Shown piece by piece: positions 1 through 64,000 of a stretch of DNA of 64,000 nucleotides. Position numbers and translations under genes: made by a program. A model generated the notes under the pieces. That model worked only from the letters and a program-made list of their open reading frames with translations. It was not told where the DNA came from and made no database searches. The DNA lies in assembly GCA_963828165.1 (NCBI GenBank), contig CAWHDR010000001.1, positions 992,001 through 1,056,000 of the forward strand. The letters run 5' to 3'. This stretch comes from an uncultured Chloroflexia bacterium. GTDB taxonomy: Bacteria; Chloroflexota; Limnocylindria; Limnocylindrales; CSP1-4. Numbering within the stretch: position 1 is the stretch's first letter; each line of letters begins with the position of its first letter.

Positions 1-365
1 CCGACTGCGCCGGCGATCTTCGCTTCGTCTTCCTCGGCTGCGCGCCGGCCGATCTCAGGGTTCCCTCCGGACCCGAGGCCACCGGTGATGGCCTCGCCGA
101 TGCGGATCTTCGTTTCGGCGCTCGATCGGCGCAGGGCCTGGGCATCGGTGTTGCAGACGACGAAGCTCGCTGCCCCGATCCGCGCGTCGACCATGCGATC
201 GACCGCGTTGCTCCCGCCGCCGCCGACACCGACGACCCGGATCGCGCGCGTCTCGGGCGTGCGCGCATGGCGAATCCAGCCGGGGATGGCGATCAGGAGG
301 CGGAGGGACAGCAAGGCGGCCAGGCCGATGATGACCACGGCCACGGCCTCGCCCGGGACAGGCAC
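1..365 (-). CDS. ftsZ: FtsZ-family GTPase, N-terminal part (runs off the window edge), with a hydrophobic N-terminal extension
   Basis: Manual translation from GTG365: [114 protein letters not shown]. The GVGGGGxNAV, NTDAQAL and GLGxGxNP motifs are FtsZ signatures. In-frame TAG at 375-377 lies upstream. Not in the ORF track. Confidence 0.9.
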
Positions 366-448
366 CGATCGATCCTAGGCGGGTTGCGGCAGCAACCCCC
401 ACGAAATCCGTACCGGTGAAGGGGGCCCCTTCGTCCCCCTCGTCTCGA

Positions 449-871
449 TCAGAGCAGCCGGTCAGCCGGCGCTTCGGCGGGATCGACGGCCGCTTCGCAT
501 GTCGGGCAGAACCAGCGCGCCTCGAGGGCCGTGCCGCACGTGAGGTGGCGCAGCGGTTCTGCGTCGCTCCCGCCGCGACTGCCCCAATCGGCGAGCAGGC
601 GCAGCGCCGAGGCGAGGTCGCGGCCGTCGGCCGTGAGGTCGTAGGCGAGTCGGGTCGGTCGCTCCTGGTAGGGAGTCGATCGGACGATCCCCGCACGTTC
701 CAGCCGGCGAAGTCGGTCGGTCAGGATGTTCGGCGCGATGCCGGAAAGGGTCTCAGTGAGCTCGCCGAAGCGACGTGGGCCGTCCAGCAGCGCCTCGACC
801 ATCAGCAGGCTCCAGCGGTCGCCGACGCGATCGAGCGCGGCCTCGAGCGGGAGCGGTCGACGGTCCGTCAT
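449..871 (-). CDS. HxlR-family winged-helix transcriptional regulator
   Basis: ALDRVGDRWSLL, GPRRFGEL, GIAPNILTDRLRRLE, YDLTADGRDL and a C-terminal HxxCG/CPTC. Start chosen at ATG871. Confidence 0.85.
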   Translation of the reverse strand: MTDRRPLPLEAALDRVGDRWSLLMVEALLDGPRRFGELTETLSGIAPNILTDRLRRLERAGIVRSTPYQERPTRLAYDLTADGRDLASALRLLADWGSRGGSDAEPLRHLTCGTALEARWFCPTCEAAVDPAEAPADRLL

Positions 872-922
872 GCGCATCGATGGTAATCGGAGCTGAGGGC
901 TTGTCATGCGGTCCTGTCAGTA

Positions 923-945
923 GTAACTTGCAAGTCACAAGTTAC
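923..945. promoter_or_regulatory. Inverted repeat, candidate HxlR operator
   Basis: GTAACTTG-caagtca-CAAGTTAC: perfect 8-bp arms with a 7-bp spacer, AT-rich, between the divergent hxlR and protease genes. Confidence 0.65.
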
Positions 946-979
946 ACCCACCTTCCACACGACAGGAGTCCCTCCGGAT

Positions 980-1897
980 ATGAGCGCTATCGAAGAGATC
1001 GGCGCGGCGGTCGCGACCGTCGCCGACGCCGCCGGTCCGTCCATCGTCACGATCGGCCGCAATGCCCGCGGGTCCGGCGTCGTCATCGCCGACGGCCAGG
1101 TCCTGACCAATGCCCACAACCTGCGCGGTGGCGAAGTCACCGTGACGTTCGCAGACGGTCGTTCCACCCGAGGGTCCGTTACCGGCGTGGATCCGGACGG
1201 CGACCTCGCGGTCGTGTCGGTCGACACGGCCGGCGCGCGCGCGATCGACTGGGGGGCCGGCGACGGTCTCGCGGTCGGAGCACCCGTGTTCGGGATCGCG
1301 GCGACGTTCGGTGGCGGCGTGCGCGTCACGTTCGGGCTCGTCTCCTCCGTGTCGCGCTCGTTCCGCGGCCCGGGTGGCCGGCGGATCGCCGGAAGCGTCG
1401 AGCACACGGCGCCGCTGGCGCCCGGCTCGTCCGGTGGCGCGATCGTCGATTCGGCCGGGAAGTTCCTCGGGCTCAACACGAACCGGATCGGCGAGGGCTT
1501 CTACCTCGCGCTGCCGGCCGACGGCGCGCTCCGGGCGCGGGTCGATGCCCTCGGGCGCGGCGAGTCCGCGAAGCGGCTGCGGCTCGGTGTCGCGATCGCG
1601 CCGTCACACGTGGCGCGCCGGCTGCGACGCTCGGTCGGCCTTCCGGAGCGCGAGGGGATCCTCGTCCGAGGCGTCGAGGAGGGCTCGCTTGCGGAGGCGG
1701 CCGGGATCGAGGGCGGCGACCTGATCGTGTCCGCCGGTGGCAAGCCGATCAAGGACGCGGACGACCTGTTCGATGCGCTCGGTGGGCTCGAGCCGCCGTT
1801 CGAAGTCGGTGTCGTGCGCGGAGCCGAAGAGCGGACCGTCAAGGTGGAGACGCCCGCGGCCGGGGACAAGTCGGAGCGAACGCCCGGGGACGCGTAA
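980..1897 (+). CDS. S1C (HtrA/DegP-like) serine protease with PDZ domain, no signal peptide
   Basis: Catalytic triad motifs TNAH, DLAV and PGSSGG; C-terminal PDZ-like region; RBS AGGAG upstream. Confidence 0.85.
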   Translation: MSAIEEIGAAVATVADAAGPSIVTIGRNARGSGVVIADGQVLTNAHNLRGGEVTVTFADGRSTRGSVTGVDPDGDLAVVSVDTAGARAIDWGAGDGLAVGAPVFGIAATFGGGVRVTFGLVSSVSRSFRGPGGRRIAGSVEHTAPLAPGSSGGAIVDSAGKFLGLNTNRIGEGFYLALPADGALRARVDALGRGESAKRLRLGVAIAPSHVARRLRRSVGLPEREGILVRGVEEGSLAEAAGIEGGDLIVSAGGKPIKDADDLFDALGGLEPPFEVGVVRGAEERTVKVETPAAGDKSERTPGDA

Positions 1898-1963
1898 GCA
1901 GCGGGCGCTGCACGGCCCTACCGGCCTACCGGCACGCTTGCCGCCTGAGGTAGCATCGCGCCC

Positions 1964-2728
1964 GTGGATCGGATCGTGGGCTGGTACCGCGTCGCTTCTT
2001 CTACCGGGGCCGTCGTCGCGCTGATCGTCGCGAACGCCATCCCGCTGATCGGCGCGATCTTCTTCGCCTGGAACGTGTGGATGATCCTGATCGTCTACTG
2101 GCTCGAGAACGGCGTCGTCGGCTTCTTCAACGTCCTCAAGATCCTGCGCGCCGAGGGCCCGGCGGACCCGACGAGCAGCTGGCGGATGAACGGCAAGCCG
2201 ATGGCCACCGTTGGCCGCGCGGGGATCGCGGGCTTCTTCGTGATCCACTACGGGATGTTCTGGTTCGTCCACGGGATCTTCGTGCTGACGCTGCCGCTGT
2301 TCGCGGGCATCCGAGACGGCTTCAGTGCGATCGGGCCTCTCACGCCGGCTGATGGTGAGTTCGTCGATGGGGTCTTCACGCCGTTCCCGACCACGGGCAC
2401 GGACATGACGAGCGGCTTCGAGCCTGGCGCGATCCTGCTGGCTGTCGTCGCCCTCGCGATCAGCCACGGCCTGTCGTACTGGTTCAACTACCTGGGCCGC
2501 GGTGAGTACCGGCGGACCTCGCCGGCCGGCCAGATGTTCGCGCCCTACGGCCGGCTGGTCGTCCTGCACATCACGATCATCGTCGGGGGCATGGCCATCG
2601 CCTTCACGGGTGCGCCCGCCGCGGCCCTCGCGATCCTGGTCGTGCTCAAGACGCTGATGGACATCGGGTTCCACCTGGCCGAGCATCGCAACCGGTCGGC
2701 GCCTCCTGGGACGGTCGCACCCGCCTGA
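1964..2728 (+). CDS. Membrane protein of unknown function (DUF6498-like)
   Basis: Several hydrophobic helices; YWLEN, FFxxHYGMF and PYGRLVVLH motifs. Confidence 0.7.
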   Translation: MDRIVGWYRVASSTGAVVALIVANAIPLIGAIFFAWNVWMILIVYWLENGVVGFFNVLKILRAEGPADPTSSWRMNGKPMATVGRAGIAGFFVIHYGMFWFVHGIFVLTLPLFAGIRDGFSAIGPLTPADGEFVDGVFTPFPTTGTDMTSGFEPGAILLAVVALAISHGLSYWFNYLGRGEYRRTSPAGQMFAPYGRLVVLHITIIVGGMAIAFTGAPAAALAILVVLKTLMDIGFHLAEHRNRSAPPGTVAPA

Positions 2729-2773
2729 GCCGCGTGCCGCAGGGCCGGCGCCCGGCTATGCCAGAGCTCGGGC

Positions 2774-3277
2774 TCAGCTGCCGGCGTTCGAGGGGTCGTC
2801 CAGGACGCCCTGGGTCTGGGCCGCGCGCCAGGCCACCAGCCGCGCGGCCAGTGCCTCGTCCGACAGCGCGAGGATCGCGGCCGCCAGCAGCCCAGCGTTC
2901 GTCGCGTTGCCGATGGCCACGGTCGCGACCGGGATCCCGCGCGGCATCTGGACGATCGAGAGCAACGAGTCCATCCCGCCCAGATGCTGGGTCGGGATCG
3001 GCACCCCGATCACCGGCAGGATCGTCTTCGCGGCGAGCATCCCGGGCAGATGGGCTGCCCCGCCGGCTCCCGCGACGATGACGCGGATCCCCCGACCGGC
3101 TGCCTCCTCCGCGTAGCGAAATAGCGCGTCGGGCGTGCGATGGGCCGACACGACGCGCAGCTCGGACCCGACCTCGAGCTCCATCAGGACCGCGCAGGCT
3201 CCCTCGAGGACCGGGAAGTCCGACCGGCTGCCGCCGACGACCCCGACCTGCGGCGGTCCTGCGACGTCCCAGCTCAC
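2774..3277 (-). CDS. purE: N5-CAIR mutase
   Basis: [36 protein letters not shown] start overlaps the purK stop (GTGA). Confidence 0.95.
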
Positions 3278-4473
3278 TGTTCGTCCTCCTTTGCGGCAGG
3301 AATCTCGTCGTCCGTCCAGCACACGTGTGCCGCCGCGGCCCGCGCCCGCTCCAGCGCGCGCTCGACCGACGAGCCGACCGCCGTCACGTGCCCCATCTTG
3401 CGACGTTCGAAGACGCGACGCTTGTCGTAGAGGTGGAGGTGGATGGCCGGATCGGCGAGGGCGTCACCGAACTCTCCGGCCTCCAGTCGCGCGGCGCGCG
3501 GCCGGCCCGTGCCGAGCAGGTTGACCATCGCCGTGGGGGCCAGGGCCGCCGTCGAACCGAGCGGGAGGCCGCAGATCGCGCGGATATGCTGTTCGAACTG
3601 CGATGTGGCGGCACCTTCGATCGTCCAGTGGCCGCTGTTGTGGACACGCGGAGCGAGCTCGTTGACCACGAGCTGGCCGTCCGGCATCAGGAACAGCTCG
3701 GCCGTGAGCGTCCCGGCCATGCCCATCGCGACGGCCAGCCGCTCCCCGAGGTCAGCGGCACGGTCGGCGACCTCGGCGGGGACCGGCGCGGGCGCCACGG
3801 ATTCCGCCAGGATCCCCGCGTCGTGGGTGTTCCGCGTCAGCGGGAACGCCGCCGATCGGCCGTCGACGCCGCGGGCCACGATGATCGACACCTCCACGTC
3901 GAAGGCCATCTCGGCCTCGGCCAGGAGCGCGTCGCCGGGCGGGCGCCCGAGCCGCTCGAGCGCCCCATCGAGGTCCGCGGCGGCGTTCACGCGGATCTGG
4001 CCCCGGCCGTCGTACCCCCCGGTCGTGGCCTTGACCCGCAGCGGCAACCCGAGTTCCTTGGCCGCCTGACGCAGGTCGTCCGTCGTCTGGATCTCGCGCC
4101 AGGGCGCGACCATTGCACCTGCCTCCTCGACGAAGCGCCGCTCGGCGATGCGATCCTGGGTCACGAGCAGCGGCAGCCGACCCGGTCGAACAGGCACCAC
4201 GCCGTCCAGGGCATCCACGACGGCGACCGCTACGTGCTCGAGCTCGTACGTCACGACGTCGCTCGATGCGGCCAAACGCAGAGCGCCGCCGACGTCGTCG
4301 TAGCCGGCCACGACCTGGCGGTCGGCGAGGGCGGCCGTGGGGCAGTCGGGGTCGGGATCCATGACGGCGATCCGGTAGCCCATCGACCGCGCGGCGAGGG
4401 CCAGCATCCGGCCCAGCTGGCCGCCCCCGAGGATGCCGATCGTCGCAGGCGGGGCGATCGATGGCAGGCTCAC
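3274..4473 (-). CDS. purK: N5-CAIR synthase (ATP-grasp)
   Basis: [40 protein letters not shown]. Confidence 0.95.
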
Positions 4474-4496
4474 GACCCGAGTGTAGACTGCCGCCC

Positions 4497-5123
4497 ATGC
4501 GACAGGTCATCGGCCGGCGCGTCACGGACGTGGACGTCGGCTAACTCTCCAGTTTGATCGCCCGGTCGGACCGGGTGGTCGCCGATATCGGTACCGGTGA
4601 CGGCCGCGCGGTGCTCACCCGGGCACGCGCCGAGCCAGGCTCCCTGGTCCTTGGCGTGGACGCCGCCACGGCCGCGATGGCCGAGGCATCCAGGCGCGCG
4701 GCGCGTCGCGGCGCGGCGAACGCCATCTTCCTCGCCGTCGGCGCCGAGACGCTCGCCGACACGCCGCTCGCGGGCCGGGTGGATCTCGTCACCGTCATGT
4801 TCCCATGGGGTTCGCTGCTGCGTGGCGTGCTCGGCCTGGACTCGTGCGCCCTGGCAGGCATCGCGGCGCTGCCCGCCCCAGGCGGCCGGATCGAGATCCT
4901 CGCCTCCGTAATGCCGTCCGACCGCATCGAGGGCATCGCATCGCTCGAGGCGACGTGGGAGCCGGCGATCTGCCGCGCCTGGGCCGCGTCCGGCATCGAT
5001 CTCGTGTCGATGCGCCTCGCCAAGCCCGAGGAGATCGCGGCGTCCGGCTCGTCCTGGGCACGGCGACTCCGCGTCGCCGGGAACGCCCGGCCGGTCTGGC
5101 GCCTCGACCTGTGCCGGCGGTAG
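4497..5123 (+). pseudogene. KamB/NpmA-like 16S rRNA (adenine1408-N1) methyltransferase with in-frame TAA at codon 16
   Basis: MRQVIGRRVTDVDVG*LSSLIARSDRVVADIGTGDG...FPWGSLLRGVLG...SSWARRL matches the Kam family as I recall it (MRRVVGKRV.., DxGTGDG, PWGSLL, SWxRRL). TAA at 4542-4544. Confidence 0.7.
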
Positions 5124-5248
5124 TGCCGTTCTGCCAGGTGCGGTGCCATGGTCGCCGCGGGGTCCCGGTCACTCCCAGTGATCAACGCACAACGAACCTG
5201 CGCGGATCAGTGCCGAATCGCGCAGTAGTCCAGCCTACCTGCGCGGGA

Positions 5249-6070
5249 TCATCGCCCTTTTGTCACCACGAGTGACGTGGCGGCCTCGTGGTAGTTCCGG
5301 TAGGCAACCGTCGACCGACCGCCTCGGATCCGCGGGCGAACGAGCCATATCCGCCGCCGGCGGGCCGGGTCGATCAGAGCCAACGCCCTGCCCCCTGGCC
5401 AGGCCGATGCTGGATCGTCCAGTAGGGCCTGAGCAGCCGCGATGTCGACACCGAATGCTCGGTCGAACACGTCACGGTTCTGCGTCAGCGCAAGCTCGTT
5501 CTGCTCGCTGGCGAGAACGAGCAGCCACGTCACGATCCGGCGCGGGCGCCATCCTCGATTCGGGGCCACATGTCGAGCGACTCGCTCGTACCAGCCGACC
5601 TGACGTTCGAGGGCGCCGAGATCGTCGATCACGGTCTTGATCTCGATCACCAGGAGCGTCCCCGTCCGAGGGTCGAAGGCCAGGAGGTCGATCCAGCCCC
5701 GCCAGCGACCATCGACGATCGCAACCTCGCGCGCGGTACGCCAGCCCGCGCCACGCAGCCGGCGATCCACGTATCCAGAGCAGCGAGCGTGCACCGCGTC
5801 CCGTTGGCGGCGGTCGCCAACGATCACGGGTGCGCGCAGCGTGAGATCCAGTTCGAGCCCGAGGGCCCGAGCGAGCCGCACGATGACATCGAGTGAAGGA
5901 TTGGCTTGCCCTTGCTCGATTCCCGCGATGTACGACCGCGCGACGCCAACCCTCGCTGCGACCGCGGCTTGCGTGAGCCCGAGTGCTAGCCGCCCGTCGC
6001 GGCAGGCTCGGGCCAGCGTCACCCTGGGCGGTGGCCGATCCAACGCATTGACGTGCATTCGCTGAGTCAA
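5249..6070 (-). CDS. XRE-family HTH protein fused to a PD-(D/E)XK nuclease-like domain
   Basis: LTQAAVAARVGVARSYIAGIEQGQANPSL (Cro/C1 HTH), then E..GWIDLLAF..LLVIEIKT. Start uncertain. Confidence 0.75.
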   Translation of the reverse strand: MTQRMHVNALDRPPPRVTLARACRDGRLALGLTQAAVAARVGVARSYIAGIEQGQANPSLDVIVRLARALGLELDLTLRAPVIVGDRRQRDAVHARCSGYVDRRLRGAGWRTAREVAIVDGRWRGWIDLLAFDPRTGTLLVIEIKTVIDDLGALERQVGWYERVARHVAPNRGWRPRRIVTWLLVLASEQNELALTQNRDVFDRAFGVDIAAAQALLDDPASAWPGGRALALIDPARRRRIWLVRPRIRGGRSTVAYRNYHEAATSLVVTKGR

Positions 6071-6239
6071 CCATCGGCTGCTTGCCTGGCCCTTATCTCG
6101 CCTCTGTCACCAACAGAGACACGCCGCCCATGAAGGTGAGTGACTGAGGCGCGATCTAGCGGAATCTGAAGGCGTCCCCTGCATCTTCATTCGGGGACCG
6201 TCACCAACAGCGACCCTGCGCGGTTCAGGGAAGCAGCGC

Positions 6240-6303
6240 GAGCCGCCGAGCCGCCGATCCGCCGAGCCGCCGATCCGCCGAGCCGCCGAGCCGCCGAGCC
6301 GCC
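6240..6303 (+). repeat. Tandem octamer repeat, 8 x GA(G/T)CCGCC
   Basis: Read directly: six GAGCCGCC and two GATCCGCC units. Confidence 0.95.
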
Positions 6304-6322
6304 GAGCATGCACACTCCCCGC

Positions 6323-6835
6323 ATGGGCCACATCGTGCTGGTCGGGCTGATGGGGAGCGGCAAGACCACGGTCGGAGCCGCGCTGGCCGCCGCGCTCGGG
6401 CTGGCGCATCGCGACTCCGACATCGACATCGAGCGCGAGACCGGCATGACCGGCCGCGAGCACGCGGCGCGGGACGGCATCGACGCCCTCCACGCGCTCG
6501 AGGCCGGTCATCTGCTCGACGCGCTCGCGCAGCCCGGCACGAGCGTCATCAGCGCCGCGGCCAGCATCCTCGACGACCCGGACAGCCGGGTAGCGCTGCG
6601 CGACCCGAGCCATCTCGTCGTGTGGCTGGACGCGAGTCCCGCGGCCCTCGCGGCCCGGATGAAGCGGGGCGACCACCGGCCGGACCTCGGGTCGGACATG
6701 GCGGACGTCCTGGAACGCCAGGCGGTCGAGCGAACGCCGGCCCTGCGCGAGGTCGCCGACCTCACCCTCGACGCTACCAAGCCACCGGCGGAGCTCGTCG
6801 CCGCAATCCGAACACACGCCGACGCCGTCGGCTAG
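6323..6835 (+). CDS. Shikimate/gluconate-kinase-fold P-loop kinase
   Basis: VLVGLMGSGKTT, DSDxxIE, VVWLDA, RP lid. Lacks the GGG shikimate-binding motif. Confidence 0.75.
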   Translation: MGHIVLVGLMGSGKTTVGAALAAALGLAHRDSDIDIERETGMTGREHAARDGIDALHALEAGHLLDALAQPGTSVISAAASILDDPDSRVALRDPSHLVVWLDASPAALAARMKRGDHRPDLGSDMADVLERQAVERTPALREVADLTLDATKPPAELVAAIRTHADAVG

Positions 6836-6844
6836 CATCGCGGC

Positions 6845-7915
6845 GTGCCCACCCCCCTCCCGCTCATCCTGGACGTCGACACCGGCATCGACGACAGCCT
6901 CGCGCTGCTCTACGCCGCGGCCTCGCCCGACGCCGACCTCATCGCGGCGACGTGCGTGTCGGGCAACATCGACGCGGAGCAGGTCGGGATCAACACGCGG
7001 GCCGTGCTGGAGCTCGCCGGACGGACGGACGTCGAGGTGGCCATGGGTCGCCAGATCCCATTGGTCAGGCCGCTCGAGACGACACCCGAGACCCACGGCC
7101 CGCAGGGCCTGGGCCACGCGGAGCTTCCGCCGCCGAGCCAGCCGCTGAGCGACCGTCACGCCGTCGACCTCATCCTCGACGAGGCGCGGGGACGGCCCGG
7201 AGAGATCACGCTCGTGACGCTCGGTCCCCTCACGAACCTTGCGCTCGCGGTCCTGCGCGAACCGGCCCTGCCCAAGCTCCTCAAGGGCTACGCGCTGATG
7301 GGCGGGGCGTTCGGCACCTCTGGCAACACCACGCCGACGACCGAATGGAACATCCACTGCGACCCGGAGGCGGCGAAGATCGTGTTCCGTGCCTGGGCGG
7401 ATGCGATCGCCGGAGACCCATCCATCCCGCGGCCGCTGGCCCTCGGACTGGATGTCACCGAGCAGGCCCGCATCGAGCCCGAGCACATCGTTCGCCTCGC
7501 GCGCCGGGCCGGCAGCACGCCGGACGACTCGATCGCCCTCGAACGCGGCGACGATCCGATGGCGCCCCAACGTTCCGTGGCGTCGGACCCGATCGTCCGC
7601 TACGTTGCGGACGCGCTGCGCTTCTACTTCGAGTTCCACCAGCACTACGACGGGTTCTATGGCGCGTTCATCCACGATCCCCTGGCCGTGGCGGCCACCC
7701 TGGACCGCGCGCTGGTCGAGACCGACGCGCTCTACGTCGACGTCGAGACGCGCGGCGAGATCACGACCGGGATGACGGTCGTGGACCGTCGCGGCCTCAC
7801 CGGACGGGCGCCGAACCTGGATGTGGCACGGACCGCGGACGTGCCGACGTTCCTCGATCGGCTCATCGAACTTCTCGGAGGGCTGGCGGCGGACCGGGTG
7901 AACGTGGCACGCTAG
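6845..7915 (+). CDS. Nucleoside hydrolase (IU-NH family)
   Basis: DVDTGIDD, TLGPLTNLA, MGG, EWNIHCDPEAA, HDP motifs. Confidence 0.93.
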   Translation: MPTPLPLILDVDTGIDDSLALLYAAASPDADLIAATCVSGNIDAEQVGINTRAVLELAGRTDVEVAMGRQIPLVRPLETTPETHGPQGLGHAELPPPSQPLSDRHAVDLILDEARGRPGEITLVTLGPLTNLALAVLREPALPKLLKGYALMGGAFGTSGNTTPTTEWNIHCDPEAAKIVFRAWADAIAGDPSIPRPLALGLDVTEQARIEPEHIVRLARRAGSTPDDSIALERGDDPMAPQRSVASDPIVRYVADALRFYFEFHQHYDGFYGAFIHDPLAVAATLDRALVETDALYVDVETRGEITTGMTVVDRRGLTGRAPNLDVARTADVPTFLDRLIELLGGLAADRVNVAR

Positions 7916-7976
7916 GCGCGGAGGGATCGCGACCCACGGCGGGGTCGATACGTGAGGGAGTGGAGGCAAAGACACC

Positions 7977-8828
7977 ATGGGCTTCAGTTGGGGCCGATTC
8001 GATACGAGGACGATCGTCCTCATCCCCATCGCCATCGCCATCAACATCGTCCTGGGCCAGACCGTCGCGGCCGCACTCAAGATCCCGATCTATCTCGATT
8101 CGATCGGCACGATCCTCGTCGGCGTGCTGGCGGGCCCGATCCCGGGCCTGATCACCGGCCTCCTCGCCAACCTCATCTGGACCTACGTGCTGCCGGCGCC
8201 GCTCCAGTCGCCGTACGCGGCTCCGTTCGCGGTCGTGGCGGCGGAGATCGGCTTCGTCTCGGGGCTCTTCGGGCAGTTCGGCTTCTTCCGAAGCCGTCCC
8301 AATTCGAGCGGGCGTGAGCTGACCACCGCCGCGATCGTCGCGCTCGCGGTCGTCGGCGTCCTGGCGTTGTACACGGTCAGCCGGTTCTATACGGGCGCCT
8401 TCACGTTCTTCAACCCCGAAGGCGACCAGAGCGTGTTCTTCCAGGCCCTGGGCTGGCTGATCCTGGTCGGCATCGTCGCCACCATCGTCGGCTTTCTGGT
8501 GCTGTTGTTCGTGCGCCGCGACGCGGGCGTCGCCTACGTGGTCATCGCCGGTGTCGTGATGGGCATCATCTCCGCGCTGATCTCGGCGCCCATCTCGGCG
8601 ATCGTGTTCGGCGGTGTGACCGGATCGGGCACGGATCTCCTGGTCGCCGCCTTCCAGCAGGCCGGCTCCGATCTCCAGACGGCGGTCCTGCAGCAGGGCC
8701 TCCTATCCGACCCGATCGACAAGGTGATTACGTCGTTCATCGTCTTCGCGATCCTCCAATCGCTGAGCCGCCGGTTCATCGCACGCTTCCCGCAGGGCGA
8801 AAAGGCCGTCGGTCTGGAAGAGCTATAG
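7977..8828 (+). CDS. ECF transporter S (substrate) component
   Basis: IAINIV, PIYLDSIGT, AGP, DPIDK motifs; hydrophobic; upstream of the T and A components. Confidence 0.8.
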   Translation: MGFSWGRFDTRTIVLIPIAIAINIVLGQTVAAALKIPIYLDSIGTILVGVLAGPIPGLITGLLANLIWTYVLPAPLQSPYAAPFAVVAAEIGFVSGLFGQFGFFRSRPNSSGRELTTAAIVALAVVGVLALYTVSRFYTGAFTFFNPEGDQSVFFQALGWLILVGIVATIVGFLVLLFVRRDAGVAYVVIAGVVMGIISALISAPISAIVFGGVTGSGTDLLVAAFQQAGSDLQTAVLQQGLLSDPIDKVITSFIVFAILQSLSRRFIARFPQGEKAVGLEEL

Positions 8829-9658
8829 CCACCGCTCCGCCGATCGCGGCGTTCACGGATGACGACCTCGAGCCGGACGATGCCGCCCTCGTCGCCCGGC
8901 TCGTCCCCGCCACACCGACCCCGTACCACCGTCTCAACCCGCTGACCAAGGCGGTCATCGCCACCGTTGGATCGATCGGGGCGTTCGTCCTTGGTGGCTA
9001 CCTGGGGCCGCTCGCGATCATCGGGGTCATGCTCGTCCTGGCGGCCGTCGCGGGCGGCCTGACGACCCTCGTGCGCGCATCGGTCTTCCTGACGCTGCCG
9101 ATCGGGATCTCGGTGGTGCTCGTCAGCGTGTTCACGCGCGCGGGCACGACCGTGCTCTTCCAGCTGGGCCCGTTCGACGCGACGGTGGAGGGGGTCGACT
9201 TCGCCGCCCAGACCCTCGTTCGGCTGTTCGCGATCTCGCTCTCGATCGGCCTGTTCGTGCTGGCGACCGAGCCCCGGGCATTCGTCTTCGACCTGGAGCG
9301 GCGCGGCATCCCGCCGCGCTTCGCCTTCGTGGCCGTGGCCACGATCGAGGCCATCCCCACGCTCATCGACCGCGCCGCCGTCATCGGCGAGAGCCAGCGG
9401 GCCCGGGGCCTGGATACGGAGGGCGGCTTTCGGGCCCGGATCCGGGGTGTGCTTCCGCTTGTCGGGCCGGTGATCATCGGTTCGCTGACCGATGTCGAGG
9501 AACGCAGCCTGGCGCTCGAGTCCAGGGCGTTCAGCCGACCGGGTCGACGGCATCTGCTGTGGTCCATGCCCGACACCTCCTGGGAACGGGTGCTGCGCTG
9601 GGCGCTGCTGATCGCCCTGGTGGCGTTGATCGTGTCTCGCATCACCGGGCGGATCTGA
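8825..9658 (+). CDS. ECF transporter T component (probable ATA start)
   Basis: The frame is open from ATA8825 through YHRLNPLTK to SQRARG and ALESRAF. The first canonical start (ATG9029) would remove the LNPxTK motif. Confidence 0.85.
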   Translation: MATAPPIAAFTDDDLEPDDAALVARLVPATPTPYHRLNPLTKAVIATVGSIGAFVLGGYLGPLAIIGVMLVLAAVAGGLTTLVRASVFLTLPIGISVVLVSVFTRAGTTVLFQLGPFDATVEGVDFAAQTLVRLFAISLSIGLFVLATEPRAFVFDLERRGIPPRFAFVAVATIEAIPTLIDRAAVIGESQRARGLDTEGGFRARIRGVLPLVGPVIIGSLTDVEERSLALESRAFSRPGRRHLLWSMPDTSWERVLRWALLIALVALIVSRITGRI

Positions 9659-9662
9659 TCGG

Positions 9663-10460
9663 GTGCTGACGCTCGCCGGGATCAGCTATCGGTACGCCGG
9701 GTACGCAAAGCCCGTCCTCCATGACATCGACCTGACGCTGGCCGACGGGGAGATCGTCGGCGTCGTCGGGGCGAACGAAGCCGGCAAATCGACGCTCTGT
9801 CTCGTCGCCTGCGGGCTGGCGCCGGGATCCATCGGCGGCGCGCTGACCGGCGGCGGCCTCTCGATCGATGGCGAGGCGATGGCCGGCAAGCCGCTCCATG
9901 AATTCGCGACCCGGGTCGGGATCGGGTTCCAGAATCCGGCCACCCAGCTGTCCGGTGTCACGGGATCGGTCTTCGAGGAGGTCGCCCTCGGACCGATGAA
10001 TCTGGGGCTTCGCCGACGCGACACCGTCGAGCGGGTGAACGGCGCGCTGGCCACGCTCGGCATCGAGGATCTCGCGGAGCGCGAGCCGCGACGGCTGTCC
10101 GGCGGCCAGGCCCAGCTCGTGGTGCTCGCGTCGCTCCTGGCGATGCGTCCGGCCCACCTGGTGCTCGACGAGCCCACGGCCCAACTGGATCCGGAGGGGA
10201 CGCGGCTGGTCGGCGAGGCCCTGCGCGGGCTTGCCGCAACGGGCACCGCGCTGCTCATCGCGGAGCACAAGACCGATCTGCTCGACACGCTGTGCTCGCG
10301 CGTCGTCGTCCTCGACGACGGCCGCGTCGTCGCCGACGGGCCGACGCGGACGGTCCTCGACGACCGGTCGCTCAAGGACCGCGGGGTCGAACCGCCGGCC
10401 CGTGTTCGTCTTGCCCGCGCCGTCGCCGCCGCCGGCCTCGACCAGCACGTGCTGTCATGA
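9663..10460 (+). CDS. ECF ATPase A component
   Basis: GANEAGKST, FQNP, LSGGQ, VLDEPTAQLD. Confidence 0.9.
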   Translation: MLTLAGISYRYAGYAKPVLHDIDLTLADGEIVGVVGANEAGKSTLCLVACGLAPGSIGGALTGGGLSIDGEAMAGKPLHEFATRVGIGFQNPATQLSGVTGSVFEEVALGPMNLGLRRRDTVERVNGALATLGIEDLAEREPRRLSGGQAQLVVLASLLAMRPAHLVLDEPTAQLDPEGTRLVGEALRGLAATGTALLIAEHKTDLLDTLCSRVVVLDDGRVVADGPTRTVLDDRSLKDRGVEPPARVRLARAVAAAGLDQHVLS

Positions 10461-11266
10461 CCGAGATCCGCCTCGAGGAACTTGGCTTCGTGTACCCGGA
10501 CGGGACGCGCGCACTCACTGAGGTGGATCTGACATTCGCTCCGGGCCAGTCGGCGGCCATCGTCGGCCAGAACGGCAGCGGCAAGTCGACGCTCGCGCGA
10601 CACCTCAACGGCCTCCTCCGCCCCACCGAGGGCCGCGTCCTGCACGACGGCCAGGACATCGCCGGACAGCGAGTCGCCGCGCTCGCCGCGCGCGTCGGCA
10701 TCGTATTCCAGAACCCGGACCGGCAGATCTTCGCGGGCAATGTGCGCGATGAGGTCTCGTTCGGACCGCGGATCCTCGGTCGGAAGGAGGCGGACGCCGT
10801 CGCTGCTGGGACGGCGGCCCTGGAGAACGTCGGCCTCAGCGAATCGGTGGACGCCAATCCATACGACCTGGGCTACTCTCGGCGCAAGCTGCTGGCGATC
10901 GCCTCCGTTCTCGCCATGGACACGCCGGTGGTGGTCCTGGACGAGCCCACCACCGGCCAGGACGCCCGCGGCGTCGAGCGCGTCCAACGGGTGATCGCGA
11001 ACCTCGTCGACGACGGTCGCACGGTGGTCGCGATCAGCCACGACATGCGCTTCGTCGCCGAGTCCTTCGCGCGGGTCGTGGTCATGGGCGGCGGTCGGGT
11101 GCTCCTCGACGGGAGCCCAGCCGAGGTCTTCGCCGAAACGGCCTGGCCGGTCCTTGCTTCGACCTATCTCGAGCCGCCGTACGCGGCCCGCGTCGGGGCG
11201 CGACTCGGTCTGGGCCCGACGCCCACCGAGACCGCGCTCGTCGCGGCACTCGGGCCTCGCGCCTGA
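10457..11266 (+). CDS. ECF ATPase A' component
   Basis: GQNGSGKST, FQNPDRQIF, LDEPTTGQD; ATGA overlap with the previous gene. Confidence 0.9.
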   Translation: MTEIRLEELGFVYPDGTRALTEVDLTFAPGQSAAIVGQNGSGKSTLARHLNGLLRPTEGRVLHDGQDIAGQRVAALAARVGIVFQNPDRQIFAGNVRDEVSFGPRILGRKEADAVAAGTAALENVGLSESVDANPYDLGYSRRKLLAIASVLAMDTPVVVLDEPTTGQDARGVERVQRVIANLVDDGRTVVAISHDMRFVAESFARVVVMGGGRVLLDGSPAEVFAETAWPVLASTYLEPPYAARVGARLGLGPTPTETALVAALGPRA

Positions 11267-11279
11267 GCCGACCCCCGAG

Positions 11280-11681
11280 TCAGCGTCGGCCGACGACGAG
11301 GAGCAGGAACGAGGTCTCGATCACGTCGATCCCGGCGATCACCGCCGCGATGACCAGGGGCAGCGGGTGCCCGAGGGCCCAGCCCGCAGCGGCCGTGAAG
11401 GCGGCCACGGCCAGGAACGCGAGGCGGACCGCCCGGATGAGCCTCGGGACGTCCCGCTCCGAGCCTTCCGCGAGTCGCGCCATGGAACGCGCCAGCAGGA
11501 CGACCCCGAGCGCCACCGAGAAGCCCACGAGCGCGGCCCGCAGCAGCGCCGGGGGCGTGACCAGGGCATCGAGCAGGCCCTCGTTCCAGCCCACGACCGT
11601 GGCGCCCACGATGGCAAGCGCGCCGAGCGCGAGCGCCACGACGGCACCGAGCCGCGGGCGGTCGGCGGTCGCACGGCTCAT
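11280..11681 (-). CDS. Small membrane protein, unknown function
   Basis: About four hydrophobic segments; directly downstream of mec in the same orientation. Confidence 0.6.
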   Translation of the reverse strand: MSRATADRPRLGAVVALALGALAIVGATVVGWNEGLLDALVTPPALLRAALVGFSVALGVVLLARSMARLAEGSERDVPRLIRAVRLAFLAVAAFTAAAGWALGHPLPLVIAAVIAGIDVIETSFLLLVVGRR

Positions 11682-11691
11682 CCGGCGACGC

Positions 11692-12159
11692 TCATCCGGC
11701 GACGATCTCGAGCGCGACCTCGTGCGTGACTCCGTCGACGATCCGCCATGCGCGAACGCTCGGTGTGCCCGTCATCGGGTGCGCCTCCTCGTCGCTGAGC
11801 GACACCAGCAGGTACAGCGCGTCCGGGTACAGCGCCAGCCCGATGTCCGTCGGCGACGGCACCGCCTGGGTATGCGTATGGGAATGGACGATGCCCCAGA
11901 ACACCTCGTCGGCATCGTCGGCCGCGACGGACAGCCGGTACAGGTCGTCGGGATCGATCTCGTAGCGGTACGGCGACTCGGCCGCATTGCGCGTCGCCTC
12001 GAAGCGCAGCGCCCGGCCACCGTCCGCCGCCGGCATGTCGCCCAGGATCAGGCCGCACGACTCGTTCGGGTATGTGCTGCGGGCGTCGTCGATCATCGCC
12101 TGGAGCAAGGCCGCCGGCAATGACGCCGCAGCTGGCCCCGGATGGTGCGCGTTCACCAC
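11692..12159 (-). CDS. mec: JAB/MPN (M67) metallopeptidase, Mec-like
   Basis: PNESCG and the JAMM motif HSHTHTQAVPSPTD; context with cysO and cysM. Confidence 0.88.
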   Translation of the reverse strand: MVNAHHPGPAAASLPAALLQAMIDDARSTYPNESCGLILGDMPAADGGRALRFEATRNAAESPYRYEIDPDDLYRLSVAADDADEVFWGIVHSHTHTQAVPSPTDIGLALYPDALYLLVSLSDEEAHPMTGTPSVRAWRIVDGVTHEVALEIVAG

Positions 12160-13169
12160 CAGTTGACGCCGCCTTCGAGGGCATCCTCCATCTCATCGAA
12201 GTCCGTCGTGAACGTGCCCGCCGACAGGTATTTCCAACCGCCGTCGGGAAGGACCGCGACGATGGTCCCGCCATCCATCGATTCGGCCTCGCGAGCGGCC
12301 GCGACCAGCACGGCACCGCACGAAGGGCCCGCGAAGATGCCCTCCCGGAACACGAGCTCGCGCAGCGCCGCGATCGCGTCCCGGTTCGAGACGAGGTACT
12401 TGGCGTCGATCAGGTCGGGATCGAGGATCTCGGGGATGAAGCCCTCATCGAGCGATCGCAGGCCTTGCACCTTCTCGCCCGGCAGCGGCTCGGCTGCGAC
12501 GATCCGCACGCCCGCCTTGTGCTCGCGCAGGTAGCGCGACACGCCCATCAGCGTCCCGCCGGTCCCAAGGCCCGCCACGAAGACGTCGATCTCCGGACAG
12601 TCGGCCAGGACCTCCGGGCCCGTCGTCTCGTAGTGCGCCAGCGGATTCGCCTCGTTGCCGTACTGGTACGGCATCACGAACCGCTCGTCCTTGCCGACGA
12701 GGTGCTTCGCCAGCGCGATCGCACCGTTGGAGCCCTGCGCGCCGGGCGAGTCGATGACCTCGGCGCCGAAGAGCGCCGCCATCTGGCGCCGCTCATTCGT
12801 GACGTTGTCGGGCATCACGAGCGCGACCCGGTAGCCCTTGCGGCGGCCGATCATCGCGAGCGCGATCCCGGTGTTGCCGGAGGTCGGCTCCAGGATGATC
12901 GAATCCTCGTGGAGCAGGCCGCGCCCTTCGAGGTCCTCGATCAGGTACTTCGCGACGCGGTCCTTGACCGAGCCCGTCGGGTTGAGCATCTCGAGCTTCG
13001 CGAAGATGCGGACGTCCGGGTTCGGGCTCATCCGCGGGATCTCGACCAGGGGCGTGTGGCCGATGGCGTCGAGGATGTCCGCGTACCGCCCGCCGTGGCG
13101 GGCCAGCCCTTCGTGCGCGTGCGTGTGGTCGTGATCGGCGTCGAGCCGCCACGGGATGGCCACGGTCAA
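12153..13169 (-). CDS. cysM: PLP-dependent cysteine synthase (sulfur-carrier-dependent CysM type)
   Basis: AKLEMLNPTGSVKDR, EPTSGNTG, GLGTGGT, DGGWKYLS; ends in WW. Confidence 0.88.
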   Translation of the reverse strand: MTVAIPWRLDADHDHTHAHEGLARHGGRYADILDAIGHTPLVEIPRMSPNPDVRIFAKLEMLNPTGSVKDRVAKYLIEDLEGRGLLHEDSIILEPTSGNTGIALAMIGRRKGYRVALVMPDNVTNERRQMAALFGAEVIDSPGAQGSNGAIALAKHLVGKDERFVMPYQYGNEANPLAHYETTGPEVLADCPEIDVFVAGLGTGGTLMGVSRYLREHKAGVRIVAAEPLPGEKVQGLRSLDEGFIPEILDPDLIDAKYLVSNRDAIAALRELVFREGIFAGPSCGAVLVAAAREAESMDGGTIVAVLPDGGWKYLSAGTFTTDFDEMEDALEGGVNWW

Positions 13170-13438
13170 CCGCCAGCCATCGCCGGCAGCAGACGCACCT
13201 CGTCGGTCGGGGCCACCGGCGTGTCGAGGCCCGCGAGATAGCGCACGTCCTGGCCGTTGACGTAGACGTTGACGAATCGGTTCAGGTCGCCGTCGTCGGT
13301 CAGCAGCTGCGTCTTGAGCGTCGGATGCTGCGCCACGAGCGCGTCCACGACGCCGCGGATCGAGTCACCCGCGATCTCGAGCGACTTGACGCCGCCGACG
13401 TTCGCCCGCAACACGGACGGGATGAAGACCGTGCTCAC
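13166..13438 (-). CDS. cysO: MoaD/ThiS-family ubiquitin-like sulfur carrier (CysO-like)
   Basis: 90 aa, FVNVYVNGQDVR, C-terminal PAMAGG. Confidence 0.88.
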   Translation of the reverse strand: MSTVFIPSVLRANVGGVKSLEIAGDSIRGVVDALVAQHPTLKTQLLTDDGDLNRFVNVYVNGQDVRYLAGLDTPVAPTDEVRLLPAMAGG

Positions 13439-14661
13439 CCGCGTGCCTCGGGCGAGATCGTGCCGGCGAGGCCGGTCGTCGTCATCAGGAACGGGGCGTC
13501 CTCGCCCACTCCGGCTGTCGCCAGCGGGCGACCGGCCTTGCGAGCCTCGACCGCCGCGTCCGAGCAGACCGGGCAGTTCGGATCACGCCGGAGCTGGAGC
13601 TCGGTGAACTCGGTCTCGAGCGCATCGAACAGGACGAGCCGGCCGGCCAGCGTCGTGCCGATCCCCAACAGGACCTTGAGCGCCTCGTTCGTCTGGAGCA
13701 GGCCGAAGATGCCGGGCACGACGCCGAGGACGCCGGCCACGGAGCAGCCGGGCGCGAGCTCGGGCGGTGGCGGGGTCGGGTACAGGCAGCGATAGCACGG
13801 CCCTTCGAACGGCACGAACGTGGTGAGCTGCCCCTCGAACCGGAAGACGCTGGCGTGGATGACCGGGATGCCGGCCGCGACCGCGGCGTCATTGAGGATG
13901 TAGCGGGTCTCGAAGGTGTCGGTGCCGTCGAGGATGACGTCGTAGCCGGCGATGATCCGCTCGACGTTCGAGGCGACGAGCATCTCCTCGTGCTCGATGA
14001 CCTTGACGTCCGGGTTCAGCGCGTTGATCGCGATCCGGGCCGACTCGACCTTGCGGTCGCCGATCCGCTCGGTCGTGTGGACGATCTGTCGCTGCAGGTT
14101 GGAGAGGTCGACGACGTCGAAGTCGACGAGACCGATCGTCCCGACGCCGGCCGCGGCGAGATACAGGGCGGCCGGGGAACCGAGCCCGCCGGCGCCGATG
14201 AGCAGCGCCTTGGACGCGAGCAGCTTCGCCTGGCCGGCCGAACCGACCTCCGGGATCAGCAGGTGGCGGCTGTAGCGCTGCTTCTGCTCCGCGGAGAGGA
14301 CGACCGGGGTCTCGAAATCGAGGCCCGCGCTCTTCCAACCCTGGAACCCGGTCTTCATCGACTTCACGTCGGTGTAGCCCATGCCGGCCAGGGTCTGGGC
14401 CGCGAACAGCGAGCGCACGCCGCCGGCGCAGTACAGGACGACCGGGGCGTCGCGGTCCGGGGCCGCGGCCTCGATCTGCTGCTCGATATAGGACTTGGAG
14501 ATGTGCTGGGCGCCGGGGATGTACCCCTGCTCCCACTCGGACGCCTCGCGGACGTCGACGAGCGTGGCCGCGCCTTCCGGGAGGTCGGCCACCTCCTGGG
14601 GCGTGACTTCAGCGATCTGGGCGCGGGCCTCCCGGAGGAGATCGGCGTAGGACTTCGGCAT
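13435..14661 (-). CDS. moeB: Rhodanese plus MoeB/ThiF adenylyltransferase (MoeZ-like, rhodanese at the N-terminus)
   Basis: LYCAGGVRS rhodanese loop; RYSRH, GAGGLG, SNLQRQ, CYRC and CPVC. Confidence 0.9.
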   Translation of the reverse strand: MPKSYADLLREARAQIAEVTPQEVADLPEGAATLVDVREASEWEQGYIPGAQHISKSYIEQQIEAAAPDRDAPVVLYCAGGVRSLFAAQTLAGMGYTDVKSMKTGFQGWKSAGLDFETPVVLSAEQKQRYSRHLLIPEVGSAGQAKLLASKALLIGAGGLGSPAALYLAAAGVGTIGLVDFDVVDLSNLQRQIVHTTERIGDRKVESARIAINALNPDVKVIEHEEMLVASNVERIIAGYDVILDGTDTFETRYILNDAAVAAGIPVIHASVFRFEGQLTTFVPFEGPCYRCLYPTPPPPELAPGCSVAGVLGVVPGIFGLLQTNEALKVLLGIGTTLAGRLVLFDALETEFTELQLRRDPNCPVCSDAAVEARKAGRPLATAGVGEDAPFLMTTTGLAGTISPEARG

Positions 14662-14824
14662 GGGTGATCGGGGCTCCGATGGGTCGACGGGCTGGCTCGT
14701 TCGTGGCGGCCAGGGCGGGTTGGGCGGTCTGGGGGAGTCGGACGGGGACGGGGGCGGGATTGGCCGGGCGCGGCCGCCGGCGGTCAGGCCGGCTCGCTAC
14801 ACCTGCAGCGGCGCTCGATCCCCT

Positions 14825-15262
14825 TCATGCCTGCGCTCGCTCGGGCGAAGGCGCGTTCGCCGCGTCGCTCGTGTTCGCGGGATCCGCGGCGCCGAGATCG
14901 CCCAGCACGTGCTGCAGGCTCTCGTGGCTCAACATGGCGCACTTGAGGCGGGCCGGGCTGATGTCGATGCCCAGGAGGTCCAGCACGTCGTCCGCGCGGA
15001 TCGACGCGACCTCCTTGAGCGGCTTGCCCTTGATCTCGTCGGTCAGGAGGCTCGCGCTCGCCTGGCTGATCGCGCACCCACGGCCGGTGAATCCGACGCG
15101 GTCCACGATCCCGTCCTTCACGCCGAGCATCAGCGTGATCCGGTCGCCACACAGCGGGTTGGCGCCTTCGTACGAGGCGTCGGCGTCCTCGACGATCCCG
15201 AAGTTGTGGGGCCGCCGGTAGTGCTCGAGGATGTAGTCGCGGTAGAGGTCGTCCATGCTCAT
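14825..15262 (-). CDS. sufU: SUF system NifU-family sulfur-transfer/scaffold protein
   Basis: LYRDYILEHY, NPLCGD, GCAISQAS, ARLKCA. Confidence 0.9.
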   Translation of the reverse strand: MSMDDLYRDYILEHYRRPHNFGIVEDADASYEGANPLCGDRITLMLGVKDGIVDRVGFTGRGCAISQASASLLTDEIKGKPLKEVASIRADDVLDLLGIDISPARLKCAMLSHESLQHVLGDLGAADPANTSDAANAPSPERAQA

Positions 15263-15283
15263 CCGAGTGTAGCGCGAGACGGC

Positions 15284-15308
15284 AATCCCGACCAGCGGGG
15301 TCAGGATT
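15284..15308. promoter_or_regulatory. Candidate Rrf2 operator upstream of sufU
   Basis: AATCCCGAC-cagcggg-GTCAGGATT. Same left arm as the box at 19463-19487 read on the minus strand. Overlaps the -35 position of a TACACT -10 element (15266-15271, minus strand). Confidence 0.7.
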
Positions 15309-15398
15309 GATCTCACGCTCGTTCGGTACTCCTGTCGCGCTGGCGCGGTACCAACCGCTGGCGCCGCGCCAGCCGCCCCCGGGTATCGTCGGAGGTCG

Positions 15399-16664
15399 GT
15401 GGCCAGCATCCTTCTCTCGACACTCGAGATCCGGCTCGAAGGTCAGGCATCCAAGCGTGGGCTCATCCCGCGGATGCCCGACGGTGAGCGCCTGCTCGCG
15501 GACGCGGCCGTATGGCTGCGCGCGGAGTACCCCGACCAGGTTCGGTCGACGCGTCAGCGGACGAATCCGTCCGGCGAGGCGGAGCTGCACGTCGGGCTCC
15601 ACCCGGCGACGCCCGCGCTGTACCTCTCGGCGGGCGACTCCGGCAATGTCCGTGCCATCGCGGAGACGGTTTCCGGCGGGCCTGGCTATCACCGCTTCGT
15701 AGGTCGCGTCCTGGAACGCCTTGGTTTGGAGCTCGCCATCGGCTGGGACGAGACGACCGCCGGCATCGCGTTCGCGGAACGTCCGGACGTCGAACGCGCC
15801 TATCTCGGTTGGCTCGGCCCGACCCTGGCGGCCGTGCGCAACGCGCGCCAACGAAGCAGTGCCGGCGTGCAGGTGGGGACGCCACCTGGCACGCGCTACA
15901 CGTTCGAGGGTGCCATTGCGACGCCCCTGGGTCCACGCGACGACGCCTGGCTCGAGTCCGCCGTCGCCGATCCGCGCGTCGCGATCGAGATCACGCCGTG
16001 GTGGCTGGATGCGACGGACGGGCGCTACCTGCTGAATCGGGCGCTGGCCTTGATGTGGCTCGAGGTGCGCTGGCGCAAGCCGGCGGTCGAGGGAGAGGCT
16101 GAGCGCCTCGAGGATGTGCATCGGCTGTTGTCGAAGTCGTTCCCGCTCGAGCCCGGCCTGCCGTACCCGTGGCACGCGTGGGCAGAGCTCGTGTCGTTCG
16201 GGGGGTTCGAAGACGGGATGACGCGCCAGGTCCATTCGCGTTCCAAGCTCGAACCGCCTGAGGCGCCGATCGGCTATCGCCGGGATCCGGTGTCGATCAG
16301 CCACGAGGGCTGGGCGCTGGAGATCCCGGGCGAATTCGCCGAGCGCCGGACCGAGGAGGAATGGTGGGGCGGCGGCGCCGGACGAAGCGTCACGGTGGCC
16401 GCGACCGACACCGGGTCGATGGCCGCGCAGGCCTTCCTGGCCCAGGTCGCGGGCGATCTCGGCGCCGAGGCACTGACGCACCAGGCCGGGCCTGTCGTCG
16501 GACGGGCCCGGATCAATACCGACGAGTCGTCCGGCGTGGCCGTGGGCGTGCTCGACGGCTACTCGGCGATCAACGGCTCAGGCGCCGCGATCCGCATCGT
16601 CTTCGACGATCCGAACGACTGGCAGTGGGCCATGGACATGTGGCGGTCGCTCGCCCCGGGCTGA
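15399..16664 (+). CDS. Hypothetical protein (421 aa)
   Basis: Long ORF with protein-like composition; GGAGG RBS before GTG; no family recognised. Confidence 0.75.
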   Translation: MASILLSTLEIRLEGQASKRGLIPRMPDGERLLADAAVWLRAEYPDQVRSTRQRTNPSGEAELHVGLHPATPALYLSAGDSGNVRAIAETVSGGPGYHRFVGRVLERLGLELAIGWDETTAGIAFAERPDVERAYLGWLGPTLAAVRNARQRSSAGVQVGTPPGTRYTFEGAIATPLGPRDDAWLESAVADPRVAIEITPWWLDATDGRYLLNRALALMWLEVRWRKPAVEGEAERLEDVHRLLSKSFPLEPGLPYPWHAWAELVSFGGFEDGMTRQVHSRSKLEPPEAPIGYRRDPVSISHEGWALEIPGEFAERRTEEEWWGGGAGRSVTVAATDTGSMAAQAFLAQVAGDLGAEALTHQAGPVVGRARINTDESSGVAVGVLDGYSAINGSGAAIRIVFDDPNDWQWAMDMWRSLAPG

Positions 16665-16710
16665 GCGCGGGCAACATCGCGTCGCCAATGCCCGAGCCGT
16701 AGGGGCCGCC

Positions 16711-17991
16711 TCAGCCGTTGAAGACGCGCTGGACTTCCTTGAGGCCTGCGACGAGGGCGTCGATGTCGGCCGTCGTGGTGTAGACGCTGAACGACGCGCG
16801 GGCCGTCGCCGCCAGATCCAGGCGCTCGTGGAGGGGCATCGTGCAGTGGTGGCCGGCCCGGACCGCAACGCCGGAGCGGTCCAGCACCTGGGCCACGTCG
16901 TGGGGATGGATGCCTGGCAAGTTGAACGGCACGACGCCGCCTCGCAGATCGGGGTCCAGCGGGCCGTACAGCTCGATCCCGGGGATCTCGCGCGGGAGGA
17001 CGTCCAGCGCGTAGGCCACGAGCTCGCGTTCGTGAGCACGAACCCCGTCCATGCCGAGGTCCATCAGGTACCCGGCAGCCACTCCGAGCCCGATCGCGTC
17101 GCCGACGGCCGGGGTCCCTGCCTCGAACTTCCACGGGATCTCGTTGAACTCGCTGCGTCGCAGGTGGACCTCGCGGATCATCTCGCCGCCGGCGAGGAAC
17201 GGCGGCATCGACTCGAGCAGCTCGCGTCGCGCCCAGAGGGCACCCGAACCCATCGGGCCGAGCATCTTGTGGCCGGAGAAGGCGTAGAAGTCGCAGCCGA
17301 TCTCCTGGACGTCGACCGGGACGTGCGGCACGGCCTGAGCCCCGTCCACGAGCACCAGCGCCCCTGCCGCGTGCGCCATCTCGGTCAGCTCGCGGACCGG
17401 GTTGATCGTGCCGAGCGTGTTGCTGACATGCGTGAACGCGACGAGCTTCGGCTTGAGCCGGAGCAGCACCTCGAACACGTCGAGGCGGAGGATGCCGTCG
17501 TCGGTGATCGGGATGAACTCGAGGTCGCCGTCCTGCTCCTGGACGAGCAGTTGCCACGGAACGAGGTTCGCGTGGTGCTCCATCTCGGTCAGGATGATCT
17601 GATCGCCCCGCGCGATATTGCGGCGACCCCACGAGTACGCGACGAGGTTGATCGCCTCGGTGGCGTTACGCGTGAACACGACCTCGTGGCTGTCTGGCGC
17701 GTTGATGAATCGGGCGGTCTTGACCCGGGCCGCCTCGTACGCCGCGGTCGCCTTCTCGCCGATCGTGTAGATCCCGCGGTGGACGTTGGCGTTGTACTCG
17801 CGGTAGTAGTCGGCCACGGAGTCGATCACGACGCGCGGCTTCTGGCTCGTCGACGCCGAGTCGAGGTAGACCAACGGATGGCCGTGGATCACCTGCTCGA
17901 GGATCGGGAAGTCGCCCCGGAGCGCGGCGGGGTCCAAGCGCGATGACGAGGTGGCGGCGGGGAGCTCGGTCGGCGTCGTCTCGACGGCCAT
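16711..17991 (-). CDS. sufS: Cysteine desulfurase, SufS type
   Basis: YLDSASTSQKP, NVHRG, SGHKM, RAGHHC. Confidence 0.95.
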   Translation of the reverse strand: MAVETTPTELPAATSSSRLDPAALRGDFPILEQVIHGHPLVYLDSASTSQKPRVVIDSVADYYREYNANVHRGIYTIGEKATAAYEAARVKTARFINAPDSHEVVFTRNATEAINLVAYSWGRRNIARGDQIILTEMEHHANLVPWQLLVQEQDGDLEFIPITDDGILRLDVFEVLLRLKPKLVAFTHVSNTLGTINPVRELTEMAHAAGALVLVDGAQAVPHVPVDVQEIGCDFYAFSGHKMLGPMGSGALWARRELLESMPPFLAGGEMIREVHLRRSEFNEIPWKFEAGTPAVGDAIGLGVAAGYLMDLGMDGVRAHERELVAYALDVLPREIPGIELYGPLDPDLRGGVVPFNLPGIHPHDVAQVLDRSGVAVRAGHHCTMPLHERLDLAATARASFSVYTTTADIDALVAGLKEVQRVFNG

Positions 17992-18006
17992 CGGCAGCGG
18001 CCCGCC

Positions 18007-18927
18007 TCAGCGGGCGGCCTCCACGGGCTGGCGGTCGGCTTCAGTCTCGTGATCGAGCTCGGGGCCCTTCGGTACGAGCAGGGCGTGGTCGGGGACGTCG
18101 ATCGCGAGCCCGGCTTCGCGCAAGATCGGGCCGTAGCCCTCTTCCTCGAGACGCAAGGCGAGGTCCTTGCGGCCGCTCTTGACGATGCGCCCCTCGGCCA
18201 GCACGTGGACGTAGTCCGGCTTGATGTAGTTGAGCAGGCGCTGGTAGTGCGTGATCAGGAGCACGCCAAGGTCCGGATTGAGCATCGAATTCACGCCCTC
18301 GGCGACGATTCGCAGCGCGTCGATGTCGAGGCCCGAGTCCGTCTCGTCGAGGATCGCCATCTCGGGCTCGAGCACGGCCATCTGGAGCATCTCGAGGCGC
18401 TTCTTCTCGCCGCCCGAGAAGCCCTCATTGACGTAGCGGGTGGCGAAGCCTTCGTCCATTCGCAGCAGCGCCATCTTCTCGCGCATCTTGTTACGGAAGT
18501 CGCGCATGGAGACCCCACCCTTGACCGTATCGGTCGGGTCGATGTCGGGGTCCTTGTCGATGCCCTGCAGCTTCGCGTTGAGCGCGCTTCGGATGAAGGA
18601 TGCGACGCTCAGGCCGGGGATGGCCGTGGGGTACTGGAAAGCGAGGAACAGACCGAGGCGCGACCGCTTGTCCGGAGAAAGCTTGAGGAGGTCGCGGCCC
18701 TTCCACAGAACCTCGCCGCTCTTCACGAGGTACGCGGGGTGGCCCATCAACGCGTAGGCGAGCGTCGTCTTGCCCGACCCGTTGGGGCCCATGATCGCGT
18801 GGACCTCGCCCTTCTTCACGGTCAGGTCGATGCCCTGGAGGATGTCCTGCTCGGGCTTCGCAGCGGGGGCGACCCGCAGATCGCGGATGACGAGGTCGTT
18901 GTCGGTCGGCTTGGTCTGGGCGGTCAC
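18007..18927 (-). CDS. sufC: Fe-S assembly ATPase
   Basis: MGPNGSGKTT, FQYP, NEGFSGGEKKR, LDETDSGLDIDAL, ITHYQRLL. GTG overlaps the rrf2 stop. Confidence 0.95.
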   Translation of the reverse strand: MTAQTKPTDNDLVIRDLRVAPAAKPEQDILQGIDLTVKKGEVHAIMGPNGSGKTTLAYALMGHPAYLVKSGEVLWKGRDLLKLSPDKRSRLGLFLAFQYPTAIPGLSVASFIRSALNAKLQGIDKDPDIDPTDTVKGGVSMRDFRNKMREKMALLRMDEGFATRYVNEGFSGGEKKRLEMLQMAVLEPEMAILDETDSGLDIDALRIVAEGVNSMLNPDLGVLLITHYQRLLNYIKPDYVHVLAEGRIVKSGRKDLALRLEEEGYGPILREAGLAIDVPDHALLVPKGPELDHETEADRQPVEAAR

Positions 18928-19448
18928 GATGGCGTCAGCGCTCCTTGGGTTTCGGTGGGGGCGTCGGGAGCGGCGGTCGCGAGCTCCGGCGCAAGATCGG
19001 CGAGGGTCATCGATTCGAGCGTCGAGGTGATGGCGTCGCGGACACGGACCCACAGCAGGTTGACCGTGCAGCGAGAAGATCGATCGCACACGAGCGCATG
19101 CTCGGGGTCGTCCGTGGCGCAGAACATCGGGGCGATCGGACCCTCGAGGGCGCGCAGGACGGCGCTCATGGTGATCGCCTCCGGTGGGCGCGAGAGCTCG
19201 TAGCCACCGTGCGCGCCGCGCGTACTGACCACCAGGCCCGCCTCGCGCAGGCTGACGACCAGCTGCTCGAGGTAGGCCCGCGGCAGGTCCTCCTCGGCGG
19301 CGATGCCGGCGAGGCTGGCCGGGCCCGTCCCGTAATGGCGGGCGAGCTGGACCATCAGGCGCACGCCGTACTCGCCCTTGGTCGAGAACGAGACCGCGCC
19401 GGAGCCGTGGTAGGCAGGGCGCAGGACGGTGGTGCTGATCGGGTTCAG
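18924..19448 (-). CDS. Rrf2-family (IscR-like) regulator with three Cys ligands
   Basis: STKGEYG, YLEQL, STRGAHGGY, and the C-terminal FCATDDPEHALVCDRSSRC. Probable CTG start 7 nt after GAGGGG. Confidence 0.88.
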   Translation of the reverse strand: MNPISTTVLRPAYHGSGAVSFSTKGEYGVRLMVQLARHYGTGPASLAGIAAEEDLPRAYLEQLVVSLREAGLVVSTRGAHGGYELSRPPEAITMSAVLRALEGPIAPMFCATDDPEHALVCDRSSRCTVNLLWVRVRDAITSTLESMTLADLAPELATAAPDAPTETQGALTPS

Positions 19449-19462
19449 GTTGGGTCCCCTCG

Positions 19463-19517
19463 ATATCCGAGTGAATTCGTCGGGATTGAGTCTAGGGCGG
19501 CGGGCGGAGAGCGTCAA
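19463..19517 (-). promoter_or_regulatory. Sigma70-type promoter with an adjacent IscR-type operator
   Basis: Minus strand TTGACG (19512-19517), 17 bp, TAGACT (19489-19494), then AATCCCGACGAATTCACTCGGATAT (19463-19487), which resembles the IscR type-1 consensus. Confidence 0.75.
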
Positions 19518-19539
19518 CGCGGCCGGGGCTCAGGATGGT

Positions 19540-21444
19540 TCAGGCCAAGGTTCCGACCGGATGGCGGGCCTTCAGGCGTCGCGCCAATTCGGCGGCCTGC
19601 TCGTAGCGCCCGAATGAGGGCATGACGTAGGTGCCCGCGACGCGGTCCCCGACGGCGTCGAGCAGTTCCTCGGTGATGCGCAGGCCGATCTCCGCGCCGT
19701 GCTCGCCGGCCTCGCGGAGGACGGCCCGGGTGGCATCCGGGATCGTGATGCCTGGGACCTCGTTGTGGAGGAACTCGGCGTGGCGGGTCGACTGGAGGGG
19801 CAGCACGCCGAGCAGGAGCGGAATCGGGAAGCCGTCGGCCCCGAAGCGGCGGCGCGACTCGTCGAACATCGCCTCGACCTGTTCGATCGAAAAGAGCGGC
19901 TGGGTCATGATCAGGTGGGCCCCGGCCGCGATCTTGCGCTCCAGCCGATCCCATTCCGTGGCCGCGTCGGCGGCCGTCGGGTCGAGCGCGCACGCGATCG
20001 TGAACCCGGCCTGCTGCCCGATCGGCGAACCCGCCGCATCCTCACCGCGGTTGAGGCGGGCCAGGATCTCGACCAGCCCGATCGAGTCGACGTCCCACAC
20101 CCCGGTCGCGCCCGGCAGGTCGCCGATCCGCGGCGGGTCCCCGGTCAGGGCCAGGATGTCGCGGACGCCGAGGGCGTGGGCGCCGAGCAGCTCGGACTCG
20201 AGCGCCATGAGGTTGCGGTCGCGCGTGGTGACGTGGACGACGCACTCGAGGTCGAGGTCGTGCTGGATCCCGAACGCCACGGCGAGCGCGCCCATCCGGA
20301 CCCTGGCCATCGCCGAGTCGCTGATGTTGACCACATCGACGCCGGAAGCCTGAAGGAGCCGGGCGGCCTCGATCGTGCGCTCGATGCGGACCGAACGTGG
20401 TGGATCGATCTCGACCGAGATGACGTAGCGACCTTCGGCGAGGGCGCGAGCCAGCCCAGTGGATGGCGGCGGCCCGTCGGCGGCAGCAGCGACTTCGGAC
20501 CGGATCGACGTGATCGCCGCGGGCGCTGCGGGCGCGGCCGCGGCGACGACCCCGTCCCCGGCGTGCGCATCGATCGCGCTCCGCATCGCCGCGATGTGCT
20601 CCGGCGTCGTGCCGCAGCACCCCCCGACGATCAACGCGCCCGCATCGAGCATGTCACCGACCATCCGTCCGAAGTAGTCAGGTCCGGCCGCGTAGACGAA
20701 CTGGCCCTCCACGCGCTGCGGCAGGCCGGCGTTCGGCAGGATGGCCCGGCCGGGCGCGCCCATCGCCGCGAGCGCATCCAGGCAGCCCACCGGCCCAGCA
20801 CCGCAGTTGACCCCGACGACATCGATGTCGGCGACGCCGGCCAAGGACGCCGCAGCGACACCGGGCGCGGTCCCGTCCGCGAGCGCGAGGTCCTCGCCGA
20901 ACGTCAGCAGGGCCACGATCGGCAGGTCGGCCGCAGCGGCCCGCGCCTCTTCGACCGCGATCCCCAGGTGGTCGATGAGCGCGAAGGTTTCGAACCAGAA
21001 CAGGTCGGCACCGCCTTCGAGGAGCCCGTCGACGGTCTCCCGAATGGCGCTCCGGATGGCCCCCTCGTCGAGGTGCAGGATCTCGCGCGTCGGCGCGCCG
21101 AGCGGTCCGATGGACCCGGCCACGAGCACGTCCCGGCCCGAGACGTCGCGGGCCTCGCGCGCGATCTGGGCGCCACGCCGTGCGAACCGACCCGCCTGCT
21201 CGCCCAGTCCATAGGGCGCGAGTCGGATGCGGTTCGCCCCGAAGGTTGAGGTCTCGATGATGTCCGCGCCGGCGGCCAGGTACTCGCGATGGATCGCCCC
21301 GATGAGCTCGGGCCGGGTCGCGACGAGCTCGTCCAGCACGGCGCGCTGCGGGATCCCGCGGGAGAACAGCAGCGTGCCCATCGCCCCGTCTGCCAGCAGC
21401 GGGCCGGCAGCCAGGCGCTCACGGAATCGGTCGCGGTCCCCCAC
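19540..21444 (-). CDS. yitJ: Bifunctional homocysteine S-methyltransferase / methylenetetrahydrofolate reductase
   Basis: DGAMGT, GVNC, PNAGLP and GGCCGT, followed by an MTHFR domain (VEIDPP, TTRDRN, LTGDPP, MTQP). Confidence 0.9.
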   Translation of the reverse strand: MGDRDRFRERLAAGPLLADGAMGTLLFSRGIPQRAVLDELVATRPELIGAIHREYLAAGADIIETSTFGANRIRLAPYGLGEQAGRFARRGAQIAREARDVSGRDVLVAGSIGPLGAPTREILHLDEGAIRSAIRETVDGLLEGGADLFWFETFALIDHLGIAVEEARAAAADLPIVALLTFGEDLALADGTAPGVAAASLAGVADIDVVGVNCGAGPVGCLDALAAMGAPGRAILPNAGLPQRVEGQFVYAAGPDYFGRMVGDMLDAGALIVGGCCGTTPEHIAAMRSAIDAHAGDGVVAAAAPAAPAAITSIRSEVAAAADGPPPSTGLARALAEGRYVISVEIDPPRSVRIERTIEAARLLQASGVDVVNISDSAMARVRMGALAVAFGIQHDLDLECVVHVTTRDRNLMALESELLGAHALGVRDILALTGDPPRIGDLPGATGVWDVDSIGLVEILARLNRGEDAAGSPIGQQAGFTIACALDPTAADAATEWDRLERKIAAGAHLIMTQPLFSIEQVEAMFDESRRRFGADGFPIPLLLGVLPLQSTRHAEFLHNEVPGITIPDATRAVLREAGEHGAEIGLRITEELLDAVGDRVAGTYVMPSFGRYEQAAELARRLKARHPVGTLA

Positions 21445-21447
21445 CGG

Positions 21448-25188
<3,741 letters not shown>

Positions 25189-25309
25189 CGCAGCGTTGGC
25201 GTCCGATCGGTCATGTTCGGTCTCCGATTCGCAGGTCTCGACGCTGGACGGCACCAGCGGTGCGGACTCGGACGACCTGATCGGAACGAGGGTCTCCGGA
25301 GGGAGTGTC

Positions 25310-25415
25310 CCTTATCTCGCAGGAGGCACCTGCCCGGACTTGGCACCTTGCCGACGTCGCGTCGGTAGGTTGTCGTGGCTTCAACGGGCCGGTCCCTCCG
25401 CCACTCGTGATAAAA
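25310..25415 (-). ncRNA. SAM-I (S-box) riboswitch
   Basis: Minus strand TTATCACGAGTGGCGGAGGGACCGGCCCGTTGAAGCCACGACAACC...GGTGCCAAGTCC..GCAG..CTGCGAGATAAG, upstream of metH. Confidence 0.92.
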
Positions 25416-25526
25416 GCCCTCTTCGGTTGTGAGGCGATGATGAACCATCAAAGTCCGGTCCGGCAACCGTACGAGGGTCCGGGGGCCACCTACACGCGAT
25501 GTGCGGTCATGCCGCACGATGGCCCG

Positions 25527-26723
25527 ATGCGGATCCTCGTCTCCAGCACGCCCGGTCTCGGTCATCTGCTGCCGATGCTGCCGCTCGCGCGGGCCGCCCG
25601 AGAACGTGGCCACCAGGTCGTGATCGCCAGCGGCAGTGCACTCGCGGATGTCGCGGCCGCCGCGGGATTTCCGCACGAAGCCATGGGTCCGGCCACGATC
25701 GGAGCGGTCGTGGACGATATCCCCGAGCTGGTCGGACTGACCGGGCGACGGCGTGCCGTCGTCACCCTCCGGCGCGCCTTCTGCGAGACCATCGCTCCAG
25801 CGATGGCAGACGGCGTATCCGAACTGGCCGAGCGTTGGCGACCGGACGTCATCGTCCACGAGGATCGGGAACTGGGCTCGTGGGTGGCTGCGGACCGGCT
25901 GGGCATCCCGCACGTCACCGTGCAGGCGACTGCCTGGCGCCCGCGGATGACCGACATCGGCGACGAACCGCTCAACGCTCTGCGCGAGCGCTACGGTCTG
26001 GCCCGCGACGATGGACTCGCGGGCCTCTACGGCCGGCTCTTTCTGACGACACGGCCTCGGTCGCTGCGCGAGGGCGATGCGCCGCTGCCCGAGACGACCG
26101 CCGAGCTCCGGCCGATCGCCGATGACCGACTCACAGCCACCACCGCGCCGGACGAGGACCCGTTCCCGCCCCGCGATGGGCGGTCTCGTGTCGCGATCAC
26201 GCTTGGCACCGTGAACTACGACCAGGTCGCGGTCCTGCGGGCCCTCATCGATGGCGCGGTCGCGGCCGGCGCGCACGTCGTCGTCGCGCTTGGCGCGGAC
26301 CCCGCGTCACTGGGCGCGGTCCCTGATGGCGTTTCGGTCCACGCCTATGTGCCGATGTCCCTACTGCTCCCGGCTGCGGACGTCGTCGCGTTCCACGGCG
26401 GCTCTGGGACGATGCTCGCCGCGTTGGCGGCAGGCACGCCGATGATCATCGTGCCGTTCGCAGCGGACCAGCCGGACAACGCCGACCGATGCCTCGCCGC
26501 GGGCGTGGCCCGCGTGCTCACGCCCGTGAGCCTGGACGCCAGAGCCGTGACCGCCGCGGTCGAAGCCATCGTGTCCGGCCCCGACTATGGGCGTCGCGCG
26601 CGTGAGGTCGCCGACGAGGTCGCGGCCATGCCGGGCCCGGACGTCGCCGTCGATCGGATCGAAACGATCGTGGGCTCGGCGGCGCGGCGATCGCCCGACG
26701 ACGTACCCTCGCCACGTGACTGA
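25527..26723 (+). CDS. GT1-family glycosyltransferase (EryCIII/MGT-like)
   Basis: MRILV..GHLLP, ITLGT, FHGGSGT, PFAADQPDNA. Confidence 0.85.
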   Translation: MRILVSSTPGLGHLLPMLPLARAARERGHQVVIASGSALADVAAAAGFPHEAMGPATIGAVVDDIPELVGLTGRRRAVVTLRRAFCETIAPAMADGVSELAERWRPDVIVHEDRELGSWVAADRLGIPHVTVQATAWRPRMTDIGDEPLNALRERYGLARDDGLAGLYGRLFLTTRPRSLREGDAPLPETTAELRPIADDRLTATTAPDEDPFPPRDGRSRVAITLGTVNYDQVAVLRALIDGAVAAGAHVVVALGADPASLGAVPDGVSVHAYVPMSLLLPAADVVAFHGGSGTMLAALAAGTPMIIVPFAADQPDNADRCLAAGVARVLTPVSLDARAVTAAVEAIVSGPDYGRRAREVADEVAAMPGPDVAVDRIETIVGSAARRSPDDVPSPRD

Positions 26724-27195
26724 CGAGACAGCGAGCCAGCGACCAGCCCGCCTCGAGCGGTTCTCGACCGGATTCGCAGCCGTCGCCGATGCCCTGGACG
26801 GCGCCGACGACGAGAGCCTCGACCGCCGCGGCCCGTCGGGTGAATGGTCGGCGCGCGAGATCGCGCACCACCTCGCGGACAGCGAGTCGATGGCCTACGT
26901 CCGACTGCGCCGGCTGATCGCCGAGGACGAGCCGGTCATCGCCGGTTACGACGAACCGGAGTGGGCACGCCGGCTCCATTACGAGCGACCGATCGAGACA
27001 TCGCTCGAAGTCCTCCAGGCCGTCCGCGGCGCAAGCCAGCAGCTCCTCATGACCCTGACGCCCGACGAATGGGGTCGCCGAGGCAGACACAGCGACTCCG
27101 GCGAGTACTCGGTGGACGACTGGCTCAGGATCTATTCCGAGCACTCGCACGACCACGCCGACCAGATCCGGCGGGCCCGGCGGGGCGAGGACTGA
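26716..27195 (+). CDS. DinB-family protein
   Basis: WSAREIAHHLADSE and EHSHDHADQI give the His triad. Confidence 0.85.
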   Translation: MTDETASQRPARLERFSTGFAAVADALDGADDESLDRRGPSGEWSAREIAHHLADSESMAYVRLRRLIAEDEPVIAGYDEPEWARRLHYERPIETSLEVLQAVRGASQQLLMTLTPDEWGRRGRHSDSGEYSVDDWLRIYSEHSHDHADQIRRARRGED

Positions 27196-27227
27196 CGATG
27201 CCGAGCCGCGACCGAAGCGCCCGGCGG

Positions 27228-28652
27228 CTAGGACCCCCGGCCGACCGCGGGTGCGCTCGTCGGACCGACGCCCGATCGTGCCGGCTCCCGCAGGTCTGCT
27301 GCGCCTTCGCCGAAGGCACGTCCCAGTGCCAGGACCACGACGGCACCCGTCACGAGGCCCGCCGCCTCGATCAACGGGAGGTCGAAGAACGCGCCGCCCG
27401 CGCCGAGGCCCTCGGCCATCCAGAGCAGGCCGGCGACCGCGCTTCCGATGGCGGCCACCCGGCCGGTCCGAGCCAGCCAGCGGGGCGCGGCAACGGCGCT
27501 CAAGAAGGCCGTCGCGCAGAGCACCGCCGCGGGAGCGCCGATGGTCATGTACGTGAACGGTTCGATGCCGGCGATGCCCAGGGCGACCTGCCCCAGCACC
27601 ACGGCCACGCCGCCCAGTCCAACAAGGGCGGTCCAGGTGCTCGCGCCCGGCCGCGACCGCGGTTCCAGGGCCACGGCGATCGCGGCCAGCGGCACGAACA
27701 CGACGGCGAGCCAGGTGAGCGGGACGGTGGGCTCGGCCAGCGGTGAGAGCGGTGGACACGCATCGAAGCAATCGAAGATGCCCGGCGGCCATCGGCCGAG
27801 GAGCACGGTCGGGACGAAGAGGACCGCGCCCAAACCCGCCCAGACCGCGGCCGACGTAGGGCGCCGACCGCCTGAGGACGGCGAGACATCCCGATCGCCG
27901 GCTTCGGTCGGGGCCCCGGTCCGGGACGCCAGCCCATCGGCACGCGGCCCCGAACGTGGTGCCCGCAGGCCCATCGCCGTGGCCCCGATCCCCAGGATCA
28001 GGTGGTTCCATGATGGCGGCGCCGACAGGGCCAGCACCACATCCAGCGACGCCGCGAGCGACCCGACCCCGAACAGGACGAGCAGCCAGCCCGATCCATA
28101 CCACCACGCCGTCATCGCCACCGCGACGCCGACAAGCGTTGGCACGGCAACCAGGAGGATCGACGGCAGGGCGGCATCTCGGATGGACAGGTACGGCGCC
28201 ACCAGGGTGATCACGGTGAATCCGAAGAGGGCGGCCGCCGCCAGGCGATGCCCACCGGTCTGCGGAGGAGCCTCGGAGTCGGCCGGCGAGTGGGTCGCGA
28301 TCGCCCCGAGAAGCGCGACCGTGGCGAGCCCGCCGACGATCACGGCAGGGATCACCGAGCCGAGCGACCCGAACGGTCCCATCGTCGCGCTCAACGCGCT
28401 CGCCGCAGTGCCGACGATCAGCGCGACATCTGCGACGACGAGCATCGCCCGACCGCCGGGCCGGCCCGTACCGACGAACGCCATCCCGAGTGCCAGACCC
28501 ACCAATGCGACGCTGAACGACGACGCGAGACTCGTTCCGACGAACCTCGAAGCGGGAGCCAGGTCGATGACCGCCGCCGCGACCGCCACCGCGAACAGCA
28601 GCCCGTGGACGATCCGCAGGCGGTCCCACCGCCGTTCGCCCGGAGGCGTCAA
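27228..28652 (-). CDS. Polytopic membrane protein, unknown function
   Basis: Many hydrophobic helices; TTG start overlaps the DinB stop (TTGA). Confidence 0.6.
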   Translation of the reverse strand: MTPPGERRWDRLRIVHGLLFAVAVAAAVIDLAPASRFVGTSLASSFSVALVGLALGMAFVGTGRPGGRAMLVVADVALIVGTAASALSATMGPFGSLGSVIPAVIVGGLATVALLGAIATHSPADSEAPPQTGGHRLAAAALFGFTVITLVAPYLSIRDAALPSILLVAVPTLVGVAVAMTAWWYGSGWLLVLFGVGSLAASLDVVLALSAPPSWNHLILGIGATAMGLRAPRSGPRADGLASRTGAPTEAGDRDVSPSSGGRRPTSAAVWAGLGAVLFVPTVLLGRWPPGIFDCFDACPPLSPLAEPTVPLTWLAVVFVPLAAIAVALEPRSRPGASTWTALVGLGGVAVVLGQVALGIAGIEPFTYMTIGAPAAVLCATAFLSAVAAPRWLARTGRVAAIGSAVAGLLWMAEGLGAGGAFFDLPLIEAAGLVTGAVVVLALGRAFGEGAADLREPARSGVGPTSAPAVGRGS

Positions 28653-29134
28653 CCGGAGCCCACCGTTCCGGGCGGGGCGACGCCGCCCACCAAGCCTGCG
28701 ATGTGCTCCTCGTCGTGATCGATCGCGAGGCGCAGTAGCCCGGCCACGTCGAGCCGCCCGTAGGTCGCATGTACGCCGGTCCTGGTCCAGGCAGCGTCGT
28801 CGAAGATCCGTAAGAGATCGACCGTGCTCGCCCGCAGGCGGCCGAACAGCCCGAGGACATGATCCAGCGATGCATCGTCGAAGCCGGGGAGCGGGCCAGG
28901 TTCGGTCCACGACCACTTCGGCTCGCCGCCGGCGACCAGCGTGGCCAGGCGGGACAACCAGACCTCGCCCTCGACCGCCATGAGGTGGCGCACGACCTGG
29001 GCGGGGGTCCACTCCCCGGCGGGCACCGGTCGTCCTTCGGCAGCGCGGGCGGCGTCGGCGAGCCGGGTCGGGAAGGATGCGAAGCGCTCGACGAGCTCGG
29101 CCCGGCCCTCAGGCACGGCGCCCGTAGCCTCCAT
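28649..29134 (-). CDS. DinB-family protein
   Basis: WTPAQVVRHL, GVHATYG, DHDEEH; TGATG overlap with metF. Confidence 0.8.
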   Translation of the reverse strand: MEATGAVPEGRAELVERFASFPTRLADAARAAEGRPVPAGEWTPAQVVRHLMAVEGEVWLSRLATLVAGGEPKWSWTEPGPLPGFDDASLDHVLGLFGRLRASTVDLLRIFDDAAWTRTGVHATYGRLDVAGLLRLAIDHDEEHIAGLVGGVAPPGTVGSG

Positions 29135-30009
29135 CAGGCCGCTGGGACCGCGAGCTTGTCGAGATACCCCAGCCGCCAGCGCTCCGTGATGTCGACCGCG
29201 TTGAACGTGTACAGGTGCATGTCGACGATGCCGTTGGCCGCATCGGCGATGACCGGGGCAAGGCCCTCCAGCAGCCCGTCCGGGCGATAGAACCCGCCTG
29301 AGCGGATGAGTCGAGCGATGAACTGCGTGTTCTTGACCAGGAACCGGTGCGTGTCGGCCACCCCGATGCGGGCGCTGATCGCGAGCAGCCGTTGCGGCTC
29401 GGCCACGCCCGGAAGCCCGATGTGGACGGGCAATGCAAGGCCCTCCCCACGACGGTCCGCCAGCCACGACCTGATCGCGGCCGGATCGAAGCAGAGCTGG
29501 GTCGTCATGTAGCTCGCGAATTCCGCCTTCGCCCGCAGGGCTTCGAGCAGCGGCGCGTCCGCGATGAACGCGTGGCCCTGCGGATAGCACGGGATCCCGA
29601 TCTCGGACAGCGGGTGGCCGATCTCGGCCATCTCCCGAAGCAACGACAGCCCGTCGACGAATTCGCCCGGCTCCTTGGCATCCCCGCCCACGATGAACGC
29701 GCGGTCGACACCGGCGTTCTCGAGCCACGCGATCAGGTCGGCGAGATGGGCGCGGTCGCGGATCATGCGCGCGGAGAGATGCGGCACGGCGCGGAACCCG
29801 AGCGCCTGGAGCTGCTCGCACAGCTCGACGGTGGCCTCGATGCCCTTCGCCGGCGATGCCGTCACCGACACCGTGGCGCCCGCGGGCAGGAACGACGCCT
29901 GTTCCAGCGCGTTCTTCAACGGCACGAGCTCGAACGTCGGTGCGCGCAGGACGGCCGCAAGCGCCGCAGACTGGGACGGCGTCAGCGAGGATCGGCGGCG
30001 GAAGAGCAC
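29134..30009 (-). CDS. metF: Methylenetetrahydrofolate reductase
   Basis: PHLSAR, VGGD, YPQGH, TTQLCFD, HLYTFN. Confidence 0.85.
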   Translation of the reverse strand: MLFRRRSSLTPSQSAALAAVLRAPTFELVPLKNALEQASFLPAGATVSVTASPAKGIEATVELCEQLQALGFRAVPHLSARMIRDRAHLADLIAWLENAGVDRAFIVGGDAKEPGEFVDGLSLLREMAEIGHPLSEIGIPCYPQGHAFIADAPLLEALRAKAEFASYMTTQLCFDPAAIRSWLADRRGEGLALPVHIGLPGVAEPQRLLAISARIGVADTHRFLVKNTQFIARLIRSGGFYRPDGLLEGLAPVIADAANGIVDMHLYTFNAVDITERWRLGYLDKLAVPAA

Positions 30010-30013
30010 GTCG

Positions 30014-31555
30014 TCAGACCTCCGAATCCGGCATCGATGCCTTGCGCCGGATCATGAACTCGAGCAGCGCCTCGTCCACGCCGGGGTCGATCGGCGGAGC
30101 CTCGTACTCGGCCAGCATCCGCTTCCAGATCGCGTTGGCGCGCTGGGGCGCGTCCAGACCGCCGTCCTCCGACCATTGCTCGAAGCTGTTGTTGTCGGCG
30201 ATCTCGCTGCGGTAGAACGCGTTCTCGAAGTTCGCCAGCGTGTGGGCGGTGCCCAGGAAGTGCTGGCCCGGCCCGTTCGAGCGGATGGCGTCGAGCGCCT
30301 GGCCATTCTCGGACAGGTCCACGCCCTTCACGAAGACCGCCATCATCCCCAGCTGGTCGGCGTCCATGATGAATTTCTCGTAGCCGACGGCGAGGCCGCC
30401 TTCGAGCCAGCCGGCGGCGTGGAGGACGAAGTTGACCCCACCGAGCACGGTGGGCTGCAGCGTCGCCGCACTCTCGTAGGCCGCCTGCGCATCGGCGATC
30501 TTCGAGGCGCACAGCGAGCCGCCGGAGCGGAACGGGACGCCGAGCCGCCGGGCGAGCGCGGCCATCACGTACAGCACGAGGGCCGGCTCCGGCGTCCCGA
30601 ACGTCGGCGCGCCGGACTGCATGGACATCGAGCTCGCGAACGAGCCCAGCACGACCGGCGCTCCCGGCCTGACGAGCTGCACGAAGGTCATGCCCGCGAG
30701 TGATTCCGCGAGCGTCTGGGCGGCAACGCCGGCGGCGGTGACCGGTGCCATCGCACCCGCGAGGATGAACGGGGTCATGAGCGTCGCCTGGTTGGCCTCG
30801 GCATACGCGCGGGCCGCCCCGAGCATCGTCGAGTCCCACACGAGCGGCGAGTTCGCGTTGATCAGGCTGAGGATCACGCAGTGGTCCTCGAGGTAGTCCG
30901 CGCCGAAGGTCAGCCGCGCCATCTCGACCGTGTCGCGGGCACGCTCGGGCGCGGTCACGGAGCCCATGAACGGCTTGTCGCTGTAGCGGATATGCGAGTA
31001 GACCATGTCCAGGTGGCGCTTGTTGACCGGGACATCGACCGGCTCGCAGACCGTCCCGCCACTGTGGTGCAGGTGCGGGCTCATGTAGGCGAGCTTCACG
31101 AAGTTGCGGAAGTCCTCGATCGTGCCGTAGCGCCGGCCGCGGTCCAGGTCGCGCACGAACGGCGAGCCGTAGTTCGGGGCGAAGACCGTGTGCATCCCGC
31201 CGATCTCGACGTTGTTCGCCTCGTTGCGCGCGTACTGGGTGAACTGGCGCGGTGCCGTCGCCTCGACGATCTGCCGGCACATCCCGCGCGGGAACCTGAC
31301 ACGCTCGCCCTCGACGTCGGCCCCCGCGTCGCGCAGCAGCCGGAGCGCGTCCTCATCACCGCGGAACTCGATGCCGACCTCTTCGAGGATCGTGTCGGCG
31401 TTATGCTCGATGATCGAGAGGCCCTCCTCGCCGAGGACCTCGAACGGGGCGAGCGTGCGGGTCAGGAACGGGAGCCGCTCGACCTGGTGGCTGAGTCGCA
31501 CGGCTCGGCGGCCCTCCCGGCCACCAGTGCGGCGGTTGCCCATCGTCTCGCTCAT
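30014..31555 (-). CDS. MttB-superfamily (non-pyrrolysine) quaternary-amine:corrinoid methyltransferase, MtgB-like
   Basis: LEEVGIEF, CEPVDVP, NANSPL, PFILAGAMAP, SGAPTFGTPE, SKIADAQA, HAAGWLEGGL; no in-frame TAG. Confidence 0.9.
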   Translation of the reverse strand: MSETMGNRRTGGREGRRAVRLSHQVERLPFLTRTLAPFEVLGEEGLSIIEHNADTILEEVGIEFRGDEDALRLLRDAGADVEGERVRFPRGMCRQIVEATAPRQFTQYARNEANNVEIGGMHTVFAPNYGSPFVRDLDRGRRYGTIEDFRNFVKLAYMSPHLHHSGGTVCEPVDVPVNKRHLDMVYSHIRYSDKPFMGSVTAPERARDTVEMARLTFGADYLEDHCVILSLINANSPLVWDSTMLGAARAYAEANQATLMTPFILAGAMAPVTAAGVAAQTLAESLAGMTFVQLVRPGAPVVLGSFASSMSMQSGAPTFGTPEPALVLYVMAALARRLGVPFRSGGSLCASKIADAQAAYESAATLQPTVLGGVNFVLHAAGWLEGGLAVGYEKFIMDADQLGMMAVFVKGVDLSENGQALDAIRSNGPGQHFLGTAHTLANFENAFYRSEIADNNSFEQWSEDGGLDAPQRANAIWKRMLAEYEAPPIDPGVDEALLEFMIRRKASMPDSEV

Positions 31556-33666
31556 CGATCGTCTCCGGTGCCGGTCGCGGCAGGGGCGCCGGGGATGGCG
31601 TGGGTGGCGGCGTCGGCCGCGGCCGCGGCGGTGCGCCGGCGGCGGCGTTCGGCCCGCGCATCGCCACCGCGGTCCGCCGTGACAGGCCTGGCCGGCAACG
31701 TCACGACCCGCTCGAGATTGGGGTTCGCGGCCGTCCGGTGCGGGATCGCCATCGCCTCGACGAAGTGCTCCTGGAACCGCGGCTCGACCGCCGTTTCGAT
31801 CTTCTCGACGCGGCGGACCACGCCCTCGATCTCGCGCCGCGCGGCGCCGGACAGCAGGGCGATCAACGCGCCGGTGCCGGCCGCATTGCCCGCGGCCTTC
31901 ACGTGGTCGAGATCGCAGTCGGGAACGAGCCCGAGGACCATCGCGTGGAGCGGGTCGATCTGGCTCCCGAACGCGCCGGCCAGCCGAACCTCGTCGACGG
32001 TCTCGATCTCGAGGTGATCCATGAGCAGCCGGACCCCGGCATAGAGCGCCGCCTTGGCGAGCTGGATCGCGCGAACGTCGTTCTGGGTGACGAGGATCCG
32101 GGGGCCATCGTCAGCGGGCGCATGCAGGACGTAGCTGTGCGTCCGGCCGTCCGACACGACGCGCTCCGTGCGCGCCGCGACCGAGCCATCGATGACCCCG
32201 TCGGCGGTGATGACCCCGGCGAGGTACAGCTCGGCGACCACCTCGATGATCCCGGAGCCGCAGATGCCGGTCACGCCGGTACCGGCGGCGGCCACGGCGT
32301 TCGTGAAGCCCTCGTCGTTCGACCAGGCATCGACTCCGATGACGCGGAACCTCGGCTCCAGCGTCGCGCGATCGATGCGCACGCGCTCGATGGCGCCCGG
32401 CGCGGCGCGCTGTCCCGAGCTGATCTGGGCGCCCTCGAACGCGGGGCCCGTGGGCGAGCTCGCGGCCAGGAGCCGGCGCTTGTCGCCGAGCACGATCTCC
32501 GCATTCGTCCCGACGTCCACGACGAGCGTCATGGCGTCGGCCTTGTGCGGCTCCTCCGCCAGGATCACGCCGGCCGTGTCCGCCCCGACGTGGCCGGCGA
32601 TGCAGGGCAGCACGTAGACCCGCGCGCCCGGATGCGCCCGGACGCCCAGTTCTGCGGCGGTCAGCTCGACCGCTGCGTCCGTGGCCAGCGCGAACGGCGC
32701 GGAGCCGAGCGGCGTCGGATCGATGCCGAGGAGGAGGTGGTGCATGATCGGGTTGCCCACGATCGCGAGCTCGAGGATCTCGGCTCGCTTGATGCCGGCC
32801 TTGTTCCCGAGCGTGGCCAGCAAGCCGTCGAGGGCCTTGCGCACCGCTTCCGTGAGCTCGACCTCGCCGCCGTCGTGCATCATCACGTAGCTGACCCGGC
32901 TCATCAGGTCCTCGCCGAAGCGGATCTGCGGGTTCATCACGCCGGCGCTGGCCAGGACCGAGCCGTCGGTCAGGTTCACGAGGTGCCCGGCGATCGTGGT
33001 GGAGCCGACGTCGATCGCCACCCCGAACGCGCGGTCATGGAACCCCGGCCAGACCGCGATCACGTCGCGCCCGCCGTGGACCGCGACGGTGACCCGGTAC
33101 GAGCCGGCGGTCAGGGCCGCCTGCAGCCCGCGGATGACGGACAGGTCGGCGGCCAAACCGTCCAGGCTCCATTCGGTACGGAGGGCGTCGAGGAGCCGGC
33201 CCAGGTCGCCGGTCGGGGTGGCAAGATCCGGTTCCGTGACGTCCACGGTGTGCAGCCGGACGACGGGGTCCATCTCGAAGGCGCGCGCCGCGAGGTCCTT
33301 GCGCACGACCTGCTTGTGGACCTGGCTCTCGGGCGGGACGTCGACGACGGCATCGCCGAGCAGCGTCGCCGTGCAGGACAGCCGGCGGTCCTCCGCCAGG
33401 CCGTTCTCGTCGCGGTAGGCCGCCTCGACCTCACCGGCCGCGCTCAGGTGCTCCGGCGAGGAGGTGATGCCGTGCTTCGGGAACGACCCGAACGCGGGCA
33501 CGACCGCGCAGCGGCCGCAGATCCCGCGGCCGCCACAGACCGAGTCGATGTCCACGCCGAGCGAACGCGCGGCATCGAGCACCGTCGTGCCGGCAGGCGC
33601 CCGACCGCGCCGCCCGGATGGCGTGAAGATGATCTGCGGGTCGGCGGTGGCCGCGCCGTCGCTCAC
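31552..33666 (-). CDS. Corrinoid reductive activator (RACo/RamA-like: 2Fe-2S plus ASKHA ATPase)
   Basis: CGGRGICGRC..RLSC, DVGSTT, FGEDLMSR, DVGTNAE, GPAFEG, GICGSG, LAGAFG. Confidence 0.9.
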   Translation of the reverse strand: MSDGAATADPQIIFTPSGRRGRAPAGTTVLDAARSLGVDIDSVCGGRGICGRCAVVPAFGSFPKHGITSSPEHLSAAGEVEAAYRDENGLAEDRRLSCTATLLGDAVVDVPPESQVHKQVVRKDLAARAFEMDPVVRLHTVDVTEPDLATPTGDLGRLLDALRTEWSLDGLAADLSVIRGLQAALTAGSYRVTVAVHGGRDVIAVWPGFHDRAFGVAIDVGSTTIAGHLVNLTDGSVLASAGVMNPQIRFGEDLMSRVSYVMMHDGGEVELTEAVRKALDGLLATLGNKAGIKRAEILELAIVGNPIMHHLLLGIDPTPLGSAPFALATDAAVELTAAELGVRAHPGARVYVLPCIAGHVGADTAGVILAEEPHKADAMTLVVDVGTNAEIVLGDKRRLLAASSPTGPAFEGAQISSGQRAAPGAIERVRIDRATLEPRFRVIGVDAWSNDEGFTNAVAAAGTGVTGICGSGIIEVVAELYLAGVITADGVIDGSVAARTERVVSDGRTHSYVLHAPADDGPRILVTQNDVRAIQLAKAALYAGVRLLMDHLEIETVDEVRLAGAFGSQIDPLHAMVLGLVPDCDLDHVKAAGNAAGTGALIALLSGAARREIEGVVRRVEKIETAVEPRFQEHFVEAMAIPHRTAANPNLERVVTLPARPVTADRGGDARAERRRRRTAAAAADAATHAIPGAPAATGTGDDR

Positions 33667-33676
33667 GGGTGGATCG

Positions 33677-34732
33677 TCAGTCGCGCGCGGCGACGTCGGC
33701 CGATGGCACGCCGCCCGGCGCATCCACCCCGGGCACGTCCACGCCGGGCACGTCGAGGCCGGGCACGTCCACGCCCGGAACGTCGGCGGAGAAGGCGGTC
33801 ACGCCCGGGATCCCGGCCGGCGTTGTCGTGGCCCCCGCTCCGCCGCGGCGGCGGTTCGTCCGGCGCCCACCGGCCTCGCCGTCCGCGGGCCCCGTGCGGA
33901 ACTGGCGGATCCAGCGGGCAGCGTCTTGATCGTTGCCCATCAGCACGTCGCTGGCCATCACCGCGTGCTTGACGCCCTCGGCGATCGGGTTGGTGATGGC
34001 CGACGTCAGCCCGGACGCGATGGCCATGCTCAGGAACGCGCCATTGATGCCCTCGCGGTTGGGCAACCCGAAGCTCACGTTGGAGGCGCCGCAGCTCGAG
34101 TTGACCTTGAGCTCGTCGCGCAGCCGGCCGAGGATGTGGAAGACCTGGCGGCCGGCGCCACTGAGCGCCCCGATCGGCATCAGCAGTGGGTCGACGACGA
34201 TGTCCTCGCGCGGGATGCCATGGTCCGCGGCGCGCTCGACGATGCGTTTCGCGACCGCGAACCGGACGTCGGGGTCCATCGAGATGCCGGTCTCGTCGTT
34301 GCTGATCGCGACGACCGCACAGCCGTATTTCTTGACCAGCGGCAGGACGCGTTCCAGCCGCTCTTCCTCGCCGGTGACGCTGTTGAGCAGGGCCTTGCCC
34401 TGGTAGACGGCAAGCCCCGCTTCGAGCGCCTCGACGATCGACGAATCGATCGACAGCGGGACGTCCGTGAGCGACTGCACCAGCTGGATGGTCTTCGCCA
34501 GGATCGCCGGCTCGTCGGCGAGCGGGATGCCCGCGTTGACATCGAGCATGTGGGCGCCAGCCTCGACCTGGGCGATCGTGTCGCGCTCGACCCGGGAGAA
34601 GTCGCCGGCCTTCATCTCCTCGGCCAGGAGCTTGCGGCCGGTCGGGTTGATGCGTTCGCCGATGATCACGAACGGCTGATCGTCGCCGATGACCACCTCG
34701 CGGGTCGCCGAGCTGACGACGGTCCACGTCAC
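33677..34732 (-). CDS. Pterin-binding methyltetrahydrofolate:corrinoid methyltransferase (AcsE/MtgA-like)
   Basis: IIGERINPTGRK, LDVNAG, SIDSS, NSVTGE, GASNVSFGLP. Confidence 0.9.
   Translation of the reverse strand: MTWTVVSSATREVVIGDDQPFVIIGERINPTGRKLLAEEMKAGDFSRVERDTIAQVEAGAHMLDVNAGIPLADEPAILAKTIQLVQSLTDVPLSIDSSIVEALEAGLAVYQGKALLNSVTGEEERLERVLPLVKKYGCAVVAISNDETGISMDPDVRFAVAKRIVERAADHGIPREDIVVDPLLMPIGALSGAGRQVFHILGRLRDELKVNSSCGASNVSFGLPNREGINGAFLSMAIASGLTSAITNPIAEGVKHAVMASDVLMGNDQDAARWIRQFRTGPADGEAGGRRTNRRRGGAGATTTPAGIPGVTAFSADVPGVDVPGLDVPGVDVPGVDAPGGVPSADVAARD
33713..33785 (-). repeat. 15-bp coding tandem repeat (about 5 units) encoding DVPG(V/L)
   Basis: The translation reads ADVPGVDVPGLDVPGVDVPGVDAPGG at the C-terminus of the pterin methyltransferase. 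Confidence 0.85.
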
Positions 34733-35079
34733 GCTTCGGCGGCCTTTCCCTGGGTCTCATCCCCGGCGGGCGCGAAGATCGGACCGCCCTCGACCCCGCC
34801 CGACTGGATGAGCTGGGCGAGTCGGTGCTTGTCGTACTCGGCCTCGATGCGCTCGACCTCGGCGGCGACCTCGGCGTCGATGTCGGCGCCGCAGGATCTC
34901 TGCGTCCGGCGCCACTCCCCGATGTAGTCGTTGTAGGCACGCTTGCCGGCCCTGCTCGCAGCCTTGTCGATCGCCACCTGGAACCGCGGATGGAGCACGA
35001 TCTTGCTCTGCTTGCGGCCCTCCCGGGCCGTCACCTGGGCCGGGATGTCGCGCCACCAGATCATGGTCATCATCGACAC
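34729..35079 (-). CDS. Small 'virulence factor'-domain protein typical of split corrinoid methyltransferase operons
   Basis: WRDIPAQV, RFQVAIDKAA and Y..EWRR motifs. Confidence 0.75.
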   Translation of the reverse strand: MSMMTMIWWRDIPAQVTAREGRKQSKIVLHPRFQVAIDKAASRAGKRAYNDYIGEWRRTQRSCGADIDAEVAAEVERIEAEYDKHRLAQLIQSGGVEGGPIFAPAGDETQGKAAEA

Positions 35080-35169
35080 GGTTCAGAACCCTCCGGACAG
35101 CAAGGGGACGAGGGACTGCGAGGCTTGGCCCACGGCAACGGCCTCGATGGTCGTAGCGAGCTCGCTGTT

Positions 35170-35871
35170 CTAGGCCGGGACGCGGGCACGTCGCTCGTCG
35201 ATCAGGCGGCGTGCCGTCTCCGCGGCGACGCCTGCATCGCGACAGTAGGCGTCCGCCCCCACGGCCATCCCGAACTCCTCGTTGAGCGGTGCACCGCCAA
35301 CGAGGACGATGTAGTCGTCGCGCAGGCCGCGATCCTTGAGCGTCTGGATCACGACCTTCATGTACGGCATGGTCGTCGTGAGCAGCGCGGACATGCCGAG
35401 GATGTCCGGCTTGTGCTCGGTCAGCGCGTTGATGAACTTGTCGGCATCGGTGTTGATCCCGAGGTCGACGACCTCGAACCCGGCTCCCTCGAGCATCATC
35501 CCGACGAGGTTCTTGCCGATGTCGTGGATGTCGCCCTTGACGGTCCCGATGACGACCTTGCCGACCGGCTCGGCACCGGTCTCGGCGAGCAGTGGGCGAA
35601 GGATCTCCATGCCGGCCTTCATCGCATTCGCCGCGAGGAGGACCTCGGGGACGAAGAGGATGCCGTCGCGGAAGTCGATGCCGACGATCTTCATGCCGGC
35701 GACGAGGGCGTCGTCGAGGACCTTGGTCGCAGTGAACCCGCGCCCGAGGAGGATGTTCGTCCCCTCGACGATCTCGTCCTTCATGCCGTCGTACAGGTCG
35801 TTGTGCATCTGCTCGACGAGCTCGTCGTCGGAGAGGGCGTTGAGGTCGATGTCCTGGAGGTCGTCGGTCAT
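35170..35871 (-). CDS. Stand-alone corrinoid (B12-binding) protein
   Basis: Cap domain FVPEVLLAA; GTVKGDIHDIGKNLV; GMSALLTTT; VGGAP. Confidence 0.93.
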   Translation of the reverse strand: MTDDLQDIDLNALSDDELVEQMHNDLYDGMKDEIVEGTNILLGRGFTATKVLDDALVAGMKIVGIDFRDGILFVPEVLLAANAMKAGMEILRPLLAETGAEPVGKVVIGTVKGDIHDIGKNLVGMMLEGAGFEVVDLGINTDADKFINALTEHKPDILGMSALLTTTMPYMKVVIQTLKDRGLRDDYIVLVGGAPLNEEFGMAVGADAYCRDAGVAAETARRLIDERRARVPA

Positions 35872-35933
35872 CGGTCGTGCTCCGGATGGGGCGTTCAAGG
35901 CGTCAGATCGTGGCGTCGGGTGGGAGGCCCAGG

Positions 35934-35969
35934 GGTTCCACATCGTGGAACCGTGCCGTATGATGGAAC
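35934..35969. promoter_or_regulatory. Candidate tandem IclR operators
   Basis: GGTTCCAC-atc-GTGGAACC (35934-35952), followed by the degenerate copy GTGCCGT-atg-ATGGAAC. Confidence 0.7.
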
Positions 35970-36004
35970 CGCCGCCATCCCGAATCTAGCCGACGAAGGG
36001 TCCC

Positions 36005-36754
36005 ATGTCCAGCGTCCAATCGGTCAAGCGAGCATTCGACGTGCTCGGCAGTCTCGGCGACGGTCCGCTGGGCGTCACCGAGGTCGCCGATCGGGCCGGC
36101 CTGCCCAAGTCCACGGCGGCGCGCGTGCTCGCGACGCTCGTCGGCGAAGGAGCGGTCGAGCAGGTCCCGGGCGACACGTCGTACCGGCTCGGACCGCGGC
36201 TCATCACGCTGGCCGCGGGCTTCAGCCTGACGCGCTCGCTCGCGGCCATCGCCCGGCCGACGCTGATCGACCTCGCCGAGTCTTCGGGTGAGGCCGCCGG
36301 CCTCGCGATGCCCGACGGCGACCTCGTCCACTACATCGACCAGGTGGATACCGTGCAGCCGGTCCTGGTGCGCGACTGGACGGGGGCACGGATCCCGCTC
36401 CACGCGGTGTCGTCCGGCCAGGTGCTGCTGGCCTTCCGGACGCCGGCCGCGATCGAGCGCTACCTCGAGCGGCCGATGGAGCGCTTCACCGACCGCACGC
36501 TGACCGACGCCGATGCGGTTCGCGAGCGCCTGCGCGAGGTCCGTCGGCAGGGCTACATCTGGGCGATGGATGAATTCGAGGCCGGGATCTCGTCCATCGC
36601 GGCGCCGATCGCCGATGCGTCGGGTGAGGTGATCGCGGCCGTCCACGTGCACGGCCCGTCATACCGATTTCCGGCGGAGGGCTCGACGGCAGAGCTCGCG
36701 CAGCTGGTGCTCGCCGGGGCGGCGCGGATCGCCGCGGGGCTGCGCGAGACCTGA
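36005..36754 (+). CDS. IclR-family transcriptional regulator
   Basis: VQSVKRAFDVL, LPKSTAAR, YRLG, PLHAVSSG, IAAPI. Confidence 0.93.
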   Translation: MSSVQSVKRAFDVLGSLGDGPLGVTEVADRAGLPKSTAARVLATLVGEGAVEQVPGDTSYRLGPRLITLAAGFSLTRSLAAIARPTLIDLAESSGEAAGLAMPDGDLVHYIDQVDTVQPVLVRDWTGARIPLHAVSSGQVLLAFRTPAAIERYLERPMERFTDRTLTDADAVRERLREVRRQGYIWAMDEFEAGISSIAAPIADASGEVIAAVHVHGPSYRFPAEGSTAELAQLVLAGAARIAAGLRET

Positions 36755-37032
36755 GCGCGCGCCGGACGAGGCGCTTGGAAGCCCCGGATATGGCCCTCCG
36801 CGATCAAATGTGGGCGGCCAGTCGCCTCAGCACGTCAAGGTGGGGGCAGATCTGGCCGATTCCAAACCAGATATCGCCGATGTTGATATCGCGGCAGCGA
36901 ATCGATGCGATTCGGTCGACCGGGCAGGTCGCCCGCACGTAGCGTCGCCCAACGCGATATTCGGGCATTTGTCAGGCCGACCCACTCCGTCGGCGGCTTG
37001 CGGCGGAAGTGCCCCTGGAGCCGGGGCAAGAC

Positions 37033-37356
37033 TCAGTTCGCGGGGTTCGCTCCGACCGGCTCGAGATCGATGGTTCGGACCTGCCGGGTCTTGCCGGCCT
37101 CGGTGCGGACGATCGCGGAGGGGATGACGCCCCCCGTGCCCAGCTTCTCGATGACGGCGATCTCACCGGCGTACAGGCCGCTGCCGGCGATTCGAACCTT
37201 TCCGCCGACGGCGAGACCGGCTCGGCCCTTGCCGGCGGTCAGATCGATCGTGGCGACGGTCGGGCGCACATAGGGAGGATCAGTCGGCAACCCGGTGGCG
37301 GGTGCGGGTCGGTTGGAGGTCTTGGCCGGCGGGTACGTGACTTTCCGTTTTCGCAT
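37033..37356 (-). CDS. Small basic protein with a KOW/SH3-like C-terminus
   Basis: AGGAG RBS; VGGKVRIAGSGLYAGEIAVI resembles a KOW motif. Confidence 0.6.
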   Translation of the reverse strand: MRKRKVTYPPAKTSNRPAPATGLPTDPPYVRPTVATIDLTAGKGRAGLAVGGKVRIAGSGLYAGEIAVIEKLGTGGVIPSAIVRTEAGKTRQVRTIDLEPVGANPAN

Positions 37357-37494
37357 TGGCTCTCCTGCAAGGCCGGCCTCGTAAGGTCGAGGTCGAGCCG
37401 TGCGAACCATCGCACATCCGCGCAAGAGTGGCCCTTGACCGAAGGTCCTCGCCGCCGACGATGCCCTCGCCGCCGACGACCCGCCCCGCGATCA

Positions 37495-37851
37495 CTAGTC
37501 GGAAGCAGTGTTCCTGGCGGTCTTCTTGACCTTGGCGGCCTTGGCCTCGACATCCGCGGCGAGCTCGGCAGCGGCTTCGGCCGCGGACGCACGGGCCGGG
37601 TCGAGCGTGGCGGCGTCGGGATCGCCCGTCGACGCCGCTGCGTCGGAACCCTTTGCCCGCATCTCGGCGAGTTGCGTGTTCACGGTCGACTGGATCTCCC
37701 GCGTTCGCATCTCGAGCTGGTCACCGAGCTCACCGAGCTTTCGGTCGACTCGGTACTGGTCACGGAAACGCTCGCCGGAGCGGGACATGTACCAGGCCGC
37801 CGCCCCGGCCGCCAGCGCCACGCCAGTGACCACGCCGCTCATGAACCCCAT
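37495..37851 (-). CDS. Small membrane-anchored coiled-coil protein (YtxH-like)
   Basis: MGFMSGVVTGVALAAGAAAWY followed by a helical, Ala-rich region; GAAGGAG RBS. Confidence 0.55.
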   Translation of the reverse strand: MGFMSGVVTGVALAAGAAAWYMSRSGERFRDQYRVDRKLGELGDQLEMRTREIQSTVNTQLAEMRAKGSDAAASTGDPDAATLDPARASAAEAAAELAADVEAKAAKVKKTARNTASD

Positions 37852-37945
37852 CGAGTCGTCTCCTTCCGCGCGTCGCCGGCTGCCGCCGATCCGTCGCTCG
37901 GTGCCGTCGCGCACCAACGAGTGTAGCGCTCAACGGATTCGGGCC

Positions 37946-37998
37946 TTGACAACGGCGTGAGAGAACCTAGGATCACGCTACATCGAATGTCGAGGTAG
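37946..37998 (+). promoter_or_regulatory. Promoter plus candidate PadR operator
   Basis: TTGACA (37946), 16 bp, TAGGAT (37968); inverted repeat CTACATCGA-atg-TCGAGGTAG (37978-37998). Confidence 0.65.
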
Positions 37999-38005
37999 TG
38001 GCGAG

Positions 38006-38344
38006 ATGCGATCGGATACCCAACTCCTCAAGGGCACGACTCCCCTGCTGGTCCTGACCGTGATCGGGGATGGGGAGCTCTACGGCTACGAGATCGCGCA
38101 GCGCATCCGCGAGACCAGTGGCGGCGCCTTCGCCCCGTCCGAGGGATCGCTCTACCCGGCTCTCCACCGACTCGAGGCCGACGGCGCGCTCACCGGCTCG
38201 TGGCGTGCCAGCGACCGCGGACCGCGCCGCCGCTACTACCGGCTGACGGCCAAAGGACGGGGGATGCTGGTCGAGAATCGCGACCGGTTCCGAGCCTTCA
38301 TCGCGGGCGTCCGAGGGGTCACCGCCGGGCTGACCGATGTCTGA
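38006..38344 (+). CDS. PadR-family transcriptional regulator
   Basis: LLKGT, YGYEI, EGSLYPALHRLE, RRYYRLT. Confidence 0.93.
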   Translation: MRSDTQLLKGTTPLLVLTVIGDGELYGYEIAQRIRETSGGAFAPSEGSLYPALHRLEADGALTGSWRASDRGPRRRYYRLTAKGRGMLVENRDRFRAFIAGVRGVTAGLTDV

Positions 38345-39545
38345 TCCCCGCGCCGACCGCGACGCCTTTCTCGCCCAGATCGCCGGGCGCCTGCGGCTGC
38401 CCGACGACGAAGCACGCGATGTCCTCGAGGAGCTCCGAGGCCACCTTGGGGAGTCGGTGGCGGACCTCGTGGACGAGGGTCTGACGGCCGAGCAGGCCGA
38501 ACGCGAATCGATCGCCCGTCTGGGCAGCCCCGGCGACCTGGCCGATGCGATCCGCACCGCTCGACAGACCCGCCGCCGGATGCTGGCCGCGGCGGGTGCC
38601 GGCGCAGTCGCTGCGACGAGCGGCCTGTTCTGGGGCTGGCTGTTCGCCGCGTCGGTGACCACCGTGGCTGGCGTCTCGGCGACGCTCATCATCTCGTTCG
38701 CGCTGCAGTGGCTCGACCTCAGCTACTCCGGGTGGCAGCCGCCGGACATCCTGTCGCTACCGTTCGCGCTCTTCGTCCCCGCATTCGCCGCCCATCGGAT
38801 GGTGGGCTCAGTCGCCGCTCGTTCGGGACGTGCCGTCGAAAGCATCAGACGTCCCATCGCGACAGCAGGCGGCATCCTCGTGGCGATCGTGGCCGTCTTC
38901 CTCGTGCGGGTCGAGCTCGACCCGCTCAAGGTCATCACCCACCTCGCGACGCCGATCGGTTTCGCGCTTGGCGCGATCCTGACGCACGACACCAGCTCCA
39001 TGCGTCTCCGCCGCCTGCCGGTTCGATGGGTCGCGGCCATCGTCATCGTCACGATCCTGGCGTTCACGGTCGCGGCCGCGGCTACGCTCAAGGTGAACCC
39101 GACCGGCGAGTACACGGGTGATGACGGCGCTGGGCACATCGCCCCGCCGGCGACCGACGTCCTTGGCGACGGATGGCTCGAGCAGCAGAGCTCCATCGGC
39201 CTGGGGTTCGTCAGCGGGGTGACGCTGATGCCCGAACCGCCAACGCTGCTGGACGGCTGGCGCGACCTGCGTCTCGAGGCGTGGTCGGTCATCGATCGCC
39301 CGTACGGACCCGTGATCGATCCGATGGCCGATCGGCCCGCCGCGACCATGCCGCTGGTTCGCGACGAGTTCGGGTCGTTTGCGGCCGAGCTGGATCTCGG
39401 AACCTCCAAGGAGCGTACCTGGTACCTGCTCGCGACCACCGGCATCGCGCCGGACGGGACACGCTACCTCCTGTCGGGGCCCGACGGCCCCGTCGGCTCG
39501 CGCCCCTGGAGCGGGACCGTATGGGAGTGGCTGACGACGCCGTGA
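38337..39545 (+). CDS. HAAS/permease-prefix-domain membrane protein (PadR partner)
   Basis: DVLEELRGHL..GLT..AE..IARLGSP, then about 6 TM helices and a soluble C-terminal domain. Confidence 0.75.
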   Translation: MSDPRADRDAFLAQIAGRLRLPDDEARDVLEELRGHLGESVADLVDEGLTAEQAERESIARLGSPGDLADAIRTARQTRRRMLAAAGAGAVAATSGLFWGWLFAASVTTVAGVSATLIISFALQWLDLSYSGWQPPDILSLPFALFVPAFAAHRMVGSVAARSGRAVESIRRPIATAGGILVAIVAVFLVRVELDPLKVITHLATPIGFALGAILTHDTSSMRLRRLPVRWVAAIVIVTILAFTVAAAATLKVNPTGEYTGDDGAGHIAPPATDVLGDGWLEQQSSIGLGFVSGVTLMPEPPTLLDGWRDLRLEAWSVIDRPYGPVIDPMADRPAATMPLVRDEFGSFAAELDLGTSKERTWYLLATTGIAPDGTRYLLSGPDGPVGSRPWSGTVWEWLTTP

Positions 39546-39557
39546 TGCGCGGCGCGA

Positions 39558-40133
39558 TCAGTCGAGGCCGACCGCTGCGTCGGTGAGCCACGCGGCCAGG
39601 TAGGCCGCGAACGAGGGGCGGACGAGGAGCCGGAAGGCGGGCTCCACGGCCGGCCCGACCGGGACGATGACCACGTTCGCCCGCGCCAGCAGGGTCTGGG
39701 CGCACATCCCCGGCTTGAACCGCCGTTCGTCCAGGTCGATCGAGCACCCGAATGCCAGCAGCTCACGGGCGCGCGGTCCGCTGACCGAGAGCGTCGTCCG
39801 GTTGGCCGACACCTCGACGACCGAGCCGCCTCCATCGCCGATCGCGTCGCGGACAACGCGCTCGATCGTCGGCGCTGTGCCCGGCTCGCCGAGGATCAGC
39901 CACTCGTCGGGACCCAGCCACAGCACGTGGCGCGTGCCGTCGTCGGACACGACCGCGGTGTTCGGCTCGGTCGGCGGACGGGCGCCGATGACCTCGGTCA
40001 GGCGCGCCATCAGCGCCGCGTCGGCTGGATCGGCCCGCAGGTCGACCTGGGCCAGGAAGGGCAGTTCGCGGACACGCGCCGGGAGCTCGACTCCTTCGAG
40101 CGGCGAGTGCGCGCGCAGACCGGCCGCTGTCAC
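39558..40133 (-). CDS. soxG: Sarcosine oxidase gamma subunit
   Basis: LWLGPDEWL, GCSIDL, CAQTLLA, VRPSFAAY. Confidence 0.9.
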   Translation of the reverse strand: MTAAGLRAHSPLEGVELPARVRELPFLAQVDLRADPADAALMARLTEVIGARPPTEPNTAVVSDDGTRHVLWLGPDEWLILGEPGTAPTIERVVRDAIGDGGGSVVEVSANRTTLSVSGPRARELLAFGCSIDLDERRFKPGMCAQTLLARANVVIVPVGPAVEPAFRLLVRPSFAAYLAAWLTDAAVGLD

Positions 40134-42808
40134 GCGGCAGGCTCCCCGGACGCGGCCGGCTCCCCGTTCCGACGCCGGTTCTCCGGGTCGAACACGACCG
40201 AATCGACGATCTCCGCCTCGATGGCGCCCTCGACGAGCGGCGCCAAGACCCGCTGCCCGATCCGGTCACGGCCGCCCTTCACGAGCGCGAGCGCGAAGGT
40301 CCGGCCGAGCGCGGCACTCCGATACGACGACGTGACGTGGCCCAGCATCGGGACCGGTGCGGCGCCGAGGTCCGCGTCAGTGGCGACCAGCTGGGCGCCT
40401 TCGGGCAGGAGCACCTTAGGGTCCAGCGGCAGCAGGCCGACCAGCTGCTTCCGGTCCGCCCGGCTCGTGTCCGGACGCCTGTGCGACCGCCGGCCGATGA
40501 AGTCCTTCTTCGTGGAGACCGCCCACGACATGCCGAGGTCCTGCGGGGTGACCGTGCCATCGGTCTCCTGGCCGATGATCGGATAGCCCTTCTCCGCGCG
40601 CAGGACGTGCATGGTCTCGGTGCCGTACGGCGTGATCCCGAGTGGCTCGCCGGCGGCCATCACAGCTTCCCACAGCGCCAGGCCGTGCCAGGTCGGGACG
40701 TTGAGCTCGAACGACAGCTCGCCGGAGAACGAGATCCGGAACACGCGACCCGGCGTGCCCGCGATGATCGCCTCGCGCCAGGTCATGAACGGGAAGGCGT
40801 CGTTCGACACGTCGAGGTCCGGGCTGAGCGTCGCCGACGACCTCGCGAGCGCGCGGCCCCACGACCGCGACCGTCGTCCATTGCTCGGTGACGCTCGTCG
40901 CGTGGACGCGCAGCTCTGGCCATTCGGTCTGGAGCCACTCCTCGAGGTGGTCGAGGACGGCCGCCGCGTTGCCGGTCGTCGTCGTCATGTGGAACCGGTC
41001 CTCCGACAGCCGCGACGTCACGCCGTCGTCGAAGACCATCCCGTCCGGCGCGGCACATGAGCCCGTAGCGGCACGATCCCGACCTTGAGCGTGGAGAACA
41101 GGTTCGTGTAAACCCGATCCAGAAAGATCCCGGCGTCCGGACCCTGGATGTCGATCTTGCCGAGGGTCGTCGCGTCCATCACGGCAACGCCGGTCCGGGC
41201 GGCGGCGCACTCGCGCAGGACGGCCTCCTCCATCGATTCGCCGTCGCGCGGGAAGAAGCGCGGACGCTTCCACTGCCCGACGTCCTCGAAGACTGCGCCG
41301 TTCGCGACGTGCCACGACTGGATCGGGGTCGTCCGGACCGGGTCCGCCAGCGCTGGCGCCGCGGTCGCGGGCCGCGAGCTGCGCGAAGCTGACCGGCACG
41401 GTCGGCGGCCGGAACGTCGGCACGCCGACGGCTCCGACTTCCTGGCCCAGGATCGACGCCGCGATCGCGCTCGCGACGACGCCACCGCTGCGCCCCTGCT
41501 CGATGCCCGTGCCGATCGTCGTGTAGCGCTTGACGTGCTCGATCGATTCGAGGCCGGCGTCGAGCGCCCGCTGCAGGTCGCGCACGGTCGCGTCGCGGCC
41601 GAGGTCGACGTAGTGGGTCGACCACGCATCGACGGTCGCGGGCCCGGGTGGTGGCACGACCCAGGTCGGGCTGATCTCGCCGAGGCCCTCGATCTCGCCG
41701 GCGGCGGCACCGACCGCCTCGATCCGGCCCTGCGGACCGGGCTTGTCCGGGACGAAGGCCGCGATCCGCTCGTCGAACCGGAGCGTGCCCCGGGCGTGGG
41801 TCCAGAGCGCCACGTTCGGGTTCCAGCCGCCGGACACGAGCAGCAGGTCCGCTTCGACGTTCTCGTGATCGCCGCCGTCGCGCGCGATCGCCACGGCGGT
41901 CAGGCGGCCAGCGTCGTCGCCGACCGTGCCGACGACCGAGGTCGCCCACGCGAGCGTCGACGGTCGCGACGAGTTCGATCCCCGGCCTCCACGAGCGGCG
42001 GCGGCCACGGCATCCGTGGTCCCGTTGTTCGTGAAGATGACCGCTCGGTCGCCGGGGCGGACGCCGTACCGCTCCACGTAGGTCGCAGCCGCGCCGGCGA
42101 GCATGATCCCGGGACGGTCGTCGTCGGCGAAGACGATCGGCCGTTCCGTGGCGCCGGTCGCAACGACGATGCGCTCGGGCCGGATGTGCCACAGCCGTCC
42201 CTCGGTCGTCGGGGTCGGGTGGCGCTCCACGGCCGTCACGTAGCCGTGGTCGTAGATGCCGAGCGCGGTCATGCCGGCCCGCACGCCGTCGCCGGTCGCG
42301 ACTGGATCGGCGTCGATGAGCAGGACGCGGTCCTCGGGGTTGGACACCTGGGCGACGGCCGCGGCCCTGCGGCCGGACTCGCCCGCGCCGATGACCAGCA
42401 CCTCGCAATGGGCATGCCGGCTGTCGAACCGGCCGGGATCGTCGTCGTCCCGGCGGTGCTCGTCGCCGCGGCCGCCCGCCACCGGCTCCAGGCGTCCTCG
42501 GCCGGCCAGACTCGAGACGGCCAGGCCCTCCTCCAGCGTCACGGTCGTCGCGGGGAGCATCGGCTCGGAGGCACCGTCGGCCATCGGACCTGGACGAGCG
42601 CATTCGGCTCCTCCGGTCCGGCCGACATGATCCCGCGAGGCCGGTCGTGGTAGATGCTCCGCCCGACGACATCGACGCCGTTGGCCAGCAACGCCGAGGC
42701 GACGGTGTCGCCCGCGTAACCCGTCAACGTCCGTCCGTCGAACTCGAAGGCGACCGTGGTCGATCGGTCGATGTGGATGCCGCCCGTCGGCAGGCGCGAA
42801 GCCGTCAC
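40130..42808 (-). CDS. soxA: Sarcosine oxidase alpha subunit, frameshifted in this sequence
   Basis: Segments in alternating frames: [49 protein letters not shown]. Shifts near 42580, 41950-42000, 41360, 41050-41080 and 40830. Confidence 0.85.
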
Positions 42809-43054
42809 CGGCCGCCCCCGAACTGCGTTGGTGAGCGTGTCGCGAGTGATGTCGAACCAGCGCCGGCAGCCGGCCGTGTGGACCCAGCGCTCGCGCAACG
42901 CCCCCTTGGGGTTGTCGCGCAGGAACAGGTAGTCGACCCACTGCGCGTCGGTGAGAGCGTCGGGGTCCTCCGGGTAGGCGATGCCGGCCTGGCCGCCGTA
43001 TCTGAACTCGGTCTCGTCACGGGGCCCGCAGTGGGGGCACGGGATCAGCAGCAT
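42805..43054 (-). CDS. soxD: Sarcosine oxidase delta subunit (3' end frameshifted)
   Basis: IPCPHCGPRDETEF, RDNPKG, WVHTAGCRRWF. Confidence 0.88.
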
Positions 43055-43172
43055 GAGCGCGAAGTATGCCGCGTCGAGGTCGACCGGCGGAATGCGCGTC
43101 AGGGAGCGTTATCGAAGCAGGTCGTCCCTGCCGAGTGGGCCATCACCGGTGCGCGCCGGCCGGTTCCGCCCA

Positions 43173-44399
43173 TCAGTGCGCCACCGCGGCGGCGCCATGC
43201 TCGTCGATCAGGGCGCCGGTCTCGAAGCGCTCGAGCGCGAACGGCCGGTTGAGCTCGTGCGGCTCGTCGTTGGCGACGGTATGGGCGAGGACCCAGCCGC
43301 TGGCCGGGGTGGCCTTGAACCCGCCGGTGCCCCAGCCGCAGTCCAGGTACAGGCCGTCGATCGGGGTCTTCGAGACGATCGGCGAGGCGTCCGGCGACAC
43401 GTCGACGATGCCGCCCCAGGTCCGCAGCACGTGCGCCCGCGAGAAGATCGGGAAGAGCTCGAGGGCCGCAGCCATCTGGTGCTCGATGATGTGGAACGCG
43501 CCGCGCTGGCCGTAGCCGTTGTAGCTGTCGATGCCGGCGCCCAGGACCAGCTCGCCCTTGTGCGCCTGGCTGACGTAGACGTGGACCGCGTTCGACATGA
43601 CGACGGTCGGGTGGATCGGCTCGAGGAGCTCCGAGACGAGGGCCTGCAGCGGGTGGCTCTGGAGCGGGAGTCGGATGCCGGCCATCGCCGCCACGATGCT
43701 CGCATGGCCGGCCGCGACGATGGCGACCTTGCCGGCGCGGATCGCGCCGCGTGATGTCTGGAGACCGGTGACGCGGCCGTCTTCGATGTCGATCGCGGTC
43801 ACCTCGGCGCCTTCGATCATGTCGACGCCGAGGCTGTCGGCGGCGCGCGCGTAGCCCCACGCGACGTGGTCGTGCTTGGCGATCCCGCCCCGCGCCTGGT
43901 AGGTCGCGCCCAGGACCGGGTAGCGGACGTCGGGCGAGACGTTGACGATCGGGCAGAGGCGCTTGACGTCCTCGGGCCTGAGCCACTCGGCATCGATGCC
44001 GTTGAGTCGGTTCGCGTAGACCCGTCGCATGCCCTCGCGGACGTCGCCCAGGTTGTGGGCCAGGTTCATGACGCCGCGCTGGCTGAAGAGCAGGTCGTAG
44101 TCGAGCTCCTCGGGGAGCGTCTCCCAGAGCTTGAGGGCGTGCTCGTAGATGGCGGCGCTCTCGTCCCACAGGTAGTTGCTGCGGATGATCGCGGTGTTGC
44201 GGGCCATGTTCCCGCCGGCCAGCCAGCCTCGCTCCACGACCGCCACGTTCGTGATCCCGTGGTTCTTCGCGAGGTAGTAGGCGGCGGCGAGGCCGTGTCC
44301 GCCGCCGCCGATGATCACGACGTCGTAGGAGGGCTTTGGGTCGGGGTGACGCCAGAGCCGGTCGGGGTGCTCGGGGAGATGCGGGCTGACGACACTCAC
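43173..44399 (-). CDS. soxB: Sarcosine oxidase beta subunit
   Basis: [38 protein letters not shown]. Confidence 0.95.
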
Positions 44400-44509
44400 G
44401 GGGCTGAGACTACGACACTCCCCGCGTGATGCAACGCGCCTTGACCCGACTGCGACCCGCCTTCATCCTCGATCGCTCCGACAGTAGCCGCGCGAGCTTG
44501 AGGGATCCC

Positions 44510-45983
44510 GTGCCGAGCCTGTTCATCGACGGTCAGTGGGTCGAGTCCGGCGATGGCACGTGTAGCCCGGTCGTCAATCCGTCCGACGGCAGCGTCGTCA
44601 CCGAGGTCGATGTCGCCACCGACGCGCAGGTCCAGGAGGCCATCGCCGCCGCTCGCCGCGCCTTCGATGCGACCGATTGGCCGCGCACCCCCATCGCGGA
44701 GCGAGCCGCGCTCCTCGTTCGCGTCGCCGACCTCATCGACCGCGACCTCGAGGAACTCGCCGTCGAGGAGACGCAGAACACGGGCAAGGCCATGCGCGAG
44801 AGCCGCTGGGACATGGCCGACGTCGCGAAGGTCTTCCGCTACTACGCCAAGCTCGCGGGCGAGGAGGCCGACGGCCGTTCGGTCGACGCCGGCACCCCGG
44901 ACGCGATCAGCCGCATCGTTCGCGAGCCCGTCGGCGTGTGCGCGCTCATCGCGCCGTGGAACTACCCGCTCCTTCAGCTCAGTTGGAAGATCGCCCCGGC
45001 CCTCGCCGCGGGCAACACCGCGGTCATGAAGCCAGCCCAGGTCACGCCGCTCAGTGCGATCCACCTCACGAGGCTCCTCGACGAGGCCGGCACGCCGCCT
45101 GGCGTCGTCAACCTGGTCCTGGGCCCAGGTGGTCGCGTCGGGCAGGCCCTCGCTGACTCCCCCGACGTGGACTTGATCTCGCTCACTGGCGGCATCGAAG
45201 CCGGCCGTCAACTCCTCAAAGGCGCCGCGGTCAACATCAAACGCGTCGCCCTGGAGCTCGGCGGCAAGAGCCCGAACATCGTGTTCGCCGACGCCGATTT
45301 CGAGACCGCCGTGGACAACGCCCTGACCGCCGCGTTCGTCCACTCCGGCCAGGTCTGCAGCGCGGGCTGCCGGGCGATCGTCGAGGACGCCATCTACGAC
45401 CGGTTCGTCGAGGAGATCGGCCGGCGCGCCGACCTGATCCGCCTCGGCCACGGCAGCGACGAGGCGACCGAGGCCGGCGCGCTGATCTCGGCGGAGCACC
45501 GCGACAAGGTCGAGCGCTACGTCCGCGGCGCCATCGACGAAGGCGCTCGCCTCGTCGCCGGCGGTCGCCGCCCCGACGAGCCCCACCTCCAGCAAGGCTT
45601 CTTCTATCGCCCCACGGTCTTCGCCGACGTCAGCCGCGACATGCGCATCATCCGCGAGGAGGTCTTCGGCCCGGTCCTGACCATCGAGCGCTTCACGACC
45701 GAGGACCAGGCGATCGAGCTCGGGAACGACACGACCTACGGGCTCGCCGGCGCCGTCTGGACCGCAGACGCCGGCCCGCGGCGCAGCGCGTCGCTCGGCG
45801 ACTTCGCCACGGGACGATCTGGATCAACGACTACAACACCTACATCCCCAAGCCGAGTGGGGCGGCTTCAAGCGATCCGGCATCGGTCGGGAACTTGGCC
45901 CGAGCGGTCTGGACGAGTACCGTGAGGCGAAACACATCTGGCAGAACACGGACCCGGCACCGACGGGGTGGTTCGGCGGGTGA
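44510..45983 (+). CDS. betB: Aldehyde dehydrogenase, probably betaine-aldehyde dehydrogenase (two frameshifts near the 3' end)
   Basis: [28 protein letters not shown]. The C-terminal WGGFK..GRELG..KHIW lies in shifted frames (about 45775 and 45850). Substrate inferred from context. Confidence 0.75.
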
Positions 45984-46023
45984 CCCGCGGGGGCCAGGGG
46001 CCGACCAGAGGGGTGAGGTGAGC

Positions 46024-47202
46024 GTGACCGCGACGATCGAGGGACCCACTCGGGAAGGCGGGACCGCGACGCCGACCCTCGCCGTCCGGAACCTGTGGAA
46101 GGTCTTCGGCCCGGCCGAGCACAAGACCATCGGCACGCCCGATGCCGACCTGTCGCGCGACGAGCTGCGGCGCAAGACCGGCTCGACGATCGCGCTGCGC
46201 GATGTGACCTTCGACGTCCGGCCGGGCGAAGTCTGCGTGGTCATGGGCCTGTCGGGCAGCGGCAAGTCGACGCTCGTTCGCTGCATCACCCGGCTCATCG
46301 AGCCGACGGCGGGCGAGGTGCTCCTCGACGGCGACGACATCCTCAAGGTCGACCAGGCGCGCCTCCGCGAGCTCCGTCGCCGCCGCTTCAGCATGGTCTT
46401 CCAGCACTTCGGTCTGCTGCCCCATCGCAAGGTCATCGACAACGTGGCCTACGGCCTCGAGGTCCGCGGCGAGCCACGCTCGACGCGAGAGGAGCGCGCG
46501 CGCCAGATGATCGATCTCGTCGGGCTGCAGGGCCACGCGGAGAGCTACCCGGACCAGCTGTCGGGCGGCATGCAGCAGCGGGTCGGCCTGGCGCGGGCGC
46601 TGGCCGTCGACCCCGAGGTGATGTTCTTCGACGAGCCGTTCAGCGCGCTCGACCCACTGATCCGGCGCGACATGCAGAACGAGGTCCTGCGGCTCCACCA
46701 CGAAGTCGGCAAGACGATGGTGTTCATCACCCACGACCTCGCCGAGGCCCTCAAGCTGGGCGACCACATCGTGATCATGCGCGACGGCAAGGTCGTGCAG
46801 ATCGGCCGGCCGGAGGAGGTCGTGGGCGCCCCGGCGGACGAGTACGTCGCGGACTTCGTGAGCGACGTCCCGCGCAGCCACGTGCTCACGCTGCGCTGGA
46901 TCATGCGTCCGCTCGAGGCGACCGATCCCACGGACGGCCCGGAGTTCGACGCCTCGTCGGTGATCCGCAACTGCCTCGAGGTCGCCGCCAGCACGGAAAA
47001 GCCGATCCGCGTGACACAGGACGGGAAGCTCGTTGGGGTGGTCGACCGCGCCAGGATCCTCGCCGCCGTGGCGGACACCATCGGCGACCGACTGCTCGGC
47101 AAGATGGCCGGCGGCCGGTTCGTGCCCGCCCCCGCGGCCAGTGCCGGCAACCCGGCTGCCGACGTCGCGGCCGCAGGCTCCGGAGGTCCCTTCACGGGAT
47201 GA
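46024..47202 (+). CDS. Glycine betaine/proline ABC transporter ATPase (ProV/OpuAA)
   Basis: [43 protein letters not shown]. Confidence 0.92.
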
Positions 47203-49136
47203 CCGCGATCACGGCCCCGTTCGCGGCGCGCTTCGAGTCGAAGACCGGGCGCCGCCTGCTCCTGCTGATCGGCGTCGTCGTGGCCGTCCTGCTGTATCTC
47301 CTGTTCCAAGGCCAGGGAACGCTGCCGCACGACGAGGCCTATCCCCTGTTCAACACGCTCAACGACGTGCGGGAATGGATCGAGCAGAACCGGAACTCGA
47401 TCGTCATCTTCGCGGTCATCCGGGCCGGCATCGGTGGGCTGGTCGGCGCGATCGAGGGATTGCTGGCCGGTCTCGGCTGGCCGGGCGTGATCGCCCTCGC
47501 GGGCGGTCTCGGACTCATCTTCGGCGGCTGGCGGCTCGCGCTCGTTGGCGCGTCCGGGTTCGCGGCGATCGGTCTCCTGGGCCTGTGGGTATCGGGGATG
47601 GCGACGCTCGCGCAGATGCTGGCCGCCGTGCTCATCGCACTGCTCATCGGGATCCCGCTCGGGATCGTCGCCGGTCGCAGTCCGCGCTTCGCGTCGGCCG
47701 TTGGGCCCGTGCTCGACGCCATGCAGATCATGCCCACGATGGCGTACCTGGGCCCGATGACGCTGCTCTTCGGCATCGGCGTGCCACCGGGGACGATCGC
47801 AACCCTGATCTACGCGATCCCGCCCGCCATCCGCATCACGGCGCTGGGCATCCGGGGCGTGCCGAAGGCGACCATGGAAGCCGCCGAATCCCAGGGCTCG
47901 ACCCGCTGGCAGACGCTATCGAAGGTCCAACTGCCGCTCGCCCGGCGAACCATCGGCATCGGCGTGAACCAGACCATCATGATGGCGCTCTCGATGGTCG
48001 TGATCACCGCGCTCATCGGCGCGCCAGGACTCGGTGTCGACGTCCTGCGAGCGCTCCAGTCGGTGAACGTCGGATCGGCGTTCCAGGCCGGCCTCGCGAT
48101 CGTGATCCTGGCCATCGTCCTGGACCGCCTGACGGACCGGGCCGGGGAGTGGATGGACCCGCGCTTCCGCCGGGCCGGGGAGACGGCTCGCCAGCGTCGG
48201 ATCGTCGCCGGGATCGCCGCGCTGATCCTCGTGCTGGCCGTCGCGTACGCGCGGACCCTCGCCGACCCCACGGCGTTCCCGGAGAACGTCTTCATCGACT
48301 TCCGCGACCCGGTCAACGACGTCGTCGGCTGGATCAAGTCCAACCTGGTGGGCGCGACCAACGCGATCAAGGATGCCTTCTCGTTCGGCGTGCTGAACCC
48401 CCTTCAAGGGGTCCTGACGAAGGCGCCGTGGCTGCTGGTGGTCGCGGTCGTCTTCGGCGGCGCCTGGTACATCTCGGGCGTGCGTGCGGCGATCGTCGCC
48501 AGCGTGTGCCTGCTGCTGGCCGCGGGACTTGGCCTCTGGGAGCACGGCATGGAGACGTTGGCCAGCGTGCTCGTCGCCACCGCGCTGACCTTGATCCTGG
48601 GCGTGGCGATCGGGATCGTCTCTGCGCGGAACGACCCATTCCGCTCGATCATCCGGCCGTTCCTCGACGCGGCCCAGACGCTGCCCGCATTCGTCTACCT
48701 GATCCCCGCGGTCGCCCTGTTCTCGGTGGGGCGCTTCACGGCGATCGCCGCGGCCGTCATCTACGCCGTCCCCCCGGTCATCCGGCTCGTGGACGCCGGG
48801 ATCCGCTCCGTCTCGCCGACCGTGATGGAGGCGGCGCGCTCCGCCGGCTCGACCGAGCGCCAGTTGCTCTGGAAGGTCCAGCTGCCACTCTCGCGGGGGG
48901 CGCTGCTCCTCGCCGCGAACCAGGGCATCGTCATGGTCCTCGCGATGGTCGTCGTCGGCGCCCTCGTCGGCGCCGGCGCGCTCGGGTTCGACGTCATCTC
49001 CGGGTTCACCCAGCGCGAAGACTTCGGCAAGGGGCTGGCTGCCGGCATCGTGATCGTCCTGCTGGGCATCATGCTCGATCGGATCACCCAGGGCGCGGGA
49101 GGGCGCCCATCGACGGGTGCGGCCCGCGCGGGATAG
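47199..49136 (+). CDS. Glycine betaine ABC permease with two fused ProW domains
   Basis: Two repeats: [18 protein letters not shown] and [17 protein letters not shown]. Confidence 0.9.
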
Positions 49137-49178
49137 CATTCGGCACCGCCGCGGTTGTGGCGTAGAGGAGGAACACGA

Positions 49179-50171
49179 ATGCAGCGAAGTCTTCTGGCCC
49201 GGCTGACCACGTCGGTCGCCGTCCTGGCCCTCGTCCTCGGCGCCTGCGGCCCGACCGGCGGCAGCGCCGCCCCGAGCGGACCCGCCGCCACGGGTGCCGC
49301 GCCGAGCGGCTCCGCAGCCGGTGGCGCGAAGGGCACCGTCAGGATCGCCATCAATCCGTGGGTCGGCGCCGAGGCCAACGTGGCCGTCGTCAAGAGCCTG
49401 CTCGAGGACAAGCTCGGCTACACCGTCACGGCGACGCCGTTGGCCGAAGAAGTCGCCTGGCCGGGCTTCGAGACGGGCGAGATCGACGTCATCCTGGAGA
49501 ACTGGGGTCACCCCGACCTCGAGAAGAAGTACATCACCGACAAGGGCGTCGCGCAGGACGCCGGCCTCAACGGCGTCGACGGGATCATCGGCTGGTACGT
49601 CCCGGAGTGGATGGCCACGCAGTACCCGGACATCGTCGACTCGGAAAATCTCAACAAGTACGCGGAGCTGTTCAAGACGTCCGAGTCGGGCGAGCAGGGC
49701 CAGTTCCTCGGCAGCGACCCGACGTTCGTGACGAACGACGAGGCCCTCATCAAGAACCTCGACCTGAACTTCAAGGTCGTGTTCTCCGGCAGCGAGGCAG
49801 CCACGATCACCGCGTTCCAGCAGGCCACCGAGCAGAAGACGCCGCTCATCGGCTACTTCTACGACCCGCAGTGGCTGCACAGCAAGATCAAGCTGGTCAA
49901 GGTCAACCTGCCGGCCTGGACCGAGGGCTGCGACGCCGACCCGAACACCGTGGCCTGCGACTACCCGCTCTACAAGCTCAATAAGATCGCCGCCACGACC
50001 TTCGCGGAGAACGGCGGCGACGCCGCCACGCTGGTCAAGAACTTCAGCTGGACCAACGAGGACCAGAACCTCGTCGCGGACTACATCACCAACCAGTCGA
50101 TGAGCGCGGACGAGGCGGGCGACAAGTGGGTCGCCGAGAACGAGGCCAAGTGGTCGGCCTGGATGCCGTGA
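49179..50171 (+). CDS. Glycine betaine/choline ABC substrate-binding lipoprotein (ProX/OpuAC)
   Basis: Lipobox LGAC, then NPWVG, LENW, GWYVP, YFYDPQW. Confidence 0.88.
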   Translation: MQRSLLARLTTSVAVLALVLGACGPTGGSAAPSGPAATGAAPSGSAAGGAKGTVRIAINPWVGAEANVAVVKSLLEDKLGYTVTATPLAEEVAWPGFETGEIDVILENWGHPDLEKKYITDKGVAQDAGLNGVDGIIGWYVPEWMATQYPDIVDSENLNKYAELFKTSESGEQGQFLGSDPTFVTNDEALIKNLDLNFKVVFSGSEAATITAFQQATEQKTPLIGYFYDPQWLHSKIKLVKVNLPAWTEGCDADPNTVACDYPLYKLNKIAATTFAENGGDAATLVKNFSWTNEDQNLVADYITNQSMSADEAGDKWVAENEAKWSAWMP

Positions 50172-50201
50172 TCGGGCACCACGCCCGAACCTGAACCCCA
50201 A

Positions 50202-50231
50202 GGGGTCGGCGATCGCCCGGTCGCCGGCCCC
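50202..50231 (+). other. Intra-operon stem-loop after the substrate-binding gene
   Basis: GGGGTCGGCGA...TCGCCGGCCCC, an 11-bp stem with one G-U pair and no long U tail. Confidence 0.5.
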
Positions 50232-50257
50232 GTTCCTGTCCCTCGAGGAGAACCGTC

Positions 50258-52722
<2,465 letters not shown>

Positions 52723-52789
52723 CCGCTCCGCGGAGTCACATGGGGACGTCGTGGCGGACATTCGCCGTTGACGAACTCATCACATCGTC

Positions 52790-52818
52790 TTGACGGCAGC
52801 GGGTCCGCGGAGTGGAAT
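52790..52818 (+). promoter_or_regulatory. Sigma70-like promoter for the second ABC operon
   Basis: TTGACG, 17 bp, TGGAAT. Confidence 0.45.
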
Positions 52819-52932
52819 GCACCGGACACCGATACACAGGCCAACCCGGCCGTCCGTCGGGGGTTGGTGGGCCGCGGAGGGGCCCGGCCGGCAATGAACG
52901 CTGAGTCCACAGTGCCACTGGAGGAGAATCCC

Positions 52933-54121
52933 TTGTCCAAGAACCGCACCCTGACCCGCTGGTCGGGTCTGCTTGCAGCATCGGCGATCCTGGTCGCCGC
53001 CTGCACCACCCCTGCCGGCTCTGCCGCTCCGTCGGCCGCGTCGGTAGCACCGCCCGGCTCCGCCGCGCCATCGGCCGCCGGCTCGGCCGCGGCGTCCGCC
53101 GGCACGGGTGCGTCAGCTGAGCTCATCGCGGCGGCCCAGGCCGAGGGCGGTCTCACCACCATCGCCCTGCCGCACACCTGGTGCAACTACGGCGAGATGC
53201 TGACCAGCTTCACCACGAAGTACAACATCCCGATCAACGAGCTCAACCCGGATGGCAGCTCCGCGGAAGAGATCGAAGCCATCGTGGCCAACAAGGACAA
53301 CCCGGGTCCGCAGGCTCCCGACGTGATCGACATCGGGCTCGGCCTCGCGCCGCAGGCCGTGACGGACGGGCTCCTGCAGCCGTACAAGGTCTCGACCTGG
53401 GACACCATCCCGGAAACCGCCAAGGACCCGGACGGTAACTGGTACGGCGACTACTACGGCGTCCTGGCGTTCGAGACGAACACCGCTGTCGTCAAGAACG
53501 TCCCCAAGGACTGGGCCGACCTGCTCAAGCCCGAGTACAAGTCACAGGTCGCCCTCTCCGGCGATCCGACACAGAGCAACCAGGCCATCTCCGGCGTCTG
53601 GGCCGCTGCCCTCGCGAGCGGCGGGTCGCATCGACAACGTGCAGCCCGGCCTCGACTTCTTCAAGCAGCTGAACGATGCCGGGAACTTCGTCCCGGTCAT
53701 CGCCGGAGCCGCGACCGTCGCATCCGGTGAGACCCCGGTCCGCATCACGTGGACCTACAACGGGCTCGCCGACAAGGACACGCTGGCCGGTAATCCGCCG
53801 GTCGAGGTCGCCGTGCCGACATCCGGTCGATTCGGCGGCATGTACGTCCAGGCCATCAGCAAGTACGCCCCCCATCCGAACGCCGCGAAGCTGTGGATGG
53901 AGCACCTCTACTCCGATGAGGGCCAGCTCATCTGGCTGAAGGGCTACTGCAACCCCATCCGCTACGACGATCTCGTCGCGCGGGACGCCGTTCCGGCCGA
54001 TCTGGCGGCGAAGCTGCCCGACTCCACCGGTGCGGTCCTGCCGACCCTCGACCAGATCGAAGCCGCGACCACCGCCATCACCGCCGGGTGGCCGACCACG
54101 GTCGGCGTCACGGTCCAGTAG
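52933..54121 (+). CDS. ABC substrate-binding lipoprotein (PotD/AfuA-like), one frameshift near 53628
   Basis: GGAGGAG RBS and TTG start; lipobox VAAC; TIALPHTWCNYG; continues as APHPNAAKLW in the next frame. Confidence 0.8.
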
Positions 54122-54160
54122 GCCCGTCGTCGACGGACCGCATCAGATCCGCCTCGAGCG

Positions 54161-55060
54161 GTGACTGACACCGCGCTGGCGCGAAACGCCCAGGGTGTGC
54201 CAACGGCGCGCCCTGGGCGCCGTTTCTCCCTGACCTGGCTCGGCCTGGTCCCGTTCCTCGTCTTCTCCACCCTGTTCCTGTTGATCCCGACGGCGTACCT
54301 CGTCGTCGGGAGCTTCATCGATTCGTCGACCGGGCAGGTCACGGTCCAGAACTACGCCCGCCTGACCGAGGGGCTCCAGCTCAACGCCTACCTGACCAGC
54401 ATCGAGATCAGCTTCGTCACGGCGTTGGCCGGCGGCATCTTCGGGTTCCTCATGGCGTACTCGGTGATCTCCGGCGGCCCGCGACGGCTGCGTGGTCCGC
54501 TGATGACGTTCTCGGGGGTCGCATCGAACTTCGCCGGCATCCCGCTGGCGCTCGCGTTCGTTTTCACGATCGGGCGGACCGGGCTCCTCACGGCCTTCCT
54601 CGGCAGCCTCGGTATCAACCCATACGAGAGCGGATTCACGATCTACTCGAAGCTGGGCCTCGAGATCGTCTACCTGTACTTCCAGCTGCCGCTGATGATC
54701 CTCATCATCGCCCCAGCCATCGATGGCCTGAAGCGCGAGTGGCGCGAAGCGTCGGAGAACATGGGGGCGACGACCTTCCAGTTCTGGCGCTACGTCGCGT
54801 TGCCGATCCTCATGCCGTCGCTGCTCGGCTCGATGATCCTGCTGTTCGGGAACGCATTCGGTGCCCAGGCGACGGCCTACCAGCTGACCGGTGGCTTCAT
54901 CAACCTCGTGACGATCCTCATCGGCAACCAGCTCACCGGTGACGTCCTCCACAACAAGGGCGCCGGGTACGCGCTGGCGATGGGGATGGTCGGGATCCTC
55001 GGCATCACGCTCCTCGCCTACCAGTTCCTGCAGCGGCGTTCGGAGCGCTGGCTCCGATGA
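54161..55060 (+). CDS. ABC permease (PotB-like)
   Basis: Hydrophobic; EASENMGA EAA loop. Confidence 0.88.
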   Translation: MTDTALARNAQGVPTARPGRRFSLTWLGLVPFLVFSTLFLLIPTAYLVVGSFIDSSTGQVTVQNYARLTEGLQLNAYLTSIEISFVTALAGGIFGFLMAYSVISGGPRRLRGPLMTFSGVASNFAGIPLALAFVFTIGRTGLLTAFLGSLGINPYESGFTIYSKLGLEIVYLYFQLPLMILIIAPAIDGLKREWREASENMGATTFQFWRYVALPILMPSLLGSMILLFGNAFGAQATAYQLTGGFINLVTILIGNQLTGDVLHNKGAGYALAMGMVGILGITLLAYQFLQRRSERWLR

Positions 55061-55929
55061 CGGGCACCGGCTCCAACCGGCTCGGTCAGGGCATCGAGGC
55101 GATGCAGGGCCAGTCGCTCGACCCTCCCGTCGAGCGGGAGCGAAAGTCGCCGTTGCGGTTCGCGTGGTGGGCCATCTTCATCGCGGGAGTCCTCTACTTC
55201 TTCCTGCCGCTCGTCGGGACATTCGCCTTCTCGCTCCGCGCGGTGCCGTTCGGGTCGGCGTACACGGCCATCCTCGAGGACCCCAAGTTCCTGTCGAGCC
55301 TGGGCTATTCCTTCATCGTCGGGTTCATCACCATCATCATCAGCATCTCGCTGCTGGTCCCGACCGCCTTCTGGGTCCGCCTCCGCCTGCCGCGCGCTCG
55401 CCCCTTCGTCGAGTTCGTCACCCTCCTGCCGTTCGTCGTCCCACCCATCGTCCTCGTGTTCGGCCTCATCAGCACCTACAGCCGCCCGCCGTTGCCGTTC
55501 ACCCACACCGATATCGGCAGTACGGCGCTCCTCGTCTTCGGCTACGTCGTGCTGTCGTTCCCGTACATGTACCGGGCGATCGACACGGGCCTGCGGGCGA
55601 TGGACATCCAGAGCCTGACCGAAGCCGCCCAGAGCCTGGGTTCCGGCTGGCTCCGGATCCTGATCCAGGTCATCCTGCCGAACCTGCGGGTCGCGCTGCT
55701 GAGCGGAGCGTTCCTGACCCTGGCAATCGTGGTGGGTGAGTTCACGATCGCGACCTTCCTTGCCCGCAAGGTCTTCTCGGTCTACCTGTCACAACTGGGA
55801 GATATCGCCCCGTACCAGCAGTCCGCGGTCGCCCTCGTCAGCTTCGGGCTGACGTGGATCGCCATGGGCTTCATCGCGTTGCTCGGGCGCGGTTCGCGCA
55901 GCCGAGTGACGATCGCCGGCGCTCGGTAG
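55057..55929 (+). CDS. ABC permease (PotC-like)
   Basis: EAAQSLG, GEFTIA. Confidence 0.88.
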   Translation: MTGTGSNRLGQGIEAMQGQSLDPPVERERKSPLRFAWWAIFIAGVLYFFLPLVGTFAFSLRAVPFGSAYTAILEDPKFLSSLGYSFIVGFITIIISISLLVPTAFWVRLRLPRARPFVEFVTLLPFVVPPIVLVFGLISTYSRPPLPFTHTDIGSTALLVFGYVVLSFPYMYRAIDTGLRAMDIQSLTEAAQSLGSGWLRILIQVILPNLRVALLSGAFLTLAIVVGEFTIATFLARKVFSVYLSQLGDIAPYQQSAVALVSFGLTWIAMGFIALLGRGSRSRVTIAGAR

Positions 55930-55945
55930 GGAGACGACGAACACC

Positions 55946-57100
55946 ATGGCCTTCCTGGAACTCAGCGGCATCCAGAAGCGGTTCGGCGACGTGGCCGCGG
56001 TGCAGGATTTCGACCTGGCTGCGGAACGTGGTGAGTTCGTCTCGTTCCTTGGCCCATCGGGCTGCGGCAAGACGACCACGCTGCGCATGATCGCCGGCTT
56101 CGAACGCCCGACAGCGGGCACCGTCATCATCGACGGCGCGGACGTCACCCACCGCGCTCCGAACCAGCGCAACGTCGGCATGGTCTTCCAGTCCTACGCG
56201 CTGTTCCCGAACATGAACGTTGCCAACAACATCGGGTTCGGACTCAAGATCCGGAAGCGCCCGAAGAACGACATCGATCGGCGCGTCGCCGAGCTGCTCG
56301 ACCTCATCCACCTCGAGGGTCGCGGAGACCGCTTCCCGTGGCAGCTGTCGGGGGGACAGCAGCAGCGCGTGGCGCTGGCCCGCGCCCTGGCCATCGAGCC
56401 AACGGTCCTGCTGCTCGACGAGCCGCTCTCGGCGCTCGATGCCAAGATCCGCGTCGCGCTCCGCCACGAGATCCGCGAGATCCAGCGCCAGCTCGGCATC
56501 ACGACGGTGTACGTCACCCACGACCAGGAGGAGGCGCTGGAGCTGTCCGATCGGATCGTGGTCATGAGCGAGGGGCGCATCGAGCAGATCGGCACGCCGT
56601 TCGAGATCTACAACTTCCCGGCGACGGCGTTCGTGGCGTCCTTCGTGGGCACGCTCAATGCGATGGACGCGACGATCGTGGATGCCTCTGCGGGCCGCCT
56701 CTCGCTGGCCGGCCACGAGATCCGGACGACGTCCAAGCTGACCGGCTCCGCCGGGGCGGTCGTAACGGTCGCGCTGCGACCCGAGATGATCGCGCTCACC
56801 AGCCCGGATGGTTCCAATGTCGTGGCGGTCAGCCCGATGGATGGCATGAGCGGCACCAACCGCCTCCCAGGGACCGTCGCCGACGTCGCGTTCCTGGGCT
56901 CGGTCGTGCGCGTCCGCACGACGGTCGGGCCGGACGCGATCCCCGTCTACGTCGACACGTTCAACAACCCGAACCTCGCCGTACCCGCAGCCGGCTCGCC
57001 GATCGTCCTGGGCTTCCCGCCGGAAGCCTGCCTGGTCCTGGGGCGCGACGCCGTCCCGGACCGGTCCGACGCGCTGGCGGCCGCGGAGGCGATGCTGTAG
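55946..57100 (+). CDS. ABC ATPase (PotA-like) with TOBE domain
   Basis: GPSGCGKTT, VFQSYALFP, LSGGQQQR, VTHDQEEA. Confidence 0.92.
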   Translation: MAFLELSGIQKRFGDVAAVQDFDLAAERGEFVSFLGPSGCGKTTTLRMIAGFERPTAGTVIIDGADVTHRAPNQRNVGMVFQSYALFPNMNVANNIGFGLKIRKRPKNDIDRRVAELLDLIHLEGRGDRFPWQLSGGQQQRVALARALAIEPTVLLLDEPLSALDAKIRVALRHEIREIQRQLGITTVYVTHDQEEALELSDRIVVMSEGRIEQIGTPFEIYNFPATAFVASFVGTLNAMDATIVDASAGRLSLAGHEIRTTSKLTGSAGAVVTVALRPEMIALTSPDGSNVVAVSPMDGMSGTNRLPGTVADVAFLGSVVRVRTTVGPDAIPVYVDTFNNPNLAVPAAGSPIVLGFPPEACLVLGRDAVPDRSDALAAAEAML

Positions 57101-57834
57101 TCGCGGGCGGATCCCCGCTGGACCTCACGGGGATCGATCTCGTGATCTTCGACAAGGACGGCACGCTCATCGACTTCCACGCGATGTGGGGTGGCTGGGC
57201 GCGCGAGCTCGGGACGCGGCTGGAAGCCGCCGCTCGGCGGCCCGTGGCCCCCGACGTGTTCGCGGCGATCGGCTTCGATCCCTCGACCGGTCGGGTTGCC
57301 GCCGGCGGGCCGCTTGCTGCCGCGACGATGGCCGAGATCGAGGGGGTCGTGGCCGCGGTCCTGCGGCGCTGGTGCCCCAGCGTGGCGGCGGCGCGGCGGG
57401 CGACCGAGACGGCATGGTTCGTCCCGGATCCGGTGGCGCTGGCCCAGCCCCTGGCGGACCTCCCCGCCCTCTTCGGGGAGTTGCGCGACGGTGGTCTCCG
57501 GATCGGGGTCGTGACGACCGACGATCGGGCCCCGACCGACGCGACCCTTCGAGCCCTGGGCGTGCGGGAGGCGGTCGGCGCGATGGTCTGCGGGGACGAT
57601 GGGTTCCCGATGAAACCCGAGCCCGATCCGGTCTTCGCCGTGTGCCAGGCGCTCGAGACCGAGCCGCTCCGCGTGGCCGTCGTCGGCGACTCCCCGGCCG
57701 ACCTCGCGATGGCGCGCGCAGCCGGCGCCGGTCTCGTCGTCGGCGTCCTGACCGGGGTCGGCACGGCGGCCGAACTGGCCGCGGCGGATGTCGTCATCGC
57801 GTCCGTAGCCGAGCTGCGCTCGCCGAACCGCTGA
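57097..57834 (+). CDS. HAD-family phosphatase (probable GTA start)
   Basis: LVIFDKDGTL, VTTD, KPEP, VGDSPADL. GGAGG lies 7 nt before a GTA that overlaps the upstream TAG. Confidence 0.85.
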   Translation, partial: VVAGGSPLDLTGIDLVIFDKDGTLIDFHAMWGGWARELGTRLEAAARRPVAPDVFAAIGFDPSTGRVAAGGPLAAATMAEIEGVVAAVLRRWCPSVAAARRATETAWFVPDPVALAQPLADLPALFGELRDGGLRIGVVTTDDRAPTDATLRALGVREAVGAMVCGDDGFPMKPEPDPVFAVCQALETEPLRVAVVGDSPADLAMARAAGAGLVVGVLTGVGTAAELAAADVVIASVAELRSPNR

Positions 57835-57871
57835 CGCCCGCGCTCGCCGGGCCGCTGACGCCCGCGCTCGC
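57828..57871 (+). repeat. Direct repeat, 2 x CCGCTGACGCCCGCGCTCGC (24-bp period)
   Basis: Read directly at the HAD stop codon. Confidence 0.75.
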
Positions 57872-58017
57872 AGCTCAGCGCGCGAACCGCCGCCGGACCC
57901 CTCTGGTACCGATGGGCCATCGTTCGTAAGGGCACCAGACCGTACCGTACCTGTGACCTCCCGCACCAGCGGGCGGCCCGGCCTGCCCGGATCCCAGATG
58001 GAGGCTCTTCGCCGCCC

Positions 58018-61000
58018 ATGGTCCTCGCCCAGGAACGACGCGTTTCGAAGACCCGCCCCCACGGGTCCCGACGCGACGTCCCGCGCGCCCGGGCGACCGA
58101 TCCCGGCGGTCCGACGACGGCCGACGCGCTGAGCCGGATCGCGGCCAAGGTCAGCGGACGACGCGACGTCAACGGCCTGTTCGAGGACGTGATCGACGAG
58201 GCATTCGGGCTCTTCGGGGTGGACCGGGCCGGCCTCTGGCTGTACGACCAGTCCGCCGCAAGGCCGCTCTCGCTCGGCGCCCACCGAGGCCTGTCGCCAG
58301 AGATCATCGAAGCGATCAGCGCCCTGCCACCGGACGCCCCGACGACCGGGATGGACGCGATCCGCCGCCGGCGCGTCCGCGTGCTCGACCGCGCCATGCG
58401 CACCACGACCCCGGAGCTCCGGGCGGTCTATCGCTCCATCGGCGTCCGCAGCGTGTGCTTCGTGCCGCTCGTGTTCGGCGACGAACCCCTCGGACTGCTC
58501 GTGCTCTACCACCGCGAGGCCTACGCCTGGACGCCTGACGAACGTGCCCTGGCCAGGGCCTTCGGTGACCAGATGGCCACCGCGATCGGTGGCGCCCGGC
58601 TGGCGGATTCGCGCCGGACCCTCGCAGATCGGCTCACGTCGATCGCGGAGCTGACGGGCAGGCTCAACCAGCTGCGCGACCAGGAGGCCATCGCGTGGGC
58701 GATCGTCGCGGAAGCCAAGCGACTCTCGGACCACGACACGATCCGGGTCTATCGCGTCGATCACGAGACCGGGATGTGCGAGCCACTCGCGTTCGATGGG
58801 TCGTTCCTCGGGACCACGAAGCCGGCGCTCGAGACCCTGCGCGTCCCGATCGGCAAGGGCCTCACCGGTTGGGTCGCCGAACACGGTCGACCGGTCCGGC
58901 TGGGCGACGCCGCGCGGGATCCACGCGGGTGGGTCGTCGGGACGACCGACCAGCCGGAATCGATCCTGATCGTGCCGATGCTCCAGCAGGACGTGGTCCA
59001 GGGCCTGATCGTCATCACGGCCATCGGCCGCGACCGCTTCGAGCTCGACGACGAGGTGACGCTGGCGATCTTCGCGGCATCGGCCGTGCAGGCGCTGGTG
59101 AACGCCGGGAACGTGGATCGGCTGCATCGCCAGCAGGTCGAGCTGGAGCACCAGCTGGACGGCCAGCGGCGGCTGCTCGACGTCAACGAGCGGCTGCTCT
59201 CGACGCTGGATCCCGCAGGGGTCCTCGACCTCATCGCCGATTCCCTCAAGGCGATCGTCCCGTACGACACGCTCACGGTCTATCGCGTCGACCGGGCCGC
59301 CGGGGTCCGCCGCGCGGTCATCACCCGCGATCGCTTCGCGGACCAGATCCTCGCGTACGAGAGTCCGTTGGGACCGGGCATCACCGGTTGGGTCATCGAC
59401 CATGGCGAGGCGGTCCTCGCCAACGATGCGATGGCGGATCCACGCTCGGTCCAGATCCCCGGCACCCCCAACGAGCCAGAGGCCATGATCATCGTCCCGC
59501 TGATGGTCAACGGCGAGACCATCGGCACCCTCAACATCGGGCGGATGGGCGAGGAGGAGGCCCACTTCAACCTGAACGAGTACGAGCTGACGAAACTGTT
59601 CGCCGGCCAGGCGTCGATCGCCCTGCAGAACGCCGAGGCCCACGGCGCGGTCCGTGTCCGGGCGGAGCAGGATGCCCTGACCGGGCTGCGCAACCACGGC
59701 TCGTTCCAGCGCGAGCTCGGAGAGGCGGTCGAGAAGGGCGCGCCATTCGCGGTGCTCATGCTGGATCTCGACGACTTCAAGAGCTTCAACGACGCGCTCG
59801 GCCACCCCGCGGGCGACGCCTTGCTCGTGGACATCGCCCGATCCATGACCACCGCCACGCGCGACGGCGATCGCCTCTACCGATACGGGGGCGACGAGTT
59901 CGCGACGATCCTCCCGGGCGCCGACCGGATCGTCGCGCACGAGGTCGCGGAACGGATCCGCGGCGTCGTCCGCTCACGTGCCGAGGCGACCGCCGGGCTT
60001 GACGCGGATTCCCGTCCGATCGTGACCATCAGCGCCGGGCTTGCCTGCTTCCCGGACGACGGCAGGACCAAGGACGAGCTCGTCGCGGTCGCGGACCGCG
60101 CGCTCTACCAGGTGAAGCCCATCGATGGACGGCTCACGGACGTGGCCCACGCGGATCCCTACCTGCGTGCGCTCGACGAGACCGCGCTCGCGTTGCTCGA
60201 CCACCACGATCCGGATCGCTTGCTGGACGTGATCGTGAGACGGGCCATCGCCCTGCTCGGGACGCCGCACGGGTTCCTGTACCTGCGCGAACCGGACGGG
60301 GACGAAGTCGAGGTGCGGGTGGGGACCGGCCTCTTCGATGGCTATCTCGGCCGCCGCATGGGCATCAACGAGGGTCTGGCGGGCCGTGTGGTGACGACCG
60401 GACGCCCGCTCGCCATCGACGATTACGACACGTGGGAGGGTCGCTCGCCGACGTTGCCCGCGGGGATCTTCGGTTCCGTCGTCGGCGTCCCGCTCACGTC
60501 GGGCGGCCGGGTCGTCGGCGTGCTCGGCCTCGGGTCGGGCAGCAGCGAGCGGCGGTGGGGCAGCCGGGACATCGGCGCGCTGACGAGCTTCGGCAAGCTC
60601 GCGTCCATCGCGCTCGACAACGCCCGGCTCATCGATGTCGCCCAGCGAGGGGCGCTCTACGACCCGACGACCGGCCTCCCCAATCGCGAGCTCCTGACCG
60701 ACCGCATCGCGCACGCCCTCGCCGGACATCAGGCGGAGGACACCGGCTCCATCGCGGTGGTCCTGCTCGGCCTCGACCGGTTCAAGGTCATCAACGAGAG
60801 TCTGGGCCACCTCATGGGCGACCGCCTTCTGGTGGCCGTCGGCCAGCGGCTCGTGCGCGGCGTGCGCCCGGGCGACACCGTGGCGCGCGTCGGCGGCGAC
60901 GAATTCGGGATCATCTTCGACCCGGTCGCCGATGCCGAAGAGGCGCGGAGCATCGCCGACCGGATCGTCGCGGAGCTGCGTGTCCCGTTCCCGCTCAATG

Positions 61001-61977
61001 ACCGCGAATGGTTCGTCAGCGCGTCGATGGGCATCGCGCTGGCCCAGCCCGGGCGAGCGACCCCCGACGAACTGCTGCGCGAAGCGGAGATCGCCATGGT
61101 CCGCGCGAAGGGCAACACCACGCAGCGGCACGCGTTCTTCGAGCCGTCCATGAGCGCCCAGACCCTGGAGCGGGTCGAGCTCGAGAGCGACCTCCGCTCG
61201 GCCCTCGAACGGGGAGAGCTGCGCGTCCACTACCAGCCGATCGTGACCCTCGAGAGCACCGAGATCGTCGGCTTCGAGGCACTCGTCCGCTGGCAGCATC
61301 CGACGCGTGGCCTCGTACCTCCCTTGGCGTTCATCCCACTCGCCGAGGAGACGGGCTTGATCATCCCACTTGGGCGCTGGGTCCTCGAGACCGCGTGCCG
61401 CCAGGCCGCCAAATGGCGCGCGACGCGGTCGGCTCCGGATGACAAGCCGCTGTTCGTGTCGGTCAACCTCTCGGCGCGCCAGTTCATGCAGCCCGACCTC
61501 GTAGGTGACGTCGCAAGCGTGCTCGCGGAGACCGGACTGGACGCCGGCTCGCTCGACCTCGAGATCACCGAGAGCGTCCTGATGGACCACTCCGAGACGG
61601 GTATCCGCACGCTCCGCCGGCTGCGTGCGCTGGGCGTCCGGCTCGTGCTCGACGACTTCGGGACGGGGTACTCCTCGCTGTCCTACCTCAAGCACCTGCC
61701 GCTCGACACGATCAAGATCGACCGCTCGTTCGTCGCCGGTATCGAAGAGAAGGCGGACCGCTCGATCGTCCAGGCGGTCGTGGCGCTCGCCCACGGCCTC
61801 GGCATCGGCGTCGTCGCGGAGGGCATCGAGACCGAACGCCAGGCCGAGCGCCTGCTCGCGCTGGGTTGCGACCTGGGCCAGGGCTACCTGTTCAGCCGCC
61901 CCGTGCCGGCCGCGAAGACCGCGCGCCTGCTGCGCGCCCCCACGATCCGCGCCGCGGCCCTTCGCCGCGTCGGCTGA
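58018..61977 (+). CDS. c-di-GMP signalling protein: GAF-GAF-GAF-GGDEF-GAF-GGDEF-EAL
   Basis: RYGGDEF, RVGGDEF, EALVRW, LEITES, DDFGTGYSS, QGYLF; four GAF-like segments. Confidence 0.92.
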   Translation: MVLAQERRVSKTRPHGSRRDVPRARATDPGGPTTADALSRIAAKVSGRRDVNGLFEDVIDEAFGLFGVDRAGLWLYDQSAARPLSLGAHRGLSPEIIEAISALPPDAPTTGMDAIRRRRVRVLDRAMRTTTPELRAVYRSIGVRSVCFVPLVFGDEPLGLLVLYHREAYAWTPDERALARAFGDQMATAIGGARLADSRRTLADRLTSIAELTGRLNQLRDQEAIAWAIVAEAKRLSDHDTIRVYRVDHETGMCEPLAFDGSFLGTTKPALETLRVPIGKGLTGWVAEHGRPVRLGDAARDPRGWVVGTTDQPESILIVPMLQQDVVQGLIVITAIGRDRFELDDEVTLAIFAASAVQALVNAGNVDRLHRQQVELEHQLDGQRRLLDVNERLLSTLDPAGVLDLIADSLKAIVPYDTLTVYRVDRAAGVRRAVITRDRFADQILAYESPLGPGITGWVIDHGEAVLANDAMADPRSVQIPGTPNEPEAMIIVPLMVNGETIGTLNIGRMGEEEAHFNLNEYELTKLFAGQASIALQNAEAHGAVRVRAEQDALTGLRNHGSFQRELGEAVEKGAPFAVLMLDLDDFKSFNDALGHPAGDALLVDIARSMTTATRDGDRLYRYGGDEFATILPGADRIVAHEVAERIRGVVRSRAEATAGLDADSRPIVTISAGLACFPDDGRTKDELVAVADRALYQVKPIDGRLTDVAHADPYLRALDETALALLDHHDPDRLLDVIVRRAIALLGTPHGFLYLREPDGDEVEVRVGTGLFDGYLGRRMGINEGLAGRVVTTGRPLAIDDYDTWEGRSPTLPAGIFGSVVGVPLTSGGRVVGVLGLGSGSSERRWGSRDIGALTSFGKLASIALDNARLIDVAQRGALYDPTTGLPNRELLTDRIAHALAGHQAEDTGSIAVVLLGLDRFKVINESLGHLMGDRLLVAVGQRLVRGVRPGDTVARVGGDEFGIIFDPVADAEEARSIADRIVAELRVPFPLNDREWFVSASMGIALAQPGRATPDELLREAEIAMVRAKGNTTQRHAFFEPSMSAQTLERVELESDLRSALERGELRVHYQPIVTLESTEIVGFEALVRWQHPTRGLVPPLAFIPLAEETGLIIPLGRWVLETACRQAAKWRATRSAPDDKPLFVSVNLSARQFMQPDLVGDVASVLAETGLDAGSLDLEITESVLMDHSETGIRTLRRLRALGVRLVLDDFGTGYSSLSYLKHLPLDTIKIDRSFVAGIEEKADRSIVQAVVALAHGLGIGVVAEGIETERQAERLLALGCDLGQGYLFSRPVPAAKTARLLRAPTIRAAALRRVG

Positions 61978-62007
61978 CCAGAGCGAGGCCCGTCTTGGAG
62001 CAGGTCC

Positions 62008-62749
62008 TTAGTCGCGGCCGCCGAACAGCTGGAGCATGAACAGGAACAGGTTCACGAAACTGAGATAGAGCAGGAGCGCGCCGATGACGGCCCCCTTCTC
62101 CATCGAACCTGTCTGGGCGGCGAGCTCGCCGTTCTGGATCCGCTGGACGTAGTACGCGGTGAGGGCCGTGAAGAGCACGACACCCACGATCGAGATGACC
62201 CAGTTCAGGCCGTCGCTCGCCAGGAAGATGTTGATCAGCGACGCCACCAGGATCCCGATGATGCCCATGAACAGGATCCCGCCGAGACCGGCAAGGGAGC
62301 GCTTCGTGACGCTGCCGTAGATCGCCGCGGCACCGAACATCGCGGAAGCCGACAGGAACGCCGTCGCGACCGATGCGCCCGTGAACCCCGACACGATCAG
62401 CCCGATCGTCAGGCCGAGCGCTCGCGGCGTAGACGAAGAACAGGCCGAGCGCGACGGTCGCGCTGATCCGGTTGATGCCCCAGCTGATCCCGATCACGAG
62501 AGCGAGCTGGGCGATGATCAGGATGAAGTAGTTATCCAGCGCGAAGCCGAGCAGCCGCTCGTTCGACTGGACCATGAAAGCCACGCCGGCGCTGATCAGC
62601 AGCCCGACGAACATCCACAGGAAGGCCTGGCTCAGGAACGCCGTAGCGAGTCGGGCGTCCGGCTTGACGCCGAGGGCGGACGGCGAGGCCGCCGTCCCAG
62701 GGGTGCGGTCCGGGTTGAGGTACGGGTTGGAGACGCGCTGGTCACTCAT
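62008..62749 (-). CDS. Bax inhibitor-1/YccA-family membrane protein, one frameshift near 62420
   Basis: The N-terminal half (WMFVGLLISA..LFFVYA) and the C-terminal half (GALLLYLSFVNLFL) lie in different frames. Confidence 0.82.
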
Positions 62750-62787
62750 TGGTCTGGGTGCTCCTAGAAAGCTTCAGGTTGACGAGT

Positions 62788-63162
62788 TCACCACATCAGG
62801 CCGGCGTCGCGCGGGTCCCAGCGCTCGGCCAGCAGCGTGACCTTGACGTCGTGTTCCACGACGGACTCGGCCTGCTCCTTGACCTGGGCGATCATGGAGC
62901 CCGCGTACGGGCAGAACGGCGTCGTGAGGATCATCTTGATCTCGGTCGAATCGGGACCCAGCAGGATCTGCTTGATGAGCGCGAGCTCGACCACGTTCAT
63001 CCCGATCTCTGGGTCGACGACCGCGCGTAGCGCGTCGAGGATGGCGAGCTCGGTGGCCCGCCGTTCGGGATCGAAGGCCGGGGCTTCGGTCGCGGGGGCG
63101 TCACCGGCCGCGGTCGCGGTGGCGGGAGCGTCCGTGATGTCAGAGGTGGTCGTGTCGGTCAT
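62788..63162 (-). CDS. DUF59/SufT-like metal-sulfur cluster assembly factor
   Basis: LRAVVDPEIGMNVVELALI, LTTPFCP, WDP. Confidence 0.88.
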   Translation of the reverse strand: MTDTTTSDITDAPATATAAGDAPATEAPAFDPERRATELAILDALRAVVDPEIGMNVVELALIKQILLGPDSTEIKMILTTPFCPYAGSMIAQVKEQAESVVEHDVKVTLLAERWDPRDAGLMW

Positions 63163-63276
63163 GGGTGGCGATTCTCCGAGTCGTGCGTGGCAAGAGCGTA
63201 CCACCGAGCCCGGTCAAGGCCCCCGCATCCGTTCGTACGGGCGCACACGGGCCGGGCGAGCGACGCGCGAACCCGG

Positions 63277-64000
63277 TCAGGGCCGCTGCAGCGGGATCTC
63301 CAGGCCGACCGCGGCTCCGGGCGGCACGACGACGGTGCCTCGCCCGACTTCGACGTTCTCGACGTCGCCCATCTCGAGGATCGTCACGGTGTAGGTCGCG
63401 GGCGGCAGGTGATCGATGACGAACGTGCCGTCCGGCGTGACCCCGATCCCGATCGAGTCACGACCGCCGATATCCACGTCAGCCTCGTACTGCGGTGAGA
63501 GGTTGTTCATGTCCGTCCCGGGCGGCGCAATGACCCGGCCCAGGATCCGGCCGGTCGGTTGCAGAAGGATCCCGGTCCCGTCCGAGTCCACGCGGAGCAT
63601 GCCGACCGCCCCGAAATGGGCCGCGATCCTCGCGCCCGCGTCCGGGACGGCGCTCGAGATCGACAGCTCGACGACGTTGTCGATGATGGAGACACCCGAG
63701 CCCTTCATCTGCGCCGGTAGGGTCGCGAGGAACGCCTGATCCGCAGCGATTCGTTCCTGCACGTCGTTCAGCTGGGCCTCGGTCCAGCGCACCTGCCGAA
63801 CCGCCACCGGCGCTTCGGCGCCGACGAGCTCGGCAAGCGCGGCCTGGTGTGGTGCTGGATCGTCCGTCACCAGGATCGTGACGACGCCGCCACGCGCCTG
63901 GTCGATGTACAGACCGCCCGAGACGTCGGCGTGCCCGGACAGGTAGTCCTGCAGGGCCGTGGTGATCCCCGCCTCGCCGTTCGGGCGACGCATGATCTCG
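63277..64000 (-). CDS. Hypothetical protein, C-terminal part (5' end outside the window)
   Basis: Open frame reaching the edge; the C-terminal GTFVIDHLPPATYTVTI resembles a carboxypeptidase-regulatory/Cna-B beta-sandwich. Confidence 0.6.
   Translation of the reverse strand, partial: EIMRRPNGEAGITTALQDYLSGHADVSGGLYIDQARGGVVTILVTDDPAPHQAALAELVGAEAPVAVRQVRWTEAQLNDVQERIAADQAFLATLPAQMKGSGVSIIDNVVELSISSAVPDAGARIAAHFGAVGMLRVDSDGTGILLQPTGRILGRVIAPPGTDMNNLSPQYEADVDIGGRDSIGIGVTPDGTFVIDHLPPATYTVTILEMGDVENVEVGRGTVVVPPGAAVGLEIPLQRP

Follow-up and report, generated by a model that had tools for sequence, protein, structure and literature searches.

Canonical FtsZ is a soluble protein that is tethered to the membrane through its C-terminal peptide, which binds FtsA, ZipA or SepF. 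In a soil Chloroflexota genome (G000, 87.7% complete), a stretch of 64,000 nucleotides (G000:C1:992001-1056000, hereafter the window) begins with the 5' part of an ftsZ-like gene on the minus strand, the product of which carries a hydrophobic segment ahead of its GTPase domain. The locus therefore raises the question of whether this lineage possesses an FtsZ with a membrane anchor of its own, as a first-pass annotation had proposed, and what such a protein could do beside the canonical one. The relevant features of the window are listed below.

3..365, minus strand: FtsZ paralog, first 121 codons, start codon GTG365
3..242, minus strand: beginning of the FtsZ GTPase domain, residues 42-121 (Pfam Tubulin match, residues 42-200)
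207-230, minus strand: T1 box GVGGGGSN, inside the GTPase domain of the paralog
243..278, minus strand: basic juxtamembrane linker, residues 30-41, joining the helix to the GTPase domain
279..347, minus strand: predicted transmembrane helix, residues 7-29 (best 19-residue Kyte-Doolittle mean 2.67; Eisenberg mean hydrophobicity 0.76, hydrophobic moment 0.15)
372..377, minus strand: TAGGAT, -10-like hexamer, 6 nt (CGATCG) before GTG365
400..407, minus strand: conserved upstream block ATTTCGTG, about 35-43 nt before the paralog start
449..907, minus strand: gene for an HxlR-family regulator (PF01638, E 2.3e-23)

The paralog and its predicted transmembrane helix

The open reading frame crosses the left edge of the window, and the complete protein comprises 452 amino acids (G000:C1:991010-992365). 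It matches the FtsZ equivalog model TIGR00065 over residues 38-347 (386.9 bits against a cut-off of 295.2), as well as the Pfam families PF00091 (Tubulin; E 5.1e-43, residues 42-200) and PF12327 (FtsZ_C; E 2.4e-31, residues 250-343). The rest of the gene supplies the G-box GGGTGSG and the T7 loop NLDFAD, both of which are present in 37/37 members of the helix-bearing clade described below. The T7 synergy loop (NxDxxD) completes the GTPase site on the neighbouring subunit. The frame is thus intact with all catalytic motifs, and the downstream decay that had been considered in the first-pass annotation is not seen. A proline-rich linker of about 95 residues leads to the C-terminal peptide DDLDVPSFLRR and eight further residues; the peptide aligns with DDLEIPSFLRR in the canonical FtsZ of the same genome. 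Such a peptide had been expected to be missing, and this expectation proved wrong: it is retained not only here, but in 33 of the 37 clade members and in 117 of the 120 best homologues among 8000 scored database candidates, 86 of the same 120 having at least six extra residues beyond it. Among solved chains, 2vam_A is the closest (E 3.7e-101), its match spanning residues 41-353 of the query; residues 1-40 were covered by no solved chain in the structure search. Judged by its sequence, the window gene is a full FtsZ, with the GTP-binding and T7 catalytic motifs, the FtsZ_C domain, the linker and the C-terminal peptide.

Read from GTG365, the protein starts with six residues (MPVPGE), followed by the hydrophobic run, the basic patch and the T1 box of FtsZ, in agreement with the original description of a minus-strand FtsZ N-domain preceded by about 40 residues that include a hydrophobic stretch. 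The best 19-residue Kyte-Doolittle mean of 2.67 compares with a maximum of 1.31 anywhere in the canonical FtsZ of this genome, and the summed apparent insertion free energy (dGapp) of the stretch is -1.7 kcal/mol; together with the Eisenberg values listed above, the helix is transmembrane-like by three hydrophobicity measures and is no mere chance run. Among the 37 clade members the hydrophobic span is 19-30 amino acids long, and the most hydrophobic 18-residue window has an Eisenberg mean of 0.78 (minimum 0.71) and a mean hydrophobic moment of 0.14 (maximum 0.23). A helix of this length, uniform hydrophobicity and low moment should span the membrane rather than lie on it as an amphipathic helix.

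The flanking charges are equally consistent. The net charge ahead of the helix is zero or negative in 37/37 clade members (mean -0.73), the net charge behind it is +1 to +7 in 37/37 (mean +3.7), and a basic n-region of the signal-peptide type is absent before the helix in the clade members. By the positive-inside rule, the basic flank of a transmembrane helix stays in the cytoplasm, so that the acidic or neutral flank before the helix and the basic flank after it predict an N-out/C-in orientation with a cytoplasmic GTPase domain, in the compartment that its activity requires. With one helix, no basic n-region and a basic cytoplasmic flank, the paralog is predicted to be a bitopic N-out/C-in protein, that is, a reverse signal anchor. 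The end of the helix is separated from the first strand of the GTPase domain by only about 11 residues.

The N-termini of the clade can be sorted into at least five types of sequence (A to E), which can be aligned as one homologous segment. Residues L18, L19, R22, P28 and R35 are near-invariant in the 45-position alignment, and 62 type-A-like sequences have R22, P28, P37, E38 and R40 without exception. The helix ends with Pro-Gly-Trp and contains a conserved Arg two-thirds along its length. For a simple anchor such a mid-helix Arg would be out of the ordinary, and it may point to a more specific role.

The position of the start codon was examined in the window gene and across the clade. No ATG, GTG or TTG is present between the helix and the GTPase domain of the window gene, the last alternative start being a TTG at codon 18, within the helix. 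The in-frame TAG reported earlier as bounding the frame was found at 375-377, where it forms the first three bases of TAGGAT, 9 nt upstream of the start. GTG occurs as start at the same aligned codon in 36 of the 37 clade members, and the remaining one has ATG. The N-terminal region has a GC3 of 0.93, in the coding frame only, and pN/pS over its codons is 0.55 in type A (28 pairs) and 0.40 in type B (78 pairs). These codons are under moderate, not strong, purifying selection, as expected of a helix that tolerates hydrophobic swaps. Taken as a structural statement, it is very probable that the paralog is a real, intact and membrane-anchored FtsZ.

Origin, distribution and genomic site

The genome contains exactly two tubulin-family genes. 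The second encodes a canonical FtsZ (P0002) of 411 amino acids, 52% identical to the paralog, and lies in a complete dcw cluster (mraY, ftsW, murB, ddl, ftsQ, DUF1290, ftsA, UPF0047, ftsZ, ylmE and yggT). With a canonical ftsZ in place there, the window gene is a paralog and not, as the first-pass annotation had allowed, the only ftsZ with a mis-assigned start. The same cluster contains the single FtsA, which is the sole known FtsZ tether found in the genome; matches of FtsA domains elsewhere were considered as a possible second FtsA and rejected, since they belong to two MreB paralogs and one other actin-fold ORF. Neither the tethers SepF, ZipA (ZipA_C included) and EzrA nor the FtsZ-binding proteins MinC and ZapA gave a Pfam match in this genome, which at 87.7% completeness may still encode the tethers not found.

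The origin of the paralog was addressed by maximum likelihood trees for which the core domain alone was used and the N-terminus left out. The full set of 87 rows comprised 37 helix-bearing and 50 other FtsZs; duplicates of identical sequences, L027 (too short), L022, L025 and L066 (over-long or X-containing frames) and 17 of 80 loci failing a two-motif filter (mostly Leuconostoc and Fructobacillus) were left out. A single branch sets the 37 helix-bearing rows apart (SH-aLRT 99), and in a reduced tree of 54 rows, from which 33 near-duplicate or long-branch rows had been removed, the clade has UFBoot/SH-aLRT support of 100/99. The same support (100/99, 54 rows) is obtained for the split that unites these proteins with the canonical FtsZs of the family to which the window belongs (f1). 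The clade is placed beside or within the f1 canonical FtsZs, its exact placement having a support of 82 in the 87-row tree. The homologous helix is present in 37/37 clade members and in 0/50 of the other FtsZs, as well as in 119 of the best 120 homologues from the database search; in the remaining one, P0086, the motif filter did not find the G-box. Orthologs thus do not begin at the GTPase domain: every member collected keeps the helix, and the proteins form one clade, which settles the phylogenetic test that had been suggested for the locus. As judged from these trees, the feature arose once, when a canonical ftsZ was duplicated inside one Limnocylindria-like Chloroflexota family or at its base.

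Of the 124 FtsZ columns counted as universally conserved (those with at least 90% conservation among the 50 other FtsZs), the helix-bearing copies retain 98, and only five fixed differences set them apart from the canonical copies of the family. Over the same genome pairs, their core-domain divergence is a median of 4.4 times that of the canonical copies; between G000 and G089 it amounts to 0.196 for the helix-bearing copy and 0.022 for the canonical one.

A profile made from the N-terminal segment served to map the distribution of the gene. Within the window's family it was found in 24/301 sampled genomes, counting G000, belonging to 8/49 genera, and in 16/132 when only high-quality genomes are considered. 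The class sample contained 19 carriers among 401 genomes; by family, with G000 not counted, these are f1 17/137, f2 0/16, f3 0/92, f4 1/153 and f5 0/2, the f4 match being marginal (21 bits in a 158-aa frame). Only 2/401 genomes of the phylum sample were positive, both from the window's genus, and no clear match to a helix-bearing FtsZ was obtained outside family f1 in the class and phylum samples. In the genus itself, 12/28 sampled genomes and G000 carry the gene, and several assemblies of 2-8 contigs are devoid of it. A canonical FtsZ is also present in 14/15 carriers examined, the exception being G435 (80% complete). In the general FtsZ tally 193/201 class genomes were matched, seven genomes being flagged as unpublished (G151, G087, G123, G067, G106, G159 and G096); these seven enter into none of the other results. 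One genome, G191, has two diverged helix-bearing copies in addition to canonical FtsZ, and in G411 the paralog is frameshifted, owing to decay or to an assembly error.

The protein-database search listed 120 clusters (63-100% identity, the best of 8000 scored candidates). Where titled, genome loci of such homologues belong to Chloroflexota metagenome-assembled genomes, several of them Candidatus Limnocylindrales. In a global library 13 representatives were found, a weak measure because at a clustering level of 50% identity the members of the clade may be lumped with one another or with canonical FtsZ. The named homologues are annotated plainly as 'cell division protein FtsZ', so that the helix is invisible in current annotation.

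As previously reported for this gene, it lies outside the dcw cluster, and the gene upstream of it encodes not FtsA or FtsQ but an HxlR regulator, the PF01638 match at 449-907; its other neighbours are a 143-aa membrane ORF and a NUDIX gene. HxlR adjoins the paralog only in close kin, and the synteny table revealed no neighbour common to the subclades that could serve as a conserved partner gene. The idea of an undescribed cytoskeletal or division module must therefore be narrowed to a single gene. The downstream 143-aa membrane ORF occurs in 18/21 genus genomes, including two without the paralog. Four members of the genus have an empty site with the order HtrA-HxlR-143aa ORF-NUDIX-Aldh, in which HxlR stands directly beside the 143-aa ORF with no remnant of the paralog; three of these genomes have no helix-bearing copy and one has a copy elsewhere. 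Such clean empty sites indicate that the gene and its promoter form a presence/absence indel of about 1.45 kb, which fits gain and loss alike. The indel junctions showed no flanking repeats. Carriage by a mobile element was considered and rejected, a tblastn search with the first 60 residues giving no match in plasmid or phage collections. Overall, the paralog is an accessory gene of patchy distribution, restricted to a lineage that is uncultured. This patchiness and the 4.4-fold faster evolution mean that its function is dispensable, and they also fit a role other than division.

Expression signals

The first-pass annotation had taken TAGGAT for a -10-like hexamer that supports the start at GTG365, and comparative data bear this out. 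A TAnnnT hexamer, mostly TAGACT, is located 6-7 nt ahead of the start in 34/34 clade loci listed, although the upstream genes differ. At the genome scale TANNNT shows a sharp peak at -12 from start codons, occurring there in 111/1983 long ORFs versus 2-8 at background offsets. GTG is the start codon in 48 of these 111 ORFs, and TAGGAT is among their commonest hexamers. A scan of positions 300-520 of the window for the two-hexamer sigma-70 consensus returned 0 promoters, so the -10 reading of TAGGAT draws entirely on the comparative data. The AGGA contained in TAGGAT was also considered as a Shine-Dalgarno sequence and rejected, AGGA being found only in the closest kin of the window; other clade loci have TAGACT, TACACT or TAGATT at this position.

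Leaderless genes are known from other high-GC bacteria. Given the spacing of the -10 box to the start codon, the mRNA of the paralog is probably leaderless as well. Signals of another kind precede the canonical ftsZ, which has GGAGGA 7-9 nt before its ATG and a long leader. A block similar to ATTTCGTG is present upstream of the paralog in types A, B and C despite differing upstream genes, and a regulon search of the genome gave a single site at which this block is followed by TANNNT. The intrinsic-terminator scan of window positions 300-520 gave 0 terminators, and the intergenic RNA folded no better than its shuffles (z -0.65).

Comparison with known systems and possible role

The paralog shares with canonical FtsZ (TIGR00065) the PF00091 and PF12327 domains, the G-box, the T7 loop, the disordered linker and the C-terminal peptide. 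It differs in its N-terminal extension of about 40 residues with the predicted transmembrane helix, in its position outside the dcw cluster, and in its start, a GTG with a promoter of the leaderless type, where the canonical gene has an ATG preceded by a Shine-Dalgarno sequence. A canonical division FtsZ is encoded in the dcw cluster and occurs in essentially every genome of the lineage; the canonical copy has both properties, whereas the paralog, with its 24 carriers among 301 genomes, has neither.

In gammaproteobacteria FtsZ is tethered by ZipA, the topology of which is N-out. ZipA resembles the paralog in its single N-terminal transmembrane anchor, in being otherwise largely cytoplasmic and in tethering FtsZ polymers to the membrane; it is, however, an adaptor for the C-terminal peptide of FtsZ and not a polymerising GTPase in its own right. 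PMC12583498 describes ZipA as an integral membrane protein, OdinFtsZ1 as binding the membrane directly by an N-terminal amphipathic helix, and chloroplast FtsZ1, as cited there, as possessing a self-tethering amphipathic helix. Group 1E FtsZs of Mycoplasma have an N- or C-terminal amphipathic helix and no C-terminal peptide, according to bioRxiv 10.1101/2023.08.29.555414. OdinFtsZ1 and some of the Mycoplasma proteins are like the paralog in binding the membrane via the N-terminus without an adaptor. Their helices, however, are short, amphipathic and peripheral, while that of the clade is uniformly hydrophobic, 19-30 residues long and of low moment (0.14), and the clade keeps the peptide that the Mycoplasma group lacks.

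Another parallel is the artificial construct mts-H-FtsZ-YFP (Osawa, Anderson and Erickson 2009), in which, as outlined in PMC5979038, an N-terminal membrane-targeting sequence serves as the tether of an otherwise normal FtsZ. That tether consists of an amphipathic helix and a spacer, outside a natural C-terminal peptide context, in contrast to the natural predicted transmembrane helix, short linker and retained C-terminal peptide of the clade. Makarova and Koonin (2010; PMC2875224) mention one highly diverged and partly disrupted crenarchaeal FtsZ-like protein with N-terminal transmembrane helices. This protein is likewise a member of the tubulin/FtsZ superfamily with a fused N-terminal transmembrane region, but it is a single sequence, which its authors were unable to place in their tree, while the helix clade consists of bona fide bacterial FtsZs with intact motifs. 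The same paper separates FtsZl1 and FtsZl2 from FtsZ proper and places FtsZl1 in operons with vWA, protein kinases or OmpA-domain proteins; unlike these groups, the paralog clusters with the canonical FtsZs of its own family and has no vWA, kinase or OmpA neighbours. FtsZ appears in a Chloroflexota genome survey (PMC10608941) only as one of its marker models. A full-text literature search brought up no naturally occurring bacterial FtsZ that has a membrane-spanning helix; as far as this search reached, the helix-bearing FtsZ is conserved and unreported.

FtsZ-FtsZ and FtsZ peptide-FtsA interactions are textbook pairs. The conservation of the C-terminal peptide in spite of fast evolution indicates that a partner binding this peptide, most simply FtsA, still matters. 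We consider it most likely, with a probability of roughly 0.6, that the paralog is an accessory FtsZ which anchors itself, polymerises, still binds FtsA and joins or modulates the FtsA/FtsZ ring without replacing canonical FtsZ. Expressed independently of the dcw operon from a probably leaderless mRNA, it would insert its helix N-out/C-in as a reverse signal anchor, and no more than about 11 residues would separate the inner leaflet from the N-terminal face of the GTPase domain. Polymerisation with GTP would take place on the membrane, the free C-terminal peptide could still recruit FtsA, and the protein could thereby act in the division ring as a built-in anchor or as a brake. Of the self-anchoring FtsZ paralog first proposed, the paralogy and the predicted helix hold; the notion that self-anchoring would be its only attachment does not, given the FtsA-type peptide. 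With an N-terminal tether the filament turns another face to the membrane than with a C-terminal one, and simple co-assembly into a constricting ring may for this reason be strained.

This geometry is the starting point of the main rival explanation, which we regard as possible but unlikely: the paralog could form an independent membrane-remodelling or shape filament outside the Z ring which, lying with its opposite face down, would bend the membrane outward or favour the opposite curvature, for instance in budding, vesicles, protrusions or resistance to constriction. In the in-vitro experiments reported in PMC5979038, liposome deformation changed from concave to convex and vortex chirality was reversed when an artificial tether was shifted from the C-terminal to the N-terminal end of FtsZ. 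The short linker between helix and GTPase domain, expression signals unlike those of the dcw ftsZ, and the fast evolution and patchiness expected of a non-core function agree with such a filament. The FtsA-type peptide in 117 of the best 120 of 8000 candidates, on the other hand, argues for FtsA or another peptide-binding partner, and no conserved neighbours point to a separate machine. By analogy with the engineered protein, the clade might be the natural counterpart of N-terminally tethered FtsZ, with the opposite face down, outward bending or anti-constriction activity and a peptide that recruits FtsA; this suggestion is a tentative one.

A negative regulator is a doubtful alternative. Here a membrane-fixed FtsZ would co-assemble with canonical filaments or cap them, slowing treadmilling or retaining subunits at the membrane so as to delay division in certain conditions; hetero-association is plausible as the T7 loop and G-box are invariant and the longitudinal interface is kept, and the paralog is dispensable and has its own promoter with a conserved upstream block, a candidate regulator site. 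Its catalytic residues are intact, however, while many dominant-negative paralogs lose theirs, and the single occurrence of the upstream block with a -10 box in the genome provides no link to a stress regulon.

It is very improbable that the N-terminal segment is not an anchor at all, but results from a mis-assigned start or acts as a cleaved signal peptide or a protein-protein interaction helix. The charged Arg within the hydrophobic stretch is what such a view could invoke; opposed to it are the lack of any start codon between helix and GTPase domain (the TTG at codon 18 being inside the helix), the in-frame stop 9 nt upstream, the conserved start position and -10 box (34/34 loci listed), the missing basic n-region together with a basic patch behind the helix that would block export, and the low hydrophobic moment of 0.14. 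Least credible is a neutral or decaying duplicate without a function of its own, since the patchy distribution, the 4.4-fold faster evolution and the frameshifted copy in G411 are outweighed by intact frames and invariant motifs in 37/37 members over deep divergence, by a helix kept in the 119 measured of the best 120 clusters (of 8000; 63-100% identity), by the conserved promoter, start and C-terminal peptide, and by the two diverged helix-bearing copies that G191 retains beside canonical FtsZ.

The accessory, self-anchored FtsZ proposed here bears on a debate about filament orientation and force generation that has been conducted largely with artificial constructs whose tether was moved between the ends of the protein. 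The clade provides a natural FtsZ with an N-terminal predicted transmembrane tether, a very short linker and a normal C-terminal peptide, occurring beside canonical FtsZ and FtsA. Being small, the protein should express easily, and it would allow a direct test of tether position against membrane curvature, treadmilling direction and ring function. It also indicates that a simple 5' extension following duplication can provide a core cytoskeletal protein with a membrane anchor. If the opposite-face reading were true, these bacteria would possess a second FtsZ-based force generator, of opposite sign.

Genes to the left of the window

The surroundings of the FtsZ paralog with the N-terminal predicted transmembrane (TM) helix (locus L005) include the following genes:
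L005:14522-14953, minus strand: 143-aa ORF, immediately left of the window and directly downstream of the paralog
L005:10786-11217 and 11225-11653, plus strand: ROK-family gene, seemingly split in two neighbouring ORFs (143 and 142 aa)
L005:3417-9150, plus strand: signalling gene group, 6-12 kb downstream of the paralog

The 143-aa ORF, for which no Pfam family was found, contains about three hydrophobic segments and carries its own TACACT box near the start. Among 21 genomes of the genus, 18 contain this ORF, irrespective of whether the FtsZ paralog is there too. The signalling group begins with a hybrid histidine kinase of 1425 aa, which has five GAF and two receiver domains; next come a receiver-adenylate/guanylate cyclase and then an Hpt protein. 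A frameshift or a stop could account for the apparent split of the ROK-family gene, as could an error in the assembly.

FtsZ copies in related genomes

Genome G191, belonging to the same genus as the source genome G000, contains two TM copies of FtsZ, one of type A and one of type B, as well as the canonical FtsZ, which makes three FtsZ genes in all (L089, L090, and L098). The type-B TM-FtsZ of G411 (L117) is divided over two reading frames near residue 110, indicating either a pseudogene or an assembly indel error. Two FtsZ matches, with 58% and 60% identity, are encoded by G134, a member of another genus of the family (G134:C24:1785-2738 and G134:C82:29038-29958). Both begin near query residue 38, and the profile of the helix-bearing N-terminal segment had no match in any of the 14 genomes sampled from this genus. 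The two FtsZ matches could represent a separate duplication or contamination.

The dcw cluster and MreB of G000

Further loci of interest elsewhere in G000 are:
L006:10082-12139: dcw cluster stretch with DUF1290 and UPF0047 genes
G000:C1:1305046-1306011 and 1595163-1596140: two MreB paralogs, both full-length

Within the dcw cluster, ftsQ and ftsA are separated by a DUF1290 gene. A UPF0047 gene separates ftsA from ftsZ, and it is unusual to find this pair interrupted.

TANNNT boxes upstream of start codons

Across the G000 genome, TANNNT shows a sharp maximum at -12 relative to start codons, occurring there in 111 of 1983 long ORFs versus a background of 2-8. These 111 ORFs start mostly with ATG (60) or GTG (48). 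The TAGGAT hexamer at window positions 372-377, preceding the GTG start of the paralog, is a single example of this genome-wide box. Given this maximum, leaderless-type genes seem to be common in this Limnocylindria-like genome.
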